A DNA stretch of 64,000 nt from Ostreococcus lucimarinus (taxonomy: Eukaryota), in NCBI GenBank assembly GCA_000092065.1, contig CP000591.1. One strand, 5' to 3'. This document shows positions 1-64,000 of this stretch, one piece after another. Each line of letters opens with the position of its first letter. The first letter of the stretch is position 1. Position numbers and translations under genes: made by a program. Below the pieces are notes generated by a model, which worked only from the letters and a program-made list of their open reading frames with translations, was not told where the DNA came from and searched no databases.

Positions 1-2173
1 TGACTGCGTCCTCGTGCGCGGCGATGATCGCCAAACAGTTTGCCTCCGCTTCTTGAAGAATCTGAACCATCTTGCGCTCGGCGTATTGATAGTGATCGGG
101 GACTACCTCTCTGATCGGACCTGCAATCGTCAACAGTTCGTCCAAGGGCATCAACTCTCCAGATTTAGACACCGCACCTTGCAAGCGCGCCACTCGTCTC
201 TCCGACTTGTTCAAATGCTTCGGGTCGTATGTGTACGTCGTCATCATGCCGGGCTGCCCCAAGCCAAAGTTTACGATCATATTTCGAAGCAAATCATTCG
301 CTTCGCAAACATCTTCCGAACCGCGAGTGCTCGCCTCTCCAAACAACACTTTTTCGCAGGAGCGGCCCGCGAGCAAAACTTGCACGCGCTCGCACATTCG
401 CGCGCGCGTAGGATATCGGTAATCCTCGTCACGCTTTCTCTGGATCAGCGTAATCGCTGGCTCGAAACCTCGCGGAATGATGGAAATCATCTCGATGTCT
501 TCGATGAGACCGTTGCTCTTATGGAGCAAGTTCTGGACCAGGGCGTGGCCGACTTCGTGCGCCGCGAGTTTGCGCGTCGTCACGCTTTCCTTGGGGTGTG
601 CTGTAAGACGAATGCCGCTCACGACGCGCTCAACGGCATCCAAGACGTCGTGCTCTTCGATCTGTTCACCCTGGCGTCGCACGCAGTGCACCGCGGCTTC
701 GTTGCAAATGTTTGCAATCTCGGCGCCCGACAAACCGGGAAGGTTCTGCGCCAATCGCTTGGTGTCAATTTCTGGGTTGCAGTTTCGCTTGGACAAGTGA
801 ATCTGCAAAATCTTAGCCCGTGCCTCGACGTTTGGAAGGCCGACGCGAACTTTACGATCGAATCGACCTGGCCGCAACAGCGCGGGATCGAGTAAATCGG
901 CTCGGTTTGTCGCGCCGATGAAGACGACGCCAGTGTCTGGCGTGAAACCATCCATCTCCGTGAGAAGCTGATTCAGCGTTTGTTCGTGCTCTTCCGTGCC
1001 ACGCGTGCCAGCAGCGGCGCGTTTCGTGCCTAACGCATCGATTTCGTCGACGAATATCAAGCACGGCGCGTTGATGCGCGCGCGTTTAAATAAATCTCTC
1101 ACTCGAGCCGCGCCGACGCCGACGATGATTTCAACAAACTCAGAGCCAGACATGGAGTAGAACGGCACTTTGGCTTCACCCGCGATCGCCTTCGCGATCA
1201 GCGTCTTACCAACGCCCGGGCCTCCTTCCATGAGCAAACCCTTGGGGGGCCTAGCGCCAACCTTGGCGAAACGCTCGGGTTCCTTTAAAAAGGCGACGAC
1301 TTCCTCCAAATCTTCTATGATGTTCTCCAACCCACCAACGTCTTCCAAAGTCACGTCCACCGTGCCGTCTCGCCTCGCACCCGCGCGGGACTGCGCAAAC
1401 TGCATCGCCTGGAACTGATCTTGCGGCACCGACGTCCTACGGACGATGCCCAAGTAAATCGAACCGATCATAAACGCCAAGCCGCCGACGGAGTACGCCA
1501 AAAACTCCATCCCACTGTACGACGACGGTCGCCATTTCTGATGATACGTGTACCACGTCCCGAGTCTATCGCATTTGTCCAACAGCGCGGCGTCCATCGT
1601 GTTGGTCAGCGTGTTGAGGTAGTACTGCTTCCCCTTCGACCCCTTCATGGTGACCAAGTAATACCTCGATCGCGGAATCTTTCGCAACCTCTCCGGTGGG
1701 AACCACCCAAACTGCGGCGCGTCCCACACCTGAAACGACTTCACCAGTCCTTTATCCACCGCCCGCACGAATTCTTGCATCGTCATCTCATCGTACGACT
1801 TCCAATTCGGCTCCTCGTCGATCGGCGCTCCCAAGCTCTGCGTGCTCACGTAGTCGCTCGTCCCCTTCACGTCCCCCTCCATCGGCCCTTTCTTCGCCAT
1901 TCTCCGCTTCGCCTTCTCACTGAACAGCTTATACTGCTCATCCTGCTCGCGCTGCATCTGCTGAAACTCCTCGTCCGTCATCCCTCGCGGTTTCACCAAC
2001 CCTCTCGCGCGCGTCCTCTCGCCTCGCCGTCCGCTCGCCTCCGCGTCCCGTCCTCGCCCTCTCGCGCGCACCACTCGCCTCGTCACCGTTCCCGCGCCCA
2101 CCGCGCGCGCGAACGCCCGTCCATCGTCGTCTTCACCGCGCGCGTCCCCGCCGCCGTCCCGCGTCGTCGCCAT
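1..2173 (-). CDS. FTSH: FtsH-family AAA+ zinc metalloprotease (C-terminus runs off the left edge of the window)
   Basis: Absent from the ORF track because there is no stop inside the window. My reverse-strand translation from the ATG (CAT at 2171-2173) stays open to position 2: MATTRDGGGDARGEDDDGRAF... It has one TM (MEFLAYSVGGLAFMIGSIYLGIV), Walker A GGPGVGKT (about 1203-1226), Walker B LIFVDEID, LLRPGRFD, and the zinc site HEVGHA (about 545-565). Confidence 0.9.
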   Translation of the reverse strand, partial: MATTRDGGGDARGEDDDGRAFARAVGAGTVTRRVVRARGRGRDAEASGRRGERTRARGLVKPRGMTDEEFQQMQREQDEQYKLFSEKAKRRMAKKGPMEGDVKGTSDYVSTQSLGAPIDEEPNWKSYDEMTMQEFVRAVDKGLVKSFQVWDAPQFGWFPPERLRKIPRSRYYLVTMKGSKGKQYYLNTLTNTMDAALLDKCDRLGTWYTYHQKWRPSSYSGMEFLAYSVGGLAFMIGSIYLGIVRRTSVPQDQFQAMQFAQSRAGARRDGTVDVTLEDVGGLENIIEDLEEVVAFLKEPERFAKVGARPPKGLLMEGGPGVGKTLIAKAIAGEAKVPFYSMSGSEFVEIIVGVGAARVRDLFKRARINAPCLIFVDEIDALGTKRAAAGTRGTEEHEQTLNQLLTEMDGFTPDTGVVFIGATNRADLLDPALLRPGRFDRKVRVGLPNVEARAKILQIHLSKRNCNPEIDTKRLAQNLPGLSGAEIANICNEAAVHCVRRQGEQIEEHDVLDAVERVVSGIRLTAHPKESVTTRKLAAHEVGHALVQNLLHKSNGLIEDIEMISIIPRGFEPAITLIQRKRDEDYRYPTRARMCERVQVLLAGRSCEKVLFGEASTRGSEDVCEANDLLRNMIVNFGLGQPGMMTTYTYDPKHLNKSERRVARLQGAVSKSGELMPLDELLTIAGPIREVVPDHYQYAERKMVQILQEAEANCLAIIAAHEDAV

Positions 2174-2395
2174 CGCGCCCACCGTCCGTCGCCGCCCTTC
2201 GCGCCCTGACCTACGTCCCGCGCCTTCGTTCGCGCGTCGCGCTCGATCGCATCGCGTCGCCGCCGCGCGCGGTCGCGCAGTCGCGCGCGCGCTCGACATC
2301 GCGCGCGTCGGATCGCTCGGCGCCGCGCGTCGCGCGTCGCGCCGCGGTGCGCGCGCGTCGATCGAATCCGCGCGAGGTTTTCGACGGCGCGATGT

Positions 2396-2461
2396 GGTCC
2401 GTGTGTTTCATTAATGAGTCTCGCCGTGCTGGTCCGTGTGTTTCATTAATGAGTCTCGCCG
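2396..2461. repeat. 31-bp perfect direct repeat x2 (ggtccgtgtgtttcattaatgagtctcgccg), period 35 bp, in the FTSH/UBP divergent intergenic region
   Basis: Copies at 2396-2426 and 2431-2461 are identical by eye and separated by tgct. The AT-rich core tttcattaatgag stands out from the CGCG-rich surroundings. Confidence 0.9.
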
Positions 2462-2696
2462 CGCGCGTCGTCGCGCGGCGTCGCCGACGCGCGCGGCGGA
2501 CGGCGGCGCGTCGAGACGACGGGCGCGATCGCGCGCGTGCGAACGTCGAGCGCGCGACGCGCGCGACGGCGCGGACGAACGATCGGATCGGAAAGGATTC
2601 GAATAGGACGTCGCGGACTTTGATTCGACGTGATTTGATTTGATTTCGAAACGGGACGGCGAGACAGACGACGCGCGCGACGAGGGCGCGGCGAGG

Positions 2697-4412
2697 ATGG
2701 ATTCGGTGACGTCGGTGTTTGGAAATTGGTTCTCGAGCGCGCGGGACGACGGGAGCGAGAGCGACGACGGGAGCGATGCGGCGGCGCGGGAGGCGGGATC
2801 AGAGAAGAGCGACGACGCGCGGGACGAGGACGGGGCGACGAGGGCGGACGAGGACGCGGAGGCGAGGGCGTTGCTGCCGCCGGCGACGACGCTGCATCCG
2901 TACGAGGACGTCAGACGATCGGTGGAGGGATTAGGGACGAGGAGACACGATCACGATTATCCGTCGGGGCTGACGAACGGGGGGAACACGTGCTTCGCGG
3001 CGTCGGCGTTGCAGTGCTTGCGACGGGCGACGCCGCTCACGGCGTGGTTCGACGGCGTGGAAAAGTTTCACGACGTCGCGCGGTGCGCGGAGACGAGGAA
3101 GTTTTGCGTGGTGTGCGAGTATTCGCAACATTTGGAACGCGCGATGGCGTCGAGGGACGCGCACAGCATAGGGAGGTTGACGAAGGACATTAGCAAGGTG
3201 GCGAGACAGTTTAGACGCGGGCGGCAGGAGGATTCGCACGAGTTCATCAACGCGCTGTTGGACGCGATGCACGTGATTTTTTTGAAGGATCTCGGAGGAG
3301 AGAAGAAGTACGATTTGCGCACGCGAGAGACGACGGTCATTTATCACGTCTTCGGTGGGTATACCCTGGGCACGGTGAAGTGCTTGGAGTGCGGGTACGT
3401 GAGCAAGAATTTTCAAAGCACGCTCGACATTCCGCTCGAGGTGACGGGAAAGATTGGCTCCGTCGAGGAGGCGCTTCGAGAAAACTTTTGCACGGAGGAA
3501 GTCCTCAGTGGTTCGAACAAGTACAAGTGCTCGAAGTGCAAGGCGTTGGTACGGGCGAAGAAGGGATCGAAAATCCACGTGTCGCCGAATATTTTAACCA
3601 TTCCTCTAAAACGGTACTCCACTGGACGGTTCAGCAAGATTACAAAGTACATCAAGTATCCGTCCAACTTTTCGCTGGCTGAGTTCATGAGCGATGATGC
3701 CCCGTATGAAGTCACGGCTCCAGAGTATGAGCTTTTCGGTGTATTGGTTCATCAAGACTTTTACGCCAGCGCGCACTCTGGACATTACGTGGCGTACGTA
3801 AAGTTGCGAGACGATTCCTGGGTGCTGTGCAACGATAGTCGCGTGTCGCCGTCTTCCGAAAAGGATGCGATGAAGCAAAAGGCGTACATATTGTTCTACG
3901 AGCGCGTGCACGCGAGAGGTGCACCACCATTGCGCCCGGCGGGATACTTGGACGAGCTCCGAGCGGCGCGCGACGCCGAACGTGCGGCGACGGCGATGAA
4001 GTGCGAAGACGCGGGGGAGGAACAGTTGACTTCTCGGTTCGATTCGATGAGTGTGAGCGCCACCGCGGTAGATACGGTGAGCGCTTCGTCGACGCGTCCT
4101 ACGAGATCTCCCGTCGTTGTCGCCGAGGAGGTCTCCGAGGAACCGTCAGTGCACATGGAAACGGTGAACGTCGAAAACGGTCGAGAGTTGCGCGTATCGG
4201 TCACTTTGCCTGGTTGTCGCAGCGCTCGCGATATCGAAGTCGAGCTCAGCATGGGGCAGCACGATGTGCCGTCATCGCTTATTATCAAGGCCCCAATGTT
4301 GTACGCGACGCCGGTGAAGGTTCACCTGCCGCCGAACGTGGAAGATCCCGTGAAGAGCTCGTTCGTGCGCAAGACGTCAGAGTATCGCGTGCGGTTTCCG
4401 GTTCGCGAGTGA
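2697..4412 (+). CDS. UBP: Ubiquitin carboxyl-terminal hydrolase (USP/UBP, peptidase C19)
   Basis: Track ORF 2640-4412 starts at TTG; the first ATG is at 2697 (MDSVTSVFGNWF). Cys box GLTNGGNTCFAASALQCL, His box SGHYVAYVKL..WVLCNDSRV, and an acidic low-complexity N-terminus. Confidence 0.9.
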   Translation: MDSVTSVFGNWFSSARDDGSESDDGSDAAAREAGSEKSDDARDEDGATRADEDAEARALLPPATTLHPYEDVRRSVEGLGTRRHDHDYPSGLTNGGNTCFAASALQCLRRATPLTAWFDGVEKFHDVARCAETRKFCVVCEYSQHLERAMASRDAHSIGRLTKDISKVARQFRRGRQEDSHEFINALLDAMHVIFLKDLGGEKKYDLRTRETTVIYHVFGGYTLGTVKCLECGYVSKNFQSTLDIPLEVTGKIGSVEEALRENFCTEEVLSGSNKYKCSKCKALVRAKKGSKIHVSPNILTIPLKRYSTGRFSKITKYIKYPSNFSLAEFMSDDAPYEVTAPEYELFGVLVHQDFYASAHSGHYVAYVKLRDDSWVLCNDSRVSPSSEKDAMKQKAYILFYERVHARGAPPLRPAGYLDELRAARDAERAATAMKCEDAGEEQLTSRFDSMSVSATAVDTVSASSTRPTRSPVVVAEEVSEEPSVHMETVNVENGRELRVSVTLPGCRSARDIEVELSMGQHDVPSSLIIKAPMLYATPVKVHLPPNVEDPVKSSFVRKTSEYRVRFPVRE

Positions 4413-4506
4413 CGCTGAGTAAAATATTTAGACTGTAACAACAAAGTACTGTATTGCAGTAACATTAAATGCAGCAAAACGTGGATAAAACGTGGATAAG
4501 ATGAAC

Positions 4507-5312
4507 CTACTTTTTCAAGAGCGCCAAAAACGCGTCGACGCACGCCTTGGACGATGCGGGATTTTGACCGGTGACGAGCTTGCCGTCGGTGACGGCGTTG
4601 GGCGTCCAGTCGGCGGCGCCGTTGAATTGCGCGCCCAATTTCTTGAACTCGGTCTCGAGCAAGACGGGCACCTTCTCCGCCAACCCAACCGCGGTTTCCT
4701 CGGCGTCCGTGAAGCACGTCGCGTTCGTCCCCTTCAGAATCGAGTCGCCGTTGGGCTTTTTACACGCCAACAGCGCCACCGGGCCGTGGCAATCCGCCGC
4801 CACCGGCTTATCCGCGGCCAGCGTCTCTTCGATCACGCGCGTCAACGTCGCGTTATTCAAGAAATCGACGCACGTCCCGTGACCACCGGCGAGATAAATC
4901 CCAGCGTAATGCCCGGATTTCACGCCCTTCAAAGCCTTGGCGTTCGCCAACGCCTTCTTCGCGTCCTCGTCGTCGTAAAACTTTTGACAATCCGCGGTAA
5001 AGAAATCCCCCGACTCGCTCGCGGAATCGATCGGCACCTTCCCGCCCTTCACGGACACGACGTCCACCGCGAATCCGGCGTCGAGCAGCGCGTAATACGG
5101 CGTCGCGATCTCCTCGAGCCACGCCCCCGTCGCGTGTCCATCCACTGTTCGATTCGCGCGCGCCGTCAGTCGTCGTCGTCGTCGCGTCGCGTCGCGTCGC
5201 ACGCACTGGAATCCGCGGACGTGCACACGATGGCGATCGTCCGCTCGCGTCGTTTCGATTGCTTCCCGCCCATGGCGCGCGCGACGAGTTTTGCGGGCGT
5301 CGGCATTCGCAT
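4507..5312 (-). CDS. DJ-1/PfpI superfamily protein, Hsp31-like (putative glyoxalase III/amidase); two exons, join(5312..5207, 5144..4507)
   Basis: Exon 2 lies in track ORF 4507-5334: TGAWLEEIATPYYALLDAGFAVDVVSVKGG, GIYLAGGHGTCVDF, nucleophile elbow AADCHGPVALL, LVTGQNPASS. The conserved N-terminal strand RTIAIVCTSADS lies in a different frame (track ORF 5166-5519). Removing 5145-5206 joins them as ...IAIVCTSADS-MDGHATGAWLEE... The start ATG (5312, 5306 or 5273) is uncertain. Confidence 0.8.
5145..5206 (-). other. 62-nt spliceosomal intron of the DJ-1/PfpI gene
   Basis: Minus-strand sequence is gtgcgtgcgacg...gactgacggcgcgcgcgaatcgaacag. It has a GTGCGT donor, a CTGAC branch-like site 21 nt before the CAG acceptor, and a length that is not a multiple of 3, which accounts for the frame shift between the two track ORFs. 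Confidence 0.75.
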
Positions 5313-5563
5313 CGCGATCGATCGCGAATCGCATCGAATTCCGACGTCGACGAGGTCGCGACGCGCGCGCCCGTCGGTCGCGCGACGTCGCGCGCGGGCG
5401 CGCGGGCGGGCGATTTTTTTAGGTTGAAACCTAACGCAAACTAGGTTTTCCACTCGTAGGATATTTTTCTCGGCGCGTCGTTCGAGGCGACGCGGTGTCG
5501 ACGGGACGCGAAACGACACAACGACCGCCCGTCACCTCGCGACGCGCGAAACGCTCGCGCGCG

Positions 5564-6091
5564 ATGACGCTCGCGGACGCGCGCGACGGGGACGCGGCGT
5601 TCGAAGCGAACAGAGTCGCCGGGAACGCGGCGTACGACCGCGAGGCGTTCGTCGAGGCGACGGCGCGCTACACGGAGTGCGTCGAAGCGCTGGAGAAACG
5701 CCTCGGTTCGGCGGAGGGCGAAGGCACGGCGCGGCGCGCGTGCGCGATTCGCGCGAACCGCGCGGCGTGTTTCGTGAAGCGCGGTAAGCACGCGCTCGCG
5801 ATGGAGGACGCGTCGTGGGTGATCGCGCGACCGCTCGAGGCGGGGGCGGGGATTCTCGCCAAGGCGCTGTACAGGCGCGCGCGCGCGCGCGAAGGCGTCG
5901 GCGACGTCGAGGCGGCGTTGGCCGATTTGCGGGCGGCGGAAAAGATCGATCCACACGATGCGTTGATTCAAAGCGCATTGAATAATTTCACGTCGGTGTT
6001 CCACATCGCCGTCGTTCTCGATAGAGCGTCGCCGGAGGTGCTCGCGAGACAGCCCGCGTGGCGAAATTTCAAGCCAGAGACGAGGCCGTAG
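5564..6091 (+). CDS. TPR-repeat protein (co-chaperone-like, about 3 TPR units)
   Basis: Track ORF 5495-6091 starts at GTG; the first ATG is at 5564 (MTLADARDGDAAF). TPR-like units: ANRVAGNAAYDREAFVEATARYTECVEAL, ANRAACFVKRGKHALAMEDASWVI, KALYRRARAREGVGDVEAALADLRAAEKIDP. Confidence 0.75.
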   Translation: MTLADARDGDAAFEANRVAGNAAYDREAFVEATARYTECVEALEKRLGSAEGEGTARRACAIRANRAACFVKRGKHALAMEDASWVIARPLEAGAGILAKALYRRARAREGVGDVEAALADLRAAEKIDPHDALIQSALNNFTSVFHIAVVLDRASPEVLARQPAWRNFKPETRP

Positions 6092-6124
6092 ATGAGCCGC
6101 GCTCGCAACTGCAGTTCGCTTAAA

Positions 6125-8581
6125 TTACAATCCCTCGCGATTCTTCGCTTGGTCATCCTCTTCTAGCGCCACGAGCGTGGCGTCCACGAGTCTCTCGAGG
6201 ACTTGGGATAGACGCGCGATGCGCCCGCCTTGCTCCGCGTTCTCCTTGACGGCGCTCGGCAACGTCTCCACCGTTTCCGCGATTTTCGTCGCCAGCGAGC
6301 TGATTTTCGATTCTATGATGGTTCGAATCGCTTTGCGTTCGCGCTCGAACGACGCGCACTTGGCCTCGAGCTGTTCGCATCTCGCGCTGGCGTCGTTTCG
6401 GCGTTGGGCGGTGAGCGCTTCCAATCGCAAGCGCACGTTATCGGCTTCAATCTCTTGTAAGGAATCTCGCTGCTCGTTGTTTTGCGTCTCAAGATACGCG
6501 ACTTTCGCACGCAGAAGTTTCAACTCCGACATCGCGTCGTCGCTTTTCCCGTTACCCGATTCCGATTCGCTTTCGCTCCCGACCCATCCGCCGAGCGCGG
6601 CGCGAAGACCGCCGCTCAACTGCGCGTGGAGTTGCGTCTCCTTCACCGCCGCGCGCTTGATACCGAATAGCTCCGCCGTTTTCGCATCTAGAGCATCCTC
6701 GAGTAGAGCTTTCTGCTCTTCGCACGCGCGAACTTGATCTTGCAATGCGTCGATGCGTTCGTCGCGTTCGCGCAGTCGAGCCGTGAGGCCGAGCATGATG
6801 TCGCGCTGCTTCAACAACACTCCCTTGTACCGTTCGACCTCGCGCGTGGAGTCACCAGCCTCGGCGCGCTCGGCTTCGATGCTTTTAAGCTTTCGCTCGT
6901 ATTCCGCGCGTATCGCAGCCACGCTCGAGGGGTCGTCGCCGCCGAGCAATTGACTCTGCATCTCGGAGATGCGCTTTTCTAAATTTCTCTTCTCTTGCTT
7001 TTCGATGAGAAATTCTTGCGATCGCATTTCGAGTTCGGTGATCGCGCGCAGCTTATCCGCCTCTGCGCGGCGTCGTTGCTCGTCCACCTCGAGTAATCGA
7101 CGTTTATCCACTAAATCTTTCGTACGTGTGTCCAACTCGGTGCGCAACTGCCTGAGCTCGCGCTCGTACTTGCGCAACAGCGACTTTTGATCTAAATCCT
7201 CATTCAGCGTCGCCGTATTCTTAATCTCCTTCGCACGACTGGCGAATTTCAACGTCGACAGCGACTCCGCGAAAGCTTCGAGCGCGGGCGAAACCATGGC
7301 GATGACGGTGGTTATGCAGTTACCGCCGAGTGAATCTTCCAAAATGCGCGTCAATTTGGAATCACGATACGGAATGTGCGATCGACCTTTGCTATCCGTC
7401 AAGGCGCTGATGACGTTGCCGAGCGCGCTCAGGCTTTGATTAATCTTTTTACTCTCGTCCAGCCGTTTTCCCGTGGCCCCGGTTAACGACACGCGCTCAG
7501 ATCCCGCCAAATCAACCAAGTTAAGTTTACCGACGGTGATGCTCTGTCGCTGCGCCGGAGCGCCCTCACCCACGTCCACACCGTCCACAGGTTCGTCATC
7601 CTCGGTCGTGCTGTGTTCTATGATGATGGTGAATACGGCGTGCGATCGCGACGAGAGCTCGTTCATCTTCGTCGACCCCGTCGCTCGAAGTTGCGCCCCG
7701 CGCTCGAGCAAACCGTAAATTTCACTCGGCGTCCGCACGACCCATTCCGATTGACCTTCCACGAACACGCCGCGCTTCTTGTCCTCGCGAATGTTCAAAT
7801 TCGTTCTCTCGGGTTTCAACAAATCGCTCACCGTCTCGTTGTAAATCTGCAAGTAACTCACGCGCACGAGATACTTTGACCGCGCGTGCGAGTCCTTGGC
7901 GATGTAATCGAAGATGTCCTCAATCGCGCGCGGAATGATCCCCCTTTCGCGCCCATCCGTCACCGGCGCGTTCCCCGGCAACCCAAACCGCTGTTGTCCA
8001 TACGCCAACATCGTTCCTCGATCACCCTCCATCGTGTACGTCTTCCCCGTCCCCGTCTGTCCGTACGCCAACACCGTGGCGTTGTATCCTCGCAGCGCGT
8101 TCAGCGTCGCCGGCTTCGCGCTTCTCGCGTACACCTCCTCCTGCGTCGCCCTCTCGTCGTACACCGCGTCGAATCCAAACTCATACGTCCTCTGTCGTTC
8201 GTGCGCGCCGTCATCCGCGAACGTCCCTCCCTCCCCGTTCCCCGCGAGCGCTCGCTCGCCGCCCGCGCTCGCCGCGCACGCCTTCCCGCCGCGCGTCGCC
8301 GCCACCGCGCGTTGATACGCCCCTCGCCCCTCGCGCGTCTCTCGCCGCAGCGCGGGTCGCACGCGTATCATCACCTCCACGTTCGACGTCGACGTCGACG
8401 TCCCTCGCGCCGCGTCGTCGTCCCCCGTCGCGCGTCGGTTCGAACGCGCGGCGTCGGCATCCGCATCCGCATCCGCATCCGCATCCGCATCGTCGTCGTC
8501 GTCGTCGTCGCGCGCGTCGTCGTCGCGATTCCGATCTCGCGCGTCGTCGAGCGCGCGACGCTCGACGTCGAGGGCGTCCAT
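6125..8581 (-). CDS. Kinesin motor protein (N-terminal motor, long coiled-coil tail)
   Basis: P-loop GQTGTGKTYTM, switch I SSRSHAVFTI, switch II LVDLAGSE, neck and heptad-rich tail. The track ORF extends to 8947. I start at the ATG at 8581 (MDALDVERRALDD) because upstream of it lies a non-coding-looking tandem repeat. The (GCATCC)5 tract near 8458-8490 encodes DADADADA. Confidence 0.85.
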   Translation of the reverse strand: MDALDVERRALDDARDRNRDDDARDDDDDDDADADADADADADAARSNRRATGDDDAARGTSTSTSNVEVMIRVRPALRRETREGRGAYQRAVAATRGGKACAASAGGERALAGNGEGGTFADDGAHERQRTYEFGFDAVYDERATQEEVYARSAKPATLNALRGYNATVLAYGQTGTGKTYTMEGDRGTMLAYGQQRFGLPGNAPVTDGRERGIIPRAIEDIFDYIAKDSHARSKYLVRVSYLQIYNETVSDLLKPERTNLNIREDKKRGVFVEGQSEWVVRTPSEIYGLLERGAQLRATGSTKMNELSSRSHAVFTIIIEHSTTEDDEPVDGVDVGEGAPAQRQSITVGKLNLVDLAGSERVSLTGATGKRLDESKKINQSLSALGNVISALTDSKGRSHIPYRDSKLTRILEDSLGGNCITTVIAMVSPALEAFAESLSTLKFASRAKEIKNTATLNEDLDQKSLLRKYERELRQLRTELDTRTKDLVDKRRLLEVDEQRRRAEADKLRAITELEMRSQEFLIEKQEKRNLEKRISEMQSQLLGGDDPSSVAAIRAEYERKLKSIEAERAEAGDSTREVERYKGVLLKQRDIMLGLTARLRERDERIDALQDQVRACEEQKALLEDALDAKTAELFGIKRAAVKETQLHAQLSGGLRAALGGWVGSESESESGNGKSDDAMSELKLLRAKVAYLETQNNEQRDSLQEIEADNVRLRLEALTAQRRNDASARCEQLEAKCASFERERKAIRTIIESKISSLATKIAETVETLPSAVKENAEQGGRIARLSQVLERLVDATLVALEEDDQAKNREGL

Positions 8582-8626
8582 CGCGCGCGCGCCGCGCGGC
8601 GCCGTGCCGCTGTGCCGCGCGCGACG

Positions 8627-8908
8627 GCCGACCGACCGACCGACCGACCGACCGACTGGTGTACAAACAGTGACACGCGAAATAACCATCGCCGCGACGC
8701 CACTGATGGGAATCTTCACGTATCGAAGAGCCGACCGACCGACTGGTGTACAAACAGTGACACGCGAAATACCCATCGCCGCGACGCCACTGATGGGAAT
8801 CTTCACGTATCGAAGAGCCGACCGACCGACTGGTGTACAAACAGTGACACGCGAAATAACCATCGCCGCGACGCCACTGATGGGAATCTTCACGTAATGA
8901 AGAGCCGC
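8627..8908. repeat. (CCGA)6 followed by an 87-bp tandem repeat x3 in the kinesin/AsnRS divergent intergenic region
   Basis: Units begin at 8654, 8741 and 8828 (gactggtgtacaaacagtgacacgcgaaataaccatcgccgcgacgccactgatgggaatcttcacgtatcgaagagccgaccgacc). The differences I noticed are aataacc/aataccc and, in the last unit, gtatcg/gtaatg. Confidence 0.9.
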
Positions 8909-8945
8909 CGCCGGCACACCCCGACGCCGCGCGCGCGCGAGCGCC

Positions 8946-10637
8946 ATGGCGGACGCCCTTGCCTCGACGCTCGACGGCCTGACGCTCGACGGCGCGAGGC
9001 ACAGGTACTCGAAGATCTACGACCGCGTCCCGATCGAAAGCGTGCTCGCGACGGCGGAAAAAGACGCGATCGGACGGACGATCGTCGTCGGTGGCTGGGT
9101 GAAGACGGGACGCGAGGCGGAGCGAGGCGCGCTGCTGTTTCTCGCGGTGAACGACGGGAGCGGACCGGGAAACCTGCAGGTGGTGGTGAAATCCGAGACG
9201 TACGCCGAGCTGGGGGAGCTGAAGACGACGGGGACGAGCGTGGTGATCGAGGGCGAGCTGCGGGCGCCGCCGGAGAGCGCGAAGGGGCAGGCGATCGAGA
9301 TGCACGCGACGAGGGTGCTGATGGTCGGAAAGTGCGACGGCGCGACGTATCCGATCGCGAAGAAGAAGCAGACGCTGGAGTTCCTGCGGGAGAAGATTCA
9401 TCTGCGACCGAGGACGAACACGATCGCGAGCGTGGCGCGGGTGCGGAGCGCGCTCGCGTACGCGACGCATACGTTTTTTAACCAAAATGGGTTCTTGTAC
9501 GTGCACACGCCGTGCGTGACGCAGAGCGATTGCGAGGGAGCGGGAGAGATGTTTCAAGTGACGACGTTGCTGAGCGAGGCGGAGAAGCCGGAGGCGTTAG
9601 AGGCGACGGTGAAGCCGGAGGAGATTGAGGCAAAGCGCGCCGAGGTTTCCGCGTGCGGCGGAGAGATCAAGTCGATGAAGGAGAGTGGGGCGGATTCCAA
9701 GGAGGTGAAGAAGGCGGTGAAGACGTTAGATAAACTCAAGCAAGAGCTGTCGCAGATGGAATCGGCGGCGCGCAAGATTGGCGGGATTCAACGCGCCGAA
9801 GACGGTTCCATCGATTACTCCCGCGATTTCTTTGGCGGCAAGTCGTACTTGACCGTTTCCGGGCAGTTACAGGTGGAAACGTACGCGTGTGCGCTCTCTA
9901 ACGTGTACACTTTCGGTCCGACGTTCCGTGCGGAGAACTCGAACACCACCAGACACTTGGCTGAGTTCTGGATGATTGAACCCGAGCTCGCGTTTGCCGA
10001 CTTGAACGACGACATGCAGTGCGCGGAGGATTACGTCAGGTTCTGCTGCAACTACCTCCTCGAGAACTGCTACGGCGACTTGGAATTCTTTGCCAAGATG
10101 TACGACAGCACGTGCATCGATCGCGTGAAGGAAATTGCGACAACGCCGTTTGGTCGCGTCTCGTACACCGAAGCCATCGATCTCTTGGAAAAAGCCGTCG
10201 CCGACGGCAAGGAGTTCGTCTACCCAGTCTCTTGGGGTATCGACTTGGCCACCGAACACGAGCGCTGGCTCGCCGAGGAACACTTCAAGAAACCCGTGAT
10301 CGTTTACAACTACCCGAAGGACATCAAGGCTTTCTACATGCGCTTGAACGACGACAACAAAACCGTCGCCGCGATGGACGTCTTGGTGCCAAAGGTTGGC
10401 GAACTCATCGGCGGTAGTCAACGCGAGGAGCGATTGGACGTGTTGGAACGCCGAATGGTGGAATGTGACCTCGTGCCGGAAGAATATTCTTGGTACTTGG
10501 ACCTGCGTCGTTACGGCACCGTCACCCACGCCGGTTTCGGCCTCGGCTTTGAACGCCTGATTCTTTTGTGCACCGGGATGGAGAATATTCGCGACGTCAT
10601 TCCGTACCCGCGCTGGCCGAACAACTGCATTAGTTGA
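8946..10637 (+). CDS. NARS: Asparaginyl-tRNA synthetase (class IIb)
   Basis: ATG at 8946. OB-fold N-terminus, SDCEGAGEMFQVTTL, FFGGKSYLTVSGQL, motif 2 FRAENSNTTRHLAEFWMIEPE, motif 3 GFGLGFERLIL. An extra insertion of about 85 aa lies at about 9570-9830. Confidence 0.92.
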   Translation: MADALASTLDGLTLDGARHRYSKIYDRVPIESVLATAEKDAIGRTIVVGGWVKTGREAERGALLFLAVNDGSGPGNLQVVVKSETYAELGELKTTGTSVVIEGELRAPPESAKGQAIEMHATRVLMVGKCDGATYPIAKKKQTLEFLREKIHLRPRTNTIASVARVRSALAYATHTFFNQNGFLYVHTPCVTQSDCEGAGEMFQVTTLLSEAEKPEALEATVKPEEIEAKRAEVSACGGEIKSMKESGADSKEVKKAVKTLDKLKQELSQMESAARKIGGIQRAEDGSIDYSRDFFGGKSYLTVSGQLQVETYACALSNVYTFGPTFRAENSNTTRHLAEFWMIEPELAFADLNDDMQCAEDYVRFCCNYLLENCYGDLEFFAKMYDSTCIDRVKEIATTPFGRVSYTEAIDLLEKAVADGKEFVYPVSWGIDLATEHERWLAEEHFKKPVIVYNYPKDIKAFYMRLNDDNKTVAAMDVLVPKVGELIGGSQREERLDVLERRMVECDLVPEEYSWYLDLRRYGTVTHAGFGLGFERLILLCTGMENIRDVIPYPRWPNNCIS

Positions 10638-10730
10638 TTCGCCCAGTCCGCAATTTTCGCCGCTACGATCAAACAAGCGCAACATATTAATACTACATAC
10701 GACACCAACATCACACCTCGCTACTTACTG

Positions 10731-11417
10731 CTACCCGCGTCGTCGAAACGCCGCGATGTTGGATTTCAGCGGCGGAAACTGAAAAATCACCACACCAGCG
10801 CGCTCATCGTAAAACAACACCGGAAACGTCGCGATTGCATCGACGAAGCCAAGCTTCCCCACCGCGTTGATCGCCTTATCCACCACACCAGAGCCGGGAC
10901 CCGCTCTCGGCTCATCCGCCGACGCTCCGGCGCCGACCCAAAATGTGTCGAACCCGATGCGACACGCCGGTCGAACCATCCCCTCGCAAACTCGCGACTC
11001 CGCCGCCTGTACCGTTCCGCTCGCGCTCAACCACCCATCCGGGACGAACCGCCCTCGATGTCGCACGTCCGAAGAAATCGTCCCGTCGCGTATCACGTAT
11101 CGCAGCGGGTGAAACAGAACCCCCAGCGGCGTCGCCAATCGAACGATGTGCGGCGCGGCAAACACCCTCCAGTCCCCATCCCCTCGCACCGCGTTATCGA
11201 TCCCACCGTCCACGCGCGCGCTCGCGATCAGAGCGTCGATATCGCGCTGGATTTCGCTCGGGACGCCGCGATGAAGTTCCCAACTCGACTCGTCTTCGGC
11301 GTACTCAACGACGCGTTGGAGCGGCGCGGCGACGTCAGGGCGCGGGGTCGATCGACAGCGACTTTTACGAGCGCGACGGGGCGCCGCGACGACGCGCGAG
11401 GGCGCGAGGGCGCGCAT
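10731..11417 (-). CDS. Hypothetical protein with a basic, transit-peptide-like N-terminus
   Basis: Track ORF 10731-11450 starts at TTG; the first ATG is at 11417 (MRALAPSRVVAAPRRARK). The sequence is non-repetitive with ordinary coding composition (FPVLFYDERAGVVIFQFPPLK). No family recognised. Confidence 0.55.
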   Translation of the reverse strand: MRALAPSRVVAAPRRARKSRCRSTPRPDVAAPLQRVVEYAEDESSWELHRGVPSEIQRDIDALIASARVDGGIDNAVRGDGDWRVFAAPHIVRLATPLGVLFHPLRYVIRDGTISSDVRHRGRFVPDGWLSASGTVQAAESRVCEGMVRPACRIGFDTFWVGAGASADEPRAGPGSGVVDKAINAVGKLGFVDAIATFPVLFYDERAGVVIFQFPPLKSNIAAFRRRG

Positions 11418-11460
11418 GACGCGACGAGTAATGATGGCTGGCACTCGCAAAGGCTAACTA

Positions 11461-14400
11461 TTATTGCAGTCTGAGGTCGGTGAAATCATCGGCGACGACG
11501 TCGACGGATGGAGCGGCGGAAGCGCTCGTGTGATGAATCACTGGGAGTGGTGCTGACGTCGCGAACGACGGGGCGAGGAGGGCGGGGTCGATGGTGGGCG
11601 GGCGAGGGATTGCGCCGGCGGGCGGCGGATGCGACGATTCGGATGCCGAGGCTTCGTAACCGTAAAATCCATCTTGCGAGGCGGTTCGTTCGTGTGCGGC
11701 GTACGACGCCGACGATTGACTCTCGCTGGATTCATTCCGGGAGTGCGCGGAATGGGCCGGCGCGACGGCGGACGGCATGAAGAATTGCGCAGGAGCTTGC
11801 GCGCACGCGCCGGCGTTAGGCGCGACGGGGACGAAGCCTTGAGGGGCGACAGTCGGCGTCGAAGTCGTGCTGAACGTCGACACATAACGCGTGTGTACGC
11901 CACCTTGCTGTTTTGCGTGCGTGCTTGGCGCCATGACTGGAGGCGGACCTGCAATTTCACTCGCCGCGCTTTGTTCTGATCGAAGCGGCGGAGCACCCAC
12001 GGGTGGGGCCTCTTTCGGTGGTGCTCGTCCTCTCTCGAGCCACATCTTGCGCTCGTCGTCGTAATAGAAGACATTCTCTTGGCTCATTGTCGGCTCGTTC
12101 GCGGGCTGAGGCTTTGGCGCAACGCCGCCGAAGAGGGACGACATCGATCGTAACAAGTTGCCCGAGGGCGTGCGCTCGTGGCGCGCCACGTGCGCCGGCG
12201 GCGGTTGCACGACCGGTGCAGCTTGTGAGTGCGCCGACGAAAGTGTGTGGTGCATTTGCACGGGCTGCTGCTGATACGCATCCGGTGGCGTGTGCGGTCG
12301 CGGCTCGTGCGGTGGACCCAGCGGCGAGGCTTGAAATTCACCGCCGTCGCCGAATAGGGAGCTGACGCTTCGATCGAGCAAGCCTTTGACGCCGCTCACC
12401 AACACCTTGGCAGCGCCAGCTGCGGCGTCAGCTAATCTGCCAGTTTTTCCGCGTAAACTATTGTGTAACCGATCTTCCATCTGCGCCGCCAACATTCCCA
12501 CGAGGGCGCCGTTCACTTCGGGAGAATTTCTATCCAGAGAACGAACGCTCTTCAACACAGACTCTACGTACGCCAGCGCTGGTTTCAATTTACCAACCTC
12601 AGCTAAAGCTCCGGCGTATAAGAGCTTGTAAGGCAACAGAGATGGAAGTTGCGCTTGTGGATTCGAACCTAACACCGCGAGTTCGAAAATCTCGGTGAGG
12701 TGCACGGCACGAGGCGTGACGTACGTCCTCGGGAACTTGCGATGATCCGCGCCGATGAGACACAACCGCGAATTGAATGAATACGGCGTCGGACGTTGCT
12801 TTGACAGTGCGTAGGCAACATGCGCGGCCGTGATGTCATTCTGACACCAGAGCTCGTCGCCGAGCGCTTTGAGCACGAAATCACTCCCTTTTGCTGGGTT
12901 TGAACAAAGAATAGCGATGTGCTCGCGCCATCTCGGGAGAAGTTCTCGAATTTGGGAAACTTCCGGCACTTGCATCCCGTGCACGTTCGGTGCAGCCTCG
13001 ACACCGCTTGTCGTGAGCTCTTGGGGTATCCCAGCCATGACTACTTCGAGCGTGTGGAGCGGCGAACCGACTCGGCACACGCTCTTTGCCATGATGGAGA
13101 CCGTTTCGTGATAGTGACGACCGCCCATGTGGCTGGCGAGAAGAAGCGCGTGTGGCCATAATTTCGCCGCTACAGCGGCCTGCAGCGCCTCACCGCGCCG
13201 ACCGGCGATGAGGAGATTCTCTATTTGCACGATTTGTTGCGCGTCGCCTTCGCCCGACGGATTCAGCGGCGACGCCGCGACGTTTGCCGACACCCAACCA
13301 CCGTCCGAGGCTGCCTGAGCGTCACCGGCGAGCACGGATGCAAGCTCGGCGACAGCGCCTTTTCTATTTTCGCCTAACAAATCACCAGGGGTTGAAATCT
13401 CACCCTTATGTCGTAACATCGTCTGTAACACGCGATATAATGTCACTTCGCTCTGTTGCCGTTCTCCCCCGGACGAGAGCGCCGAGTCCATCATCTTTGT
13501 CACGTCGGCTTGTCGTCGATTTCCCAACGGCCCGTCGAACGCCTCCATCGATCGTACGTAAGACATACCGAGTGTGTTACCATCCTTTAACATGGATCCA
13601 ACCGAATGCACGCGCAAGCTACAAGGTGGTATGCTCGTTCCGTGACTGATTCTACCGCCAGGATACCCAGGCCCGCTCAGTATGAGCGAGCCGCCAAAAC
13701 CGAAACTCATCGCCACGTGCTGCGGGCGGCCGTGCGGAGAACGATCAGTGTCGTCATAATTTGCGGGTTTGAGCGTCTCTGTTTCACTATATGCTGCATA
13801 CTCGAGCTGTTGCGTGGAGTGCGCCTCGTAAGACGGCGCATAGCCGCCATGATTCGCGCTCGGCGCAGGCACAGGCGGATACTCTGGCTGTGCCACGCGA
13901 GCGGGCTCGTACGTGTCGTAGCCCGCGCTCGCGCGAGGTGGTGGCGTAAATGGTACGGGCGACGCTGAAGCCAATGCATGCGGCACGGCATGCACGTACG
14001 CCATCGGGGAGTCTTCAATCGGCGTCGGCACCATGAACGTCGGCTTCGGCGGCGTCTGCGGCGGCGCCTGCATATCGGAGACGGAATTCGACGAGGACAC
14101 ACGGCTGTGCAAATTCTCGGAAGAATACGCCGGCACTATCGGTGGTGCGCTCAGGTCCGCGGTGACGTCGTTTTCTCGATAGTCTGCGTACGCTGATCTA
14201 GGCGGCTCTCGCAGTTCAAGCGCGCGATTCGGCTGGTCTTCGTGCGAAGCGCTCGCGAGCGGTTGGGAAAATCCCTGTCGCGCGTACTGTTCCGGAGCAT
14301 GTTGCTCGTACGCAGTGGCGTGAGCGTGTGACGTCATCCCCATCCCGAAGTCATCGCTCGTTTCGCGCTCGCCGACGAACTCTGCTTGCGGATACTCAGC

Positions 14401-15201
14401 CGCCGGCGCGTGCGTTTCCTCGTAAAACGCACGATCCGGCGCCGAATCCGTCGGCGCGAAGCTCGTCGCCTCGATAACTGGCGCGCGCGCCTCGGCCGCG
14501 ACGCTCGCGATCTCGTTCGCCTCCGCCACGTTCTCGCTCGCCGCGTACGTTTCGCGCGCCGGCGCCTCCGCCGCCCCGCTCGCCCGCGCCTCGAACGGAA
14601 TCACCGCCGGCGCGCTCACCGTCTCCTCCGCCGCGTCTAAATCGTCAAAGAATCCCATCCCATCGTCCCGCGACGCCGCGGGCGACGCGAACGGCGCGTT
14701 CGTCGCGTACGTCGCCGCCGCCGTCGCCGTCGCCGCCGCGCGAACCGCCCCCGCCGACGCCTCCGCCCCCGCCGACGCCGACGCCGACGCGCCGACCTCC
14801 CCCCCCCCCCCCGTCGGCGTCAACCAATCGTCGTCGCCCTCGCACCCCCCGAACAGCGCCCCCAAGTCGCCGTTCGCGACTTCCACGAACCCCGTCGGCG
14901 CGTCCTCGCGCGCGCGCGGCGTCGTCGGCGTCGTCGCGAACGCCGCCTCCTCCCGTCGCGTCGGCGTCGTCGCGCGCTCGCCCATCGTCGGCGTCGCGAC
15001 GCCGAACGGTCCGCGCGTCGTCGTCGTCGTCGCGTCGTCGCGCGCCGCGCCGTCGTCGCGCCGCGCGTCGTCGCCGCACGTCGTCGTCGCGACCGCGCGC
15101 TCGCCCGTCGTCGTCGCCTCGCGCGACGCCTCCGCGTCCGCGCGGCGCGGCGCCGGCGCGACGTCGTCGAGCCACGCGTCGTCGCTGTCCGACGACGCCA
15201 T
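11461..15201 (-). CDS. SEC16: SEC16-like COPII assembly protein
   Basis: The central conserved domain is recognisable: HVAMSFGFGGSLILSGPG, KLWPHALLLASHMGGRHYHETV, LCLIGADH, EIFELAV, LLPYKLLYAGALAEVGKLKPALAYVESV, flanked by P/A/S-rich disorder. The track ORF runs on to 15795, but that part overlaps the RS domain of the opposite-strand gene. I start at ATG 15201 (MASSDSDDAWLDD). Confidence 0.75.
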   Translation of the reverse strand: MASSDSDDAWLDDVAPAPRRADAEASREATTTGERAVATTTCGDDARRDDGAARDDATTTTTRGPFGVATPTMGERATTPTRREEAAFATTPTTPRAREDAPTGFVEVANGDLGALFGGCEGDDDWLTPTGGGGEVGASASASAGAEASAGAVRAAATATAAATYATNAPFASPAASRDDGMGFFDDLDAAEETVSAPAVIPFEARASGAAEAPARETYAASENVAEANEIASVAAEARAPVIEATSFAPTDSAPDRAFYEETHAPAAEYPQAEFVGERETSDDFGMGMTSHAHATAYEQHAPEQYARQGFSQPLASASHEDQPNRALELREPPRSAYADYRENDVTADLSAPPIVPAYSSENLHSRVSSSNSVSDMQAPPQTPPKPTFMVPTPIEDSPMAYVHAVPHALASASPVPFTPPPRASAGYDTYEPARVAQPEYPPVPAPSANHGGYAPSYEAHSTQQLEYAAYSETETLKPANYDDTDRSPHGRPQHVAMSFGFGGSLILSGPGYPGGRISHGTSIPPCSLRVHSVGSMLKDGNTLGMSYVRSMEAFDGPLGNRRQADVTKMMDSALSSGGERQQSEVTLYRVLQTMLRHKGEISTPGDLLGENRKGAVAELASVLAGDAQAASDGGWVSANVAASPLNPSGEGDAQQIVQIENLLIAGRRGEALQAAVAAKLWPHALLLASHMGGRHYHETVSIMAKSVCRVGSPLHTLEVVMAGIPQELTTSGVEAAPNVHGMQVPEVSQIRELLPRWREHIAILCSNPAKGSDFVLKALGDELWCQNDITAAHVAYALSKQRPTPYSFNSRLCLIGADHRKFPRTYVTPRAVHLTEIFELAVLGSNPQAQLPSLLPYKLLYAGALAEVGKLKPALAYVESVLKSVRSLDRNSPEVNGALVGMLAAQMEDRLHNSLRGKTGRLADAAAGAAKVLVSGVKGLLDRSVSSLFGDGGEFQASPLGPPHEPRPHTPPDAYQQQPVQMHHTLSSAHSQAAPVVQPPPAHVARHERTPSGNLLRSMSSLFGGVAPKPQPANEPTMSQENVFYYDDERKMWLERGRAPPKEAPPVGAPPLRSEQSAASEIAGPPPVMAPSTHAKQQGGVHTRYVSTFSTTSTPTVAPQGFVPVAPNAGACAQAPAQFFMPSAVAPAHSAHSRNESSESQSSASYAAHERTASQDGFYGYEASASESSHPPPAGAIPRPPTIDPALLAPSFATSAPLPVIHHTSASAAPSVDVVADDFTDLRLQ

Positions 15202-15274
15202 GACGACGCGCGACGACGCGCGCGTCGCCGTCTGCCGCGTCGATCGTCGTCGAGCGATCACACCGACGCGCGCG

Positions 15275-16612
15275 ATGTCGCGCGAGCGCTCGAGCGCGCG
15301 CGCGCGCGAGCGACGGTCGAGATCGCGATCGCGATCGCCCGCGCGACGGTGCGCGCGACGCGACGACGCGCGGTGGCGACGCGACGACGATCGGGACGCC
15401 GGGCGATCGCGAGGCGACGACGCGCGACGACGGTTCGACGACGACCGCGAGCGACGAGAGCGACGGGACGGGAGCGAACGGGAGTGGACGCGCGATCGCG
15501 GCGACGCGCGGTGGGACGCGCGGCGACGCGAGGACGGGCGAGGGTGGACGGGACGGGACGAGGACGCGCGCGCGAGCGCGGGACCGGGCGCGGGACCGGG
15601 ACCGAGGCGAGACGGATGGGGAAGGGATGGATGGGAACGCGAGCGAGGAAGGTTCGGAAACGATGGCGCGAGGCGGGAGGATCGAGGCGGGGAGCGGTTC
15701 GGGGGACACGCGCGAAGACCGGATCCGAGGGAAACGGCGACGCGGGAGGCGCTCGCGTCGCGGTGGTTGGAGAAGAACGCGAACGGGACGGCCAAGGTGA
15801 GCGATTATAACGCGGAGAAGTTGAGGCGGGAGATATACGTGGGGAATTTGGTGTCGGGACAGATCGGGGCGACGATGCTGTGCGAATTGTTGAACGATGT
15901 GTTGAAGAAGATCGTGCCCGAGGCGTGTCACGCGGTGGGGAAGTTGCCGCCGGTGCTGAGCATCGTGATGGATAGCGCGCAAAAGTACGCGTCTTTGGAG
16001 ATGCGAAGCTCGGCGTTGGCGACGGCGGCGCTTGGTTTGGATCAGATGCACGTGCTAGGGCGACCGCTGCACATCACTCGGCCGGCGGGATACTTTGACG
16101 ACCCGGACGCGAAGAGACAAGTTTTAAACGTCGAGCACGTGCTTCCCGCGCCGGAGAAACTGCAGCAAGTGTACGATTATTTGGACGCCCGCAAGATCGA
16201 AGAATCGAAATCGAAGGATGAAGCGATCGAACGCGCGAAGAAGATGGCGGTGAGTGTGTCTGAGAGTGTGGCTCACGCCGCCGCGCCGACGACGGCAGAG
16301 GCCACGGAGTATTTGTGCCTCGAAAACATGGTCGACGTCAAGACGTTGCTCAGCGCTCGCGAGCGCAAGGAATTGCGATACGATATCGAGGATGAGTGCG
16401 GAAAGTGTGGTAAAGTGGTTCGTGTGGTCGTTCCAACGCCGAGCGACGAAGAGGTCGAACGCAAGGCGGCGAGTCGTGCGTACGTTTACTTTGCGCGCGT
16501 CGGCAGCGCTGAGAGCGCGCACAAGGTGATGCACGGTCGAAAATTCGGTGGTCGCATAGTCCAGGCGCGATACATAGAGGCTAGTGAGTTCGAAGCCTTC
16601 GATAAGAAGTAG
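15275..16612 (+). CDS. RS-domain splicing factor with RRM and a C-terminal UHM-type RRM (U2AF large subunit/PUF60-like)
   Basis: RS/RD-rich N-terminus (RERRSRSRSRSPARR), RRM REIYVGNLVSG...LHITRPAGY, and C-terminal UHM LCLENMV...CGKCGKVVRVVVP...AYVYFARVGSAESAHKVMHGRKFGGRIVQARY. Start is either 15275 (MSRERSS) or 15200. Confidence 0.7.
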   Translation: MSRERSSARARERRSRSRSRSPARRCARRDDARWRRDDDRDAGRSRGDDARRRFDDDRERRERRDGSEREWTRDRGDARWDARRREDGRGWTGRDEDARASAGPGAGPGPRRDGWGRDGWERERGRFGNDGARREDRGGERFGGHARRPDPRETATREALASRWLEKNANGTAKVSDYNAEKLRREIYVGNLVSGQIGATMLCELLNDVLKKIVPEACHAVGKLPPVLSIVMDSAQKYASLEMRSSALATAALGLDQMHVLGRPLHITRPAGYFDDPDAKRQVLNVEHVLPAPEKLQQVYDYLDARKIEESKSKDEAIERAKKMAVSVSESVAHAAAPTTAEATEYLCLENMVDVKTLLSARERKELRYDIEDECGKCGKVVRVVVPTPSDEEVERKAASRAYVYFARVGSAESAHKVMHGRKFGGRIVQARYIEASEFEAFDKK

Positions 16613-16699
16613 TATAGTGCAATGAAATCGTGAGCCAGTGGAGTCTACAGAACAAATTTGTTTATCAGTTTACAAAGAGCTTTATCGGCGCGCAAATGA

Positions 16700-17719
16700 T
16701 CACTTTGACCAGTGCTTCTTATCGATCTCATCGCGCGTGTTGTCGCGGAGTAAAAATAATCTCGCAGCCCGCTCGCGCAATGTGCCTCCGCACTTTAATT
16801 TTTGCGCGGTGAGTTCAGCTTTCAGGCGCTCTAAACCGACCGCCTCGAGCGCCTCCGCGCTATCAAATCGCGTCAAATCTAATGGCCCTTCTTCCTTCTG
16901 CTCCATCACAGGCGGCGCCATCGTCGGCGCCAACGTCGGTGACTGCGAAGTGGACGCCTCCGGCTCGTTCGCGCGCGCGAGCGCGGGCGCGGGCGCCGCC
17001 GGAACGACTCTCGCCTTCTTCGCCGCCGGAAACAACAACGCAGAATCATCGAAATCTTCGTCACTCTCACTCTCACTCTCACTCTCGTCATCGTTCCCCA
17101 CCACCGCTTTTCCCTTTTTCGCCTTCTTGCGTTTCGCCGCTTCGATGGCCGCCGCATTCTTAAACCCACTCGCCACCGCGTCGTTCACGCTCTCGCTCAC
17201 CTTTGCGCTCTCCGCGTGATACGCCTCTCGCTCCTTCTCCTCTAACTCCCTCAGTCTCGCCGCTCCGCTTCCTCCGGCTTGCGATTTCAAGTATTTCTCC
17301 GCCTTCGCCTCGGCATCTCGCTCCGCTTTCTCCGCCTCCCACGCCGCGATCTTCTTCTCTCCGTTCACCGCCCGCAAGCGCCGACCGCTCAGGTCGCGAC
17401 AGGCGTCGAAATTCGTCGTCTGCGTCCCTCGTCGCGCCGACGCGCGCAGCTGCGTGCCGAAGCCGCCCTTGCCGCCGAGTAAGCCACACGTGACGTGCGC
17501 GATCAAGGCATCGCTCGCGCGAACCGTCGCGTCGCCGCGCGCGCGCGCGGAACGCGAAAATGCGACGCGCGCGCCGTAGGGCACGAGCGCGGCGTCGCGC
17601 GCGCGCAGGGCGTCGACGACGCGCGCGAGGTCGCGCGAGCGGTCGCGATCGTCGAGATCGCACTCGACGCATCGCGTGCGGCCGTCCAGGGCGCGCACGA
17701 GAACGTTGACGCGAGGCAT
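16700..17719 (-). CDS. SDE2: SDE2-like protein (ubiquitin-fold N-terminus with a GGKGGFG cleavage motif, C-terminal SAP domain)
   Basis: [17 protein letters not shown] diglycine motif, a coiled K/E region, and the SAP-like [30 protein letters not shown]. Confidence 0.8.
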
Positions 17720-17867
17720 GACGACGCGCGCGTCGGATTCTGAGGCGCGCGCGCGCGCGGCGCGGACGCGACGCGCGAGATGGCGCCCGTGACGGTCGCG
17801 CGCTACGTTCTAACGATTTGAATGACTAATGCTACGATGTGCGCCTGCGAGCGACCCGAGTTCGGGA

Positions 17868-18908
17868 TCAGAGCGAGTACTCGCCGCGTCTTCCCGCGCG
17901 CACGCGATGGAAAAACGCTCGGATGTGGAGCGAACTCTCGGCCAAGACGCTGAGGAGGAAGAAGAACAAACCGTAGACGAAAAATCCAGCGAAAGGCTTG
18001 TCTTTGGGGAATAGGATGAAGGATGAGATCACCGTCAGGGCTTTGCGGACGGTGGTGACGGCGGTGGCGGAGGTGGCGCCGAAGTGCCTGGTGAGCGTCG
18101 AGAAGAAGTAGGCGCCGAAATAAAACGTCACCGAGCGAGCGAAGAGCAGGACGAACGCGCCCTTGACCGTGCGAAGGTACGTGATCGACCCCGAGCCTTC
18201 GAATATGACGACAAATAAGAACGCGAACACGGTACCGATGGCGTTCGTGTACAGGATATTTTCTCGCACGCCCGCTCCGTAGTTCCGCATCGCGTGCTCG
18301 GACACGTTCGTCTGCAGCGATCCCAAAAAGATCGCCACCACGGACAACCCGAATCCCAGAGCCAACTTCACGTCTTCCGACAACCCCAAAACCGCTTCCC
18401 CGTCGTTCGTCGTCGCCGTCGCCGGCGTGGGCATCGTCGCCTCGTTCGATCCCAACTCGCGCTCGGCGATTCCGAAGAACGCCACGGCGACGACGAGCAG
18501 CGACGCCGCCACCACCTGATGCGGCTTGTACGTCCGCCGCAACCAAACCGCGCTGATCGCCATCGTAAACACTAATTTAGACGATCGCAACACCGTCCCC
18601 GTGGCGTAATTAATCCATTTATAACACAGCTTCCCCACCGCGCTGTACGCCGCCAACAGCAACGCCTGCAGCGCGTACAGCTCTAAAGGCGCCTTCCGCT
18701 TCGCAAACAGCGTCCCGTCCGCGATCGAACTCGCGGACGATATCAGCGCGAACACCATCAACTCCGCCAGCGCCACCGTCCAGTAATAGTCAAAATTCGG
18801 CAGCGACTTGTACACGTATTCCTCAAAGTAGCACGACGCGCCGATGAAGACAATCGCGCACGTCCCCGCCACCGCGAACGCCGCGTTTTCCGACATCTCC
18901 GCCCCCAT
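17868..18908 (-). CDS. UAA/SLC35-type nucleotide-sugar (or PAPS) transporter, about 10 TM
   Basis: The track ORF runs to 19778, but its upstream 290 aa are Arg-rich junk overlapping the opposite gene. The hydrophobic core starts at MGAEMSENAAFAVAGTCAIVFIG (ATG 18908 or 18896). SLC35B-like features: LRSSKLVFTMAISAVWLRRTY, TVRKALTVISSFILF. Confidence 0.75.
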   Translation of the reverse strand: MGAEMSENAAFAVAGTCAIVFIGASCYFEEYVYKSLPNFDYYWTVALAELMVFALISSASSIADGTLFAKRKAPLELYALQALLLAAYSAVGKLCYKWINYATGTVLRSSKLVFTMAISAVWLRRTYKPHQVVAASLLVVAVAFFGIAERELGSNEATMPTPATATTNDGEAVLGLSEDVKLALGFGLSVVAIFLGSLQTNVSEHAMRNYGAGVRENILYTNAIGTVFAFLFVVIFEGSGSITYLRTVKGAFVLLFARSVTFYFGAYFFSTLTRHFGATSATAVTTVRKALTVISSFILFPKDKPFAGFFVYGLFFFLLSVLAESSLHIRAFFHRVRAGRRGEYSL

Positions 18909-19247
18909 GAGCGCGCCTCCGTACGCGCGTCCGCCGTCCGCGGCGCGCTCGACGCCCGGCGCGTCCCAGTCCGCCGTCGCCGTCGCGGGCGCGTCCCTCC
19001 GAACACCATCGTGGCCCGTCTGCGATCGCGCGAAACCGCGGCGCGCGTCAGTCGGCGAACGCGCTCGCGGTTCGCGCGATCGGCGCGTTTTCGCGCGTTT
19101 TCGCGCGCGTCCTCGCGCGCGCGCACCCCGAGCAGCAGCGTCTCGCGCTCGCTGCGGTCGCTCGACGACATCGCGCGACGCGCGCGACACAGAGTGACGC
19201 CGCGCGCGCGGCGTCGAGATCCGCTCGGCGCGGCGACGACGGCGTCG

Positions 19248-19491
19248 ATGACGTCCGCGTCGATGGTATCGACGCTCGCGGCGCGCGCGAGAGCGAACGT
19301 CGCGCTCGCGGTCGTCGCGATCGCGATCGCACTCGCGTTGTTCCCGCTGCTCGCGCCGCTCGCGCTGGGCGGTTTCGTCGTCGCGCGCGCGGTGCGCAGG
19401 GACGCGCGCGAGGAAGAGGACGTTTCGGTGAAGCCCGTCGCGGGGACGGGCGGGGACGTCGCGGTGCGAGAGAGGGCGCGGGTGGAGGTTG

Positions 19492-19551
<60 letters not shown>

Positions 19552-22133
19552 CGGTGGCGCTCACGGGCTCGGCGGCGATGCTGGCGAAGATGCGGAAGAG
19601 CAGCGCGTTGACTGGAGAAAAACGCGCGACCGCGGCGCAGGGTGCGAGCACGAGCGCGAAGGATGGTGTGGATGAGACGGCGACGAACGCGAAAGCGACC
19701 CGAACGTTTATATTGCACGGCGGCGAAGCGGCGTCGCAAATCGCGAAGGATTTGGCCGCGCAGGCGGAGAAAGAGCACGGAATTGCGTTGAATGTGATGA
19801 CAATGGATGATTTCAGAGACGTAGAGTTCGATAAAGAACCCTGCGCGGTGGTTTTCGTGGTCGAGACGGTAGAGAACGCGCAGCCGGCGGAAGCTGCGGG
19901 ATCTTGCGTGCGCTTCTTCAATCGGAAACGTAAGGAAGGGACGAATCAGGCTATGCTGGCGGGGAAGATGTCATACGCGGTTTTAGGACTCGGTGATACA
20001 AACTTGTTACTCGATCGCCAGACGACGACGGCGAAAGATTGTAACCAGGCTGCGCAGACGTTGGATTCGGCGCTCGCCGCTCTCGGCGGCGCTCGAATCG
20101 TCCCCCGCGGCGAGGCAAACGACGCCGTGGGTTTGGACGAAGACGTTGTACCGTGGGCCAAGTTGCTTTTCCCAAAATTGTCTGAAGTTCACAAAGGGAT
20201 TGAGGCGAAAAAAAACGCAAAGCTATGCTTCTTGTACGGCTCGCAGACCGGTAACGCGACGGAAATTTGCAAAAATCTCGCCGCCGAGGCGAGCGAGAAG
20301 GGGTACCCCGTGGAGGTGTGCGCGATGAATGAGGTCGAGCCAGAAGATGTCATCAAACCTGGCGCTGTGATTACGTTCGTCGTATCCAGCACCGGCGACG
20401 GTGACGCTCCGGATAACTGCGACACATTCTTCACTCGCCTCAAGCGCAAGGCAAAGAAGGAAAAAGGCGAGGGCGCCATCGGCGTCCAGTACGCCGTCCT
20501 AGGACTGGGTGATCAAAACTACAGCGCGTTCATGGCTGTGCCGCGTCAGTTCTCGCAAACGATGGAGAACTTGGGCGCGAAGTGTTTCGCTAAGCGCGGT
20601 GAATGCGACGACACACTTGGTTTGTACGAACAAGTTGACGCATGGACGAGCACGTTTTGGTCTCATCTCGAAGTCGCTCGAGGAAACTCACACAAGTTGC
20701 GCGAGGGTGAGACAATCGTGGAAGACGCTAATGCCGCCACTGAAGCTCCAAAAGGCGATTCGAAGCCACCGCAAGCGGCTGCGCCGGCGAAGAAAGTCGA
20801 AGGCGTGCCACCACTACCAATCTGCCGATCTGAAGTGCAGTGGCTGCCGAAAACGACAGAAGTGGTTGCTAATCGCGTCGCGCCCGGTCCAGATTCCGAA
20901 GGTGCATACACCGTCTCCTCGCCGTACATGGCGACTATTCACAAGCGTGAGGTACTCACAAACTTGAAATCCGATCGGCGAGTGTTGCACATGGAGTTTG
21001 ATCTCGGATCAAGTGGGATCTCTTACAAGCCGGGAGATTCCATTGGCATCGTACCGCAGAACGACGCCGAGCTGGTTCGAGCCATCGTCGATCGGCTGGG
21101 TCTCGATCAAGCCGCCATTTTCACGCTGAATTGGAAGAAAGGTGACACGAATGAACACGCGACTCATCCGTTGCCGCATATTCACACCCCGTGCACGGTA
21201 AAGAGTGTGTTCACGAATTATATCGACATCACGGGATGTCCGCGTAAGTCGCTCCTTCGCGTTCTCGCCGAACACTGCGGCAACGCGGAGGAAAAAGACG
21301 CCCTCTTGCACCTTTCATCGCGTGGTGGTCGAGCAGAATACGAAACACAGATTCGCGCGCAGTCACCGACGCTATTGACGCTCTTGAACAATTATCCGAG
21401 TTGTTGTCCTCCGTTAGCCGAGCTTTTAGATGCCCTCTCTCCGCTCGCGCCGAGACTGTATTCGATCACATGCGCGCCCGAGGTGGCACCAACAACGCCG
21501 TCGGTTGCCTTCAGTGTCGTGCGGTTCCAGGTACCCAGCGGTGAACATCGCCTCGGCGTCGCCACGAACTGGCTCGACGAGATATCGGTCGACGACAAGT
21601 GCGAGCACAAAGTCCCGGTGTACATCAAGCCAAGCTTGAAGTTCGGCCTGCCCGAAGACTCGAGCGCGCCGCTAGTGATGATTGGTCCGGGTACCGGCGT
21701 CGCACCATTCCGCGGTTTCCTCCAGTCCAGACGCGCTAAAGCACAAAAAGGCGGTCGATTATCTGAAGCTATGTTGTTCTTCGGCTGTCGCAAGGCAGAT
21801 GAGGACTTCCTGTACGAAGCCGACTGGAAGAGTTTCACCGCCGATGGCTCGCTGACAAAGCTCGTCTGCGCCTTTAGCCGCGAGACCGCAGAAAAGGTAT
21901 ACGTGCAGCACAAAATTGAAGAGCACGCCACCGAAGTCGCGCGCTTAATCTCTGAGGGCGCTTACGTCATGGTATGCGGCGACGGCGCGCACATGGCCAA
22001 GGATGTCCACGCCGCCCTCGTCCGCGTCGTCGCTCAAGCCGGCGTCTGCGGCGTCTCTGACGTCAAAGCCGCCGAGGCTCTCCTCGCCGACTTCACTAAA
22101 TCCGGTCGTTACGTCCGTGATATTTGGAGCTAA
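19248..22133 (+). CDS. Membrane-anchored diflavin reductase (NADPH-cytochrome P450 reductase / methionine synthase reductase family) with two tandem flavodoxin-like modules
   Basis: Track ORF 19011 starts at GTG; the first ATG is at 19248 (MTSASMVSTLAAR). TM VALAVVAIAIALALFPLLAPLALGGFVV, poly-Thr16, a degenerate flavodoxin-like module (TFILHGGEAASQIA...YAVLGLGDTN), a canonical FMN module (LCFLYGSQTGNATE...YAVLGLGDQNY), FAD/NADPH domains (RLYSITC, GPGTGVAPFRGF, VMVCGDGAHMAKDV), and the C-terminus GRYVRDIWS. Confidence 0.88.
19503..19550 (+). repeat. (ACG)16 microsatellite encoding poly-Thr inside the reductase CDS
   Basis: An uninterrupted acg run, in frame with the CDS, translated as T16. 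Confidence 0.95.
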
Positions 22134-22356
22134 CGCACGCGCGTTCGTATTGTTTAGATTTTAATTTCTCATTTCATTTCATTTCATTCCACTCCACTCT
22201 CGTTCCGTTTCACCAAACTCCTGCGGGCGAGTTGGGTGTTACGCGTACACGCGCGCCCCTCAGACCCGCGCGCGCTTCGCCGCGGGCTAAAATGCGCCGT
22301 CGTGATCGAGGAAACGACCCTCCGATGGTGTCGTCGACGTTCGTCGTCGTCCTCGT
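20619..22356 (+). repeat. Segmental duplication, copy 1 (1,738 bp)
   Basis: Matches 27064-28801 at a constant offset of +6445 with no indel that I could find. It covers the last 1,515 bp of the reductase CDS, the 158-bp spacer and the first 22 codons of the GH1 gene. Confidence 0.95.
22292..22356 (+). pseudogene. 5' ghost of the GH1 beta-glucosidase gene (first 22 codons only)
   Basis: MRRRDRGNDPPMVSSTFVVVLV is identical to 28737-28801. After 22356 the sequence diverges (ASKFRAC, then stop). Confidence 0.85.
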
Positions 22357-22381
22357 AGCAAGCAAGTTTAGAGCTTGCTAA

Positions 22382-22498
22382 CTTTTGACTGTAGAGGAAC
22401 ACGCCAAGTTCGTCGATGGACTTACGAAGCTGGGCAAAGGCAACTGGCGTGGGATCATTCAACACTTCGTTCAGTCTCGAACGCCGACGCAGGTCTAA
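22382..22498 (+). pseudogene. Isolated fragment of a SHAQKYF-class (DIV/RAD-like) MYB/SANT domain
   Basis: My translation in a frame the track does not report: [38 protein letters not shown]-stop. This corresponds to the WTxEEHxxFLxGLxKxGKGxWRxIxxxFVxxRTPTQVASHAQKYF pattern truncated before SHAQKYF. There is no ATG, and a stop lies immediately upstream (22379-81). Confidence 0.6.
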
Positions 22499-22522
22499 TC
22501 ACACGCGATAGATCGGTCGAAC

Positions 22523-23386
22523 TTAAGTCTGGGGCATTTCAATCTCTCGGTCCAAAGCTTCCGCGCCCAACGCCGAATATCTACATCGTGAGCGTCGTGC
22601 ACGTGTTGAAACTGCCCACACTGACACCATGGTAGTCGCCAACAAGCCCAGCGTTACGTAGACAAGTGTCAAACAACTGAAGTAACTGTTTTGAGGCGAA
22701 CGCTCTGAGGCGAAACATAGAGCGCCGTGCAAATCTTCATCAGGTTCGAGCGTGATGTTACGTTGAAGAACGAATACGTATCGCTTGAAGGGCATTGATG
22801 CGCCACCTGAAGCTGTGATATGAAATTCCACCGTCTCAATCGAAGCAGATTTCTCAGGTGCGCACCAAATTAAGTTGTGGACGGTGGCTTTGCGCGTCGT
22901 GTACATGCGTCGACCAGAGCAGGCGGTGGCCGGCCTGTTCACGTTCCCATTCAAAAGCACGCCTTGATCGTGAAAGGATCCCGCAGAAGCGGTGATCAGC
23001 ATCATCGAATTCGGGTCTTCGTGCGATGCCGCGAGACCCAAGCGGCAGCCATCGCAATATTCTCGTTTACCGGGAGGGAACGTCCACGCAGCGGGGATCT
23101 GCCTCGTGGGTTCATTTTCGTCGTACTGCGCATCCTCAACATCAGTGTGGTTTGCCCAACTCAGCAGCACACTCGTGTTTGTGGCATCTATCGGTGCTCC
23201 GTGACCAGCAGCACGACGTGTGGGGTGTACGCGAGCCATCCCACCTTCGCAACGCGCGTCGAGGCGCAGTTCGGTCGGATACGACTCCACCAAAACCAGT
23301 CGCCAATCGAAGATTGCCACGGCGACGGCGGCGCATAGGCGCGCCGGATGCCGCAGACACATGTCGCCGCGTCGACATCGGTTCAT
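22523..23386 (-). CDS. Type I membrane protein with a possible Reeler/DOMON-like beta-sandwich ectodomain
   Basis: ATG at 23386, signal-like ARLCAAVAVAIF, and C-terminal TM CLTLVYVTLGLLATTMVSVWAV. The ectodomain pattern C-x2-M-x-V-H...HG...ITASAGSF...C...VHNLIWCAPEKS..VEFHITASGG resembles my memory of the Reeler-domain pattern. The family call is low confidence. Confidence 0.6.
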   Translation of the reverse strand: MNRCRRGDMCLRHPARLCAAVAVAIFDWRLVLVESYPTELRLDARCEGGMARVHPTRRAAGHGAPIDATNTSVLLSWANHTDVEDAQYDENEPTRQIPAAWTFPPGKREYCDGCRLGLAASHEDPNSMMLITASAGSFHDQGVLLNGNVNRPATACSGRRMYTTRKATVHNLIWCAPEKSASIETVEFHITASGGASMPFKRYVFVLQRNITLEPDEDLHGALCFASERSPQNSYFSCLTLVYVTLGLLATTMVSVWAVSTRARRSRCRYSALGAEALDREIEMPQT

Positions 23387-23455
23387 AGGGTTGTAGCGCC
23401 CGTCCTGGTCCTAGCCCGTCATGTAGCGTTGACGCGCGTGTTCTGCCCCACCCAA

Positions 23456-23483
23456 GTCGTCTGTCGTCTGTCGTCTGTCGTCT
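23456..23483. repeat. (GTCGTCT)4 heptanucleotide repeat in the divergent promoter of the insert genes
   Basis: gtcgtct x4, then the degenerate unit gttgtcg. Confidence 0.9.
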
Positions 23484-24042
23484 GTTGTCGGGGGGTGTCC
23501 GTTCGCGACGGACAACATACCAGCAAAGCTATGACTCAAAGGCTTTGTTCGGTCACGCGCGCGCACGCTCGCACGACTGAGCGCCGTCGACTCCTGATTC
23601 CACACGTTCAGCGTCGTCGGAATCATACGGGAAACCCGGCAGAGAAGCGCGGGGAAGTACGCATCGCGTTCGCGCGACACTGTCCGACGTAAAACGCGTA
23701 TAATGAGACATTTTCCAATCAAGTTTTGTAAGAAGGTTGAAATATACTTAGTAAATAATTATGCGAGGCCCAATAGTTCTTTTAAATTATCTAATACGAC
23801 GTGCGACCGACCAAATCCGACTAATGCACGCGGCAAGTATGGAGGAGATATTTACATGGAGGATTATCCACTAGATATTTTTTGGATATTTACTCCGCAT
23901 CGAACGAGTTACGACTCAACAATAGAGGGACCGTTGCGCGTGGCCGGCACGTGCCGGCCACGCGCCGCCACGTGCGCGAGGTCCCTACGCCCGTCTCTCC
24001 GCAAGCATCACACGACGACGCGAGGAATTCTACGCGAAGAAG

Positions 24043-25713
24043 ATGCAAATCGAACGAAGGAAACGAAATGCGCGAGCGCTCTGCGCACTTGTTGTTTCTG
24101 CGACGCTTGCGAACACCGCGAGCGCGCAATTAACATACATCGCAGGATACGAGCCACGCTCCAACGTCGTCCAACATTCCCAAGTCGACTTGGACATAAG
24201 GGATATCATTAGTTCTTTCCCGAAGTGGAAGGGTGGAGACAGCATTTACAATGGCGGACTTCTGAACGACTGCACCACAGTGGCAGGCGCGTGCAACTGG
24301 AATGGGACCAGTAGTCTATACCCAACATTGTGGGACGGCACTTGTACGCACACCTGCCCTGCTGCTGACTCGGCAAATCCGGGCCAAAAGTGCACTTTAA
24401 GCGCGGCGGATGCATGTTTGTCCACTTACGGTATTTATAAGTATGGTAAGGGATCGTTCAAGGGGAACAACAAGGATGACGCGGCGTCGATGCGGACGCT
24501 TCGCGGGTTTGCAACGAAACTTGGTGATAAGGGTGCCTCAGCGCGTGTTGCCGCGAAAAACAACCCGTTTATCAACAAAATGAATAAATACTGGGCGAAA
24601 CAGGGGCTGAATGAATTGACTTGGGGTCAAGATATCATCGAAGCTGCTTTCAAAGGTACTTGTGTCAAGAACGGTAACTCGTGTGTAAAATCAGGGGGAG
24701 TAAATCTTCTCGATTTTGGCACGGTCGGAAACGACTTCAGGGTGGAAGTGATAAAGAAAGGTATTATTTACTTGAACATCTTTCCTTACGTCATTTGGGA
24801 ATTTCAAGACGCTATCAACGACTGCCATGGTGGTGACTTGGGCGCGAACGATGAAATTCCCGGAGGAGGTTCAGTACACGCTTGGGATGAAGCCGTAGCC
24901 TTTTACACTGGTTCGCTCGAGGGCATCTTAAAAGGCGGTAACAATGGCCTCGCCTCATGCGATGACGGTAATTGTGAGTTGCAATTTCAACTGTCAGATT
25001 ATCGCTGCACGAACTTCGGTACCTGCACCGCCGATGCTGATGGTGACCCGTGGAGTGGATACTCAAAAAATAATGAAGAGATCTTCAAACTCTTTCAACA
25101 AGGTGAAGGTGAAATTACTGAAGCCGCTGCAAGCTCCAATACTGCGGCGACGAAATGTGACTTGCCGGATCGCACCCACGAAAAGGCTGTTACGAAAATG
25201 CTTGTTCCTTTCGTGCAAGGATGCATGAGGTACTTGTGGAAGACAAAAGATTCGCAGAAAGCTAAGGAAGCAGGCGAGCTCTTTGCGTTTGCATCCGCTG
25301 CACTTCCTTTTATCGATGCGGTAGACCCTGTCGCCGCTACTAAGTTGTTCACACGTGCGTGGAAACTAGATTTCACTACTTACACGTATGAAGAAACTAA
25401 GCAGGGCATCGAAGGCACCCTTTCGAGACTCGGTGCTGGTGAGGGCATTGGTACAATATCTTGCGCTGACATTGGCGACCTCGTTGACAGCAGTGATCAA
25501 CTGCTCGCTGCTGGCTGCACGGATCCCTCATCTCCCTCATCTTCCAATAATGACACCACTCTCGGGCTGGGTATTGGGATTCCACTGGGTGCCATCGCAA
25601 TCACCGCGTTGGTATTTGTCGTGCTTTTGTGGCGAAAGAGCTCAGCAAACAGCAAGCGAGTCGAAGAGTTAACCATGCAGCTGAGAGGTCCTGGTAAGGA
25701 CTTCTATCCGTGA
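24043..25713 (+). CDS. Secreted, C-terminally anchored Cys-rich protein; candidate FEA1/ISIP2a (phytotransferrin)-family iron-uptake protein
   Basis: ATG at 24043, signal peptide ALCALVVSATLANTASAQ, a Cys-rich ectodomain of about 480 aa containing GGSVHAWDEAVAFYTGSLEG, a Ser/Pro linker, TM LGIGIPLGAIAITALVFVVLLW and a short basic tail. The architecture matches phytotransferrin-type proteins. The family call is from memory and needs an HMM search. Confidence 0.6.
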   Translation: MQIERRKRNARALCALVVSATLANTASAQLTYIAGYEPRSNVVQHSQVDLDIRDIISSFPKWKGGDSIYNGGLLNDCTTVAGACNWNGTSSLYPTLWDGTCTHTCPAADSANPGQKCTLSAADACLSTYGIYKYGKGSFKGNNKDDAASMRTLRGFATKLGDKGASARVAAKNNPFINKMNKYWAKQGLNELTWGQDIIEAAFKGTCVKNGNSCVKSGGVNLLDFGTVGNDFRVEVIKKGIIYLNIFPYVIWEFQDAINDCHGGDLGANDEIPGGGSVHAWDEAVAFYTGSLEGILKGGNNGLASCDDGNCELQFQLSDYRCTNFGTCTADADGDPWSGYSKNNEEIFKLFQQGEGEITEAAASSNTAATKCDLPDRTHEKAVTKMLVPFVQGCMRYLWKTKDSQKAKEAGELFAFASAALPFIDAVDPVAATKLFTRAWKLDFTTYTYEETKQGIEGTLSRLGAGEGIGTISCADIGDLVDSSDQLLAAGCTDPSSPSSSNNDTTLGLGIGIPLGAIAITALVFVVLLWRKSSANSKRVEELTMQLRGPGKDFYP

Positions 25714-26896
25714 GAGGTCCTGGTAAGGACTTGAGTCTTCTCTATGAGGTGCTGCTCCGATAGGCTACTACATTGAGCCCAGCACATTGAGCCCAAGAGC
25801 GAAGAGCTCGTTTAATTTAATGCACATACTACTTGAAATACCGTCTCACCATTTGCCGCCGTTTGCCGCCGCCGCGTTGATCGAGCATGACTTGGACGTG
25901 TTACCGAACGAAACGTAACGAGCCAGGTGGCGTTCGTAGGGTATTGAAATGCAGAAATTTGTATCCGTGAGTCGCAGCTAACTTTGAGCGCGACACGACG
26001 CGAGGTGCGCGCGAAGGCAAAAAGTTACATATTTTACCGTTTTTTTTCGAAATCACGTGTAGTGCATTATGGTACCACCTAAAACATGGTGGCTAATACA
26101 CACAGCACCACACTATAGATAAACACGACATATAATATGTACAGAACTACATTGAGCGGCTTGCCAAGCGTGGCCCACAGAAAGTTCTGGTTCGAGTCGC
26201 GCGTTTGTTGCGCGCAGCAGCTTTCCTTGCACTGCGAGCTCGAGTTTTCGCACGCTGGCTCAGTACTCTCTGTTCGTAAGGCGCGCGTGAAGGCTCTAAT
26301 CGAACGGAACTCCAGACGCGCGGCGTGTGGCATCGTTCGTCGCGCGCCGTAGGGCCACACACGTGCACTCCTCGCAGCAGAGACTACGCGTCTCCGCTCA
26401 CGTTCAGAGAACGAAGGGCGTGCGACGCAGTCTCGTCGGCACTGGAGCATTCTGAGGGCGCGCGCGAGGGTGACACTTGCTTACGCTGATGTTCTCGGCG
26501 GAGGTCCCGCGTACAGAGCGTCGCCGCGACGGCAAGTGACATGCAGCCACTCGAAGTCGTGCGACGAGCGGCGACGACGCGGTTGTAACGCACACGCGCC
26601 GGCCCCGGGCACGAGACGAAACCGAAAAGACGGTTCGTAGAAAAACGCGCGTGTTTGGCACGCGCCCGGTGAAACGTGAGCGAAAAACCGAAAAGTATAC
26701 CTATAGGGTGTAGCGCTTCGATGTATGATGCAAATGGAATTACGGTACTTTATACGAATGCCCCTAACGACGAGACGATACCGATTGGGTAAAGTTCTGG
26801 CGACCCGCCGCTACGCCCAACACAAATTGGTCCCACAGATGCATTCCCCAAAGTGAGGGACTGGAATCAAAGGCGGGCAAGAAAACCGCCGCATGG

Positions 26897-27065
26897 CTCG
26901 CACCCCGTGCACTGCCAGCGTCGCCCGAGGCCACGCTCCGCGTGAAAGTCGGCGCATCGCGTGCGAGCGCTGCCGCATAACTCACACCCCGTGTGCCGCC
27001 ATTATCGTCGCCTGAGGCCACGCCCCGCGAGAAAGTCGGCGGATCGCGTGCGAGTGCCGTCGCGG
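26897..27065. repeat. Imperfect 84-bp tandem repeat x2 abutting the right breakpoint of the insert
   Basis: 26897-26980 and 26981-27065 are about 80% similar by eye (ctcRcaccccgtg...gtcgccYgaggccacgcYccgcgWgaaagtcggcgSatcgcgtgcgag...). Confidence 0.75.
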
Positions 27066-28578
27066 TTTGTACGAACAAGTTGACGCATGGACGAGCACGT
27101 TTTGGTCTCATCTCGAAGTCGCTCGAGGAAACTCACACAAGTTGCGCGAGGGTGAGACAATTGTGGAAGACGCTAATGCCGCCACTGAAGCTCCAAAAGG
27201 CGATTCGAAGCCACCGCAAGCGGCTGCGCCGGCGAAGAAAGTCGAAGGCGTGCCACCACTACCAATCTGCCGATCTGAAGTGCAGTGGCTGCCGAAAACG
27301 ACAGAAGTGGTTGCTAATCGCGTCGCGCCCGGTCCAGATTCCGAAGGTGCATACACCGTCTCCTCGCCGTACATGGCGACTATTCACAAGCGTGAGGTAC
27401 TCACAAACTTGAAATCCGATCGGCGAGTGTTGCACATGGAGTTTGATCTCGGATCAAGTGGGATCTCTTACAAGCCGGGAGATTCCATTGGCATCGTACC
27501 GCAGAACGACGCCGAGCTGGTTCGAGCCATCGTCGATCGGCTGGGTCTCGATCAAGCCGCCATTTTCACGCTGAATTGGAAGAAAGGTGACACGAATGAA
27601 CACGCGACTCATCCGTTGCCGCATATTCACACCCCGTGCACGGTAAAGAGTGTGTTCACGAATTATATCGACATCACGGGATGTCCGCGTAAGTCGCTCC
27701 TTCGCGTTCTCGCCGAACACTGCGGCAACGCGGAGGAAAAAGACGCCCTCTTGCACCTTTCATCGCGTGGTGGTCGAGCAGAATACGAAACACAGATTCG
27801 CGCGCAGTCACCGACGCTATTGACGCTCTTGAACAATTATCCGAGTTGTTGTCCTCCGTTAGCCGAGCTTTTAGATGCCCTCTCTCCGCTCGCGCCGAGA
27901 CTGTATTCGATCACATGCGCGCCCGAGGTGGCACCAACAACGCCGTCGGTTGCCTTCAGTGTCGTGCGGTTCCAGGTACCCAGCGGTGAACATCGCCTCG
28001 GCGTCGCCACGAACTGGCTCGACGAGATATCGGTCGACGACAAGTGCGAGCACAAAGTCCCGGTGTACATCAAGCCAAGCTTGAAGTTCGGCCTGCCCGA
28101 AGACTCGAGCGCGCCGCTAGTGATGATTGGTCCGGGTACCGGCGTCGCACCATGCCGCGGTTTCCTCCAGTCCAGACGCGCTAAAGCACAAAAAGGCGGT
28201 CGATTATCTGAAGCTATGTTGTTCTTCGGCTGTCGCAAGGCAGATGAGGACTTCCTGTACGAAGCCGACTGGAAGAGTTTCACCGCCGATGGCTCGCTGA
28301 CAAAGCTCGTCTGCGCCTTTAGCCGCGAGACCGCAGAAAAGGTATACGTGCAGCACAAAATTGAAGAGCACGCCACCGAAGTCGCGCGCTTAATCTCTGA
28401 GGGCGCTTACGTCATGGTATGCGGCGACGGCGCGCACATGGCCAAGGATGTCCACGCCGCCCTCGTCCGCGTCGTCGCTCAAGCCGGCGTCTGCGGCGTC
28501 TCTGACGTCAAAGCCGCCGAGGCTCTCCTCGCCGACTTCACTAAATCCGGTCGTTACGTCCGTGATATTTGGAGCTAA
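27064..28578 (+). pseudogene. 3' ghost of the diflavin reductase gene (FAD/NADPH half only, no flavodoxin module, no in-frame ATG at its 5' end)
   Basis: Track ORF 27067-28578 starts at TTG. An in-frame stop lies at 27013-15 and the first ATG codon is only at PYMATIHK. It carries GVAPCRGF where the full gene has the conserved GVAPFRGF. Confidence 0.7.
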
Positions 28579-28801
28579 CGCACGCGCGTTCGTATTGTTT
28601 AGATTTTAATTTCTCATTTCATTTCATTTCATTCCACTCCACTCTCGTTCCGTTTCACCAAACTCCTGCGGGCGAGTTGGGTGTTACGCGTACACGCGCG
28701 CCCCTCAGACCCGCGCGCGCTTCGCCGCGGGCTAAAATGCGCCGTCGTGATCGAGGAAACGACCCTCCGATGGTGTCGTCGACGTTCGTCGTCGTCCTCG
28801 T
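27064..28801 (+). repeat. Segmental duplication, copy 2 (1,738 bp)
   Basis: See copy 1. The differences I found are T27162 versus C20717 (synonymous Ile) and G28154 versus T21709 (Phe to Cys). Confidence 0.95.
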
Positions 28802-30515
28802 CGGCGTCGTCGCCCGCGCGAGCGCGCAGACCCACGCGCACCAACACCATCGAGGCGAAACGAGCCACGGCGACGGAAACTTTGTCACCTTCCCACCGTC
28901 GTTCGCGTTCGGCGTCGGAACGTCGGCGTGGCAGATCGAAGGAAACGGTGGTGATCGCCCGCGATCGGTGTGGGACGCGTTCGTGAGCGAACTAGGAGAG
29001 GAGAAGAGAGTGGAGGCGGAGCGCGGGATCGGCTTTCACGAGCGATACGCGGCGGATGCGCAAATGATGGCGGATGCGGGAGTGAAACATTTCAAAATGT
29101 CCCTGAGCTGGCCGAGGTTGATGCGCGCCGACGGGAGCGCGATCGATGAAGGGTTCGAGTATTATCAGAACGTTTTCGGGGCGCTACGCGAGCGAGGCGT
29201 GGAACCGCACGTGACGCTGTTTCACTGGGACACGCCGATGTGGTGCTGCGCCAACGAAACGATCGCGAGCGGGCGTGGGAGCGTGTGCGAAGGAGCTTGG
29301 GTGAAGGATGAAATCTTGAAAGATTTTGAGAAGTACGCGGATGCGGTGTTTAGTAGACTCGGGAAGGGGATAAAATATTGGACCACAATTAGTGAGCCAA
29401 AAACCGTCGCAGAGATGGGCTACGGTGCGGGCCTTCACGCGCCTGGGCGTCGGAGCGTGGAAGAACAACTTAAAGTGGGGCATAATATGTTGCGTGCACA
29501 CGCTTTGGCGGTGGCGCTCTATAGGGAGAAATATTCCCAGTTTGGAGGGAAACTTTCAATCAATTTGAATAGCGCTTGGGTCGAGCCGGCGTCGGATTCG
29601 CCGGACGACGTGCGTGCGGCGGCAAACGCGATGGATGAAGAGCTTGGATGGTTTGCCGATCCTATTTATAAAGGTGACTATCCGGCGAGCATGCGGGCGA
29701 GATTGGGGAGCTTTCTTCCGGAGTTCACCGAGGAGGAGCGCGTGCTCGTGAAAGGGAGCGTCGATTACTTTGCGCTCAATCACTACACGTCCTACTTCGC
29801 CAAGCATGTGACCGACGCGCAAGCTTCGTCGCAGCTTGGTTTGAGCGGCAGACCTCAGCCGTGGGAGATCACACTAGAGTCAGAAAAGAGCAAGAAACCA
29901 ATCGGCAAGGAGGCGCAAAGCGACTGGTTGCACATCGTGCCGTGGGGATTAGAAAAGGTTTTGCTGCACATCAAGGACAGATACGACGATCCAGCGATCA
30001 TGATCTCGGAGAATGGCGTCGATATCGCCGAGAGGGGCGATATCGCGGAAACTCTGGACGACACAACGAGAGTCAAGTTTATCGATGCCTATCTCGGAGC
30101 CGCTCGCGAGGCGATGCGTAAAGGCGCAAACGTTGTGGGGTACTTTTATTGGTCGATGTTCGACAACGTCGAGTGGGTGGATGGGCGATCGAAACGATTT
30201 GGTTTGGTTTATGTCGATTACGACGGCAAGTACGGCGAAAAGATGAAGCGCTATCCAAAGAAATCTCTCGAGCACTTCTCCTCCTACATGCGAGGAGAGC
30301 ACGCCGAAGAACCAACCCTCGGTGCCGCGCGCGTGCGACACTCGCTCGAAGACTCTTTCGTTCAAGTCGATCCGAGGCGTCAGGGCGAAATCTTCGCATT
30401 GCAAGGCATGGCGTTGACCATCGCCTGCGTCTACGCCGCGGCAGCGGCGTTCGCCGGCGGCGTCAAAATCGTCGAGCAAGACGTCGAGCAAGACGAACGC
30501 TCGTCCCTCGTCTGA
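28737..30515 (+). CDS. BGLU: GH1 beta-glucosidase with signal peptide and C-terminal TM anchor
   Basis: Track ORF 28569 starts at TTG inside the reductase 3' end; the first ATG is at 28737 (MRRRDRGNDPPMVSSTFVVVLVGVVARASA). FPPSFAFGVGTSAWQIEGN, LFHWDTPMW, acid/base TISEPK, nucleophile ISENG, YFYWSMFDNVEW, and TM LTIACVYAAAAAFAGGV. Confidence 0.9.
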   Translation: MRRRDRGNDPPMVSSTFVVVLVGVVARASAQTHAHQHHRGETSHGDGNFVTFPPSFAFGVGTSAWQIEGNGGDRPRSVWDAFVSELGEEKRVEAERGIGFHERYAADAQMMADAGVKHFKMSLSWPRLMRADGSAIDEGFEYYQNVFGALRERGVEPHVTLFHWDTPMWCCANETIASGRGSVCEGAWVKDEILKDFEKYADAVFSRLGKGIKYWTTISEPKTVAEMGYGAGLHAPGRRSVEEQLKVGHNMLRAHALAVALYREKYSQFGGKLSINLNSAWVEPASDSPDDVRAAANAMDEELGWFADPIYKGDYPASMRARLGSFLPEFTEEERVLVKGSVDYFALNHYTSYFAKHVTDAQASSQLGLSGRPQPWEITLESEKSKKPIGKEAQSDWLHIVPWGLEKVLLHIKDRYDDPAIMISENGVDIAERGDIAETLDDTTRVKFIDAYLGAAREAMRKGANVVGYFYWSMFDNVEWVDGRSKRFGLVYVDYDGKYGEKMKRYPKKSLEHFSSYMRGEHAEEPTLGAARVRHSLEDSFVQVDPRRQGEIFALQGMALTIACVYAAAAAFAGGVKIVEQDVEQDERSSLV

Positions 30516-30951
30516 CGCCATCGCCCACGATCGACACATAGCAAACAAATTCGCTTAAACGAGTAAACAGTTGAGACTTAGCGCGCGTTGAAACAATCAC
30601 ATGCACGGTATTGAACCATGGCGTGTACACGAGTCTCCGAAGACTCGCGTGCTTCGGGCGCTCCGCGCCATCGCGTCCACGTCGACGCGATGTGACCTTC
30701 GCCACGATCTCGCCCTCCTCGAGCGAGGTTTCGCGAACGCGCTTGCTCGCGACGAGCTCCGGCGCCGCGCAAAGCTTCGCGAGACGACTCGCAGCCGCGC
30801 GCGCACATATCGCTCGGTCGCCCGCGTCTTGACCGGGCGCGAGCGCGATTTGCGCGAGCCGCGCGAAATTTCGGTCCCCCGCGACGCGCGCGTTCTCCGC
30901 CACGCGTCGGTGGCGTCGCAGAAACTTTTTCACGTGCGTCTTCTTCGTCAT
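30463..30951 (-). CDS. Doubtful hypothetical ORF (MTKKTHVKKFLRRHRR...)
   Basis: This is the only ATG-initiated stretch with GC3-rich coding-like codons in the 1.1-kb gap between the GH1 and DUF829 genes. Its last 50 or so codons lose the codon bias and overlap the GH1 3' end by 53 bp, so the end, and even the reality of the gene, are uncertain. Confidence 0.25.
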   Translation of the reverse strand: MTKKTHVKKFLRRHRRVAENARVAGDRNFARLAQIALAPGQDAGDRAICARAAASRLAKLCAAPELVASKRVRETSLEEGEIVAKVTSRRRGRDGAERPKHASLRRLVYTPWFNTVHVIVSTRAKSQLFTRLSEFVCYVSIVGDGVRRGTSVRLARRLARRF

Positions 30952-31445
30952 GCCTCCATGTGACGTTTCGTCTCGGCGTCTCGACCTTGTGACGCGGCCT
31001 CGGACGCGCGCGAGGGCACCTCGGCACTCTGCGACGCGCGCGCGACTCGGCGCGGTCGTCGCGGACGCGTCGCGAAAGAAGAAAAAAAGTCGAGCATCGA
31101 ACCGCGCGTCGTTCGAGCGCCGCGCCGCGGCGCGCGCGACGCGCGGACGCGCGAGATGGGGCGCGTTGAAGCGGCGTTTCTCGGCGCCGGATCCCGCCTC
31201 GGGCGGCGCCTCGGGCGTCGCGCGCGCGACTAGCAAGACACGAAAACGAAGGAAAGAAAGCGCGTACGAATTCTTTTGAATCGATGTGCGCGGCGATGGA
31301 CGCGCGCGCGCGCGTTCGCGCGCCGACTCGCGCGATCGTCGTCTCCGAGACGGGCCGCGCAGACTGACCCTCGCGCAGAGGCCGACGCCAGAAGACACGC
31401 GAAACAAGGCGGCGATAGCGTCCAAACTATCGCTCGCCTGCGGCA

Positions 31446-31478
31446 GGTTAACCCAGGGTTGACCCAAGGTTGACCCAG
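31446..31478 (+). promoter_or_regulatory. 11-bp motif GGTTRACCCAR x3 in tandem, 130 bp upstream of the DUF829 gene ATG
   Basis: ggttaacccag ggttgacccaa ggttgacccag. GGTTGACCC also occurs at 40701-40709, in the loop of a hairpin. Confidence 0.5.
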
Positions 31479-31607
31479 CCGCAGTACTACACCCTCGCGG
31501 CGCGAGGACGCGAAGGAGGGACAGCTCGCTCGCGCGATCTCGTCGAACGACCTAGAGCCCTCGAAAGTAGCGATTGTAGTACGTCGCGTCACTCGCAGCC
31601 TCGCGCG

Positions 31608-32543
31608 ATGCTTCGAGTCGCCGCCGCGCGCGCGGTCGCGCGCACCCTCGCCCCCGCGAGCGTCCGCGCCGCCCGCCCGCGCGCGCGCGACGCGCGCCGG
31701 GCGCCGTCTCGTCGCGCGGCCGCCTCGTTCGCCGCGAACGACGACGTGCGCGCGATAAAACTCGCGCCGTACTGCGAACTCCTCACGCGGTCGAACGACG
31801 CCGAACGACCGCTCGCGATATGCGTCGGATGGTTTGGAGCGTCGTTGAAACACGTGAAGAAGTATGCGGCGATGTACGTCGACGCGAATTGCGACGCGGT
31901 GGCGATCGCGCCGCCGAGCGCGGCGATGCTCGTGCCGGCGGCGGTCGATGCGTACGCCGACGTAATCCTGCGAGCGCTCGCGCGGCACGTTCGCGGAAAG
32001 TGCGTCGTGCACGTGGCGTCGAACGGAGGGTTCATTTTCGCTGGAAATTTAATGCTCAAGGCGGCGAACGGCGACGCGACGGCGCGCACGATTTTTGAGC
32101 GGACGAAGGGCGTCGTGTTCGATTGCGCCCCTGGAAATTTGCGGCCCGATATCGTGGCGCGGGCGTTCGCGGCTGTCGTTGGAGGCGCGAGCGCGACGAG
32201 TGAGCCATCGCCGTATTTCGAGGTGTTTGCGTCGTGGTTGTTAGGGAGAAGGGTTCTCAGCGAACGTTTGCTGAGGATCGATGAGTTGTGGGGCAAGGCG
32301 GGAGCGCCAGAGTCAATCTTGTTGCGTTGCCCGTCGATGTTCATGTACAGCGAAGCCGACGTACTGATTTCCCCACGCGAGATCGAGGCTTTCGCGACGC
32401 TCAGACAAGACCAAACCGGTCACAGGAGCACTCTTCACAAGTACGACGACGCTGGGCACTGCGAAATTGGCCGCGACGACTACGAAGATTACAAGAGCAA
32501 GGTGACCGATTTCTTAGAGCGCGTCGTGCATTCGGCGGCGTAG
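31608..32543 (+). CDS. DUF829/TMEM53-like alpha/beta-hydrolase-fold protein with an organellar presequence
   Basis: Track ORF starts at TTG 31470; the first ATG is at 31608 (MLRVAAARAVARTLAPASV). PLAICVGWFGASLKHVKKYAAMY, VHVASNGG, VFDCAPG, MFMYSEADVLISPREIEAFA, KYDDAGHCEI. Confidence 0.7.
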   Translation: MLRVAAARAVARTLAPASVRAARPRARDARRAPSRRAAASFAANDDVRAIKLAPYCELLTRSNDAERPLAICVGWFGASLKHVKKYAAMYVDANCDAVAIAPPSAAMLVPAAVDAYADVILRALARHVRGKCVVHVASNGGFIFAGNLMLKAANGDATARTIFERTKGVVFDCAPGNLRPDIVARAFAAVVGGASATSEPSPYFEVFASWLLGRRVLSERLLRIDELWGKAGAPESILLRCPSMFMYSEADVLISPREIEAFATLRQDQTGHRSTLHKYDDAGHCEIGRDDYEDYKSKVTDFLERVVHSAA

Positions 32544-32585
32544 CATTTGTTGTATTATTTTCTAGATTTCTAGTCATCGCGGCGT

Positions 32586-35555
32586 CTAAGTTGATGTTGT
32601 TTGCGAGCGCACGCGCACGAGGTCTTTGATTTCTTTCACGAATGATGCGTTTGCGAGTAATTCTTCACACGCAACATGGATTCTGAACCGCCAGTAATGT
32701 TTGGGATTCGTTGGGTCGTTGATTGTTTCTTCCAGCGCTGGTCGCTTGGCGTATCGTTCGTCGAGCGCAAGAACGTCTTGAATCGGGAAAATAGCCAGCA
32801 CGCTCGGACTTTCGATGTGCTGGGTGAGAATTCGGCGCATCACACTCGGCGTGCACGCGTCGTCATTTCCGCACTGAAACATCTCGTCGTATCGCGCACG
32901 GCGTTCGGCGTCTTCTTCCCACCACGCTCGCGTGGTCATGGTGTCGTGACAAGAAGGCGAGCAAACCGTTAAGTATGAATACGTGTGCGGGCGACCGAAT
33001 TCTGAACTTTCGCCCACGGGAGGCATGCGCTGAATGCGTAAACCTAGAATACCAAGTTCATCCATCACAGGCGGCACGCACATCGGTGTGAAGCCGAGGT
33101 CTTCTCCACACACGAGCATTTCCGTCGATTTCAACAGCGCGGGTAACACTTTTCGTGCTTGCTTACGCCATGTGTTCGTTTGACGGCCGAAATAGTAATC
33201 GTTCGACAAATCTCTGAGCGCGTCTCGCATCCAGCCTTCGAGCGCTTGGAAAGACGTCGTCTCTTCGAGCCCGAACCGAGGATAGAAATGGTCGATATTC
33301 TCCACGTCTGTCAAGAGGCATCGGTTTTGAAACAGTTGCATCAATCCAGCGCGAACCAAGAGTTGTTCGTCGTTGAGATGCATCGGGAAATCTCCGCGAG
33401 GTTTCGTTGCGGCAAAAATAGCCTGTTCAGTGTCAAACTCACGTCTGAACTGCCATAATCCGCGCTGATCATCGACCTCGATCATGTATCGATACGCGAT
33501 TTCGTGCACGTTTTCTCCGAAAAGCACCTCTAACTCGTGCCATTGGATATAAGGCTGCGTCAGACGATTGAGATCCCACAACCCACGCGCCGCGAGCTCG
33601 TCGCGCGTGAGCGGTAGCGACGGCCTGAACCGACCCATGCGCCCAGTTGTAGCGCTCGCGGGAAGTTCCCATATTCGGAAGAATCCTAAGATATGATCGA
33701 TACGAATCGCGCTGAAGTACTGCTCCAAGTGTTGCATGCGAGCTCGCCACCAGGCGTAGTCGTCCTCAGCCATAGTTTCCCAGTTGTACGTCGGGAATCC
33801 CCAGTTCTGTCCGTTTGCATCAAAAGCATCGGGCGGCGCGCCCGTGGAAGTATCCATGCGGAACAAACGTGGGTGCATCCACGTATCGACGCTGCGTTTG
33901 TCCACGCCGACCGGAAGATCGCCTTTCAAAATGACACCCTTTGACTTGGCGTATTGCGCCGTCGTAACCAGTTGGGTGTGCAAATTGTACTGGAGGTAAA
34001 AAAAGAATCGTGTCGACTCGTACAAATCGCCTCCCGGGCAATCAATCTTGTCCAAAATTTCTTTCGAGAACGTGGCGAACACACCCCAACGCCAATGTTC
34101 AGCCGTACCGAACAAATCTCGAAGTACGCAAAAGACGCCGTACGGTCGCAGCCACGATTCATTGGCTTTATAAAACGTTTGAAAATCATCAGACGCGAGA
34201 ACCTTTTCGCCGTCGGTATAATAGGCTCGACGCGCGAACGAAAGTTTCTCCTTTACCGTTGCCTCGTAGTCGATCTCTTTCAAGTCCAACGCCACGCGCG
34301 CGGCTTCGATTTCCTCCGCGAGTTCCGCCGTGACGCCGGATAGCTCTTGCACGCGCAGATACATGACGTGAAGCGCGTGCACGGAGAGCGACGAGTACGG
34401 ATAAGAGTCCCAAAAAGTGCCGTACACGCACGTGTCATTTACCGGCAACACCTGCACCACGGACATCCCAGTCGTCGACGCAAAGTCCACCATTTGACGC
34501 AAATCCACAAAGTCGCCGCACCCGACGCTCTGCGCCGTGCGCACGGAGAAGACGGGAAGCGCCATTCCCGAACCTTTCCAAACCCCGCCGTGGGTGAAGA
34601 CGCCATCGCGATGAATCAATCGTCTTTCTACCGCGTTTGCGACGTCCCCGTCGTCGCTCAGCGAACACTCTCGCGCGCCTCGAGCGTCCTCCACGACGTC
34701 GTCGCCGTCCCGAAGGGCGTACGAGTACTCAAACGGCAACTCGGACGCGTCTACTTGGAACTCGATCGTCCACACGTCCGTTCCCGCGCGTTTGCCGAGC
34801 GAGCGCTCACTTTTCAAAGCCGCGCACGACCCACGCACGACGACGCGCTGGGATTTCGTCGCACGAGGCGCCTTAATCTCCAACCGCACGTCTACTCCGG
34901 CGCGCCCGCGCTTCGCCGGCGTCGTCTCCCCATTCGTCTCGCACCGATCTCCCACGACTTCGTGCGCCAAATCCCCGCGTCCCACGTACTCCGGCGTCAC
35001 CACGCTCGCGAACGCCTTGCGTTCGAACACGTGCTCCGCCGTGGCGCGCGAATTCCACTCGTCCGCGCACTCCACGCCTCGCTCGCCGCGCGTCCCGCGC
35101 CCGTCCTCCAACTCCAACGTCCGCACCTCCCCGTCCCACGCGATCACGTGTTCGCGCTCGTCGATCACCGCGTACCTATACTCGATCGTCCTCCTCCCGT
35201 TCGCGCTTTTCCCGCTCCCGAGCCCTCCGTCCTCCGCGCGCGTCTCCGCTCGCCACTCGAGCTCGCGTTCGCCGCGTCCCGCCCGACACCGCATCCGCAG
35301 CCCTCTCGCCGGGTTCCATCGTCCCAGCGCCGCGTCCGCGCCGCACACCACGAGATTCTCCCCCCAATTCGTCCAGTACGACGTTCGAAACGCGATCGTC
35401 GTCCCATCGCGCGCGCGCGTCGCCGTCGCGCCCGACGCCGTTAATCCGTCCGCGTCCTCGTCGGCGTCTTCGCGCCGTCGTTCCGTCGTCACCGTCGCGA
35501 GCGTCGCGTCGAGCGCGCGCGCGAGCGATGCGACGTCGTTCGGCGCGTCTCTCAT
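32586..35555 (-). CDS. DPE2: 4-alpha-glucanotransferase DPE2 (GH77) with two N-terminal CBM20 modules
   Basis: The track ORF extends to 36350 through Arg-rich junk overlapping the Der gene. I start at ATG 35555 (MRDAPNDVASLARAL). CBM20-like IAFRTSYWTNWGENLVVCG..RWNP and VVVRGSCAAL...FEYSYAL; GH77 motifs ALPVFSVRT..VGCGDF, VLPVNDT, RIDHILGFFRIWELP, VCGEDLGFTP. Confidence 0.9.
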   Translation of the reverse strand: MRDAPNDVASLARALDATLATVTTERRREDADEDADGLTASGATATRARDGTTIAFRTSYWTNWGENLVVCGADAALGRWNPARGLRMRCRAGRGERELEWRAETRAEDGGLGSGKSANGRRTIEYRYAVIDEREHVIAWDGEVRTLELEDGRGTRGERGVECADEWNSRATAEHVFERKAFASVVTPEYVGRGDLAHEVVGDRCETNGETTPAKRGRAGVDVRLEIKAPRATKSQRVVVRGSCAALKSERSLGKRAGTDVWTIEFQVDASELPFEYSYALRDGDDVVEDARGARECSLSDDGDVANAVERRLIHRDGVFTHGGVWKGSGMALPVFSVRTAQSVGCGDFVDLRQMVDFASTTGMSVVQVLPVNDTCVYGTFWDSYPYSSLSVHALHVMYLRVQELSGVTAELAEEIEAARVALDLKEIDYEATVKEKLSFARRAYYTDGEKVLASDDFQTFYKANESWLRPYGVFCVLRDLFGTAEHWRWGVFATFSKEILDKIDCPGGDLYESTRFFFYLQYNLHTQLVTTAQYAKSKGVILKGDLPVGVDKRSVDTWMHPRLFRMDTSTGAPPDAFDANGQNWGFPTYNWETMAEDDYAWWRARMQHLEQYFSAIRIDHILGFFRIWELPASATTGRMGRFRPSLPLTRDELAARGLWDLNRLTQPYIQWHELEVLFGENVHEIAYRYMIEVDDQRGLWQFRREFDTEQAIFAATKPRGDFPMHLNDEQLLVRAGLMQLFQNRCLLTDVENIDHFYPRFGLEETTSFQALEGWMRDALRDLSNDYYFGRQTNTWRKQARKVLPALLKSTEMLVCGEDLGFTPMCVPPVMDELGILGLRIQRMPPVGESSEFGRPHTYSYLTVCSPSCHDTMTTRAWWEEDAERRARYDEMFQCGNDDACTPSVMRRILTQHIESPSVLAIFPIQDVLALDERYAKRPALEETINDPTNPKHYWRFRIHVACEELLANASFVKEIKDLVRVRSQTTST

Positions 35556-35732
35556 CTCGCGCGCGCGCGCGATCGACGCCGCGGCGGCGAGTGACGGACG
35601 CGATTCGCGCGCGCGCGATTCGCGATCGGTCGCGCGCGGTCGGTCGTCGTATGTGCAAACAGTGAGGAGTTGGTGTTTCGGTGCCGCCGCGCCCGCGCGC
35701 GACGGCACACGTCGACGCCTCGCGCGCGAGCG

Positions 35733-37616
35733 ATGCGCGCGACGACGGCGACGTGCGCGCGCGCGATGCGGTGCGGACTGTCCAGAGCGCTCGACGCGCG
35801 AGGGCCGGGCGCGACGCGCGCGGCGGGCGCGACGCGACGACGCGCGACGACGACGCGGCGCGCCGCCGGCGGCGGGACGACGACGGACGACGACGACGAC
35901 GACGCGCGCGCGCGGGCGAGCGGGACGTCGGCGATCGAGATGGAGCGCATGGACCGCGAGGCGCGGACGTACGCCACGGCGTGGGCGAACGAACTGGCGA
36001 GCACGCTGTCGGAGGACGCGAGGGCGCTGGAGCGAAGGCTGTTCGGCGACGAAGGCGGCGCGAGCGAGCGCGGCGAGGACGAAGACGAAGACGCGAGCGA
36101 GGAAGAGACGGTCGGGACGAGCGGGAGGAAGGGGAAGGCGCGCGCGGACGCGAGAGTGCGAAGGAAGACGCGACGAGATTGGAGTAAAGTGCCGGACGAG
36201 GCGCTGCCAAGAGTCGCCGTCGTGGGACGGCCAAACGTGGGGAAGAGCGCGTTGTTTAATAGACTCACTGGAACGAAACGGGCGATCGTGTACGACGAGC
36301 CGGGGGTGACGCGAGATCGGATGTATGTGCGCGCGTATTGGGGCGAACACGAGTTCATGATGGTGGACACGGGCGGGTTGGAAAATTTACCGGCCAATCC
36401 CGAGGGTGGGCCGAAGACGGACACCGTCGGCGGCGTCGAAATCTTACCTGGGATGATCGAGGCGCAGGCCGCGGAGGCTGTGCGAGAAGCGTCTGTGCTC
36501 ATTTTTGTCGTCGACGGTCAAGTTGGGCTGACGGCGGCGGATATGGATATTTTCGCCTGGTTGCGTCGCACGCACTCGAAAATACCGCTCCATCTGGCGG
36601 TGAACAAGTGCGAGAGCACGACGAAGGGGGAGGACCAAATCCTCGAGTTTTGGTCTTTAGGCGACGTTACCCCACTCGCTGTTTCCGCCATCAGCGGCAC
36701 CGGGACCGGGGAGCTTTTGGATAACATGTGCGCGACTTTGCCGCCGCCTCCGCAAGTCTCCGAGGATGAAAACGCAGAGGAGGAAGATATTCCCGTCACA
36801 GTCGCCATCATCGGCCGACCGAACGTGGGGAAGAGTTCGTTGTTGAATGGTTTGGCCGGTGAAGCGCGATCGATCGTGAGCGACTTTTCTGGTACCACAC
36901 GAGACAGCATCGATACCTTGGTCGAGGACAAGTACACGGGGCGAAAGTTTACACTCATCGATACGGCGGGCATTCGGCGACGAACTCAAGTGAAATCCGG
37001 CACGGATGGAGCCGAAAAACTCAGCGTCGGTCGCGCTTTGCAAGCGATGAAGCGTGCAGACGTAGTGGTGCTAGTTATAGATGGTACTGAAGGACCGAGC
37101 CAACAGGATTTTGTACTCGCCGAGCGCGCCACGCAAGAGGGCTGCGCCATCGTGTTGTGCATCAACAAGTGGGATTTGGTGGACAAGGATACGCACACGA
37201 TGAACAAGTATACGGACGATATGCGATTAAAGTTGCGTGTGTTTGAATATGCCGAAATTGTGTACACGTCTGCGCTCACTGGACAGAGAATCCAAAAGAT
37301 TTTAGACGCCGCGCAGGTGGCGAGCGAGAATCACCGCAAACGTCTCACCACGGCGACGCTCAACTCTGTCGTACAAGAGGCGACTTTGTGGAAGCTCCCG
37401 CCGTCGAGAAACAGCAGAAAGGGTAAGATTTATTACATCACGCAAGCGTCGATACGTCCACCGACGTTCGTCTTTTTCGTGAACGACCCCAAGCTGTTTC
37501 CGGACACGTACCGTCGGTACATGGAGCGCCAACTGAGAGAGAACATCGGCTTCCCGGGAACTCCGATTCGCTTGCTGTGGAGAGGAAAGGGCGTCGAAAA
37601 AGGGCCGAGGAAATAA
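35733..37616 (+). CDS. ENGA: Der/EngA double-GTPase (organellar ribosome biogenesis) with presequence
   Basis: Track ORF starts at TTG 35670; the first ATG is at 35733. Two G domains (GRPNVGKSALFNRL...DTGG...NKCE; GRPNVGKSSLLNGL...DTAG...NKWD) and a KH-like C-terminus (PPTFVFFVNDP). Confidence 0.9.
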   Translation: MRATTATCARAMRCGLSRALDARGPGATRAAGATRRRATTTRRAAGGGTTTDDDDDDARARASGTSAIEMERMDREARTYATAWANELASTLSEDARALERRLFGDEGGASERGEDEDEDASEEETVGTSGRKGKARADARVRRKTRRDWSKVPDEALPRVAVVGRPNVGKSALFNRLTGTKRAIVYDEPGVTRDRMYVRAYWGEHEFMMVDTGGLENLPANPEGGPKTDTVGGVEILPGMIEAQAAEAVREASVLIFVVDGQVGLTAADMDIFAWLRRTHSKIPLHLAVNKCESTTKGEDQILEFWSLGDVTPLAVSAISGTGTGELLDNMCATLPPPPQVSEDENAEEEDIPVTVAIIGRPNVGKSSLLNGLAGEARSIVSDFSGTTRDSIDTLVEDKYTGRKFTLIDTAGIRRRTQVKSGTDGAEKLSVGRALQAMKRADVVVLVIDGTEGPSQQDFVLAERATQEGCAIVLCINKWDLVDKDTHTMNKYTDDMRLKLRVFEYAEIVYTSALTGQRIQKILDAAQVASENHRKRLTTATLNSVVQEATLWKLPPSRNSRKGKIYYITQASIRPPTFVFFVNDPKLFPDTYRRYMERQLRENIGFPGTPIRLLWRGKGVEKGPRK

Positions 37617-37770
37617 ATAGAAGCGATTGCGTAAATGTATTAAGATGAGAAGCTATGATAATTTTGAATAACCTGACGCGCGCGGCGGTGTTGAGCGCTT
37701 TGCGTTGTACAACAAGAATTGAATCGAAGTCGCCGTCTCGTCGCGCGACGACGCGACGAATCTTCCCTCC

Positions 37771-38403
37771 TCAGATGACCAGTAAGCACACGATCACCAG
37801 GGTTCCGATGGCGAGCAGATATCGCGATAGCAGCAACTGACTCGCCTGTTCCGTGCTCAATTCGTCGCTGCTCCTCAAACCCAGCAACGTCGCCAGTCCC
37901 GCCGCCGATTCCAGCGGCGGCGCGCCGCCTCCCTCGCGCTTCGCCCCCCCCCTCGCGGTGTTCGCCCCGAACCCGTACAGCGGGATCAACATATCCTTCG
38001 TCATCTCTCCCTTGCACACCGGGCACGCCACGTTATCGCCGACGCTCAGCCACGTGTTGATGCATCGCCAGCAGTACAAGTGCCCGCACGGCGTCACCAC
38101 CGGCTCCCGCGCGACTTCGAAGCACACGTTGCACTCAAATTTTTCCTTCGTTCCTCCCTCCCCATCGCCTCGCGCGACGTCCGAATCGAACGACGCGCGC
38201 GACGTTCGCCTCACCGCGCCCGCGCTACGTCTCCGCGCGCCCTCGTCCTCGCCCGCGTCTCGCGTCGTCGTCGCCCCGTCGCCGCGCCCTCGTCCCCGCG
38301 CCGACGTCGTCGCTCGCCCCGACGTCGTCGCGCTCGCGTCCGCGTCCATCGTCCCCGTCGACGCGCTCCGTCGCGACGTTTTTCTCGCCGTCGCGCGCGC
38401 CAT
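37771..38403 (-). CDS. RNF5: RING-HC E3 ubiquitin ligase, RNF5/RMA1-like, C-terminal TM anchor
   Basis: FECNVCFEVAREPVVTPCGHLYCWRCINTWL...CPVCKGEM and TM LLLSRYLLAIGTLVIVCLLVI. The track ORF extends to 39330 through junk. Start is ATG 38403 (MARATARK) or 38349. Confidence 0.85.
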   Translation of the reverse strand: MARATARKTSRRSASTGTMDADASATTSGRATTSARGRGRGDGATTTRDAGEDEGARRRSAGAVRRTSRASFDSDVARGDGEGGTKEKFECNVCFEVAREPVVTPCGHLYCWRCINTWLSVGDNVACPVCKGEMTKDMLIPLYGFGANTARGGAKREGGGAPPLESAAGLATLLGLRSSDELSTEQASQLLLSRYLLAIGTLVIVCLLVI

Positions 38404-38671
38404 GTCGTCGGCGTCGTCGCCGCGCGGCGCGTTCGCGACGCTTCGGATCGCGACGCTTCGGCGCGCGCCGATCGACGCGCCTCGGCGATCCGTCGCGTCG
38501 CGCGTCGCGCGCGCCGATCGAGGTCGACGCGCGGCGATCGCGCGTCGTCGCGCGCGCGCTCGTCGCGCGCGCGCGTGTGTGGACGCGCGCGACGGATTCG
38601 ATTCGCCGCGTCGGACGAGCGTCGCGGCGCGGCGACGCGACAAGGCGACGCGCGACGCGCGCGCATCCTCG

Positions 38672-40255
38672 ATGACGCCGACGACGGCGACGCGCGTCGC
38701 GACGCCGGCGACGCGCGCGACGGACGCGACGCGCGCGCGAGCGACGACGAGGCGCAGAGGCGAGACGGCGCGACGACGCGCGAGCGACGCGCGCGCGCGA
38801 ACGACGACGGCGCGCGGCGCGAGACGCGAGAGCTCGGACGCGCGCGCGACGACGGGGACGGCGGCGAACGACGCGCGCGAAACGGCGGCGCGGCGAGGGA
38901 CGACGCGCGCGAGGGCGAACGCGAGGGCGAACGCGGCGACGACGCGCGAGGACGAGACGACGACGACGAGGTATCGAATGGTGGTGGTGTCGCTCGTGGC
39001 GTTCGCGCTGATGCTGTGCAACGCGGATCGGGTGATCATGGCGGTGGCGGGGGTGCCGCTGGCGGCGGCGAACGGGTGGGGCGAACGCGCCGTCGGGTTG
39101 GTGCAGAGCTCGTTCCTGTGGGGGTACGCGCTGACGCCGCTCGTCGGCGGGATGTTGGCGGATAGATACGGTGGGAAGGTGGTGCTCGGGGCGGGTATCG
39201 CGGTTTGGTCGCTGGCGACCGTGGCGACGCCGTTCGCGGCGACGAGCGGAGGCTTGGCGCCGCTGCTCGTCGCGCGCGCGGTCATGGGGCTGGGGGAGGG
39301 CGTGGCGTTGCCGTGCATGAATAACGTCATCTCCCGGTGGGTGCCGAGGACCGAGCGTTCGCGCGCGGTGGCGATTTCTATGGGAGGATTTCAAAGCGGT
39401 TCGATGATTGGCTTGCTCGCGGCGCCCGCGCTCCTGGCGAGAGGCGGCGTTCCCGGACCGTTCATCCTCTTCGGCGCGCTCGGTTTGGCGTGGGCGGCGA
39501 TTTGGCACTTCGCCGCGACGACGTATCCCAAAGATTGCAAAATGGTGGGCGCCCGCGAGTTGAATTACATCGTCGACTCTCCCGGAGGCGCGCTCACGTC
39601 GTCGTCGTCGACGCTCAAGGACGCGGCGCCTCCGCCCTTTAAATTATTGCTGTCCAAAGCCCCGACCTGGGCGTGCATCATCGCCAACTTTGTCAATAAC
39701 TGGGGTTTTTTCATCCTTCTGGCGTGGATGCCGCTCTATTTCAAGCAAGTCGTCGGTCTTAACCTCAGAGAAGCCGCGTGGTTTAGCGCGCTTCCGTGGG
39801 CCACCATGGCGGCGAGCGGCGTCGTCGCGGGAACATTGGCGGATAACTTGATCAACTCTCGCGGTTGGTCGGTGACTGCGACGCGCAAATTCATTCAAGG
39901 CGTCGGTTTCATCGGTCCTGCGATTTGTTTGATCATTCTGGCCGCGTATGGAGCGCAGATGACGGCGGCGCGCGCGGTGACGACGCTCACCGTCGCGTGC
40001 GGGTGCACGGCGTTTACGCAAGCGGGATTTTTGGTCAACTTTCAAGAGATCGGCCCGAAATACGCAGGCGTGCTGCACGGCATGGCGAACACCGCGGGGA
40101 GTATCGCGGGAATGGTTGGAACGTACGCCACCGGCGCCGTGTTGGAGGCCACGGGTGGGAACTGGAGCGCCGTACTCTACATAACCGCCGTCGTCTACGC
40201 CTTGGGCGCGGCGACGTGGTTGACGATGAGCACGGGCGAGCGCGTATTTGATTGA
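38672..40255 (+). CDS. PHT4: MFS anion/phosphate transporter, PHT4/ANTR (SLC17-like), plastid-type presequence
   Basis: MFS core RYRMVVVSLVAFALMLCNADRVIMAVA..., LADRYGGKVVLG, ARAVMGLGEGVALP, 12 TM. The start is uncertain: ATG 38672 (MTPTTATRV) or the in-frame ATG 38402 (MSSASSPRG). The track start 37853 is not an ATG. Confidence 0.85.
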   Translation: MTPTTATRVATPATRATDATRARATTRRRGETARRRASDARARTTTARGARRESSDARATTGTAANDARETAARRGTTRARANARANAATTREDETTTTRYRMVVVSLVAFALMLCNADRVIMAVAGVPLAAANGWGERAVGLVQSSFLWGYALTPLVGGMLADRYGGKVVLGAGIAVWSLATVATPFAATSGGLAPLLVARAVMGLGEGVALPCMNNVISRWVPRTERSRAVAISMGGFQSGSMIGLLAAPALLARGGVPGPFILFGALGLAWAAIWHFAATTYPKDCKMVGARELNYIVDSPGGALTSSSSTLKDAAPPPFKLLLSKAPTWACIIANFVNNWGFFILLAWMPLYFKQVVGLNLREAAWFSALPWATMAASGVVAGTLADNLINSRGWSVTATRKFIQGVGFIGPAICLIILAAYGAQMTAARAVTTLTVACGCTAFTQAGFLVNFQEIGPKYAGVLHGMANTAGSIAGMVGTYATGAVLEATGGNWSAVLYITAVVYALGAATWLTMSTGERVFD

Positions 40256-40687
40256 TTTAGTAATAATGCAAACAATGTGATAATATTATCATAAAGTACA
40301 ACATTTGCCGAAGACCGCAAAAATCGCGCGCTGAGCCAACCGTTTACGAGCGCGCCGCGTCGTCGCGCGCGCCATCGTCGATTCCCATCGGCCGAGTTGA
40401 TGAAGCGATAGATCGTGTCACGATCGCACTCGTCCGAGGCGTTCGCGCCGGATCGTCGCGCGTCGAGACGTGACGATTGCAGCGCGTCGCTTTGATCGGC
40501 GGCGCCACGTCAGACACATGGGTTATGGGCGCCTATTTAGCCTATTTACGTGCCGGTGCGCGCGTTTGACGATCGGTTGGTTGACGATTGATGGCGAGCG
40601 CGCGTTCGATTGATTCGAAGTAGTGATGCTCGTTATTTTCGTTCGAAGGGACATGGATCTTTCGCTGGGAGGTGGTGTTGAATGAAC

Positions 40688-40720
40688 ACCAATTTTGCGC
40701 GGTTGACCCGCACAATTGGT
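40688..40720 (-). other. Interrupted hairpin about 100 nt downstream of the H3 stop (possible 3'-end element)
   Basis: accaatt(40688-94)/aattggt(40714-20) plus inner gcgg(40699-702)/ccgc(40708-11), with loop ttgac. The function is unproven. Confidence 0.3.
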
Positions 40721-40820
40721 TTAAAGACAACCGAGTTTAAAGCTCAGCGGTCTATACTTTTTCTTTTTTGATTGTTTGTTTGAGAGTGAAACACCTTAGA
40801 AAGGATACGTCACCGGGCGC

Positions 40821-41426
<606 letters not shown>

Positions 41427-41655
41427 TCACAAAGACTCGTCACGGGTCATCACTCGTCGATGCACGACGCGATCGCGCTTTTACGAAATCGTTTTTTGTT
41501 AAACGCCGCGTTCGCGGAAAAAGGGGCGATTCGTGTGCGCAAACAGTTCGGCGATCGACTCGAGAGGCGTGAGAAATCGCCTCACGCCGCGCGCGCGCGA
41601 TGGAGGCCGCGCGCGTCGTCGCGGGCGCCACAAATCGACTCGTCGTATTTCGTAA

Positions 41656-41973
<318 letters not shown>

Positions 41974-41990
41974 GCGTTTTTTTAAAACGC
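41974..41990 (+). terminator. Perfect 7-bp stem / 3-nt loop hairpin immediately after the H4 stop codon (candidate histone mRNA 3'-end stem-loop)
   Basis: gcgtttt-ttt-aaaacgc starts 1 nt after the TAA. Confidence 0.4.
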
Positions 41991-42209
41991 CGACCGACGT
42001 CTACGTACGCGCAAGCGAAACAAACTCAAGACGCGTCTCTCGACGCGTCTCGAAAACACTGGTGTTCAAAAAATTAACACCACCAATTCTAAAAGGTTCC
42101 TTCGTCTCGGCTAAAATCGCGCGTCTCGTTCGTCGCTCGCGTTCTGTCGTTCGCGCTTGAAATTTGAAAATTTGAAATCACCCGACAGCCGGTCGCGTGG
42201 ACGCGCTCC

Positions 42210-42860
42210 ATGGCGCCGCGCGCGTCCGCCGCGGTCGCGACCGTCGCGGTCGTCGCGGCCGCGACGACGATTTGGTATTACCGTCGCCATCGCCGACGCG
42301 AGCGAAGCGACGACGGGCGCGCGTTCGAGCGCGAGCAAATTCGTCTCAAGAGTGCGTTGGCGAAACTCGCGCGCGATGGCAACCTCGCGCGCGCGTCCGA
42401 CACCGGTGCGATGGTGTCGTTGACGAAAGAACAATGCGGTGGAACGACCGCGAGGTACGCTTGGACGCAGAGCGAAGATGAGATCGTCGTGAGCTTCGCC
42501 GCGCCCGCGGACGCGACGTCCCGCGAGTGCGAGGTGACGCTGACGTCCACCGCGGCGACGGTTCGCGTGCGAGGACAGACGCTGCTGGACGGGGAGTTGA
42601 CTCGGGCAATAGTGAAGGATGATTCGTATTGGGAGCTGGAAAGCGACGGTTCGCAGAAGGTGCTGCGACTTTCGCTGACCAAGCTTCGGCGGACGTGCGC
42701 CAAGTTTCACTGGCCGAGCGTGTGCGTCGGGGAACCGGAGATCGACGTCGCCGCGTTCGGCGATCCCGTGATGGGGGTGACGGGAAATTTGAACGGCGAT
42801 GCGATGAAGACGATGATGGAGGACGTGGCGGCGATGCGACGCGACGCCGAGAAAAATTAG
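42210..42860 (+). CDS. CS (p23/NudC-like) domain protein with an N-terminal TM anchor
   Basis: ATG at 42210, TM AAVATVAVVAAATTIWYY, and the CS domain YAWTQSEDEIVVSFAAP...CEVTLTSTAATVRVRGQTLLDGELTRAIVKDDSYWELE..KVLRLSLTK. Confidence 0.75.
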   Translation: MAPRASAAVATVAVVAAATTIWYYRRHRRRERSDDGRAFEREQIRLKSALAKLARDGNLARASDTGAMVSLTKEQCGGTTARYAWTQSEDEIVVSFAAPADATSRECEVTLTSTAATVRVRGQTLLDGELTRAIVKDDSYWELESDGSQKVLRLSLTKLRRTCAKFHWPSVCVGEPEIDVAAFGDPVMGVTGNLNGDAMKTMMEDVAAMRRDAEKN

Positions 42861-42905
42861 CGTTAGACGACTCAATAGAAATTTTTTAATACATAGGCGG
42901 ATCGA

Positions 42906-43712
42906 TCAATCGTCGCTCGTTATCGTAGTCACGGGCACCGGAACCGTCTCGCGAAGCGAAACGTTCATCGCGTCATCGAGCCCATCCGCCGCCGACGCGT
43001 GCGCGGCGGCGTATTGTCGTTTCCGCGCGTCTAGCGCGTCGCACGCGCGCCAGACGACGTCGTCGCCCACGAATCTCGCTCCCGCGATCGCGAGCGCCAC
43101 GAACGCGACGCAGACGCAAATCATCCCCAGTGACTGTCTCGGAATCTCCCCAAACTTCCCCGCCGCGAAGAGCGGCTGCACCTCGACGTCGTACGTCACG
43201 TACTCTGGCGCCGTCGCGCCCGCCCAATACACCCCCTCCCGCTCCGCTCGCACCACGACGCGCGCGCGCGTCATCCCCTCCCCGAGCGTCCGTCTGCTCA
43301 ACACTAACTTTTCCACGTTCAGCAGCCTCCTCCGTAGCTCCGTGCGTCCATCCGACGTCGTCCCGCCGACCCAACCGCCGCCGCCGCCGAACCACCCGCC
43401 GCCGCCGAGCCATCCCGAGTCCAACTCCACCGCGATCGCCGCCGCGCTCGTCGCTCGGTACGACACCTTCACCTCGTACGCCGTGTTTGCTTTCAGATCT
43501 CGCACGTCGTACGCGTGCGCGCGTCCGAACGCCAGCTCGACGTCCCGCGCGCGCGTCCCCGGCGTGAGCGTCGTCGGTCGTCGCGCCGTCGCGCGCGCCT
43601 CGGCGCGCGTCACCGCGCGCGCGACGACCGCCGCGAGCAGCGCGAGCAGGCGCGTCGCGCGCGCGCGACGCCGCGCGCGACGCCGCGCCGTCGGCGTCGG
43701 CGGCGTCGACAT
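42906..43712 (-). CDS. Hypothetical type I membrane protein (signal peptide, Gly/Trp-rich insert, one C-terminal TM)
   Basis: The track ORF extends to 43958. I start at ATG 43712 ([34 protein letters not shown]). TM LGMICVCVAFVALAIAGARFV. No family recognised. Confidence 0.55.
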   Translation of the reverse strand: MSTPPTPTARRRARRRARATRLLALLAAVVARAVTRAEARATARRPTTLTPGTRARDVELAFGRAHAYDVRDLKANTAYEVKVSYRATSAAAIAVELDSGWLGGGGWFGGGGGWVGGTTSDGRTELRRRLLNVEKLVLSRRTLGEGMTRARVVVRAEREGVYWAGATAPEYVTYDVEVQPLFAAGKFGEIPRQSLGMICVCVAFVALAIAGARFVGDDVVWRACDALDARKRQYAAAHASAADGLDDAMNVSLRETVPVPVTTITSDD

Positions 43713-43916
43713 CGCCGCGACGCGCTCGACAGTGACGCAGACGCAGACGCAGACCGACGCGACGCGACGCGACGCCGGACGCGACGCGACGTCGGACGCG
43801 CGCGACGCTTCGCGCGTCGCATGCTCGCGCGCGCGCGCGTCGCGGCGTCGTCGAGCGCGAGCGCGCGTCGTCGCGGTGCGTCGACGAAGGCGGAGCGACG
43901 ACGCGACGCGTGCGTC

Positions 43917-45389
43917 ATGCGCGCCGAAAGCGCGCGCGCGACGTTCGAACGTGGACAAGACACCCTGCGCGTGTCGTATGAATTACATCGCGAGAACCGC
44001 GCGCGCGCGGTGGAGGCGATGCGGGCGCGCGGCGACGGCGACGGCGTCGTCGCGATGACGGGCGGCCGGCAGACGCGACGATACTCGACGGATAACGAAC
44101 CGTTGTTTCGACAGGAGTCGTACTTTCACTGGATGTTCGGAGTGCTGGAGGGCGATTGTCACGGCGCGTTGGACGCGAGGACGGGGAAGTCGACGCTGTT
44201 CGTGCCGAGACTACCACAGGAGTACGCGATTTGGATGGGCGCCATCGAGACGCGCGAATCGTTCGCGGAACGGTATCTCGTGGACGAGGTGATGTACGCG
44301 GACGAGTTCGAGGGGTACTTGAAGGCGTTAGACACCAAGATATACGTGTTAAAAGGGGTGAACTCGGACAGTGGGGACGTGACGGACGGTTTGGGGGCGG
44401 AATTGGAAGCCGCGCTGGGGGCGACGAAGATCGACGCCACAGACGCTTTGTTCAACGTCATCACCGAGCTTCGCACGGTGAAGACGGCGCGCGAGCAAGA
44501 GGTTTTGAAATACGCGAGCAAGATTAGTTCCATGGCGCACGTGGAGGTGATTCGCTCGTTAAAGCCGGGAATGATGGAGTATCAACTCGAATCGTTGTTC
44601 AAGCACACGTGTTACAGTCGAGGCGGGATGCGGAACGAATCGTACACGTCGATTTGCGCCGCGGGTAAAAACGGGGCAACGTTGCATTACGGTCACGCTG
44701 GCGCCCCGAACTCGGCGCAAATCAAAGAAGGCGATTTAGTGTTGATGGACATGGGCGCGGAGTACCACTGCTACGCCGCCGACATCACGACGACGGTTCC
44801 GGCTGGTGGAAAGTTCACCCCGGACGCGAAGATCATCTACGAGGGCGTTTTGGCCGCGCATCAAGCGGTGTTGAAAGCGTTGAAGCCTGGATGCGCGTGG
44901 CTCGACTTGCAGCGTCTCGCGGAAACGCATATTCTGCGCGCGTTGGTCGATGGCGGCTTTCTCGTCGGCGACATCGACGAGATGATGGCGAAACGAGTGA
45001 GCGCCACGTTCATGCCGCACGGTCTCGGCCATCACCTCGGCGTGGACACGCACGATGTTGGTGGTTACGGGCTCCCGGGAACACCCGCGCGGAGCACCGA
45101 GCCTGGATTGAAGAATTGCAGAACAGCATCCTTGATGAAGGAAGGCAACGTCATGACGATCGAGCCGGGATGCTATTTCATCGACGTTTTGCTCGACAGG
45201 GCTCTCGCCGACGGATCCGACATCAAGCAATATTTTGTTGCCGATCGCGTGAACGCGTGTCGATCGATGGGTGGCGTACGATTAGAAGATAACGTCGTCG
45301 TCACCGCCGACGGTTGCCAGTCTTGGACGAGCGTTCCTCGCACCGTCGCCGAAGTCGAAGCCGTCATGGCTGGCGCGTCTTGGCCGTGA
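43917..45389 (+). CDS. PEPD: Xaa-Pro dipeptidase (prolidase, peptidase M24B)
   Basis: Track start 43515 lies in junk; ATG 43917 (MRAESARATFERGQDTLRVS). LFRQESYFHWMFGV, HYGHAGAPN, DLVLMDMGAEYHCYAADITTT, HGLGHHLGVDTHD, MTIEPGCYF, GGVRLEDNVVV. Confidence 0.9.
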   Translation: MRAESARATFERGQDTLRVSYELHRENRARAVEAMRARGDGDGVVAMTGGRQTRRYSTDNEPLFRQESYFHWMFGVLEGDCHGALDARTGKSTLFVPRLPQEYAIWMGAIETRESFAERYLVDEVMYADEFEGYLKALDTKIYVLKGVNSDSGDVTDGLGAELEAALGATKIDATDALFNVITELRTVKTAREQEVLKYASKISSMAHVEVIRSLKPGMMEYQLESLFKHTCYSRGGMRNESYTSICAAGKNGATLHYGHAGAPNSAQIKEGDLVLMDMGAEYHCYAADITTTVPAGGKFTPDAKIIYEGVLAAHQAVLKALKPGCAWLDLQRLAETHILRALVDGGFLVGDIDEMMAKRVSATFMPHGLGHHLGVDTHDVGGYGLPGTPARSTEPGLKNCRTASLMKEGNVMTIEPGCYFIDVLLDRALADGSDIKQYFVADRVNACRSMGGVRLEDNVVVTADGCQSWTSVPRTVAEVEAVMAGASWP

Positions 45390-45482
45390 GCTCATCTCTC
45401 GCGCGCATCGTCGCCATCAAATCACAAAAATTTCTACTAGTTTTACACGTCATCGTTATTGCTAATCACCATCGTACACAGT

Positions 45483-45715
45483 TCACTTTGTCTCCTTTGT
45501 CTCCTTTGTCTCCTTCGTCGACGTCGGCGCCAATCGATCCTCTCGAAAGTTCGGCGCCGGCGTCGTCCTCGGCAGATGTCTGTAATCGTACAGCAAACTA
45601 TCCGCCACGTGTTCCTCCTCCTCATCGTTCTTCCGTTCGCTGTACGTGCGCCACCACGTCTTCAAACTCTCGTCGTACCGCGCCGCTTTCGTCGCCGTCT
45701 CAACCACCGTCGTCT

Positions 45716-45756
<41 letters not shown>

Positions 45757-45896
45757 CCGTAGATGGCCTCCAACACGTGCGCCGGCACCGCGGTTCCGCC
45801 TCGCGCCGTCGCGGGCGCGCGCGTCTCGGCGTCGCGCGCCGACATCGTCGCGAAGTGTCGCGGCGTCCCCGCCGGGACACCGCGCCGCGACGCCAT
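45483..45896 (-). CDS. Small hypothetical protein with poly-Thr13 and a C-terminal (KET)3
   Basis: The C-terminal half looks like genuine coding sequence (DESLKTWWRTYSERKNDEEEEHVADSLLYDYRHLPR). It includes (GTC)13 at about 45717-45755 and the 9-bp repeat tttgtctcc x3 at 45487-45513. Start is 45896 or 45845. Confidence 0.4.
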
Positions 45897-47022
45897 GACG
45901 CGCGCGCAGGCGTCGATCGGCGTCGATCGCGCCGTCGCGCGCGCGCGCGCGACGACGCGAACGCCGCGGTGCGCGCGCGCGGCGTTCGCGTCGCGCTCGG
46001 ACGACGCGCCGTGCGTCGTCGACGACGAAGACGCCGAGGCGAAGCGAATAAAACAGCGCGCGCACCGAAAACGGAACCGCGCGCGGTGCAGGACCCGCGC
46101 GAACGAGCGCGTGGACGCGTTGCTCGAGAAGTTTCGCGCGCTGCGACCGCTCGAACGCGCGAACGACGATGGATCGTGGGAGACGGTGTACGCGGAGGAG
46201 GAGGAAGACCGGGACGACGGCGTCGACTGGGACGGGCTGCCGCCGGGCGCGGACCCGTTCGGGACGAATAAGAAGGGTGGACGAGAGCGAGGGATGCGGA
46301 AGCGGAATCAAGTGATGACGTTCGTGAAACACTTGCGAGCGCTACTTTCGCTGCGAGGGCGAAGGGAGATAAAGAGGTGCGTCGATTTTGGATGCGGTAC
46401 GGGGAACGTTTTGATGACGTGCGCGGCGACGTTTCCGGAAATCGACTTCGTCGGCGTCGATTTGAACGCGACGAGCATTGAGATTTTAAACTCGAGGATT
46501 CGGAAATCGGGGTTGACAAACGTCAGCGCGGTGGTCGGATTGATCGAAGACGGCGATACGTTCGGGGCGGACTGCGCGTTGGCGCTGCACGTGTGCGGGA
46601 GCGCAACGGATCGAGTGTTAAACAGCGCGGTGCGAGCGAGAATCCCGTTCGTCATCGCGCCTTGTTGCGTGGGCAAAGTTCAAGAGGGTGGGATGCGAAG
46701 CTTGAATCGCATGCGTAACGATTTGATTTCGCTCGATAAAATAGAAGACATCGAGCGGCCGAGGTCGAGGCTGATGCGAGCCGCGGGTTTCGATTTCGAA
46801 GCGTACATGTCTGCCGCGACTTTGGCCGATTGGAGCGGGCACCAGGGCGTGGATCCGAGCGATCCGAACGAGCCTCTCGCCGCGCTTCCGAGACGCGCGA
46901 AGAGCGCCATCGAGGCGGATCGTGGGGAGTTTGCACGAGAGCACGCTTACGACGTGACGTTGCACAAGATGCCCGCGCAAAGCGGCATTCGCGATGACGT
47001 CTTGGTCGGGATCCCACTTTGA
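45895..47022 (+). CDS. Class I SAM-dependent methyltransferase (Methyltransf_32/METTL25-like)
   Basis: VDFGCGTGNVLMTCA (SAM motif I), GVDLN, ALHVCGSATD...IPFVIAPCCVGK. Start is ATG 45895 (MTRAQASIG) or 45763. Confidence 0.7.
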   Translation: MTRAQASIGVDRAVARARATTRTPRCARAAFASRSDDAPCVVDDEDAEAKRIKQRAHRKRNRARCRTRANERVDALLEKFRALRPLERANDDGSWETVYAEEEEDRDDGVDWDGLPPGADPFGTNKKGGRERGMRKRNQVMTFVKHLRALLSLRGRREIKRCVDFGCGTGNVLMTCAATFPEIDFVGVDLNATSIEILNSRIRKSGLTNVSAVVGLIEDGDTFGADCALALHVCGSATDRVLNSAVRARIPFVIAPCCVGKVQEGGMRSLNRMRNDLISLDKIEDIERPRSRLMRAAGFDFEAYMSAATLADWSGHQGVDPSDPNEPLAALPRRAKSAIEADRGEFAREHAYDVTLHKMPAQSGIRDDVLVGIPL

Positions 47023-47181
47023 GCGCTCGCGTGTATTCTTTGTCTAATTGTTTGTCTATTGTTTCTATAGCTAGTCTACGTTGTCATGATTCTTGGTCGG
47101 GATCCCACTTTGAGCGCTCGCGTGTATTCTTTGTCTAATTGTTTGTCTATTGTTTCTATAGCTAGTCTACGTTGTCATGAT
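47000..47181. repeat. Perfect 91-bp tandem duplication spanning the convergent 3' ends of the methyltransferase and pseudouridine synthase genes
   Basis: 47000-47090 and 47091-47181 are identical by eye. Each copy contains the last 23 nt of the methyltransferase CDS including TGA, an AT-rich spacer (ttgtctaattgtttgtctattgtttctatag), and the tcatgat that supplies the pseudouridine synthase stop. Confidence 0.95.
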
Positions 47182-48079
47182 GACTCATCAGTCATCGCCT
47201 CGAGCGTCGACCGCAGCAGCGGTTGATCGTCAAACCAGGCGCCCGAATCTTTCGCCAACGCGCTCGGAAAGTGCCGCTCGAACGCCTCGAGATCCCACGC
47301 CTCGCCCTCATCTGGGCTACATATTATCTGAATCGCCGGTCCCAGGCCTAAAGATTCGGGAATGCGTATCGCGCACGCGTGCAAGTAGCATCGTTCCGCG
47401 ACGGCCCCCGAATACACGTCGTCGCCCAACAGCGGCGCGCCGAGCGATTTCGCGCACACTCGCAACTGATGCGTCTTCCCAGTCAGCGGTCGAAATATGA
47501 ACATTCGTCGCCCTTTCGCTCCGAAGCTCACGAATTTCGTCACCGCCGGATTATCTTTCGTGTTCGTCAGTTTGTACGCCTTTCGCCGCGCTCGCGCCAT
47601 GTCCCCCGTCACCGTCCCCATCTTCTTCTTCGGCTTTTTCCCCGAAATCCCGACGTAATACTTGACGATCGCCCGCGTCGCGAACCCATCGCTCAGTTTC
47701 TTCGCCGCGTCCGCCGTCTTCGCGAACACTAGCGTCCCGCTCGTGCCCTTGTCCAACCTGTGCACGGCGCGAAGGCGCTCTTCGCGCGCGTCGCGACTCG
47801 CGCGCAGCCGCGCCAGCGCCCCAGGTTCGAATTCGCTGTGAAACGACACCCCCGGCGGTTTATTCACGATCACCACCGCGTCGTTTTCGTACAGCACGCG
47901 CGGCGTCTTCGCGTTTTCGCGCGTTGTCCCGCTCGAGGTCGTTACCTCGTCGTCGTCGTCGTCGTCGTCGCGCGCGAGCGCGCGCGCGCGCCGCGGCGCG
48001 CCGACCGCGCGCGACGGTCCAACGAACCCTCGACGATGGACCCGCGCGGCGCGCGCGGCGCGGCGCGGCCCCGCGACGG

Positions 48080-48118
<39 letters not shown>

Positions 48119-48119
48119 T
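47175..48119 (-). CDS. RluA-family pseudouridine synthase
   Basis: VIVNKPPGVSFHS, catalytic VHRLDKGTSGTLVFAKT, KYYVGISG, HQLRVCAKSLGAPLLGDDVY. Poly-Thr and poly-Asp N-terminus. Start is ATG 48119 (MATTTTT) or 48230, which would overlap the SNM1 start. Confidence 0.85.
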
Positions 48120-48189
48120 CGCAACGCGCGCGTCTGACGCCAGTTCGCGCCGCGTCGTCGAGTCGTCTCGACGCGCGGCGCGCGCGCCG

Positions 48190-49977
48190 ATGGCGTCGCA
48201 AACGGGCGCGATCAAGCGACTCGCGAGCAAGGCGTTTCGAGGCGTGAACGTGGACGGATTCGCGTTCCAATCGCCCGACGTGCGATGCTACGTGCTGACG
48301 CACTTTCACGCGGATCATTACTGCGGCCTGAGCGGCTCGTTCGGTAAGGACGGCGATGAGGCGAAGATATACTGCTCTGAAATAACCGCGCGATTGGTGG
48401 TGGAATTCCTGGGCGTGAAGCGCGAGCGCGTGGTCGGGTGCGAGCTGGGACGGGGGACGACGCTGCGAGGCGCCGGGACGCGCGGGGACGACGTGGAGGC
48501 GACGTTCGTGGACGCGAATCATTGCCCGGGCGCGTGTTTGGTGTTTTTTAGAAATAAAATAACGGGGGAGACGCTGTTGCATACCGGAGATTTTCGAGCG
48601 GCGGCGCGCGTGCGGAACGATGGGACGCTGAGAGAGTTGTTGACGACGTGTCGGGACGGATCGGTGGATGAGGTGATGCTGGATACGACGTATTGCGAAA
48701 AGAAGTGGACGTTTCCCGATCAAGACGTGGTGCTGAATAAGATGAGACAGATCGCGCGGGATGAACTCGCGCGAGAACCGCGGACGCTGTTCTTGTGTGG
48801 GTCGTATTCGATCGGGAAGGAGCGGGCGATTCAAGCCGTGTGTCAGGGGGCGCAGAGTCGAGCGAGCGTCACGGCGAGACGAAAGAAATCGCTCGAATTG
48901 AGCGGGTGGTGGCGCGATGATGCGTTTGTGTGCGAAGACGATGACGCCGAAGAAGCCGCACGATGCCAAGTGCGCGTGTGTGGCCTCGGAAAAGGCTCAA
49001 ATCATCGCGCGATGATGGAAATTATGGCAAAGGAGGCACCGCGATGGCGCGCCGCCGTCGCGTTTTCGCCCACCGGCTGGAGTTATACGAAGAAAATGGA
49101 CGAAGACGGGTTTAACGTGAACCCCTGGATAGAAAACGAAGGACGCACGCGCACGTATGCGATTCCGTACAGCGAGCATTCGAGCTACACCGAGTTGCGG
49201 GAATTTATAAAATTCTTAAAGCCGAAGAAAATCACCCCGACGGTGAACGCGATCACGCCCAAGGATAGAGAAAAGTTGGTGAACAAACACTTTTTGGACT
49301 TGGTGGATTTGAAGCAGGACGTCAATAGGTTGGACTATTACTTCAAAAACAGCGCGTCGTCGATGTTGCGGGCGAAGAAGCAGAAAAAGACGGAGAATGT
49401 CGTCGTAATCATTGATAGCGAAGACGAACGAGACGACGACGTTAAAGTGGAGGCGGAAATCATCTCTGCTCTCGACGGGGACGTCGAAACCGTTCGAAGA
49501 CAGCGCGAGATGTGGAATCAAATAGGTCGCGTGGAGACAAAAAAGCCGCCGAAACCGCTGGAACCTTTCCCTCTCGAGTGCATCGCCGTCGTGCGAAACG
49601 GCGAGTACGACCAGTTTCGTTCTCGAGCGCACGTCGAACAACGACTCAAAGAGCTCGGCGCGACGATCATGTCCCGCGTGACGCCCAACGTCACGCACAT
49701 AATCGTTCCGAACCGAGGTGAGCTCGCGAACGAGGCCAATCGCCTGAGCGCGCTTCGCGAAATGGACGAGTACAAGAACCATCCCACTGCGCTTCGCGTC
49801 ACCGAGGCTTGGTTGATGCGCCACGTGCGCGCGCGCGCCAATGACGTCGCCCCCTCACACAGCGAGGCCGCCGTCGCCGCGTTCGAGGCGAAGAAGCGCG
49901 AAGAAAAACTCGCTCGCCTCGCCGACGCCAAGCGAAAGCGCGACGAGAAGAAGACATTAGCATTAGAAACGCGTTAG
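48190..49977 (+). CDS. SNM1: SNM1/PSO2-family DNA cross-link repair nuclease (metallo-beta-lactamase + DRMBL) with a C-terminal BRCT-like domain
   Basis: ATG at 48190. VLTHFHADHYCGL, VDANHCPGA, TGDFR, YSEHSSYTEL. BRCT-like tail: CIAVVRNGEYDQF...ELGATIMSRVTPNVTHIIVPN. Confidence 0.85.
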   Translation: MASQTGAIKRLASKAFRGVNVDGFAFQSPDVRCYVLTHFHADHYCGLSGSFGKDGDEAKIYCSEITARLVVEFLGVKRERVVGCELGRGTTLRGAGTRGDDVEATFVDANHCPGACLVFFRNKITGETLLHTGDFRAAARVRNDGTLRELLTTCRDGSVDEVMLDTTYCEKKWTFPDQDVVLNKMRQIARDELAREPRTLFLCGSYSIGKERAIQAVCQGAQSRASVTARRKKSLELSGWWRDDAFVCEDDDAEEAARCQVRVCGLGKGSNHRAMMEIMAKEAPRWRAAVAFSPTGWSYTKKMDEDGFNVNPWIENEGRTRTYAIPYSEHSSYTELREFIKFLKPKKITPTVNAITPKDREKLVNKHFLDLVDLKQDVNRLDYYFKNSASSMLRAKKQKKTENVVVIIDSEDERDDDVKVEAEIISALDGDVETVRRQREMWNQIGRVETKKPPKPLEPFPLECIAVVRNGEYDQFRSRAHVEQRLKELGATIMSRVTPNVTHIIVPNRGELANEANRLSALREMDEYKNHPTALRVTEAWLMRHVRARANDVAPSHSEAAVAAFEAKKREEKLARLADAKRKRDEKKTLALETR

Positions 49978-50058
49978 GACTGTTAAAACGTAGAGACATT
50001 CAACATTCGCTCGCTTGATTCATTTCCTTTTCCTTCACACCGCGGCGCGTCGCCCGAG

Positions 50059-51102
50059 ATGTCCGACGCCGAGCGCGCGGACGACGTGTCGAGCGATGCG
50101 TCGAGCGAGCTCGCGCGCCTTCGCGACGTTGCCGCGCGCGATGATTGGCTCGTCGAGGTCCCATCGTCGAGCTGTGCGTTGGAACGCTCGCTCGGCTGCG
50201 GATCGTCCGGTGAAGCGTTTCTGGCGTCCTGGCGCGGCGCGCGCGTGGTGGTGAAGACCATGAAACTATTACACGACGATGACGCCGCGAGAAGGGCGCT
50301 GGCGCGAAGAGCGTTCGTGAGAGAGTGCGAAATCATGGCGAGGCTGAGACACCCAAACGTGTTGGCGTTTTACGGGGCGAACGCGAACGGGAGAGACGCG
50401 AGCGTGGTGTGCGAGTACGCCCCGGGCGGGACGCTGAAGCAGTGGTTGCACGAAAATAAAGGGAAGAAACGGTCGCTAAGCGCGCGGTTGGGGATGGCGT
50501 TGGATATCGCGAGAGCGTTCGCGTATTTGGAGTCGCGAACGCCTCGCGTGATGCATCGAGATTTGAAACCGAGCAACGTGTTCGTGAGCGTCGATGGACG
50601 AGCGCTCGTGGCGGATTTCGGGTTGGCACGATTTGTTGCGCCAAGAGGAGAAGATCTCACAGGAGAGACCGGGACGTACATATACATGGCGCCGGAGGTG
50701 ATTAAGAGTCAACATTACGACGAACGCGCTGACGTGTTCTCGTATGGGATTTTACTTTACGAGCTGGTCACGGGAATAGAACCGTACCAACCGCATCATT
50801 TCACGGGGATTCAAATCGCAACGGCCGTCGCAGATCGCGCGTTTCGGCCGAAGATTCCGGATTCCACGCACGCCGGATTAACAGCCATCATTGAGATGTG
50901 TTGGCAACAAGACGCAAGCAATCGGCCGTCATTCGAACGTGTTCGTGAATCGATGGAAACCATGGTTCCGGACATTCTCAAAGAGGAAGAGACAAAACTC
51001 GCAGAACAACGTGAGAATCCAAGTTTTCAAGCGAAGACGCTCCAAAATTTATCGAGTACGCTCGCCGATTGGTCGAAAAAGATGTCCGATTTAGCTTCGT
51101 AG
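50059..51102 (+). CDS. Ser/Thr protein kinase (TKL/MAP3K-Raf-like)
   Basis: GCGSSGEAF...VVVKTM, HRDLKPSNVFV, DFGLARF, GTYIYMAPEV, DVFSYGILLYEL. Confidence 0.9.
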   Translation: MSDAERADDVSSDASSELARLRDVAARDDWLVEVPSSSCALERSLGCGSSGEAFLASWRGARVVVKTMKLLHDDDAARRALARRAFVRECEIMARLRHPNVLAFYGANANGRDASVVCEYAPGGTLKQWLHENKGKKRSLSARLGMALDIARAFAYLESRTPRVMHRDLKPSNVFVSVDGRALVADFGLARFVAPRGEDLTGETGTYIYMAPEVIKSQHYDERADVFSYGILLYELVTGIEPYQPHHFTGIQIATAVADRAFRPKIPDSTHAGLTAIIEMCWQQDASNRPSFERVRESMETMVPDILKEEETKLAEQRENPSFQAKTLQNLSSTLADWSKKMSDLAS

Positions 51103-51167
51103 CGCGATTAACAAAGTTTGGTTTCCACACAAAACCACTTCCCTGCGCGCGTCAAACAGCGACGGAC

Positions 51168-52148
51168 ATGCGTCGTCGACACAAACGTATAATATCCCAT
51201 GTGATTGCGACACTCATGCTTAATTGTAGGGGAACGGTGCTCGCCGCGGACGTTCGACCTCGAGACGAAACCGACGCCATCGTCGGTGCGCGAGGCGCAA
51301 TGTCGAGCCGCATCATAGGTGGAGTCATACCTGACTCTCCGTTATCAAAATACGCGCATGTTGTGGCTATTTTTGTTCAATCTGGGATGAGCGAGTACTT
51401 TCGTTGCGGTGGAACGCTCATCTCCAACGTGCACGTCATGTCTGCCGCGCACTGTTTCTTTGACCGCGCCGGCGTGTCGAACGTTGGAGCGTATTCATCG
51501 GTGGTCGTCAGATTCGGCGCACACGCCGACGTGAATGCGGGTGCGATGACGGCGAGCGTTGTCCGCATAGATGGACATCCTGAGTTCAGTGATATTACCT
51601 GGGACAACGACGTTTCAGTCCTCACGCTTTCGTCTCCCGTCGACGTCGCATCGTACCCGCCCGTTGTACTAGCTTGGAATCCGGCCGACATCAACGTCGG
51701 CCAGATCGCACACGTCGTCGGTTGGGGCACTCGAGACGATAACATGTTAAGCAAAGTGATGATGGAAGGTACGGTGCCCATTGTGTCACACGCGCAGTGC
51801 ACCGCCGCCGGCAGTTACGCCCCGAGTGAAATTCTGCCTTCGATGGTCTGCGCCGGTTACGCCCAAGGCGGCGTCGACGCGTGCCAGGGAGATTCCGGCG
51901 GTCCGTTGATTCAGAATTCAAAGCAAATCGGGATCGTCAGTTGGGGCGAAGGATGCGCGCTCCCACAAAAGTACGGCGTGTACTTCGCCGTGCGCGCCGC
52001 GCAAGGCTTTCTGGCTCTCGCCACGGATTCGTCGGTGTATCAATTTTCGCCTTCCGACGACCAAGCATCGCCGCCGCCATCGCCGACGCCGACGCCGACC
52101 CCGCAATTTCCCATTTTCAGTGGACTCTTCGCCTGGCTCTCGGCGTGA
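51168..52148 (+). CDS. Secreted trypsin-like serine protease (chymotrypsin fold, S1A)
   Basis: Track ORF starts at TTG 51069; the first ATG is at 51168 (MRRRHKRIISHVIATLMLNCRG). Activation-site-like SR-IIGG, His MSAAHCF, Asp DNDVSVLTL, Ser CQGDSGGPL, GIVSWGEGCA, and a Pro/Ser/Thr tail. Confidence 0.88.
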   Translation: MRRRHKRIISHVIATLMLNCRGTVLAADVRPRDETDAIVGARGAMSSRIIGGVIPDSPLSKYAHVVAIFVQSGMSEYFRCGGTLISNVHVMSAAHCFFDRAGVSNVGAYSSVVVRFGAHADVNAGAMTASVVRIDGHPEFSDITWDNDVSVLTLSSPVDVASYPPVVLAWNPADINVGQIAHVVGWGTRDDNMLSKVMMEGTVPIVSHAQCTAAGSYAPSEILPSMVCAGYAQGGVDACQGDSGGPLIQNSKQIGIVSWGEGCALPQKYGVYFAVRAAQGFLALATDSSVYQFSPSDDQASPPPSPTPTPTPQFPIFSGLFAWLSA

Positions 52149-52444
52149 ATAACTAAACTAGAGAAATAATTTTGTCGTCGCGTCGCCACCGCTGGGCGGC
52201 GCACCGCGCCACCGCTGGGCGCTGGTCCGCCCGCGCGTCACCGCACACCCCGACGCTCGCGTCGACCGCCCGTCCACGGATCGCCGGTCGGTACATGCGC
52301 GTCGCCCGCGCCGTCGCTCGCATCAGCGTCGTCGTACGCCCCCCCGCGCGACAAACAGCGCGACGACACGCGGTGCCCGCGACTCGTCCACGCGCGACGA
52401 ATTTCTTCTTCAACGCCTCGCGAGGCGTCGCCGCGAGCGCCGCG

Positions 52445-52802
52445 ATGGGGAACGACGACGTCACGGTGACGTTTAGTCACAACTGAGGTGCGTCGGCGCG
52501 TCACGACGGACGAAGGCTCGAGACGAGGGGAAAGATGGGCGACGCGTGGGTTTTGAGACTGACTGAACGACGCTCGACGCGCAGACGGAGGGATGCAAGA
52601 ATTCGAAGCCGCGAAGTCGGCGATTCTTAAGGTGAAACCCAGCGCGAATGTGATCGCGAATCGCGTGGACGCGTATCCGATCACCGTCAGGGTAAGCGTG
52701 GGCGAACGCGAAGTGTGGAGCGGGAGACAACAGCTGTTGTTCCGGAAAAATGGAAGACCGGCGATGAAGGATATCGAGGAAGCGATGCGAAAGCTCGGTT
52801 GA
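52445..52802 (+). CDS. SELH: Selenoprotein H-like (Rdx family) selenoprotein; join(52445..52487, 52585..52802); TGA at 52484-52486 read as Sec
   Basis: Exon 1 is MGNDDVTVTFSHN-U-(g). Exon 2 joins in frame to DGGMQEFEAAKSAILKVKPSANVIANRVDAYPITVRVSVGEREVWSGRQQLLFRKNGRPAMKDIEEAMRKLG. The track sees only the 69-aa tail. A SECIS lies about 60 nt after the stop. See findings. Confidence 0.7.
52488..52584 (+). other. 97-nt spliceosomal intron of the SelH-like gene
   Basis: gtgcgtcggcg...gagactgactgaacgacgctcgacgcgcag. GTGCGT donor and CTGAC (52559-63) 22 nt before the CAG acceptor, the same grammar as the DJ-1 intron. Confidence 0.65.
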
Positions 52803-52851
52803 TGCCGGGATGAGATTCCGCGAGATAGGTGTGAAGGCGGCGCGCGACGGG

Positions 52852-52929
52852 GCGAAGGTGATGACGAAGGATTCAACAAACTTGCTCTACGAGCGGGGAG
52901 AATTCTTTTGATGATGCTCGTTTCTTCGC
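52852..52929 (+). promoter_or_regulatory. SECIS element (type 2) in the 3'UTR of the SelH-like gene
   Basis: Lower helix gcgaag 52852-57 / cttcgc 52924-29. Core ATGA 52861-64 opposite tGAt 52909-12. Nine-bp helix II 52866-74 / 52900-08 (2 G.U pairs). Unpaired AA 52875-76. Apical mini-helix ttgctc 52882-87 / gagcgg 52891-96 with loop tac. Confidence 0.7.
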
Positions 52930-53151
52930 GCGATACCGCGCTTTGCGTCTGGTTATGATTTTTACTGTACCGGTACTATTGTAAGAGTACTCCGTTAGAC
53001 CATATTTATTACTCAACGATGAAGCGTTATACCGAGACGCTCGCGCGGTGCCTTCTCGAACGAAAACACGCGCATCGCGGCTACGAAGAATGTGAATAAT
53101 GCCAAATGTACGACATCGGTATTAAAAAATCGCTCTAACGCGCGCTCGCAC

Positions 53152-54389
53152 TTACACTCCCGTTACCTTGCCCTGAATGGAGTCTTCATCGGGCAAATCC
53201 TCGAACAGCTTCATCCAGTTCGGAATCCCAGCTCCAGACTTCCAAATCGTACCGTTCTTCGCCACGCCGAAGAAGACGTCGCGAACCGTTGGATCAAAAC
53301 CGGACGATTCGATTTGATTGATGATCCAGCGCTTCCAAGCTCCATTGTCCACAGGCATGAGCTTCAGCTTCTTGTCACCGCCGAGCAGCGCAGCCGCCGC
53401 ACTAGCGGTGAGCTCGGTGGTCTTTGAAGTCTTCGCTTTGCGTCTTCGCTGACCAAACGGCAACTCGTCTCCGGATTCTTCGCCGCTCTCGTCCATGGCC
53501 ACCGGTAAGATGACAATCTTATTCTTCGTCAACTTTTCCTTGAACCTCTCCAAACTTTCGAGGGTTTTTGTGATATGCTCTTCGCTCCCCGCGACGATGA
53601 AGACGCGATACGATCCGCGCAAGCGCGAAAACAACACATTCTTATCGCCGTCGCCGAGCGTCACGCCCAAGCGCCCCAACTCTTCCTCGCGCTCAACTTT
53701 CTGAATGATTTTCTCGCGCCCTTGAAGTTCACCGCGCAATAACACCGAGAACGCGAGGAGCCCGACGGTATTGATTCCTAAATTCGTCACCGTCTCGGTC
53801 AAATCGGGCGCGCCCTCGCCCCCCTGCACCGCCTTGATCAGACGCGTGCCGATGATGAACAAACCCAAACCCGCCCCCGCGGCTAATCCTCCGAATAAAT
53901 AAAGCTTGAAGAATCGAAACGGTTCTTGCGCCTCCGCGCGCAAATTCACCATCGTCGACGCGCCTCGACCTCCCTTCACCGCCGCCGCGACTTCTCCGTA
54001 CTGCGTCGACGCTCGAAACGCGTCCAAATCCGGGTCGCTCGTCAGCACCTTGAACTTCAAATTATGCACGTTCACCGCCGCGATGAGATCGTCCTTCGCC
54101 TCGTCGTACATGTTCATCTTGACGTATCCACACGCTCGATTATAACTCGCCGCCCTGGCCTCGTCTTCGTTCGGTTTCATCTCCAGCGCTCGCGTGAACG
54201 CCCGCGTCGCCGCCTCGTGTTCGCCCCTCTCGAACAATCGCAGTCCCTCGTTCACCGCCGTCGCCGCGTCCGCGTACGACGCGCGCGTCGTCGTCGACGA
54301 CGATTCGTCCGACGCGCGCGTTCGAGTCGCCGTTCGCACGCTCCCCGCGCGTCGTCGTCGCCTCGCGCCCGCGTCGTCCATCGTCGTCG

Positions 54390-54422
<33 letters not shown>

Positions 54423-54531
54423 CGCGCGTCGCGCCGGCGCGTCCCGCGTCGCGCGACGTCGCGCGCGCGCGTCGCCCCGCGCGCGTCGCGACGACCCGCG
54501 GCGCGCTCGCGCGGACGCGCGCCGTCGACAT
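53152..54531 (-). CDS. LPA1: LPA1/REP27-like chloroplast TPR membrane protein (PSII D1 assembly factor)
   Basis: Track start 54600 is TTG; the first ATG is at 54531 (MSTARVRASAPRVV). Transit-like N-terminus with poly-Thr, TPRs (AVNEGLRLFERGEHEAATRAFTRALEMKPNEDEARAASYNRACGYVKMNMYDEAKDDL), two TMs (FFKLYLFGGLAAGAGLGLFII; LGINTVGLLAFSVLL) and a conserved C-terminal domain. The family name is from memory. Confidence 0.6.
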
Positions 54532-54717
54532 CGCGCGATGGGCGACGCGATAAGGCGCGGTGTGACGCCGAGGACGGCGATTTCGTCTTCGTATGGGCAA
54601 ACAGTGTGATTCCTAAACCCCAGGACGGACGCGACGTCCGGACGCGCCGTCGCCGACCGCGCGCGACGCGCCGCAGGTGGCGACGCGCGCGAACGCGTCG
54701 GCGCGAGAAAGCGCGCG

Positions 54718-55692
54718 ATGGCGGCGCGAGCGACGCGCGCGCGACCGGGACGCGCGGTCGAGCGCGCGAGACGCGACGACGCGCGGAAAGGATGGCGAGG
54801 CAGAGGACGCGCGCGGGGCGCGACGAGGACGAAGACGACGACGACGACGACGACGACGGAGACGAGCGAGGAAGAGGAAGCGACGTGGACGCGAGCGAAA
54901 ATCGCGGTGCGACGACGGATCGAGGGCGGGGACGAAGACGTGTACGCGAACGCGCTGGCGAGCGAGGAGGCGACGACGCGGGACGACGACGAGACGCGAG
55001 CGACGACGTCGACGTCGAGCGCGACGCACGCGATGGATGTGTTGGCGTTCAGACGTCTGAGCGCGATGATGAATACGTTTGAGAAGAATGTGGAGACGCA
55101 CGGGATCGCGAGACAGGTGGTGGTGATCACGGCTGGGGCGGATACGCGGGCGTTTCGATTGCCGTTTCCGAGCGGAACGGCGATTTTCGAGTGCGCGGAC
55201 GGGACGGTGCACACGAAAGCGGCAGCCGTGATGAAGAAAGTTGGGGCGAAACCTTCGAAGGGGTGCTCGCACAGGCGCGTGCCGGTGGATGCGACCGCGA
55301 CAGACGCGGCTTATGGTGATTTAGAGGAACGTTTGGAACGCGCGGGATACCGCCCAGACGTGCGCTCGTTGTGGTTGGTGCAAGACGTACACGCGTGGGA
55401 TCACTCGCGGTTGTCGAATTTCATCACCGAAAGTGCGGATTTGATGACAACCGGGAGCGAACTCATCATAGACGCCAGCGCGTTGACGTCGACGGACGAC
55501 ATCATTCGTCGAGAATTTGCGTCAAACGGCGTCATGCCCGAAGTCGTGCGCATCCCCGCCGACGAAGGTCGAGAGCCCATTCGTTTAGTCTTAGGATGCG
55601 CCCAGCGAGTGTCGCTGAAGGAGTCGGAGTATTATCGTGAGCAATTGCGCGCCGCCGAGGACGAGGCTGACGAAGACGGCTTTGAGGACTGA
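54718..55692 (+). CDS. SAM-dependent O-methyltransferase, leucine carboxyl methyltransferase (LCM) superfamily
   Basis: ATG at 54718. QVVVITAGADTRAFRLPFPSGTAIFECADGTVH..K and WLVQDV. Low-complexity T/E/R-rich N-terminus. Confidence 0.65.
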   Translation: MAARATRARPGRAVERARRDDARKGWRGRGRARGATRTKTTTTTTTTETSEEEEATWTRAKIAVRRRIEGGDEDVYANALASEEATTRDDDETRATTSTSSATHAMDVLAFRRLSAMMNTFEKNVETHGIARQVVVITAGADTRAFRLPFPSGTAIFECADGTVHTKAAAVMKKVGAKPSKGCSHRRVPVDATATDAAYGDLEERLERAGYRPDVRSLWLVQDVHAWDHSRLSNFITESADLMTTGSELIIDASALTSTDDIIRREFASNGVMPEVVRIPADEGREPIRLVLGCAQRVSLKESEYYREQLRAAEDEADEDGFED

Positions 55693-55735
55693 TCAGCTTT
55701 TCACGAGCTTCATTAATGTACAACACGAAATTTGA

Positions 55736-58700
55736 TTACAACTTTGACTTCTTCCCGTCCTTTTCCTTCTTCTCCTTCTTCTCTTTCTTCTCTTTCTTCG
55801 CCTTCTTCGCCTTCTTCTCTTTCTTAAATTCATGCGTTTTACGCTTTTTGTCTTTCACCTCAGCCTCTGGCGCGTCTTCGTCCGCTTCGGAATCCTCGAA
55901 GACCACTTTTTTGCCTTGCGAGTCGCCGCCGCCTTGCTCCATCCAATCGATCGCCGTGTGATCGCTCGTGGAGTCGAGTGGTGAACTTATAGCTTCAGTT
56001 TCGATCAAATCATCTAGCCCTCTCGGATCAGATGCATTTTGAGCGCCGATACCCTTCTCCCGAAGCACTCGAAGCGTCTTTTGCATGTCAAATTCAGCTT
56101 CTCGTTGCGCTTTGCGCGCGGGCTGCAGCGCGAGCGGACTGTGCATCTCTTTCGCCTTTTCGCGCGATCCAACCACCATTCGTGATGAACGACTGAGCAT
56201 TTTTTGCTCAAATATCGGTAGAGCAAAGTCAAATCCAGAGTTTGGGCCGTGCTTTCGTACTCCATCAACCAAGGTGTCGGCAAGAAGGACGGCGTCACTC
56301 ATGGCTTGATTCGCACCTTGCGCCTTGAATGGAGTCATCGGGTGAGCGGCGTCACCAATCAACGTGACGCGACGCTTTGATTCATCAGTAGGGCGGAGTA
56401 ATACCGGATCGAGCAATTCCCTGTCGTACACTGGGTAGCCCGACATACAATCCAGCGGCGTGTTGCGAAGCAAATCTGGAACAGGGTCATGCCACTGCGC
56501 ACAACGCCGAACTATTTCCTCCTTTAGCGTCGTCGCATCTTTCGTGTATTGACGCGCTGTTTCTTCAGAGCATGGAAAAGATAGCTGCCACATAGTCGAA
56601 GTAGTCGTGAAGGGCATGGCATACAACCGTGTGGCGCCGTCGACCGTCTCAAAAATACGTCGATGCGCGAGCGGTACGTTCATTATCTTCTCATCCACGA
56701 TTCCTAGCACGACACACAATCCAACATAGTTCAGACGATCTCCTGGGAGGTCTAAATGACGTCGCACGGTTGAGAATATCCCGTCCGACCCCACGAGTAG
56801 AGCTCCATCGAGCTCGGTACCATCCGTGGACGCGACGGAGACTCCATTTTCGCGAGCCACAAAGCTCTTGAGCTTGCTATTCCAGCGAATAGTTCCCGGT
56901 TGCACAGCTTCGATGATGCGAGATCGAAGCACTTGACGGGGTATATGAATGAATCGTCCAGAATTTTGCACCTCGCGACGTTCACGCGACTTTGCTCCAA
57001 AAGCCTCTCCGAAAAATCCAATAATGTGCCCCTCTGCGTCAAAGGTGTAATGTGACGTCGAAGGAGCATCGTCTTGAGATATGTCAACGCCCATGGCTTG
57101 TATAGCGTCTTGGGCTTGCACAGTGAGCCCATATCCTTGAGCGCGCGCGTCAAAGCTTTCATCTGACTCCAACACGATGACATCGAATCCTTTGCTCTGC
57201 AATGCCACGGCTGCCGCCGCGCCTCCTATGCCCCCACCAGCGATTATAACTCGTCCACATTTCGAAACGTCGACGGGAGGACCGTATTTTTCATTGTTCG
57301 CGCCGTGTCGTTGCTGCTTGAGATGCTTCACCACACTATGCTGTCCAGCCGTCGTAAACGCCCACTCCAAATTGTTCAACTCTTCATCACTGAACTCATC
57401 CATGAGTCTCTTCACTGATCGAGCCAGCGCGGTAAACAACGCATCGTTTACTTGTCCGGAGTTTGCAAACGTCCAAGCGACGTTAACCAGATCTTGAGCG
57501 TTGAAATTATCCGCTTGGTGCTCGGCCGCGGATGCCAATGCGACAAAGAGAGCCTCGCTGAGTTGGCTTGCTTGGTCAAACGTCCAAACTATGTTGGCGA
57601 TATTCGGCGCATCTAAATCGTTCAGTCGATGATCCAATATCGATTTTCGCGCTGCAACAAAAAGTTTGGCATCATATCGACCGAGTTTTGCAAACGCCCA
57701 CGTGGTATTCACGAGGTCTTGGGTGTTGAAATCAGCCAAGCACCGTTCTGACAGGCTCGCCAACGAAGTGAATAACTTTTCGTCGTGATGACACGCCTTC
57801 CCGAAAGCCCAGGCGGTATTGGCAATATCCTGAGAATTAAACTCACTCGCATTCGCGGTCATTCTGCGCTCGATAGAACGACCGAACTTGGAAAAAAGTT
57901 CGGCGTCCAGATGCCCACATTTGGAAAAAGACCAAACCGTGTTCGTCAAGCCTTGCGCGTTCAAGGCGCTCAGGTGCCGCTCTGCGTGCTTGGCGAGCGT
58001 CGTAAACAATTTTGCGTCGTATTGTCCCGCCTTAGCGAACGCGTAGATGAGATTTGAAAAGTCTTGCGCGTTGAAATCATCCAAGCGTTCTTGCGCCTTC
58101 TGCGACATTGCGCGAAACAAACCAACGTCGACAAAGCCCGACTTTGCGAACCCCCAAGCCGTGTTCGACAAACCTTGCGTGTTGAACTCCCCCAAACGTC
58201 TCTCCACACACCGCGCCAGAGCTTTAAACAGCCTCGCGTCGGCGTGTCCCACCGAGGCGAACGCCCAGCAAGTATTCGTGAGCTCTTGCGAATTAAATCG
58301 CTCCGCGTGTCGCTCCGCCATCCTCGCCAACGCGCTAAACAATCGTTCACACTTGTAATCCGCCTTGGCGAACGCCCACGCAATGTTCGCCAACTCTTGC
58401 CCTCGATCGATCCCTCCCAAGTGTCGCTCTATCGCCTTCGCGAGCGCGGCGAACAACTCCTCGCTCCCTCCTCCCTTGGCCGCGCCGTGCGCCACGTTCG
58501 CCAGCTCCCGTCCCCCCATCTTCGATCGCTCATCCCTCACGAATTCGATCGTGTGCGCGATCAATCGTTCGTGCGCATCATTCATCCCGTCCCCATCGCT
58601 CGAGCTCGCCCGTTCACCGTCGCATCGCATCCGTCCGACGCTCGTCCACACCGCCGACAGGTGAATGTGATTCATCCGTCCCGCGCTCTCGTCTCGCAGC

Positions 58701-59008
58701 GCGTACACCTCGCGCAACGATCGCGCGTTCTTCACGTTCGCCGTCAGCAACGCCGGCGAGGGCGCGTTCCCGCGTCTCGCTCCTCCGCTCCCCCCCGTCG
58801 TCGTTCCCATCGTCGTCATCGCGTTCGTTTTCCTCGCCGCCGGCGCCGGCGTCGCGCCCAGTCCGCACGCCGCCCGCGCGTCCGCGCGCGACATCCCTCC
58901 GACCTCGAGCGCGCGCGCGCGCGCCTTCGCGCGCTCCTTCTTCCCCATCTTCTTTTTCTTCGCCGTCGCCGTCGTCGTCGCGTCGCCGTCGCCGTCGCCG
59001 TCGCCCAT
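55736..59008 (-). CDS. Fusion protein: about 11 tandem 37-aa helical repeats (OPR/HPR/FAST-like, putative RNA-binding) + class-A FAD-dependent monooxygenase + Lys/Glu-rich tail
   Basis: Track start 59017 is GTG; the first ATG is at 59008 (MGDGDGDGD). Repeats at about 57277-58519, e.g. FNSQELTNTCWAFASVGHADARLFKALARCVERRLGE and FNAQDLVNVAWTFANSGQVNDALFTALARSVKRLMDE. FAD domain at about 55990-57255: VIIAGGGIGGAAAAVALQSKGFDVIVLES, GSDGIFSTVRRHL, LIGDAAHPMTPFKAQGANQAMSDA. Tail KKEKKAKKAKKEKKEKKEKKEK. One uninterrupted ORF. Confidence 0.8.
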   Translation of the reverse strand: MGDGDGDGDATTTATAKKKKMGKKERAKARARALEVGGMSRADARAACGLGATPAPAARKTNAMTTMGTTTGGSGGARRGNAPSPALLTANVKNARSLREVYALRDESAGRMNHIHLSAVWTSVGRMRCDGERASSSDGDGMNDAHERLIAHTIEFVRDERSKMGGRELANVAHGAAKGGGSEELFAALAKAIERHLGGIDRGQELANIAWAFAKADYKCERLFSALARMAERHAERFNSQELTNTCWAFASVGHADARLFKALARCVERRLGEFNTQGLSNTAWGFAKSGFVDVGLFRAMSQKAQERLDDFNAQDFSNLIYAFAKAGQYDAKLFTTLAKHAERHLSALNAQGLTNTVWSFSKCGHLDAELFSKFGRSIERRMTANASEFNSQDIANTAWAFGKACHHDEKLFTSLASLSERCLADFNTQDLVNTTWAFAKLGRYDAKLFVAARKSILDHRLNDLDAPNIANIVWTFDQASQLSEALFVALASAAEHQADNFNAQDLVNVAWTFANSGQVNDALFTALARSVKRLMDEFSDEELNNLEWAFTTAGQHSVVKHLKQQRHGANNEKYGPPVDVSKCGRVIIAGGGIGGAAAAVALQSKGFDVIVLESDESFDARAQGYGLTVQAQDAIQAMGVDISQDDAPSTSHYTFDAEGHIIGFFGEAFGAKSRERREVQNSGRFIHIPRQVLRSRIIEAVQPGTIRWNSKLKSFVARENGVSVASTDGTELDGALLVGSDGIFSTVRRHLDLPGDRLNYVGLCVVLGIVDEKIMNVPLAHRRIFETVDGATRLYAMPFTTTSTMWQLSFPCSEETARQYTKDATTLKEEIVRRCAQWHDPVPDLLRNTPLDCMSGYPVYDRELLDPVLLRPTDESKRRVTLIGDAAHPMTPFKAQGANQAMSDAVLLADTLVDGVRKHGPNSGFDFALPIFEQKMLSRSSRMVVGSREKAKEMHSPLALQPARKAQREAEFDMQKTLRVLREKGIGAQNASDPRGLDDLIETEAISSPLDSTSDHTAIDWMEQGGGDSQGKKVVFEDSEADEDAPEAEVKDKKRKTHEFKKEKKAKKAKKEKKEKKEKKEKDGKKSKL

Positions 59009-59046
59009 CGTCGCCACTGCGCGTCGCGCACTGCGCGTTCGGCGTC

Positions 59047-59763
59047 ATGGCGCCGGGCGTCGAGATGGTGCGCGTCGAGCGCGCCGAGCGCGCGTACGAT
59101 CGAGAGAAAGCGCTCGGTCGAGACGCCGCGAGCGTGTTCCCGTCGCTCGCGCGCGACGGCGACGGCGCCGCCGACGGAGACGCGCGAAAAGACGACGACG
59201 ACGCGACGCGCAAAAAGTTTGTCACCGAGAGCGAGCTCGAACGACTTCGCGCGCTCGGCGGGAGCGACGGCGGGGACGCGAGCGGCGCGAGCGACGCGCG
59301 AAACGACGACGCGAACGCGGGTAAACCGCTGTATCAAATCCTGGCCGAGCGCCGGGAAGAGAAAGATCGCGAGTTTCAAGAGCAGTGGGCGTCGATGAAG
59401 GTTGGGAAGAATAAACCGCTGGACGAGGAGGAGGTGGAATTTTTAGATGAAATCGAGAGCGAACGACGGGCGGCGGAGACGAAGAGGAAGCGCGAGGAAG
59501 ACGGTGAGTTAGAGGCGTTTAAACGGGCGCAGCGAGGGGACGATCAGGGAGGGATGACGACGACGAAGGGCGACGGAGAGACGGCGACGACGAGCGCGCC
59601 GGCGGCGGTGGTGGCGAGGAAGCGACCGTCCGCGGGCGTGCGAGCGAAACCGAAGACGGCGATCGCGAGCGAGACGAAGGAGACGGACGATGCGAGCGAG
59701 GGGCTCGGCGGTCTTTTGGGCGATTACGGCTCCGATTCGGACGACGACATCGCGGACTCGTAG
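59047..59763 (+). CDS. FAM192A/PIP30 (NIP30 domain) protein
   Basis: ATG at 59047. KKFVTESELERLR...KPLYQILAERREEKDREFQEQWASMKVGKNKPLDEEEVEFLDEIE, and an acidic C-terminus GDYGSDSDDD. Confidence 0.65.
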   Translation: MAPGVEMVRVERAERAYDREKALGRDAASVFPSLARDGDGAADGDARKDDDDATRKKFVTESELERLRALGGSDGGDASGASDARNDDANAGKPLYQILAERREEKDREFQEQWASMKVGKNKPLDEEEVEFLDEIESERRAAETKRKREEDGELEAFKRAQRGDDQGGMTTTKGDGETATTSAPAAVVARKRPSAGVRAKPKTAIASETKETDDASEGLGGLLGDYGSDSDDDIADS

Positions 59764-59874
59764 TTCGGCGGCGCAAAGGCGGCGCGTCGAATTCGCTTCA
59801 TGTTATTTTGATGAACCAATCAAGCCTCATTCGCGCGCGCGCGTCGTCGTCAGCGTCGTCGACGTCGCGAAGAC

Positions 59875-62874
59875 ATGATCGCATCCTCGCTTGGCGTCGC
59901 CCGAACGTCGTTCGAGCCGCGTCAGAGCGCCGCGGAACGACGAATACGACGCGTTTCTGCGCACCAGTCCACAACCCCCGAAGGCGTTCGCGGATGCGTC
60001 GTCGTGCGACGCCACCGCGGGCGTTCGAGCTCGCGTTGCGTCGCGCGCGCGGTGCATTACGCATGTGATGACGCCACGCCGTCGTGCGTCGCGCGCGATG
60101 CGCACGCGTGCGGACGAAATGGTGCGAGATACGATCCACTCAGGTTGTTGCTTCGGGACGGGACGTCCACGCGCGAGACGACGCGGCGACTGGTGCGATG
60201 TGTGCGATGCGGCGCCGCGGGCGAGAGTCGCGAAAAGAATGAGATGGTAGCGTCGAGCTGTGGGAAAGCGGACGAACGCGTGCGAGGGAAGGTGCGGCGA
60301 GCGTTGCTCGCGAGCGCGGCGAGCGCGGGCGGGTTCGCGGGACGCGCGGGAGCGTTATCGGGAGACGGCGGTTCTGGAGGCGCGGTGGGCGATGGTGGTG
60401 GGGGCGACGACGGTGGTTCGTTCGGTTCAAGTGGAGATAAACCCATATTTGCGTCCAGTGGTCGAAGTGGAGATGGAATTTTGGAGGAAGTGGTGATGCT
60501 TGACGTGCACGGCATGCACTGCGGCGGATGCGCGGCGAGCGTGCGGAAAATCTTGGAGGGCGATGACGCCGTGCGAAGCGCGTCGGTGAATTTGGCCAAT
60601 GAGTCCGCCATGGTACGCATTAATTTAGCGATGGGCAAGCTTGAGGGAGGTGAATTTGAAAATGCCGTGAAGGAGGCGGCAAAGAGTGTCGGCACCAAGT
60701 TGGCTGAGCTCGTCACTGCCGCAGGGTTCCCGACGTCTCTGCGCGACGCTGGTGGAGTCGCTGTTGCGGGAGTTACGGGTGCCGAGGCGACGAAACTAAA
60801 GAGAGACGAACGTTTGCGACGGATTAAAGAAAGCACGCAGCGCGTGATCGTGGCTTGGGCTCTCGCGAGCGCGTGCTTGTTGGGACACGTTTCACATTTT
60901 TTCCACGCGAGCGCGCCGTGGCTCAGAGTCTTGCACAGTAATCCCGTTCACATCACGCTCTCGCTCTTTGCCATGGCAGGACCAGGGCGTCAGATTTTGA
61001 TTGATGGCTGGCAAAGTTTGCGACGAGGAGGTCCGAATATGAACACGTTGGTATCCCTCGGAGCCATGGCATCTTTTTCGATGAGCACGGCGGCCATGAT
61101 GCTCCCAGGCTTAGGTTGGCCCACGTTCTTCGAGGAGCCCGTCATGTTACTAGCATTCGTACTTCTTGGGAGAGCAGTCGAGGAACGTGCCAAGCTTCAA
61201 GCAACGAGTGATATGTCTGCGCTACTGAATCTAGTGCCAGAGACCGCTCGCTTGGTGTCATCGACTTCCACGGCAAACGGAGATGAGCCATACTATCGTA
61301 CAGTTCCGACGTCTGTCATCGAAGTAAAGGATAAAATCATCGTTTTACCTGGAGATAGAATTCCCATCGATGGCACGGTAGTGAGTGGATGCAGTACGGT
61401 GGATGAAGCCGCCATCACTGGCGAGCCAATCCCTCGGCCGAAAAAAGCCGGCGACACGGTAGCGGCGGGAACAGTGAACTGTGATGGCGTTTTGACGATT
61501 GAAGTCGTGTCTTCAGGAGAAGAAACGCAAGTAGCTGGTATCGTTCGCATGGTGGAGTCAGCGCAACAACGCGAAGCGCCAGTGCAGCGACTTGCAGATC
61601 AAGTCTCTGGCAAGTTTGTGTACGGTGTGATGGCAGCGAGCGCGGCGACGTTCACGTTTTGGAGCACCGTCGGCACGAAAGTCTTCCCCGGTGTTCTTGC
61701 GACAGCTGCTTCGGCAACTAATGCACCAATTTTGATTGCACTTCAAATGACGGCGTCAGTCTTAGTCGTTGCGTGCCCGTGTGCTCTTGGTTTGGCGACG
61801 CCGACGGCGGTACTCGTCGGCACGGCGCTCGGCGCCCGCCATGGCCTTCTCATTCGCGGTGGAGACATCTTAGAAAAAGCCAACAATTTAGACACCGTTA
61901 TTTTCGACAAAACTGGAACGTTGACTATTGGTAAACCAGTATTGACGGAAACGCGCACAAGCGGGGGCTTTAGCGACGCTGAAATCATCGCTCTTGCGGG
62001 AGCGGTCGAGCGAAACTGTCGCCACCCGTTGGCGTTAGCCATCACCGAAGCGGCTGATAAGCAAGGAATTCCCCGGCATTCAGTTGATGAAGGAACGTTC
62101 AAGCAGGAGCCCGGCGCTGGAGCGAGTGCTGTGGTGAATAAGAAGCTGGTTTCCGTCGGCACAACCTTCTACATTCAAGGCAACAATACCGTGCCGATGG
62201 AGCTGATCAATGCCGTGGACAACCCAGGTCGCACGCCGGTGTACGTCGGAATCGATGGCAAAATCGTGGGTGTTTTAGAGATGCAAGACGAAATTCGTAA
62301 GGACGCGGCCGAAACCATCAAGCGACTTCATGCGAAGAATATACAAACTATCATGATTTCGGGCGACAGGCTTGAAACGGCCCAAGCAGTAGGCAAACTC
62401 GTGGGCATCGATGAAAAGTACGTATACGGGGATGTACGACCCGAGGGAAAAGCTGAACTCGTACAAGACTTTCAGTCGAAGGGCAAATGCGTCGCAATGG
62501 TCGGTGATGGTATCAACGACGCCGCAGCTTTGGCACAGGCAGACATCGGCATCGCCATGGCGGGCGGCGTCGGCGCCGCAAGCGAAGTCGCTTCCATCGT
62601 CTTGCTCGGCGATAGATTACCGCAAGTCGGCGATGCGATCGACTTGAGCAGAGCAACGTTTAACAAAATTAAGCAGAATCTGTGTTGGGCTTTTGGGTAC
62701 AACCTGATCGGTATTCCGATAGCCGCTGGCGCTTTATTGCCAGCATATGGATTGTCGCTCACGCCATCCGTGGCGGGCGCCATCATGGGATTTTCATCCC
62801 TTGGTGTCATGGGGAACTCTTTACTTTTGAAACTAAAAGGTCGAGAGCTTTCGAAGGCCGAGGAAGATGATTAA
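59875..62874 (+). CDS. PAA1: Copper-transporting P1B-type ATPase, chloroplast PAA1/HMA6-like
   Basis: HMA domain LDVHGMHCGGCAASVRKILE, TGEPIP, CPC motif VVACPCALGLATP, DKTGTLT, HPLA, GDGINDAAALA. Long basic presequence; the start (59875 or a later ATG) is uncertain. Confidence 0.9.
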   Translation: MIASSLGVARTSFEPRQSAAERRIRRVSAHQSTTPEGVRGCVVVRRHRGRSSSRCVARAVHYACDDATPSCVARDAHACGRNGARYDPLRLLLRDGTSTRETTRRLVRCVRCGAAGESREKNEMVASSCGKADERVRGKVRRALLASAASAGGFAGRAGALSGDGGSGGAVGDGGGGDDGGSFGSSGDKPIFASSGRSGDGILEEVVMLDVHGMHCGGCAASVRKILEGDDAVRSASVNLANESAMVRINLAMGKLEGGEFENAVKEAAKSVGTKLAELVTAAGFPTSLRDAGGVAVAGVTGAEATKLKRDERLRRIKESTQRVIVAWALASACLLGHVSHFFHASAPWLRVLHSNPVHITLSLFAMAGPGRQILIDGWQSLRRGGPNMNTLVSLGAMASFSMSTAAMMLPGLGWPTFFEEPVMLLAFVLLGRAVEERAKLQATSDMSALLNLVPETARLVSSTSTANGDEPYYRTVPTSVIEVKDKIIVLPGDRIPIDGTVVSGCSTVDEAAITGEPIPRPKKAGDTVAAGTVNCDGVLTIEVVSSGEETQVAGIVRMVESAQQREAPVQRLADQVSGKFVYGVMAASAATFTFWSTVGTKVFPGVLATAASATNAPILIALQMTASVLVVACPCALGLATPTAVLVGTALGARHGLLIRGGDILEKANNLDTVIFDKTGTLTIGKPVLTETRTSGGFSDAEIIALAGAVERNCRHPLALAITEAADKQGIPRHSVDEGTFKQEPGAGASAVVNKKLVSVGTTFYIQGNNTVPMELINAVDNPGRTPVYVGIDGKIVGVLEMQDEIRKDAAETIKRLHAKNIQTIMISGDRLETAQAVGKLVGIDEKYVYGDVRPEGKAELVQDFQSKGKCVAMVGDGINDAAALAQADIGIAMAGGVGAASEVASIVLLGDRLPQVGDAIDLSRATFNKIKQNLCWAFGYNLIGIPIAAGALLPAYGLSLTPSVAGAIMGFSSLGVMGNSLLLKLKGRELSKAEEDD

Positions 62875-62949
62875 GACAAGTAGAACTCTTAGGATACTGT
62901 TGTAGCAGCAATCAATTGAAATTATTTCTAAGTTGGTGAGCAAACTCCA

Positions 62950-63816
62950 CTACTTTTGCGCTTGAGCGAAGAACTCCTTTCCGCGATCTTCGATCTCCTT
63001 CAAGTATTCCGCCTGCACGCGCTGCGCGTACGATCCGTTCGGAAGATTCAGCACCACACCCTCCATGCGTCGCTGCAGATCCTTCGCGAACGCCGTCTCG
63101 TTGTAGCCTTCATTGGAAATTTCGGCAAAGCTTGTCGGCCACGCCTCGGCATTGGAGCGAATCACCTTGTCGAGCGCGGAAGACTTCTCATCCAGCTCGC
63201 GCGCGGCGTACAATTGCAACAATCTTTGCAAAATATGCACCATACCATCGAGTCCGTTCTCGTCAGACTTACGAATCCACGCGTAGAGCGTGTTCAACGT
63301 GCGCTCATCCACCGTCACCGCTTGGAGCTCATTGCGCATGCGCTCCAACGCGTCGGCTCGCAGAGGCACGTCGAATTCCCCCGAAGACGGGTCCGCGGCC
63401 GCCCCGACGACTCTTTGCAAGCTCTCGCTCGCCTCCTCCATCGTGCTCTCGGTCTTCTCAACCATAGCCTCGATGAGTTTCATGCACTTGGTCGCCGTGT
63501 CCATGATTTTCGTCTTCGTCGCGCTCTCCGTCGCCGTGTCGCTCCTCGACGCGAATCGCATCCACATCTTTTGATCAAACATCAGCACGTTCTCGACGAC
63601 AATCTTCCCTAACTCCTCTTCGCTCGCGCTCGCGAGCATGAGATCGATCACGGCGTCCATCGCCGCGAGTTCGCTCACCGCGTTGTCCTTCCCGGCGGCG
63701 TGCGCGACGACGAACCGTTTCGTCGTCTTCGTTCGCATCGCGCGCGCCGCGCCCCGTCTCGCGCGCGTCGCCGTCGCCGTCGGCGTCTTCACCGCGCGCG
63801 TCGCCATCGTCGTCAT
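62950..63816 (-). CDS. Hypothetical helical protein with a plastid-type presequence
   Basis: Track start 63999 is TTG; ATG 63816 (MTTMATRAVKTPTATATRARR). Non-repetitive helical sequence (LNTLYAWIRKSDENGLDGMVHILQRLLQLYAARELDEKS). No family recognised. Confidence 0.55.
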   Translation of the reverse strand: MTTMATRAVKTPTATATRARRGAARAMRTKTTKRFVVAHAAGKDNAVSELAAMDAVIDLMLASASEEELGKIVVENVLMFDQKMWMRFASRSDTATESATKTKIMDTATKCMKLIEAMVEKTESTMEEASESLQRVVGAAADPSSGEFDVPLRADALERMRNELQAVTVDERTLNTLYAWIRKSDENGLDGMVHILQRLLQLYAARELDEKSSALDKVIRSNAEAWPTSFAEISNEGYNETAFAKDLQRRMEGVVLNLPNGSYAQRVQAEYLKEIEDRGKEFFAQAQK

Positions 63817-64000
63817 CGCGCGTCGCGTCGCGCGGCGCCTTCTGACGTCCGGCGGCGTCGCTTTATCCGCAGCGACGTCGACGCGCGAGGCGCGGCGCGG
63901 CGAGCGCACAGCGCGACGCGACGCGACGCGGGCGAGCGAGCGCACAGCGCGCGCGACGGACGGACCCGACGCGCGGCCGTCGACGACGAAGGAAGGCAAG

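What the first reader, a model, noticed from the sequence alone, without database searches (positions are those of the whole stretch)
55736..59008. Single ORF fusing an array of 37-aa OPR/HPR/FAST-like helical repeats to a class-A flavin monooxygenase
Residues about 167-580 are roughly 11 consecutive 37-aa repeats with the consensus FNxQ(D/E)LxNxxWAFAKxGxxDxxLFxxLAxxxxxRLxx. This is the signature I know from octotricopeptide/heptatricopeptide/FASTK-type organellar RNA-binding repeat proteins. They run without a stop into a complete FAD-dependent aromatic-hydroxylase-type domain (GGGIGG Rossmann motif, GSDGIFSTVR, GDAAHPMTPFKAQGANQAMSD) and then a KKEKK tail. The first Met of the monooxygenase part lies after its GxGxxG motif, so that domain cannot be translated independently with an intact FAD site. 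This supports a true fusion. Tethering a sequence-specific helical-repeat array to a flavin hydroxylase suggests an enzyme guided to a specific RNA or other polymer target, for example base or ribose hydroxylation. I am not aware of a characterised example. The N-terminus (acidic DG repeat plus KKKK) and the Lys-rich tail look nuclear or nucleolar rather than like a transit peptide.
Basis: partly seen in the sequence, partly recalled or inferred. Interest (0 to 1): 0.75.

Follow-up and report, generated by a model that had tools for sequence, protein, structure and literature searches.

The report
Helical-repeat array fused to flavin monooxygenase
A green picoalga encodes one 1090-residue protein that joins an RNA-binding-type helical-repeat array to a flavin hydroxylase; the fusion is real, conserved across many algal lineages and unstudied, and its relatives' extra modules suggest a nucleolar or ribosome-associated enzyme that oxidises a macromolecule.

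Summary
Window 55736-59008 (-) is one uninterrupted ORF of 1090 aa. It has 11 canonical 37-aa HPR/OPR-type repeats (aa 164-575; Pfam FAST_1 E=4e-21) running into a complete class A FAD monooxygenase (aa 576-1010; FAD_binding_3 E=3e-20).

The fusion is conserved at 45-95% identity in Bathycoccus, Cymbomonas, Pycnococcus, Triparma and Symbiodinium, with partial models in haptophytes. It also appears as complete ORFs in transcriptome assemblies.

No orthologue read shows a recognisable signal or transit peptide. Instead they carry Gly/Arg-rich or Lys-rich N-termini. Their C-terminal modules include a LYAR C-terminus-like domain, which in human LYAR sits in the 80S A site, and Tudor/Agenet-like domains.

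The same monooxygenase subfamily is fused elsewhere to a DnaJ-type zinc finger (Bacteroidota, diatoms), to a Bmt2/SAMTOR-family methyltransferase fold, and to leucine-rich repeats.

Best reading, inferred and untested: a non-organellar, ribosome- or nucleolus-associated monooxygenase guided to RNA or a ribonucleoprotein. I found no paper that discusses the fusion.

The parts
55736..59008 (-). Complete single-exon CDS of the HPR-monooxygenase fusion (1090 aa plus stop codon TAA at 55736-55738)
   Evidence: collinear with orthologues over the whole length
58694..59008 (-). N-terminal region, aa 1-105 (pI 11): acidic DG repeat, a KKKK-MGKKER basic motif followed by a confidently predicted helix pair (aa 23-47), a disordered Thr/Gly-rich linker (aa 56-79), and from about aa 85 the first helices of the cap ('SPALLTANVKNA')
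   Evidence: the KKKK(L/M/I)GKKER motif is conserved in 10 of 56 orthologues
58520..58693 (-). Remainder of the degenerate helical N-cap of the solenoid, aa 106-163 ('NHIHLSAVW')
   Evidence: conserved in orthologues; predicted helices 114-129 and 140-158, continuing helices 85-93 and 98-107 of the previous part
57284..58519 (-). Array of 11 HPR/OPR-type 37-aa helical-hairpin repeats, aa 164-575, consensus FNxQ(D/E)LxNxxWAFAKxGxxDxxLFxxLAxxxxxRLxx
55979..57283 (-). Class A FAD-dependent monooxygenase domain, aa 576-1010, with a family-specific C-terminal helical extension
57221..57238 (-). GxGxxG dinucleotide-binding motif GGGIGG (aa 591-596)
   Evidence: largely invariant in 56 orthologues
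56762..56791 (-). 'DG' motif GSDGIFSTVR (aa 740-749)
   Evidence: D742, G743, S746 and R749 invariant
56294..56356 (-). 'GD' motif GDAAHPMTPFKAQGANQAMSD (aa 885-905)
   Evidence: nearly invariant, and shared with the zinc-finger and Bmt2-like fusion relatives
55739..55978 (-). Disordered acidic-then-Lys-rich C-terminal tail (aa 1011-1090, KKEKKAKKAKKEKKEKKEKKEK)
   Evidence: pLDDT below 50; orthologues carry K-rich, Tudor-like or LYAR-C-like modules at this position

Best explanation
The locus is a genuine nuclear gene of a Mamiellales-type green picoalga. It encodes a two-part enzyme.

The first part is an 11-repeat HPR/OPR alpha-solenoid (RESC6-like). I propose that it docks the protein onto a conserved RNA or ribonucleoprotein. 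The most likely target is cytosolic ribosomal RNA or a pre-ribosome in the nucleolus.

The second part is a catalytically intact class A FAD monooxygenase. Enzymes of this class use NAD(P)H and O2 to form a C4a-hydroperoxyflavin. I propose that it hydroxylates an electron-rich aromatic or heteroaromatic group in the docked target. A nucleobase or modified base is the leading candidate.

The Lys-rich N- and C-terminal tracts would act as nuclear or nucleolar localisation and non-specific RNA-affinity elements.

Shown here: the ORF, the two folds, intact cofactor motifs, conservation of the fusion, and the accessory modules of orthologues.

Inferred: localisation, RNA binding, identity of the target, and the chemistry.
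For: Architecture and fold.

Strong constraint on both halves across green algae, stramenopiles and dinoflagellates. Median identity to the window protein is 51% for the repeat array and 70% for the monooxygenase, and repeat-specific residues are conserved between orthologues. This points to a conserved binding partner.

Non-organellar signature. Of 56 orthologues, 19 have Gly/Arg/Lys-rich N-termini and 10 have the KKKK-GKKER motif. The named secondary-plastid orthologues (Triparma, Symbiodinium) show no hydrophobic signal peptide.

Ribosome link. Sixteen of 56 orthologues end in a module whose profile matches human LYAR aa 309-353 (E=1.7e-5). This lies within the LYAR C-terminal segment modelled on ribosomes in the matched entries 6zvh and 6zmi/6zmo; the C-terminus of LYAR occupies the 80S A site.

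Nineteen of 56 end in Tudor/Agenet-like modules (Pfam Tudor_3 7e-5, Agenet 8e-5; KDM4A Tudor about 0.008).

Fusion partners of the same monooxygenase subfamily (shared motifs): a two-CxxCxGxG zinc finger with a very basic linker in Bacteroidota and diatoms, and a Bmt2/SAMTOR-family methyltransferase fold in 11 of 150 representatives. Yeast Bmt2 makes m1A2142 of 25S rRNA.

Closely related repeat arrays are fused to RNA-modifying domains: Peptidase_U32 with RAP, and PseudoU_synth_2. One carries an RRM.

The nearest solved monooxygenases act on N-heteroaromatic 'oxo' rings that resemble nucleobases: NicC, HpxO (urate) and 2,6-dihydroxypyridine hydroxylase.
Against: There is no direct evidence of RNA binding, localisation or activity.

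The repeat region is not basic (pI 6.6).

The closest solved relative, RESC6, stays in protein complexes after RNase treatment (the 8fn4 and 8fni entries are RNase-treated complexes). Such arrays can therefore be protein scaffolds.

The Bmt2-like module is, among solved structures, closest to SAMTOR, a SAM sensor (E=4e-16). Hydroxylase plus methyltransferase pairs are also typical of small-molecule pathways.

Five representatives of the subfamily carry protein-binding leucine-rich repeats, and 61 of 150 have little or no N-terminal extension.

The LYAR-like and Tudor-like modules occur in orthologues, not in the window protein itself, and the Tudor evidence is below Pfam cut-offs.

The searches made here found no class A flavin monooxygenase reported to modify RNA (also, to my knowledge, none is known).

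Bacterial gene neighbourhoods gave no clue.
Confidence: 0.4

Rival explanations
1. A protein-directed oxidase in the manner of MICAL or QhpG. The solenoid, and the LRR, Tudor or zinc-finger modules in relatives, bind a protein partner such as a ribosomal or nuclear protein. The monooxygenase then hydroxylates or oxidises an aromatic or Met side chain of that partner.
Against: The repeat family is otherwise tied to RNA, for example RNA-associating HPR proteins and mitoribosomal OPR/HPR proteins. Sister repeat arrays are fused to RNA-modifying domains. The Gly/Arg-rich N-termini and the LYAR-C-like module point to RNA or the ribosome.
Confidence: 0.2
2. An ordinary small-molecule hydroxylase acting on, for example, a phenolic or N-heterocyclic metabolite. 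Its repeat array serves only for localisation, scaffolding or regulation. In this reading the Bmt2-like fusions are hydroxylase plus methyltransferase pairs acting on a metabolite.
For: All characterised close structural relatives act on small molecules: NicC, HpxO, TetX, TrlE and PhzS. Sixty-one of 150 subfamily representatives have little or no N-terminal extension. Hydroxylase plus methyltransferase pairing is common in aromatic metabolism (my own knowledge).
Against: The monooxygenase subfamily recurs in fusion with four different macromolecule-binding modules. The 400-aa solenoid is conserved at about 50% identity across very distant algae. Nucleolar or ribosome-type accessory modules are present. 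The protein scores far below every NCBIfam equivalog cut-off, and the NicC catalytic His47 aligns with an invariant Gly.
Confidence: 0.2
3. A classical organellar (plastid or mitochondrial) HPR/OPR gene-expression factor. The flavin domain would modify, or redox-sense for, an organellar transcript.
For: The characterised HPR, OPR and FASTK proteins described in the papers read are organellar. All named organisms with the fusion are plastid-bearing algae. The Bathycoccus orthologue is listed in a supplementary table of a catalogue of alpha-solenoid proteins aimed at organellar gene expression. The segment after Met21 of the window protein is Ala/Arg/Thr-rich.
Against: The KKKK upstream of Met21 is conserved, so translation starts at or before it, and the N-terminus then begins with an acidic DG repeat. 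Aa 23-47 form a conserved, confidently predicted helix pair rather than a presequence. The Triparma and Symbiodinium orthologues lack the signal peptide needed for secondary plastids and instead start with RGG/GKG tracts. LYAR-C-like and Tudor-like tails are nuclear or cytosolic modules. There is no RAP domain.
Confidence: 0.1
4. An artefact: two adjacent genes joined by a sequencing or assembly error, or a chance ORF.
For: None found. There are many spurious long ORFs on other frames in this GC-rich window.
Against: More than 60 full-length orthologues share the same order of parts. They include independent genomes, transcriptome assemblies with complete ORFs, and a 95%-identical metagenomic copy. 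The junction sequence is conserved. The whole-chain model is confident (pTM 0.76).
Confidence: 0.01

Closest known systems
HPR/OPR helical-repeat proteins, including T. brucei RESC6 and the OPR proteins mL115, mL116 and mS107 of Chlamydomonas and Polytomella mitoribosomes
   Different: There is no RAP domain and no recognisable organellar presequence. The array carries a flavin monooxygenase, and the orthologues carry nucleolar or ribosome-type accessory modules.
Helical-repeat arrays fused to RNA-acting catalytic domains: PPR-DYW editing deaminases and FASTK/OPR-RAP proteins (my own knowledge), plus the HPR-PseudoU_synth_2 and Peptidase_U32-HPR-RAP proteins found here
   Same: The design principle is the same: a modular solenoid next to a catalytic domain that acts on the bound polymer. 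The HPR-pseudouridine synthase and U32-HPR-RAP proteins have repeat arrays related by sequence to this one.
   Different: The catalytic domain here is a class A FAD monooxygenase. The literature searches made here found no such enzyme acting on RNA, and none is known to me.
MICAL (flavin monooxygenase plus CH and LIM domains, oxidises F-actin methionines) and QhpG (peptidyl-tryptophan dihydroxylase)
   Different: The window protein has no CH or LIM domains. The targeting module is an RNA-type solenoid, and the substrate is unknown.
NicC (6-hydroxynicotinate 3-monooxygenase), HpxO (urate hydroxylase), TrlE, TetX and 2,6-dihydroxypyridine hydroxylase
   Different: Identity is only 20-26%. Scores lie far below the NCBIfam equivalog cut-offs. 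NicC His47 aligns with the invariant Gly627. The subfamily has its own invariant motifs, such as DDAPSTSHYTF, ETVDGxTRxYAMPFT and SGYPVYDR, and an extra C-terminal helical extension.
Uncharacterised sister architectures of the same monooxygenase subfamily: the zinc-finger form (Bacteroidota, about 483 aa; also the diatom Epithemia), the Bmt2/SAMTOR-like form, and the LRR form
   Same: They are 36-47% identical in the monooxygenase domain and share the motifs R.QGY[AG]LT.QQ, IHIPRQ.LR, MPF....MWQ[LM]SFP, SG[HY]PVYDR and GDAAHPM[ST]PFK[GA]QGANQA.
   Different: A different N-terminal module replaces the repeat array. None of these forms carries an informative name in the sources searched, so they give no known function to transfer.
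LYAR (cell growth-regulating nucleolar protein)
   Same: The C-terminal module of 16 of 56 orthologues matches LYAR aa 309-353, within the C-terminal segment modelled on ribosomes; the LYAR C-terminus occupies the 80S A site. Lys-rich tracts are common to both.
   Different: The window protein has only the Lys-rich tail, not the LYAR-like module. It has no LYAR-type zinc fingers.

Membership tests
HPR/OPR helical-repeat family | Two or more tandem repeats of about 37-38 aa that match the HPR/FAST_1 sequence profile | tested here: met
   Eleven repeats at aa 164-575. FAST_1 scores 75 bits against a cut-off of 27.4, and DUF1601 scores 25.6 against 25. RESC6 E=1e-22.
HPR/OPR helical-repeat family | Each repeat folds as an antiparallel helix pair, and the pairs stack into an alpha-solenoid | tested here: met
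HPR/OPR helical-repeat family | Binds RNA | not testable with these tools
   Context only. Related arrays are fused to pseudouridine synthase, U32 and RRM domains. The repeat region has pI 6.6.
HPR/OPR helical-repeat family | Nucleus-encoded and targeted to plastid or mitochondrion | tested here: inconclusive
   No targeting predictor was available. The N-terminus is an acidic DG repeat followed by a conserved KKKK-GKKER helix. Orthologues start with Gly/Arg-rich tracts, and the named secondary-plastid ones show no signal peptide. The sequence argues against organellar targeting but does not settle it.
FASTK family in the strict sense | FAST_1 plus FAST_2 plus a C-terminal RAP (PD-(D/E)XK-like) domain | tested here: not met
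   Only FAST_1 is found. There is no FAST_2 or RAP hit at E<=1.
Class A (single-component, FAD-dependent) flavoprotein monooxygenases | GxGxxG, DG and GD fingerprint motifs within one FAD_binding_3 domain | tested here: met
   GGGIGG at 591-596, GSDGIFSTVR at 740-749 and GDAAHP...QGANQA at 885-902. FAD_binding_3 E=3.2e-20. The motifs are invariant or nearly invariant in 56 orthologues.
Class A (single-component, FAD-dependent) flavoprotein monooxygenases | The p-hydroxybenzoate-hydroxylase-type fold | tested here: met
Class A (single-component, FAD-dependent) flavoprotein monooxygenases | Binds FAD and consumes NAD(P)H and O2 to hydroxylate a substrate | not testable with these tools
   Needs recombinant protein.
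NicC / HpxO / 3-hydroxybenzoate 6-hydroxylase (specific enzymes) | Score above the NCBIfam equivalog cut-off, and conserved catalytic residues | tested here: not met
   The scores are 102-119 bits against cut-offs of 365-500. NicC His47, the residue changed in the H47Q structures 8uiq and 8uiv, aligns with Gly627, which is invariant in the smaller orthologue alignment.
MICAL | Monooxygenase domain followed by calponin-homology and LIM domains | tested here: not met
   No CH or LIM hit.
Bmt2/SAMTOR methyltransferase-fold family | A Bmt2 (PF11968) domain in the protein | tested here: not met
   The domain is absent from the window protein. It is present only in sister monooxygenase fusions such as P0483 and P0540, where it is closest to SAMTOR among solved structures.

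The most novel reading that the evidence does not exclude
This family would be the first flavin-dependent RNA hydroxylase and the first non-organellar HPR/OPR protein. In this reading it is a nucleolar enzyme whose 11-repeat solenoid reads a conserved stretch of cytosolic ribosomal RNA (or another conserved nuclear RNA) and installs a hydroxylated base. The functionally equivalent enzymes in Bacteroidota and diatoms would use a zinc finger as the guide, and those in other protists a Bmt2-like methyltransferase domain. That would imply an unrecognised rRNA modification shared by bacteria and algae.
Probability: 0.25. Interest if true: 0.9.

Novelty: new variant of a known kind. Interest (0 to 1): 0.7.

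Why it matters
If the inferred function holds, three things follow.

- It would add a new chemistry, flavin-dependent aromatic hydroxylation, to the set of RNA- or ribonucleoprotein-modifying enzymes that are guided by modular helical repeats.
- It would show that HPR/OPR arrays work outside organelles.
- It would point to an undiscovered modification on a conserved RNA, probably ribosomal, in ecologically dominant marine algae (Mamiellales, dinoflagellates, stramenopiles), with a related enzyme in marine Bacteroidota.

The family is also attractive for engineering. It is a natural fusion of a potentially programmable solenoid to an oxygenase.

Even if the target turns out to be a protein or a metabolite, the recurrent fusion of one monooxygenase subfamily to four unrelated binding modules remains an unexplained pattern that can be tested.

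Tried and rejected
(1) Bacterial gene neighbourhood of the zinc-finger homologues (Tenacibaculum, Formosa, a Saprospiraceae bacterium). No neighbour is conserved, so it is uninformative. Two other look-ups found no record.

(2) Homology between the algal N-terminal basic helix (KKKK-GKKER...) and the basic linker of the bacterial zinc finger. hhalign gave probability 0.9% and E=0.06, so this is rejected.

(3) The 'HPR protein' of lobster crustacyanin is an unrelated 37-aa coil-helix-coil repeat and is irrelevant here.

(5) I tried to name the window's organism from neighbouring proteins. A 100%-identical copper ATPase exists only in unnamed marine metagenome records. The nearest named orthologue of the fusion is from Bathycoccus prasinos, whose cluster representative is about 61% identical. 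The organism is therefore a Mamiellales-type green alga, and the genus was not determined.

(6) Codon GC3 as a sign of foreign origin. The monooxygenase part has GC3 of 0.49, but the neighbouring PAA1-type gene has 0.59, so it is not an outlier.

(7) NCBIfam gave no specific family name for the bacterial homologues, only provisional 'hypothetical' models below their cut-offs.

(8) Literature searches for the domain combination, for flavin monooxygenases acting on RNA, and for non-organellar HPR/OPR proteins found nothing relevant.

(9) I first read the Bmt2 fusions as a clean link to rRNA. That reading is weakened because the module is closest to the SAM sensor SAMTOR among solved structures.


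Full report
**Observation.** The window holds one uninterrupted ORF on the minus strand, 55736..59017.
- The only ATG upstream of the conserved part is at 59008, giving 1090 aa. An in-frame stop lies 13 codons further upstream, and the stop codon TAA is at 55736-55738.
- Anchoring on the 'WAFAK' tryptophan gives 11 repeats starting at aa 164, 201, 238, 275, 312, 349, 390, 427, 465, 502 and 539. Nine are 37 aa, one is 41 and one is 38. A degenerate helical cap precedes them.
- Independent profiles confirm both halves: FAST_1 E=3.9e-21, DUF1601 E=1e-5, and FAD_binding_3 E=3.2e-20 over aa 587-926.
- The three class A fingerprints are intact: GGGIGG at 591-596, GSDGIFSTVR at 740-749, and GDAAHPMTPFKAQGANQAMSD at 885-905.

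**Folds.** An AlphaFold2 model built on 56 orthologues is confident (mean pLDDT 82.6, pTM 0.76).
- It shows regular helix pairs from aa 166 to 575, then a beta/alpha monooxygenase domain.
- The segments 1-18, 56-79 and 1012-1090 are disordered.
- By sequence, the repeat half matches T. brucei RESC6 (E=1e-22) and the Chlamydomonas mitoribosomal protein mL115. The enzyme half matches NicC (E=6e-23), TrlE, PhzS, TetX and HpxO.
- A 2026 catalogue states that HPR proteins are a subset of the OPR family.

**The fusion is real and old.**
- A protein search returned more than 60 full-length proteins with the same order of parts at 37-95% identity. Named sources are Cymbomonas, Pycnococcus, Triparma and several Symbiodinium species, where the protein is auto-named 'auaG'. 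A partial gene model comes from Chrysochromulina. Fragments or partial models also come from Emiliania, Prymnesium and Tetraselmis.
- Three hits are transcriptome-derived ORFs flagged complete (P0026, P0039, P0045).
- Bathycoccus prasinos has a 1091-aa 'unnamed protein product' in the cluster of P0005.
- The linker 'VDVSKCGR(I/V)..AGGGIGG' and the whole length align collinearly.
- Median identity to the window protein is 51% in the repeats and 70% in the enzyme domain. Repeat-specific residues such as 'KACH' in repeat 7 are conserved between orthologues.
- The neighbours are ordinary green-lineage nuclear genes: LPA1/Rep27, an LCM methyltransferase, FAM192A/Fyv6 and a PAA1-type copper ATPase.

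**Clues to location.** No targeting predictor was available, so I read the termini of the 56 orthologues.
- Nineteen begin with Gly/Arg/Lys-rich tracts, for example 'MSGYNTGFGFGGGRGRGRGRGSGRGG'. Ten, including the window protein, begin with a conserved KKKK-(L/M/I)GKKER motif. The stramenopile (Triparma) and dinoflagellate (Symbiodinium) orthologues show no hydrophobic signal peptide, which they would need to reach a secondary plastid.
- At the C-terminus, 8 have Lys-rich tails like the window protein. Nineteen have one or two Tudor/Agenet-like modules. The evidence for these is below Pfam cut-offs but points the same way from three searches: Pfam Tudor_3 7e-5, Agenet 8e-5, and a profile match to the KDM4A Tudor domain at about 0.008.
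- Sixteen have a module 'WGFxWRRA..L..AAEGG.RRK.LRK.VL..YLRHL'. Its profile matches human LYAR aa 309-353 (E=1.7e-5).
- That stretch lies within the LYAR segment modelled in the matched ribosome entries 6zvh and 6zmi/6zmo. The C-terminus of LYAR, a nucleolar protein implicated in pre-rRNA processing, occupies the 80S A site.
- Three more orthologues carry an unexplained 'DWWK..FDGYTGE.WE.WY' motif.

**The monooxygenase subfamily and its other partners.**
- Searching with the enzyme domain alone shows that the nearest non-repeat relatives (40-42% identity, E about 1e-70) are proteins of about 483 aa from Bacteroidota: Flavobacterium, Tenacibaculum, Formosa and a Saprospiraceae bacterium.
- These, and a diatom protein from Epithemia, carry an N-terminal extension of about 85 aa. 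It has two CxxCxGxG motifs (Pfam DnaJ_CXXCXGXG 5e-4) flanking a very basic linker.
- A scan of 1.8 billion cluster representatives found 506 relatives at E<=1e-30.
- Among the best 150, I counted 11 with an N-terminal Bmt2-family domain (PF11968, 23-42 bits against a cut-off of 20), at least 26 with the zinc finger, 8 with the repeat array and 5 with RNI-type leucine-rich repeats. Sixty-one have short or no extensions and 27 are fragments.
- One Bmt2-like fusion is a single continuous ORF on a 21-kb contig.
- All forms share subfamily-specific motifs.
- Yeast Bmt2 makes m1A2142 in helix 65 of 25S rRNA.
- The fused module is, however, closest among solved structures to SAMTOR, the metazoan SAM sensor of the same Pfam family (E=4e-16). 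The link to rRNA is therefore suggestive and not clean.

**Context from related repeat arrays.** Proteins whose arrays are the next-best matches to this one carry RNA-acting domains.
- One has Peptidase_U32 plus RAP. From my own knowledge, U32 is the family of the RNA hydroxylases RlhA and TrhP. RlhA makes ho5C2501 in 23S rRNA (abstract of PMC8754641).
- Three have PseudoU_synth_2.
- One has an RRM.
- HPR proteins associate with RNA in vitro and are constituents of mitoribosomes.

**Proposed mechanism.** The solenoid docks onto a conserved RNA or ribonucleoprotein. The flavin domain then performs NAD(P)H- and O2-dependent hydroxylation of an electron-rich (hetero)aromatic group in it. The nearest solved enzymes hydroxylate pyridone and purine-like rings, which makes a nucleobase chemically plausible. 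The Lys-rich termini serve nuclear or nucleolar import and general RNA affinity. The ORF, the folds, the motifs, the conservation and the accessory modules are shown. Everything functional is inferred. I give this full reading a confidence of 0.4.

**Rivals.**
- Protein-directed oxidation, 0.2. RESC6 keeps protein partners after RNase treatment. The repeat region has pI 6.6. LRR fusions exist. QhpG shows that this fold can act on a peptidyl tryptophan.
- A small-molecule enzyme with a scaffold, 0.2. All characterised relatives act on small molecules, and many subfamily members have no extension.
- A classical organellar factor, 0.1. This is family precedent, and the Bathycoccus orthologue K8EA36 is listed in a supplementary table of a catalogue aimed at organellar alpha-solenoid factors. 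The termini argue against it.
- An artefact, 0.01.

**Comparison and novelty.**
- The protein meets the sequence and fold criteria of the HPR/OPR family and of class A flavin monooxygenases.
- It is not a FASTK protein, because it has no RAP or FAST_2 domain.
- It is not an equivalog of NicC or HpxO. Its scores are far below the cut-offs, and NicC His47 aligns with Gly627.
- It is not MICAL, because it has no CH or LIM domains.
- In design it resembles PPR-DYW or HPR-pseudouridine synthase proteins, with a new kind of catalytic domain.
- Searches for the domain pair, for flavin monooxygenases acting on RNA, and for non-organellar HPR/OPR proteins found no discussion of it. The only trace is two rows in a supplementary domain table.
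- I rate it a new variant of a known kind. It becomes categorically new only if RNA hydroxylation is demonstrated.

**Limits.**
- The taxon names of most metagenomic relatives are unknown.
- The HMM censuses of accessory modules were built from members of the same set, although they agree with reading the tails directly.

Noticed in passing
window 59008-59047: The ATG of the fusion gene (59008, minus strand) and the ATG of the divergent FAM192A/Fyv6-like ORF (59047, plus strand) are only 38 bp apart. This implies an extremely short bidirectional promoter, overlapping 5' UTRs, or a later true start for the neighbour.
   Followed up: partly
window 53152-54600 (-), 54718-55692 (+), 59047-59763 (+), 59875-62874 (+): The neighbouring genes are an LPA1/Rep27-type photosystem II assembly factor (TPR plus DUF3493), a leucine carboxyl methyltransferase-family protein, a FAM192A/Fyv6-like protein and a PAA1-type chloroplast copper P-type ATPase. 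The ATPase is 100% identical to an abundant but unnamed marine metagenome protein cluster with 203 members.
   Followed up: partly
window 53926-55272 and 58064-59398, both strands: There are many long overlapping ORFs rich in Arg, Ala and Pro on non-coding frames, for example 58064..59398 (+) at 444 aa, antisense to the fusion gene. They look like by-products of high GC content rather than genes.
   Followed up: no
P0232, P0268, P0269 and about 60 others; loci L001-L003: Bacteroidota have a widespread, unnamed protein of about 483 aa. It joins a two-CxxCxGxG zinc finger with a very basic linker to the same monooxygenase subfamily. It has no conserved gene neighbourhood. A diatom (Epithemia, P0221) has the same architecture.
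   Followed up: partly
P0483, P0524, P0530, P0540, P0555, P0559, P0565, P0587, P0588, P0589, P0476; locus L004 6624-8711: These are single-ORF fusions of a Bmt2/SAMTOR-family methyltransferase fold to the same monooxygenase subfamily, from unnamed assemblies. One is labelled 'archaeon' MAG RYH18207.1, which I suspect is a mis-binned eukaryotic contig.
   Followed up: partly
P0462 (Amoebophrya sp. AT5.2, g2397.t1, 2871 aa): One gene model strings together TRIP4/ASC-1 domains (zf-C2HC5, TRIP4_3rd, ASCH), an AlkB-like 2OG oxygenase, the repeat array and the monooxygenase. It may be a merged model. If it is real, it links the family to nucleic-acid repair or ribosome quality-control modules.
   Followed up: no
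P0064 (Chrysophaeum taylorii, 1699 aa): A Peptidase_U32 domain (the family of the RNA hydroxylases RlhA and TrhP, from my own knowledge) is fused to a repeat array and a RAP domain. This is a second candidate for a repeat-guided RNA hydroxylase, using a different catalytic fold.
   Followed up: partly
C-termini of P0027, P0038, P0045, P0048: A short conserved motif 'DWWK(T/S)..F(D/E)GYTGE.WE.WY' replaces the Tudor-like or LYAR-like tail. It is present twice in P0038. It has no convincing Pfam match.
   Followed up: no
P0519, P0526, P0532, P0549, P0579: The same monooxygenase subfamily is fused to RNI-type leucine-rich repeats. P0532 was confirmed with Pfam LRR_6; the other four were identified by reading their N-terminal sequences. 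These are protein-binding modules that fit the protein-directed rival better than the RNA model.
   Followed up: no
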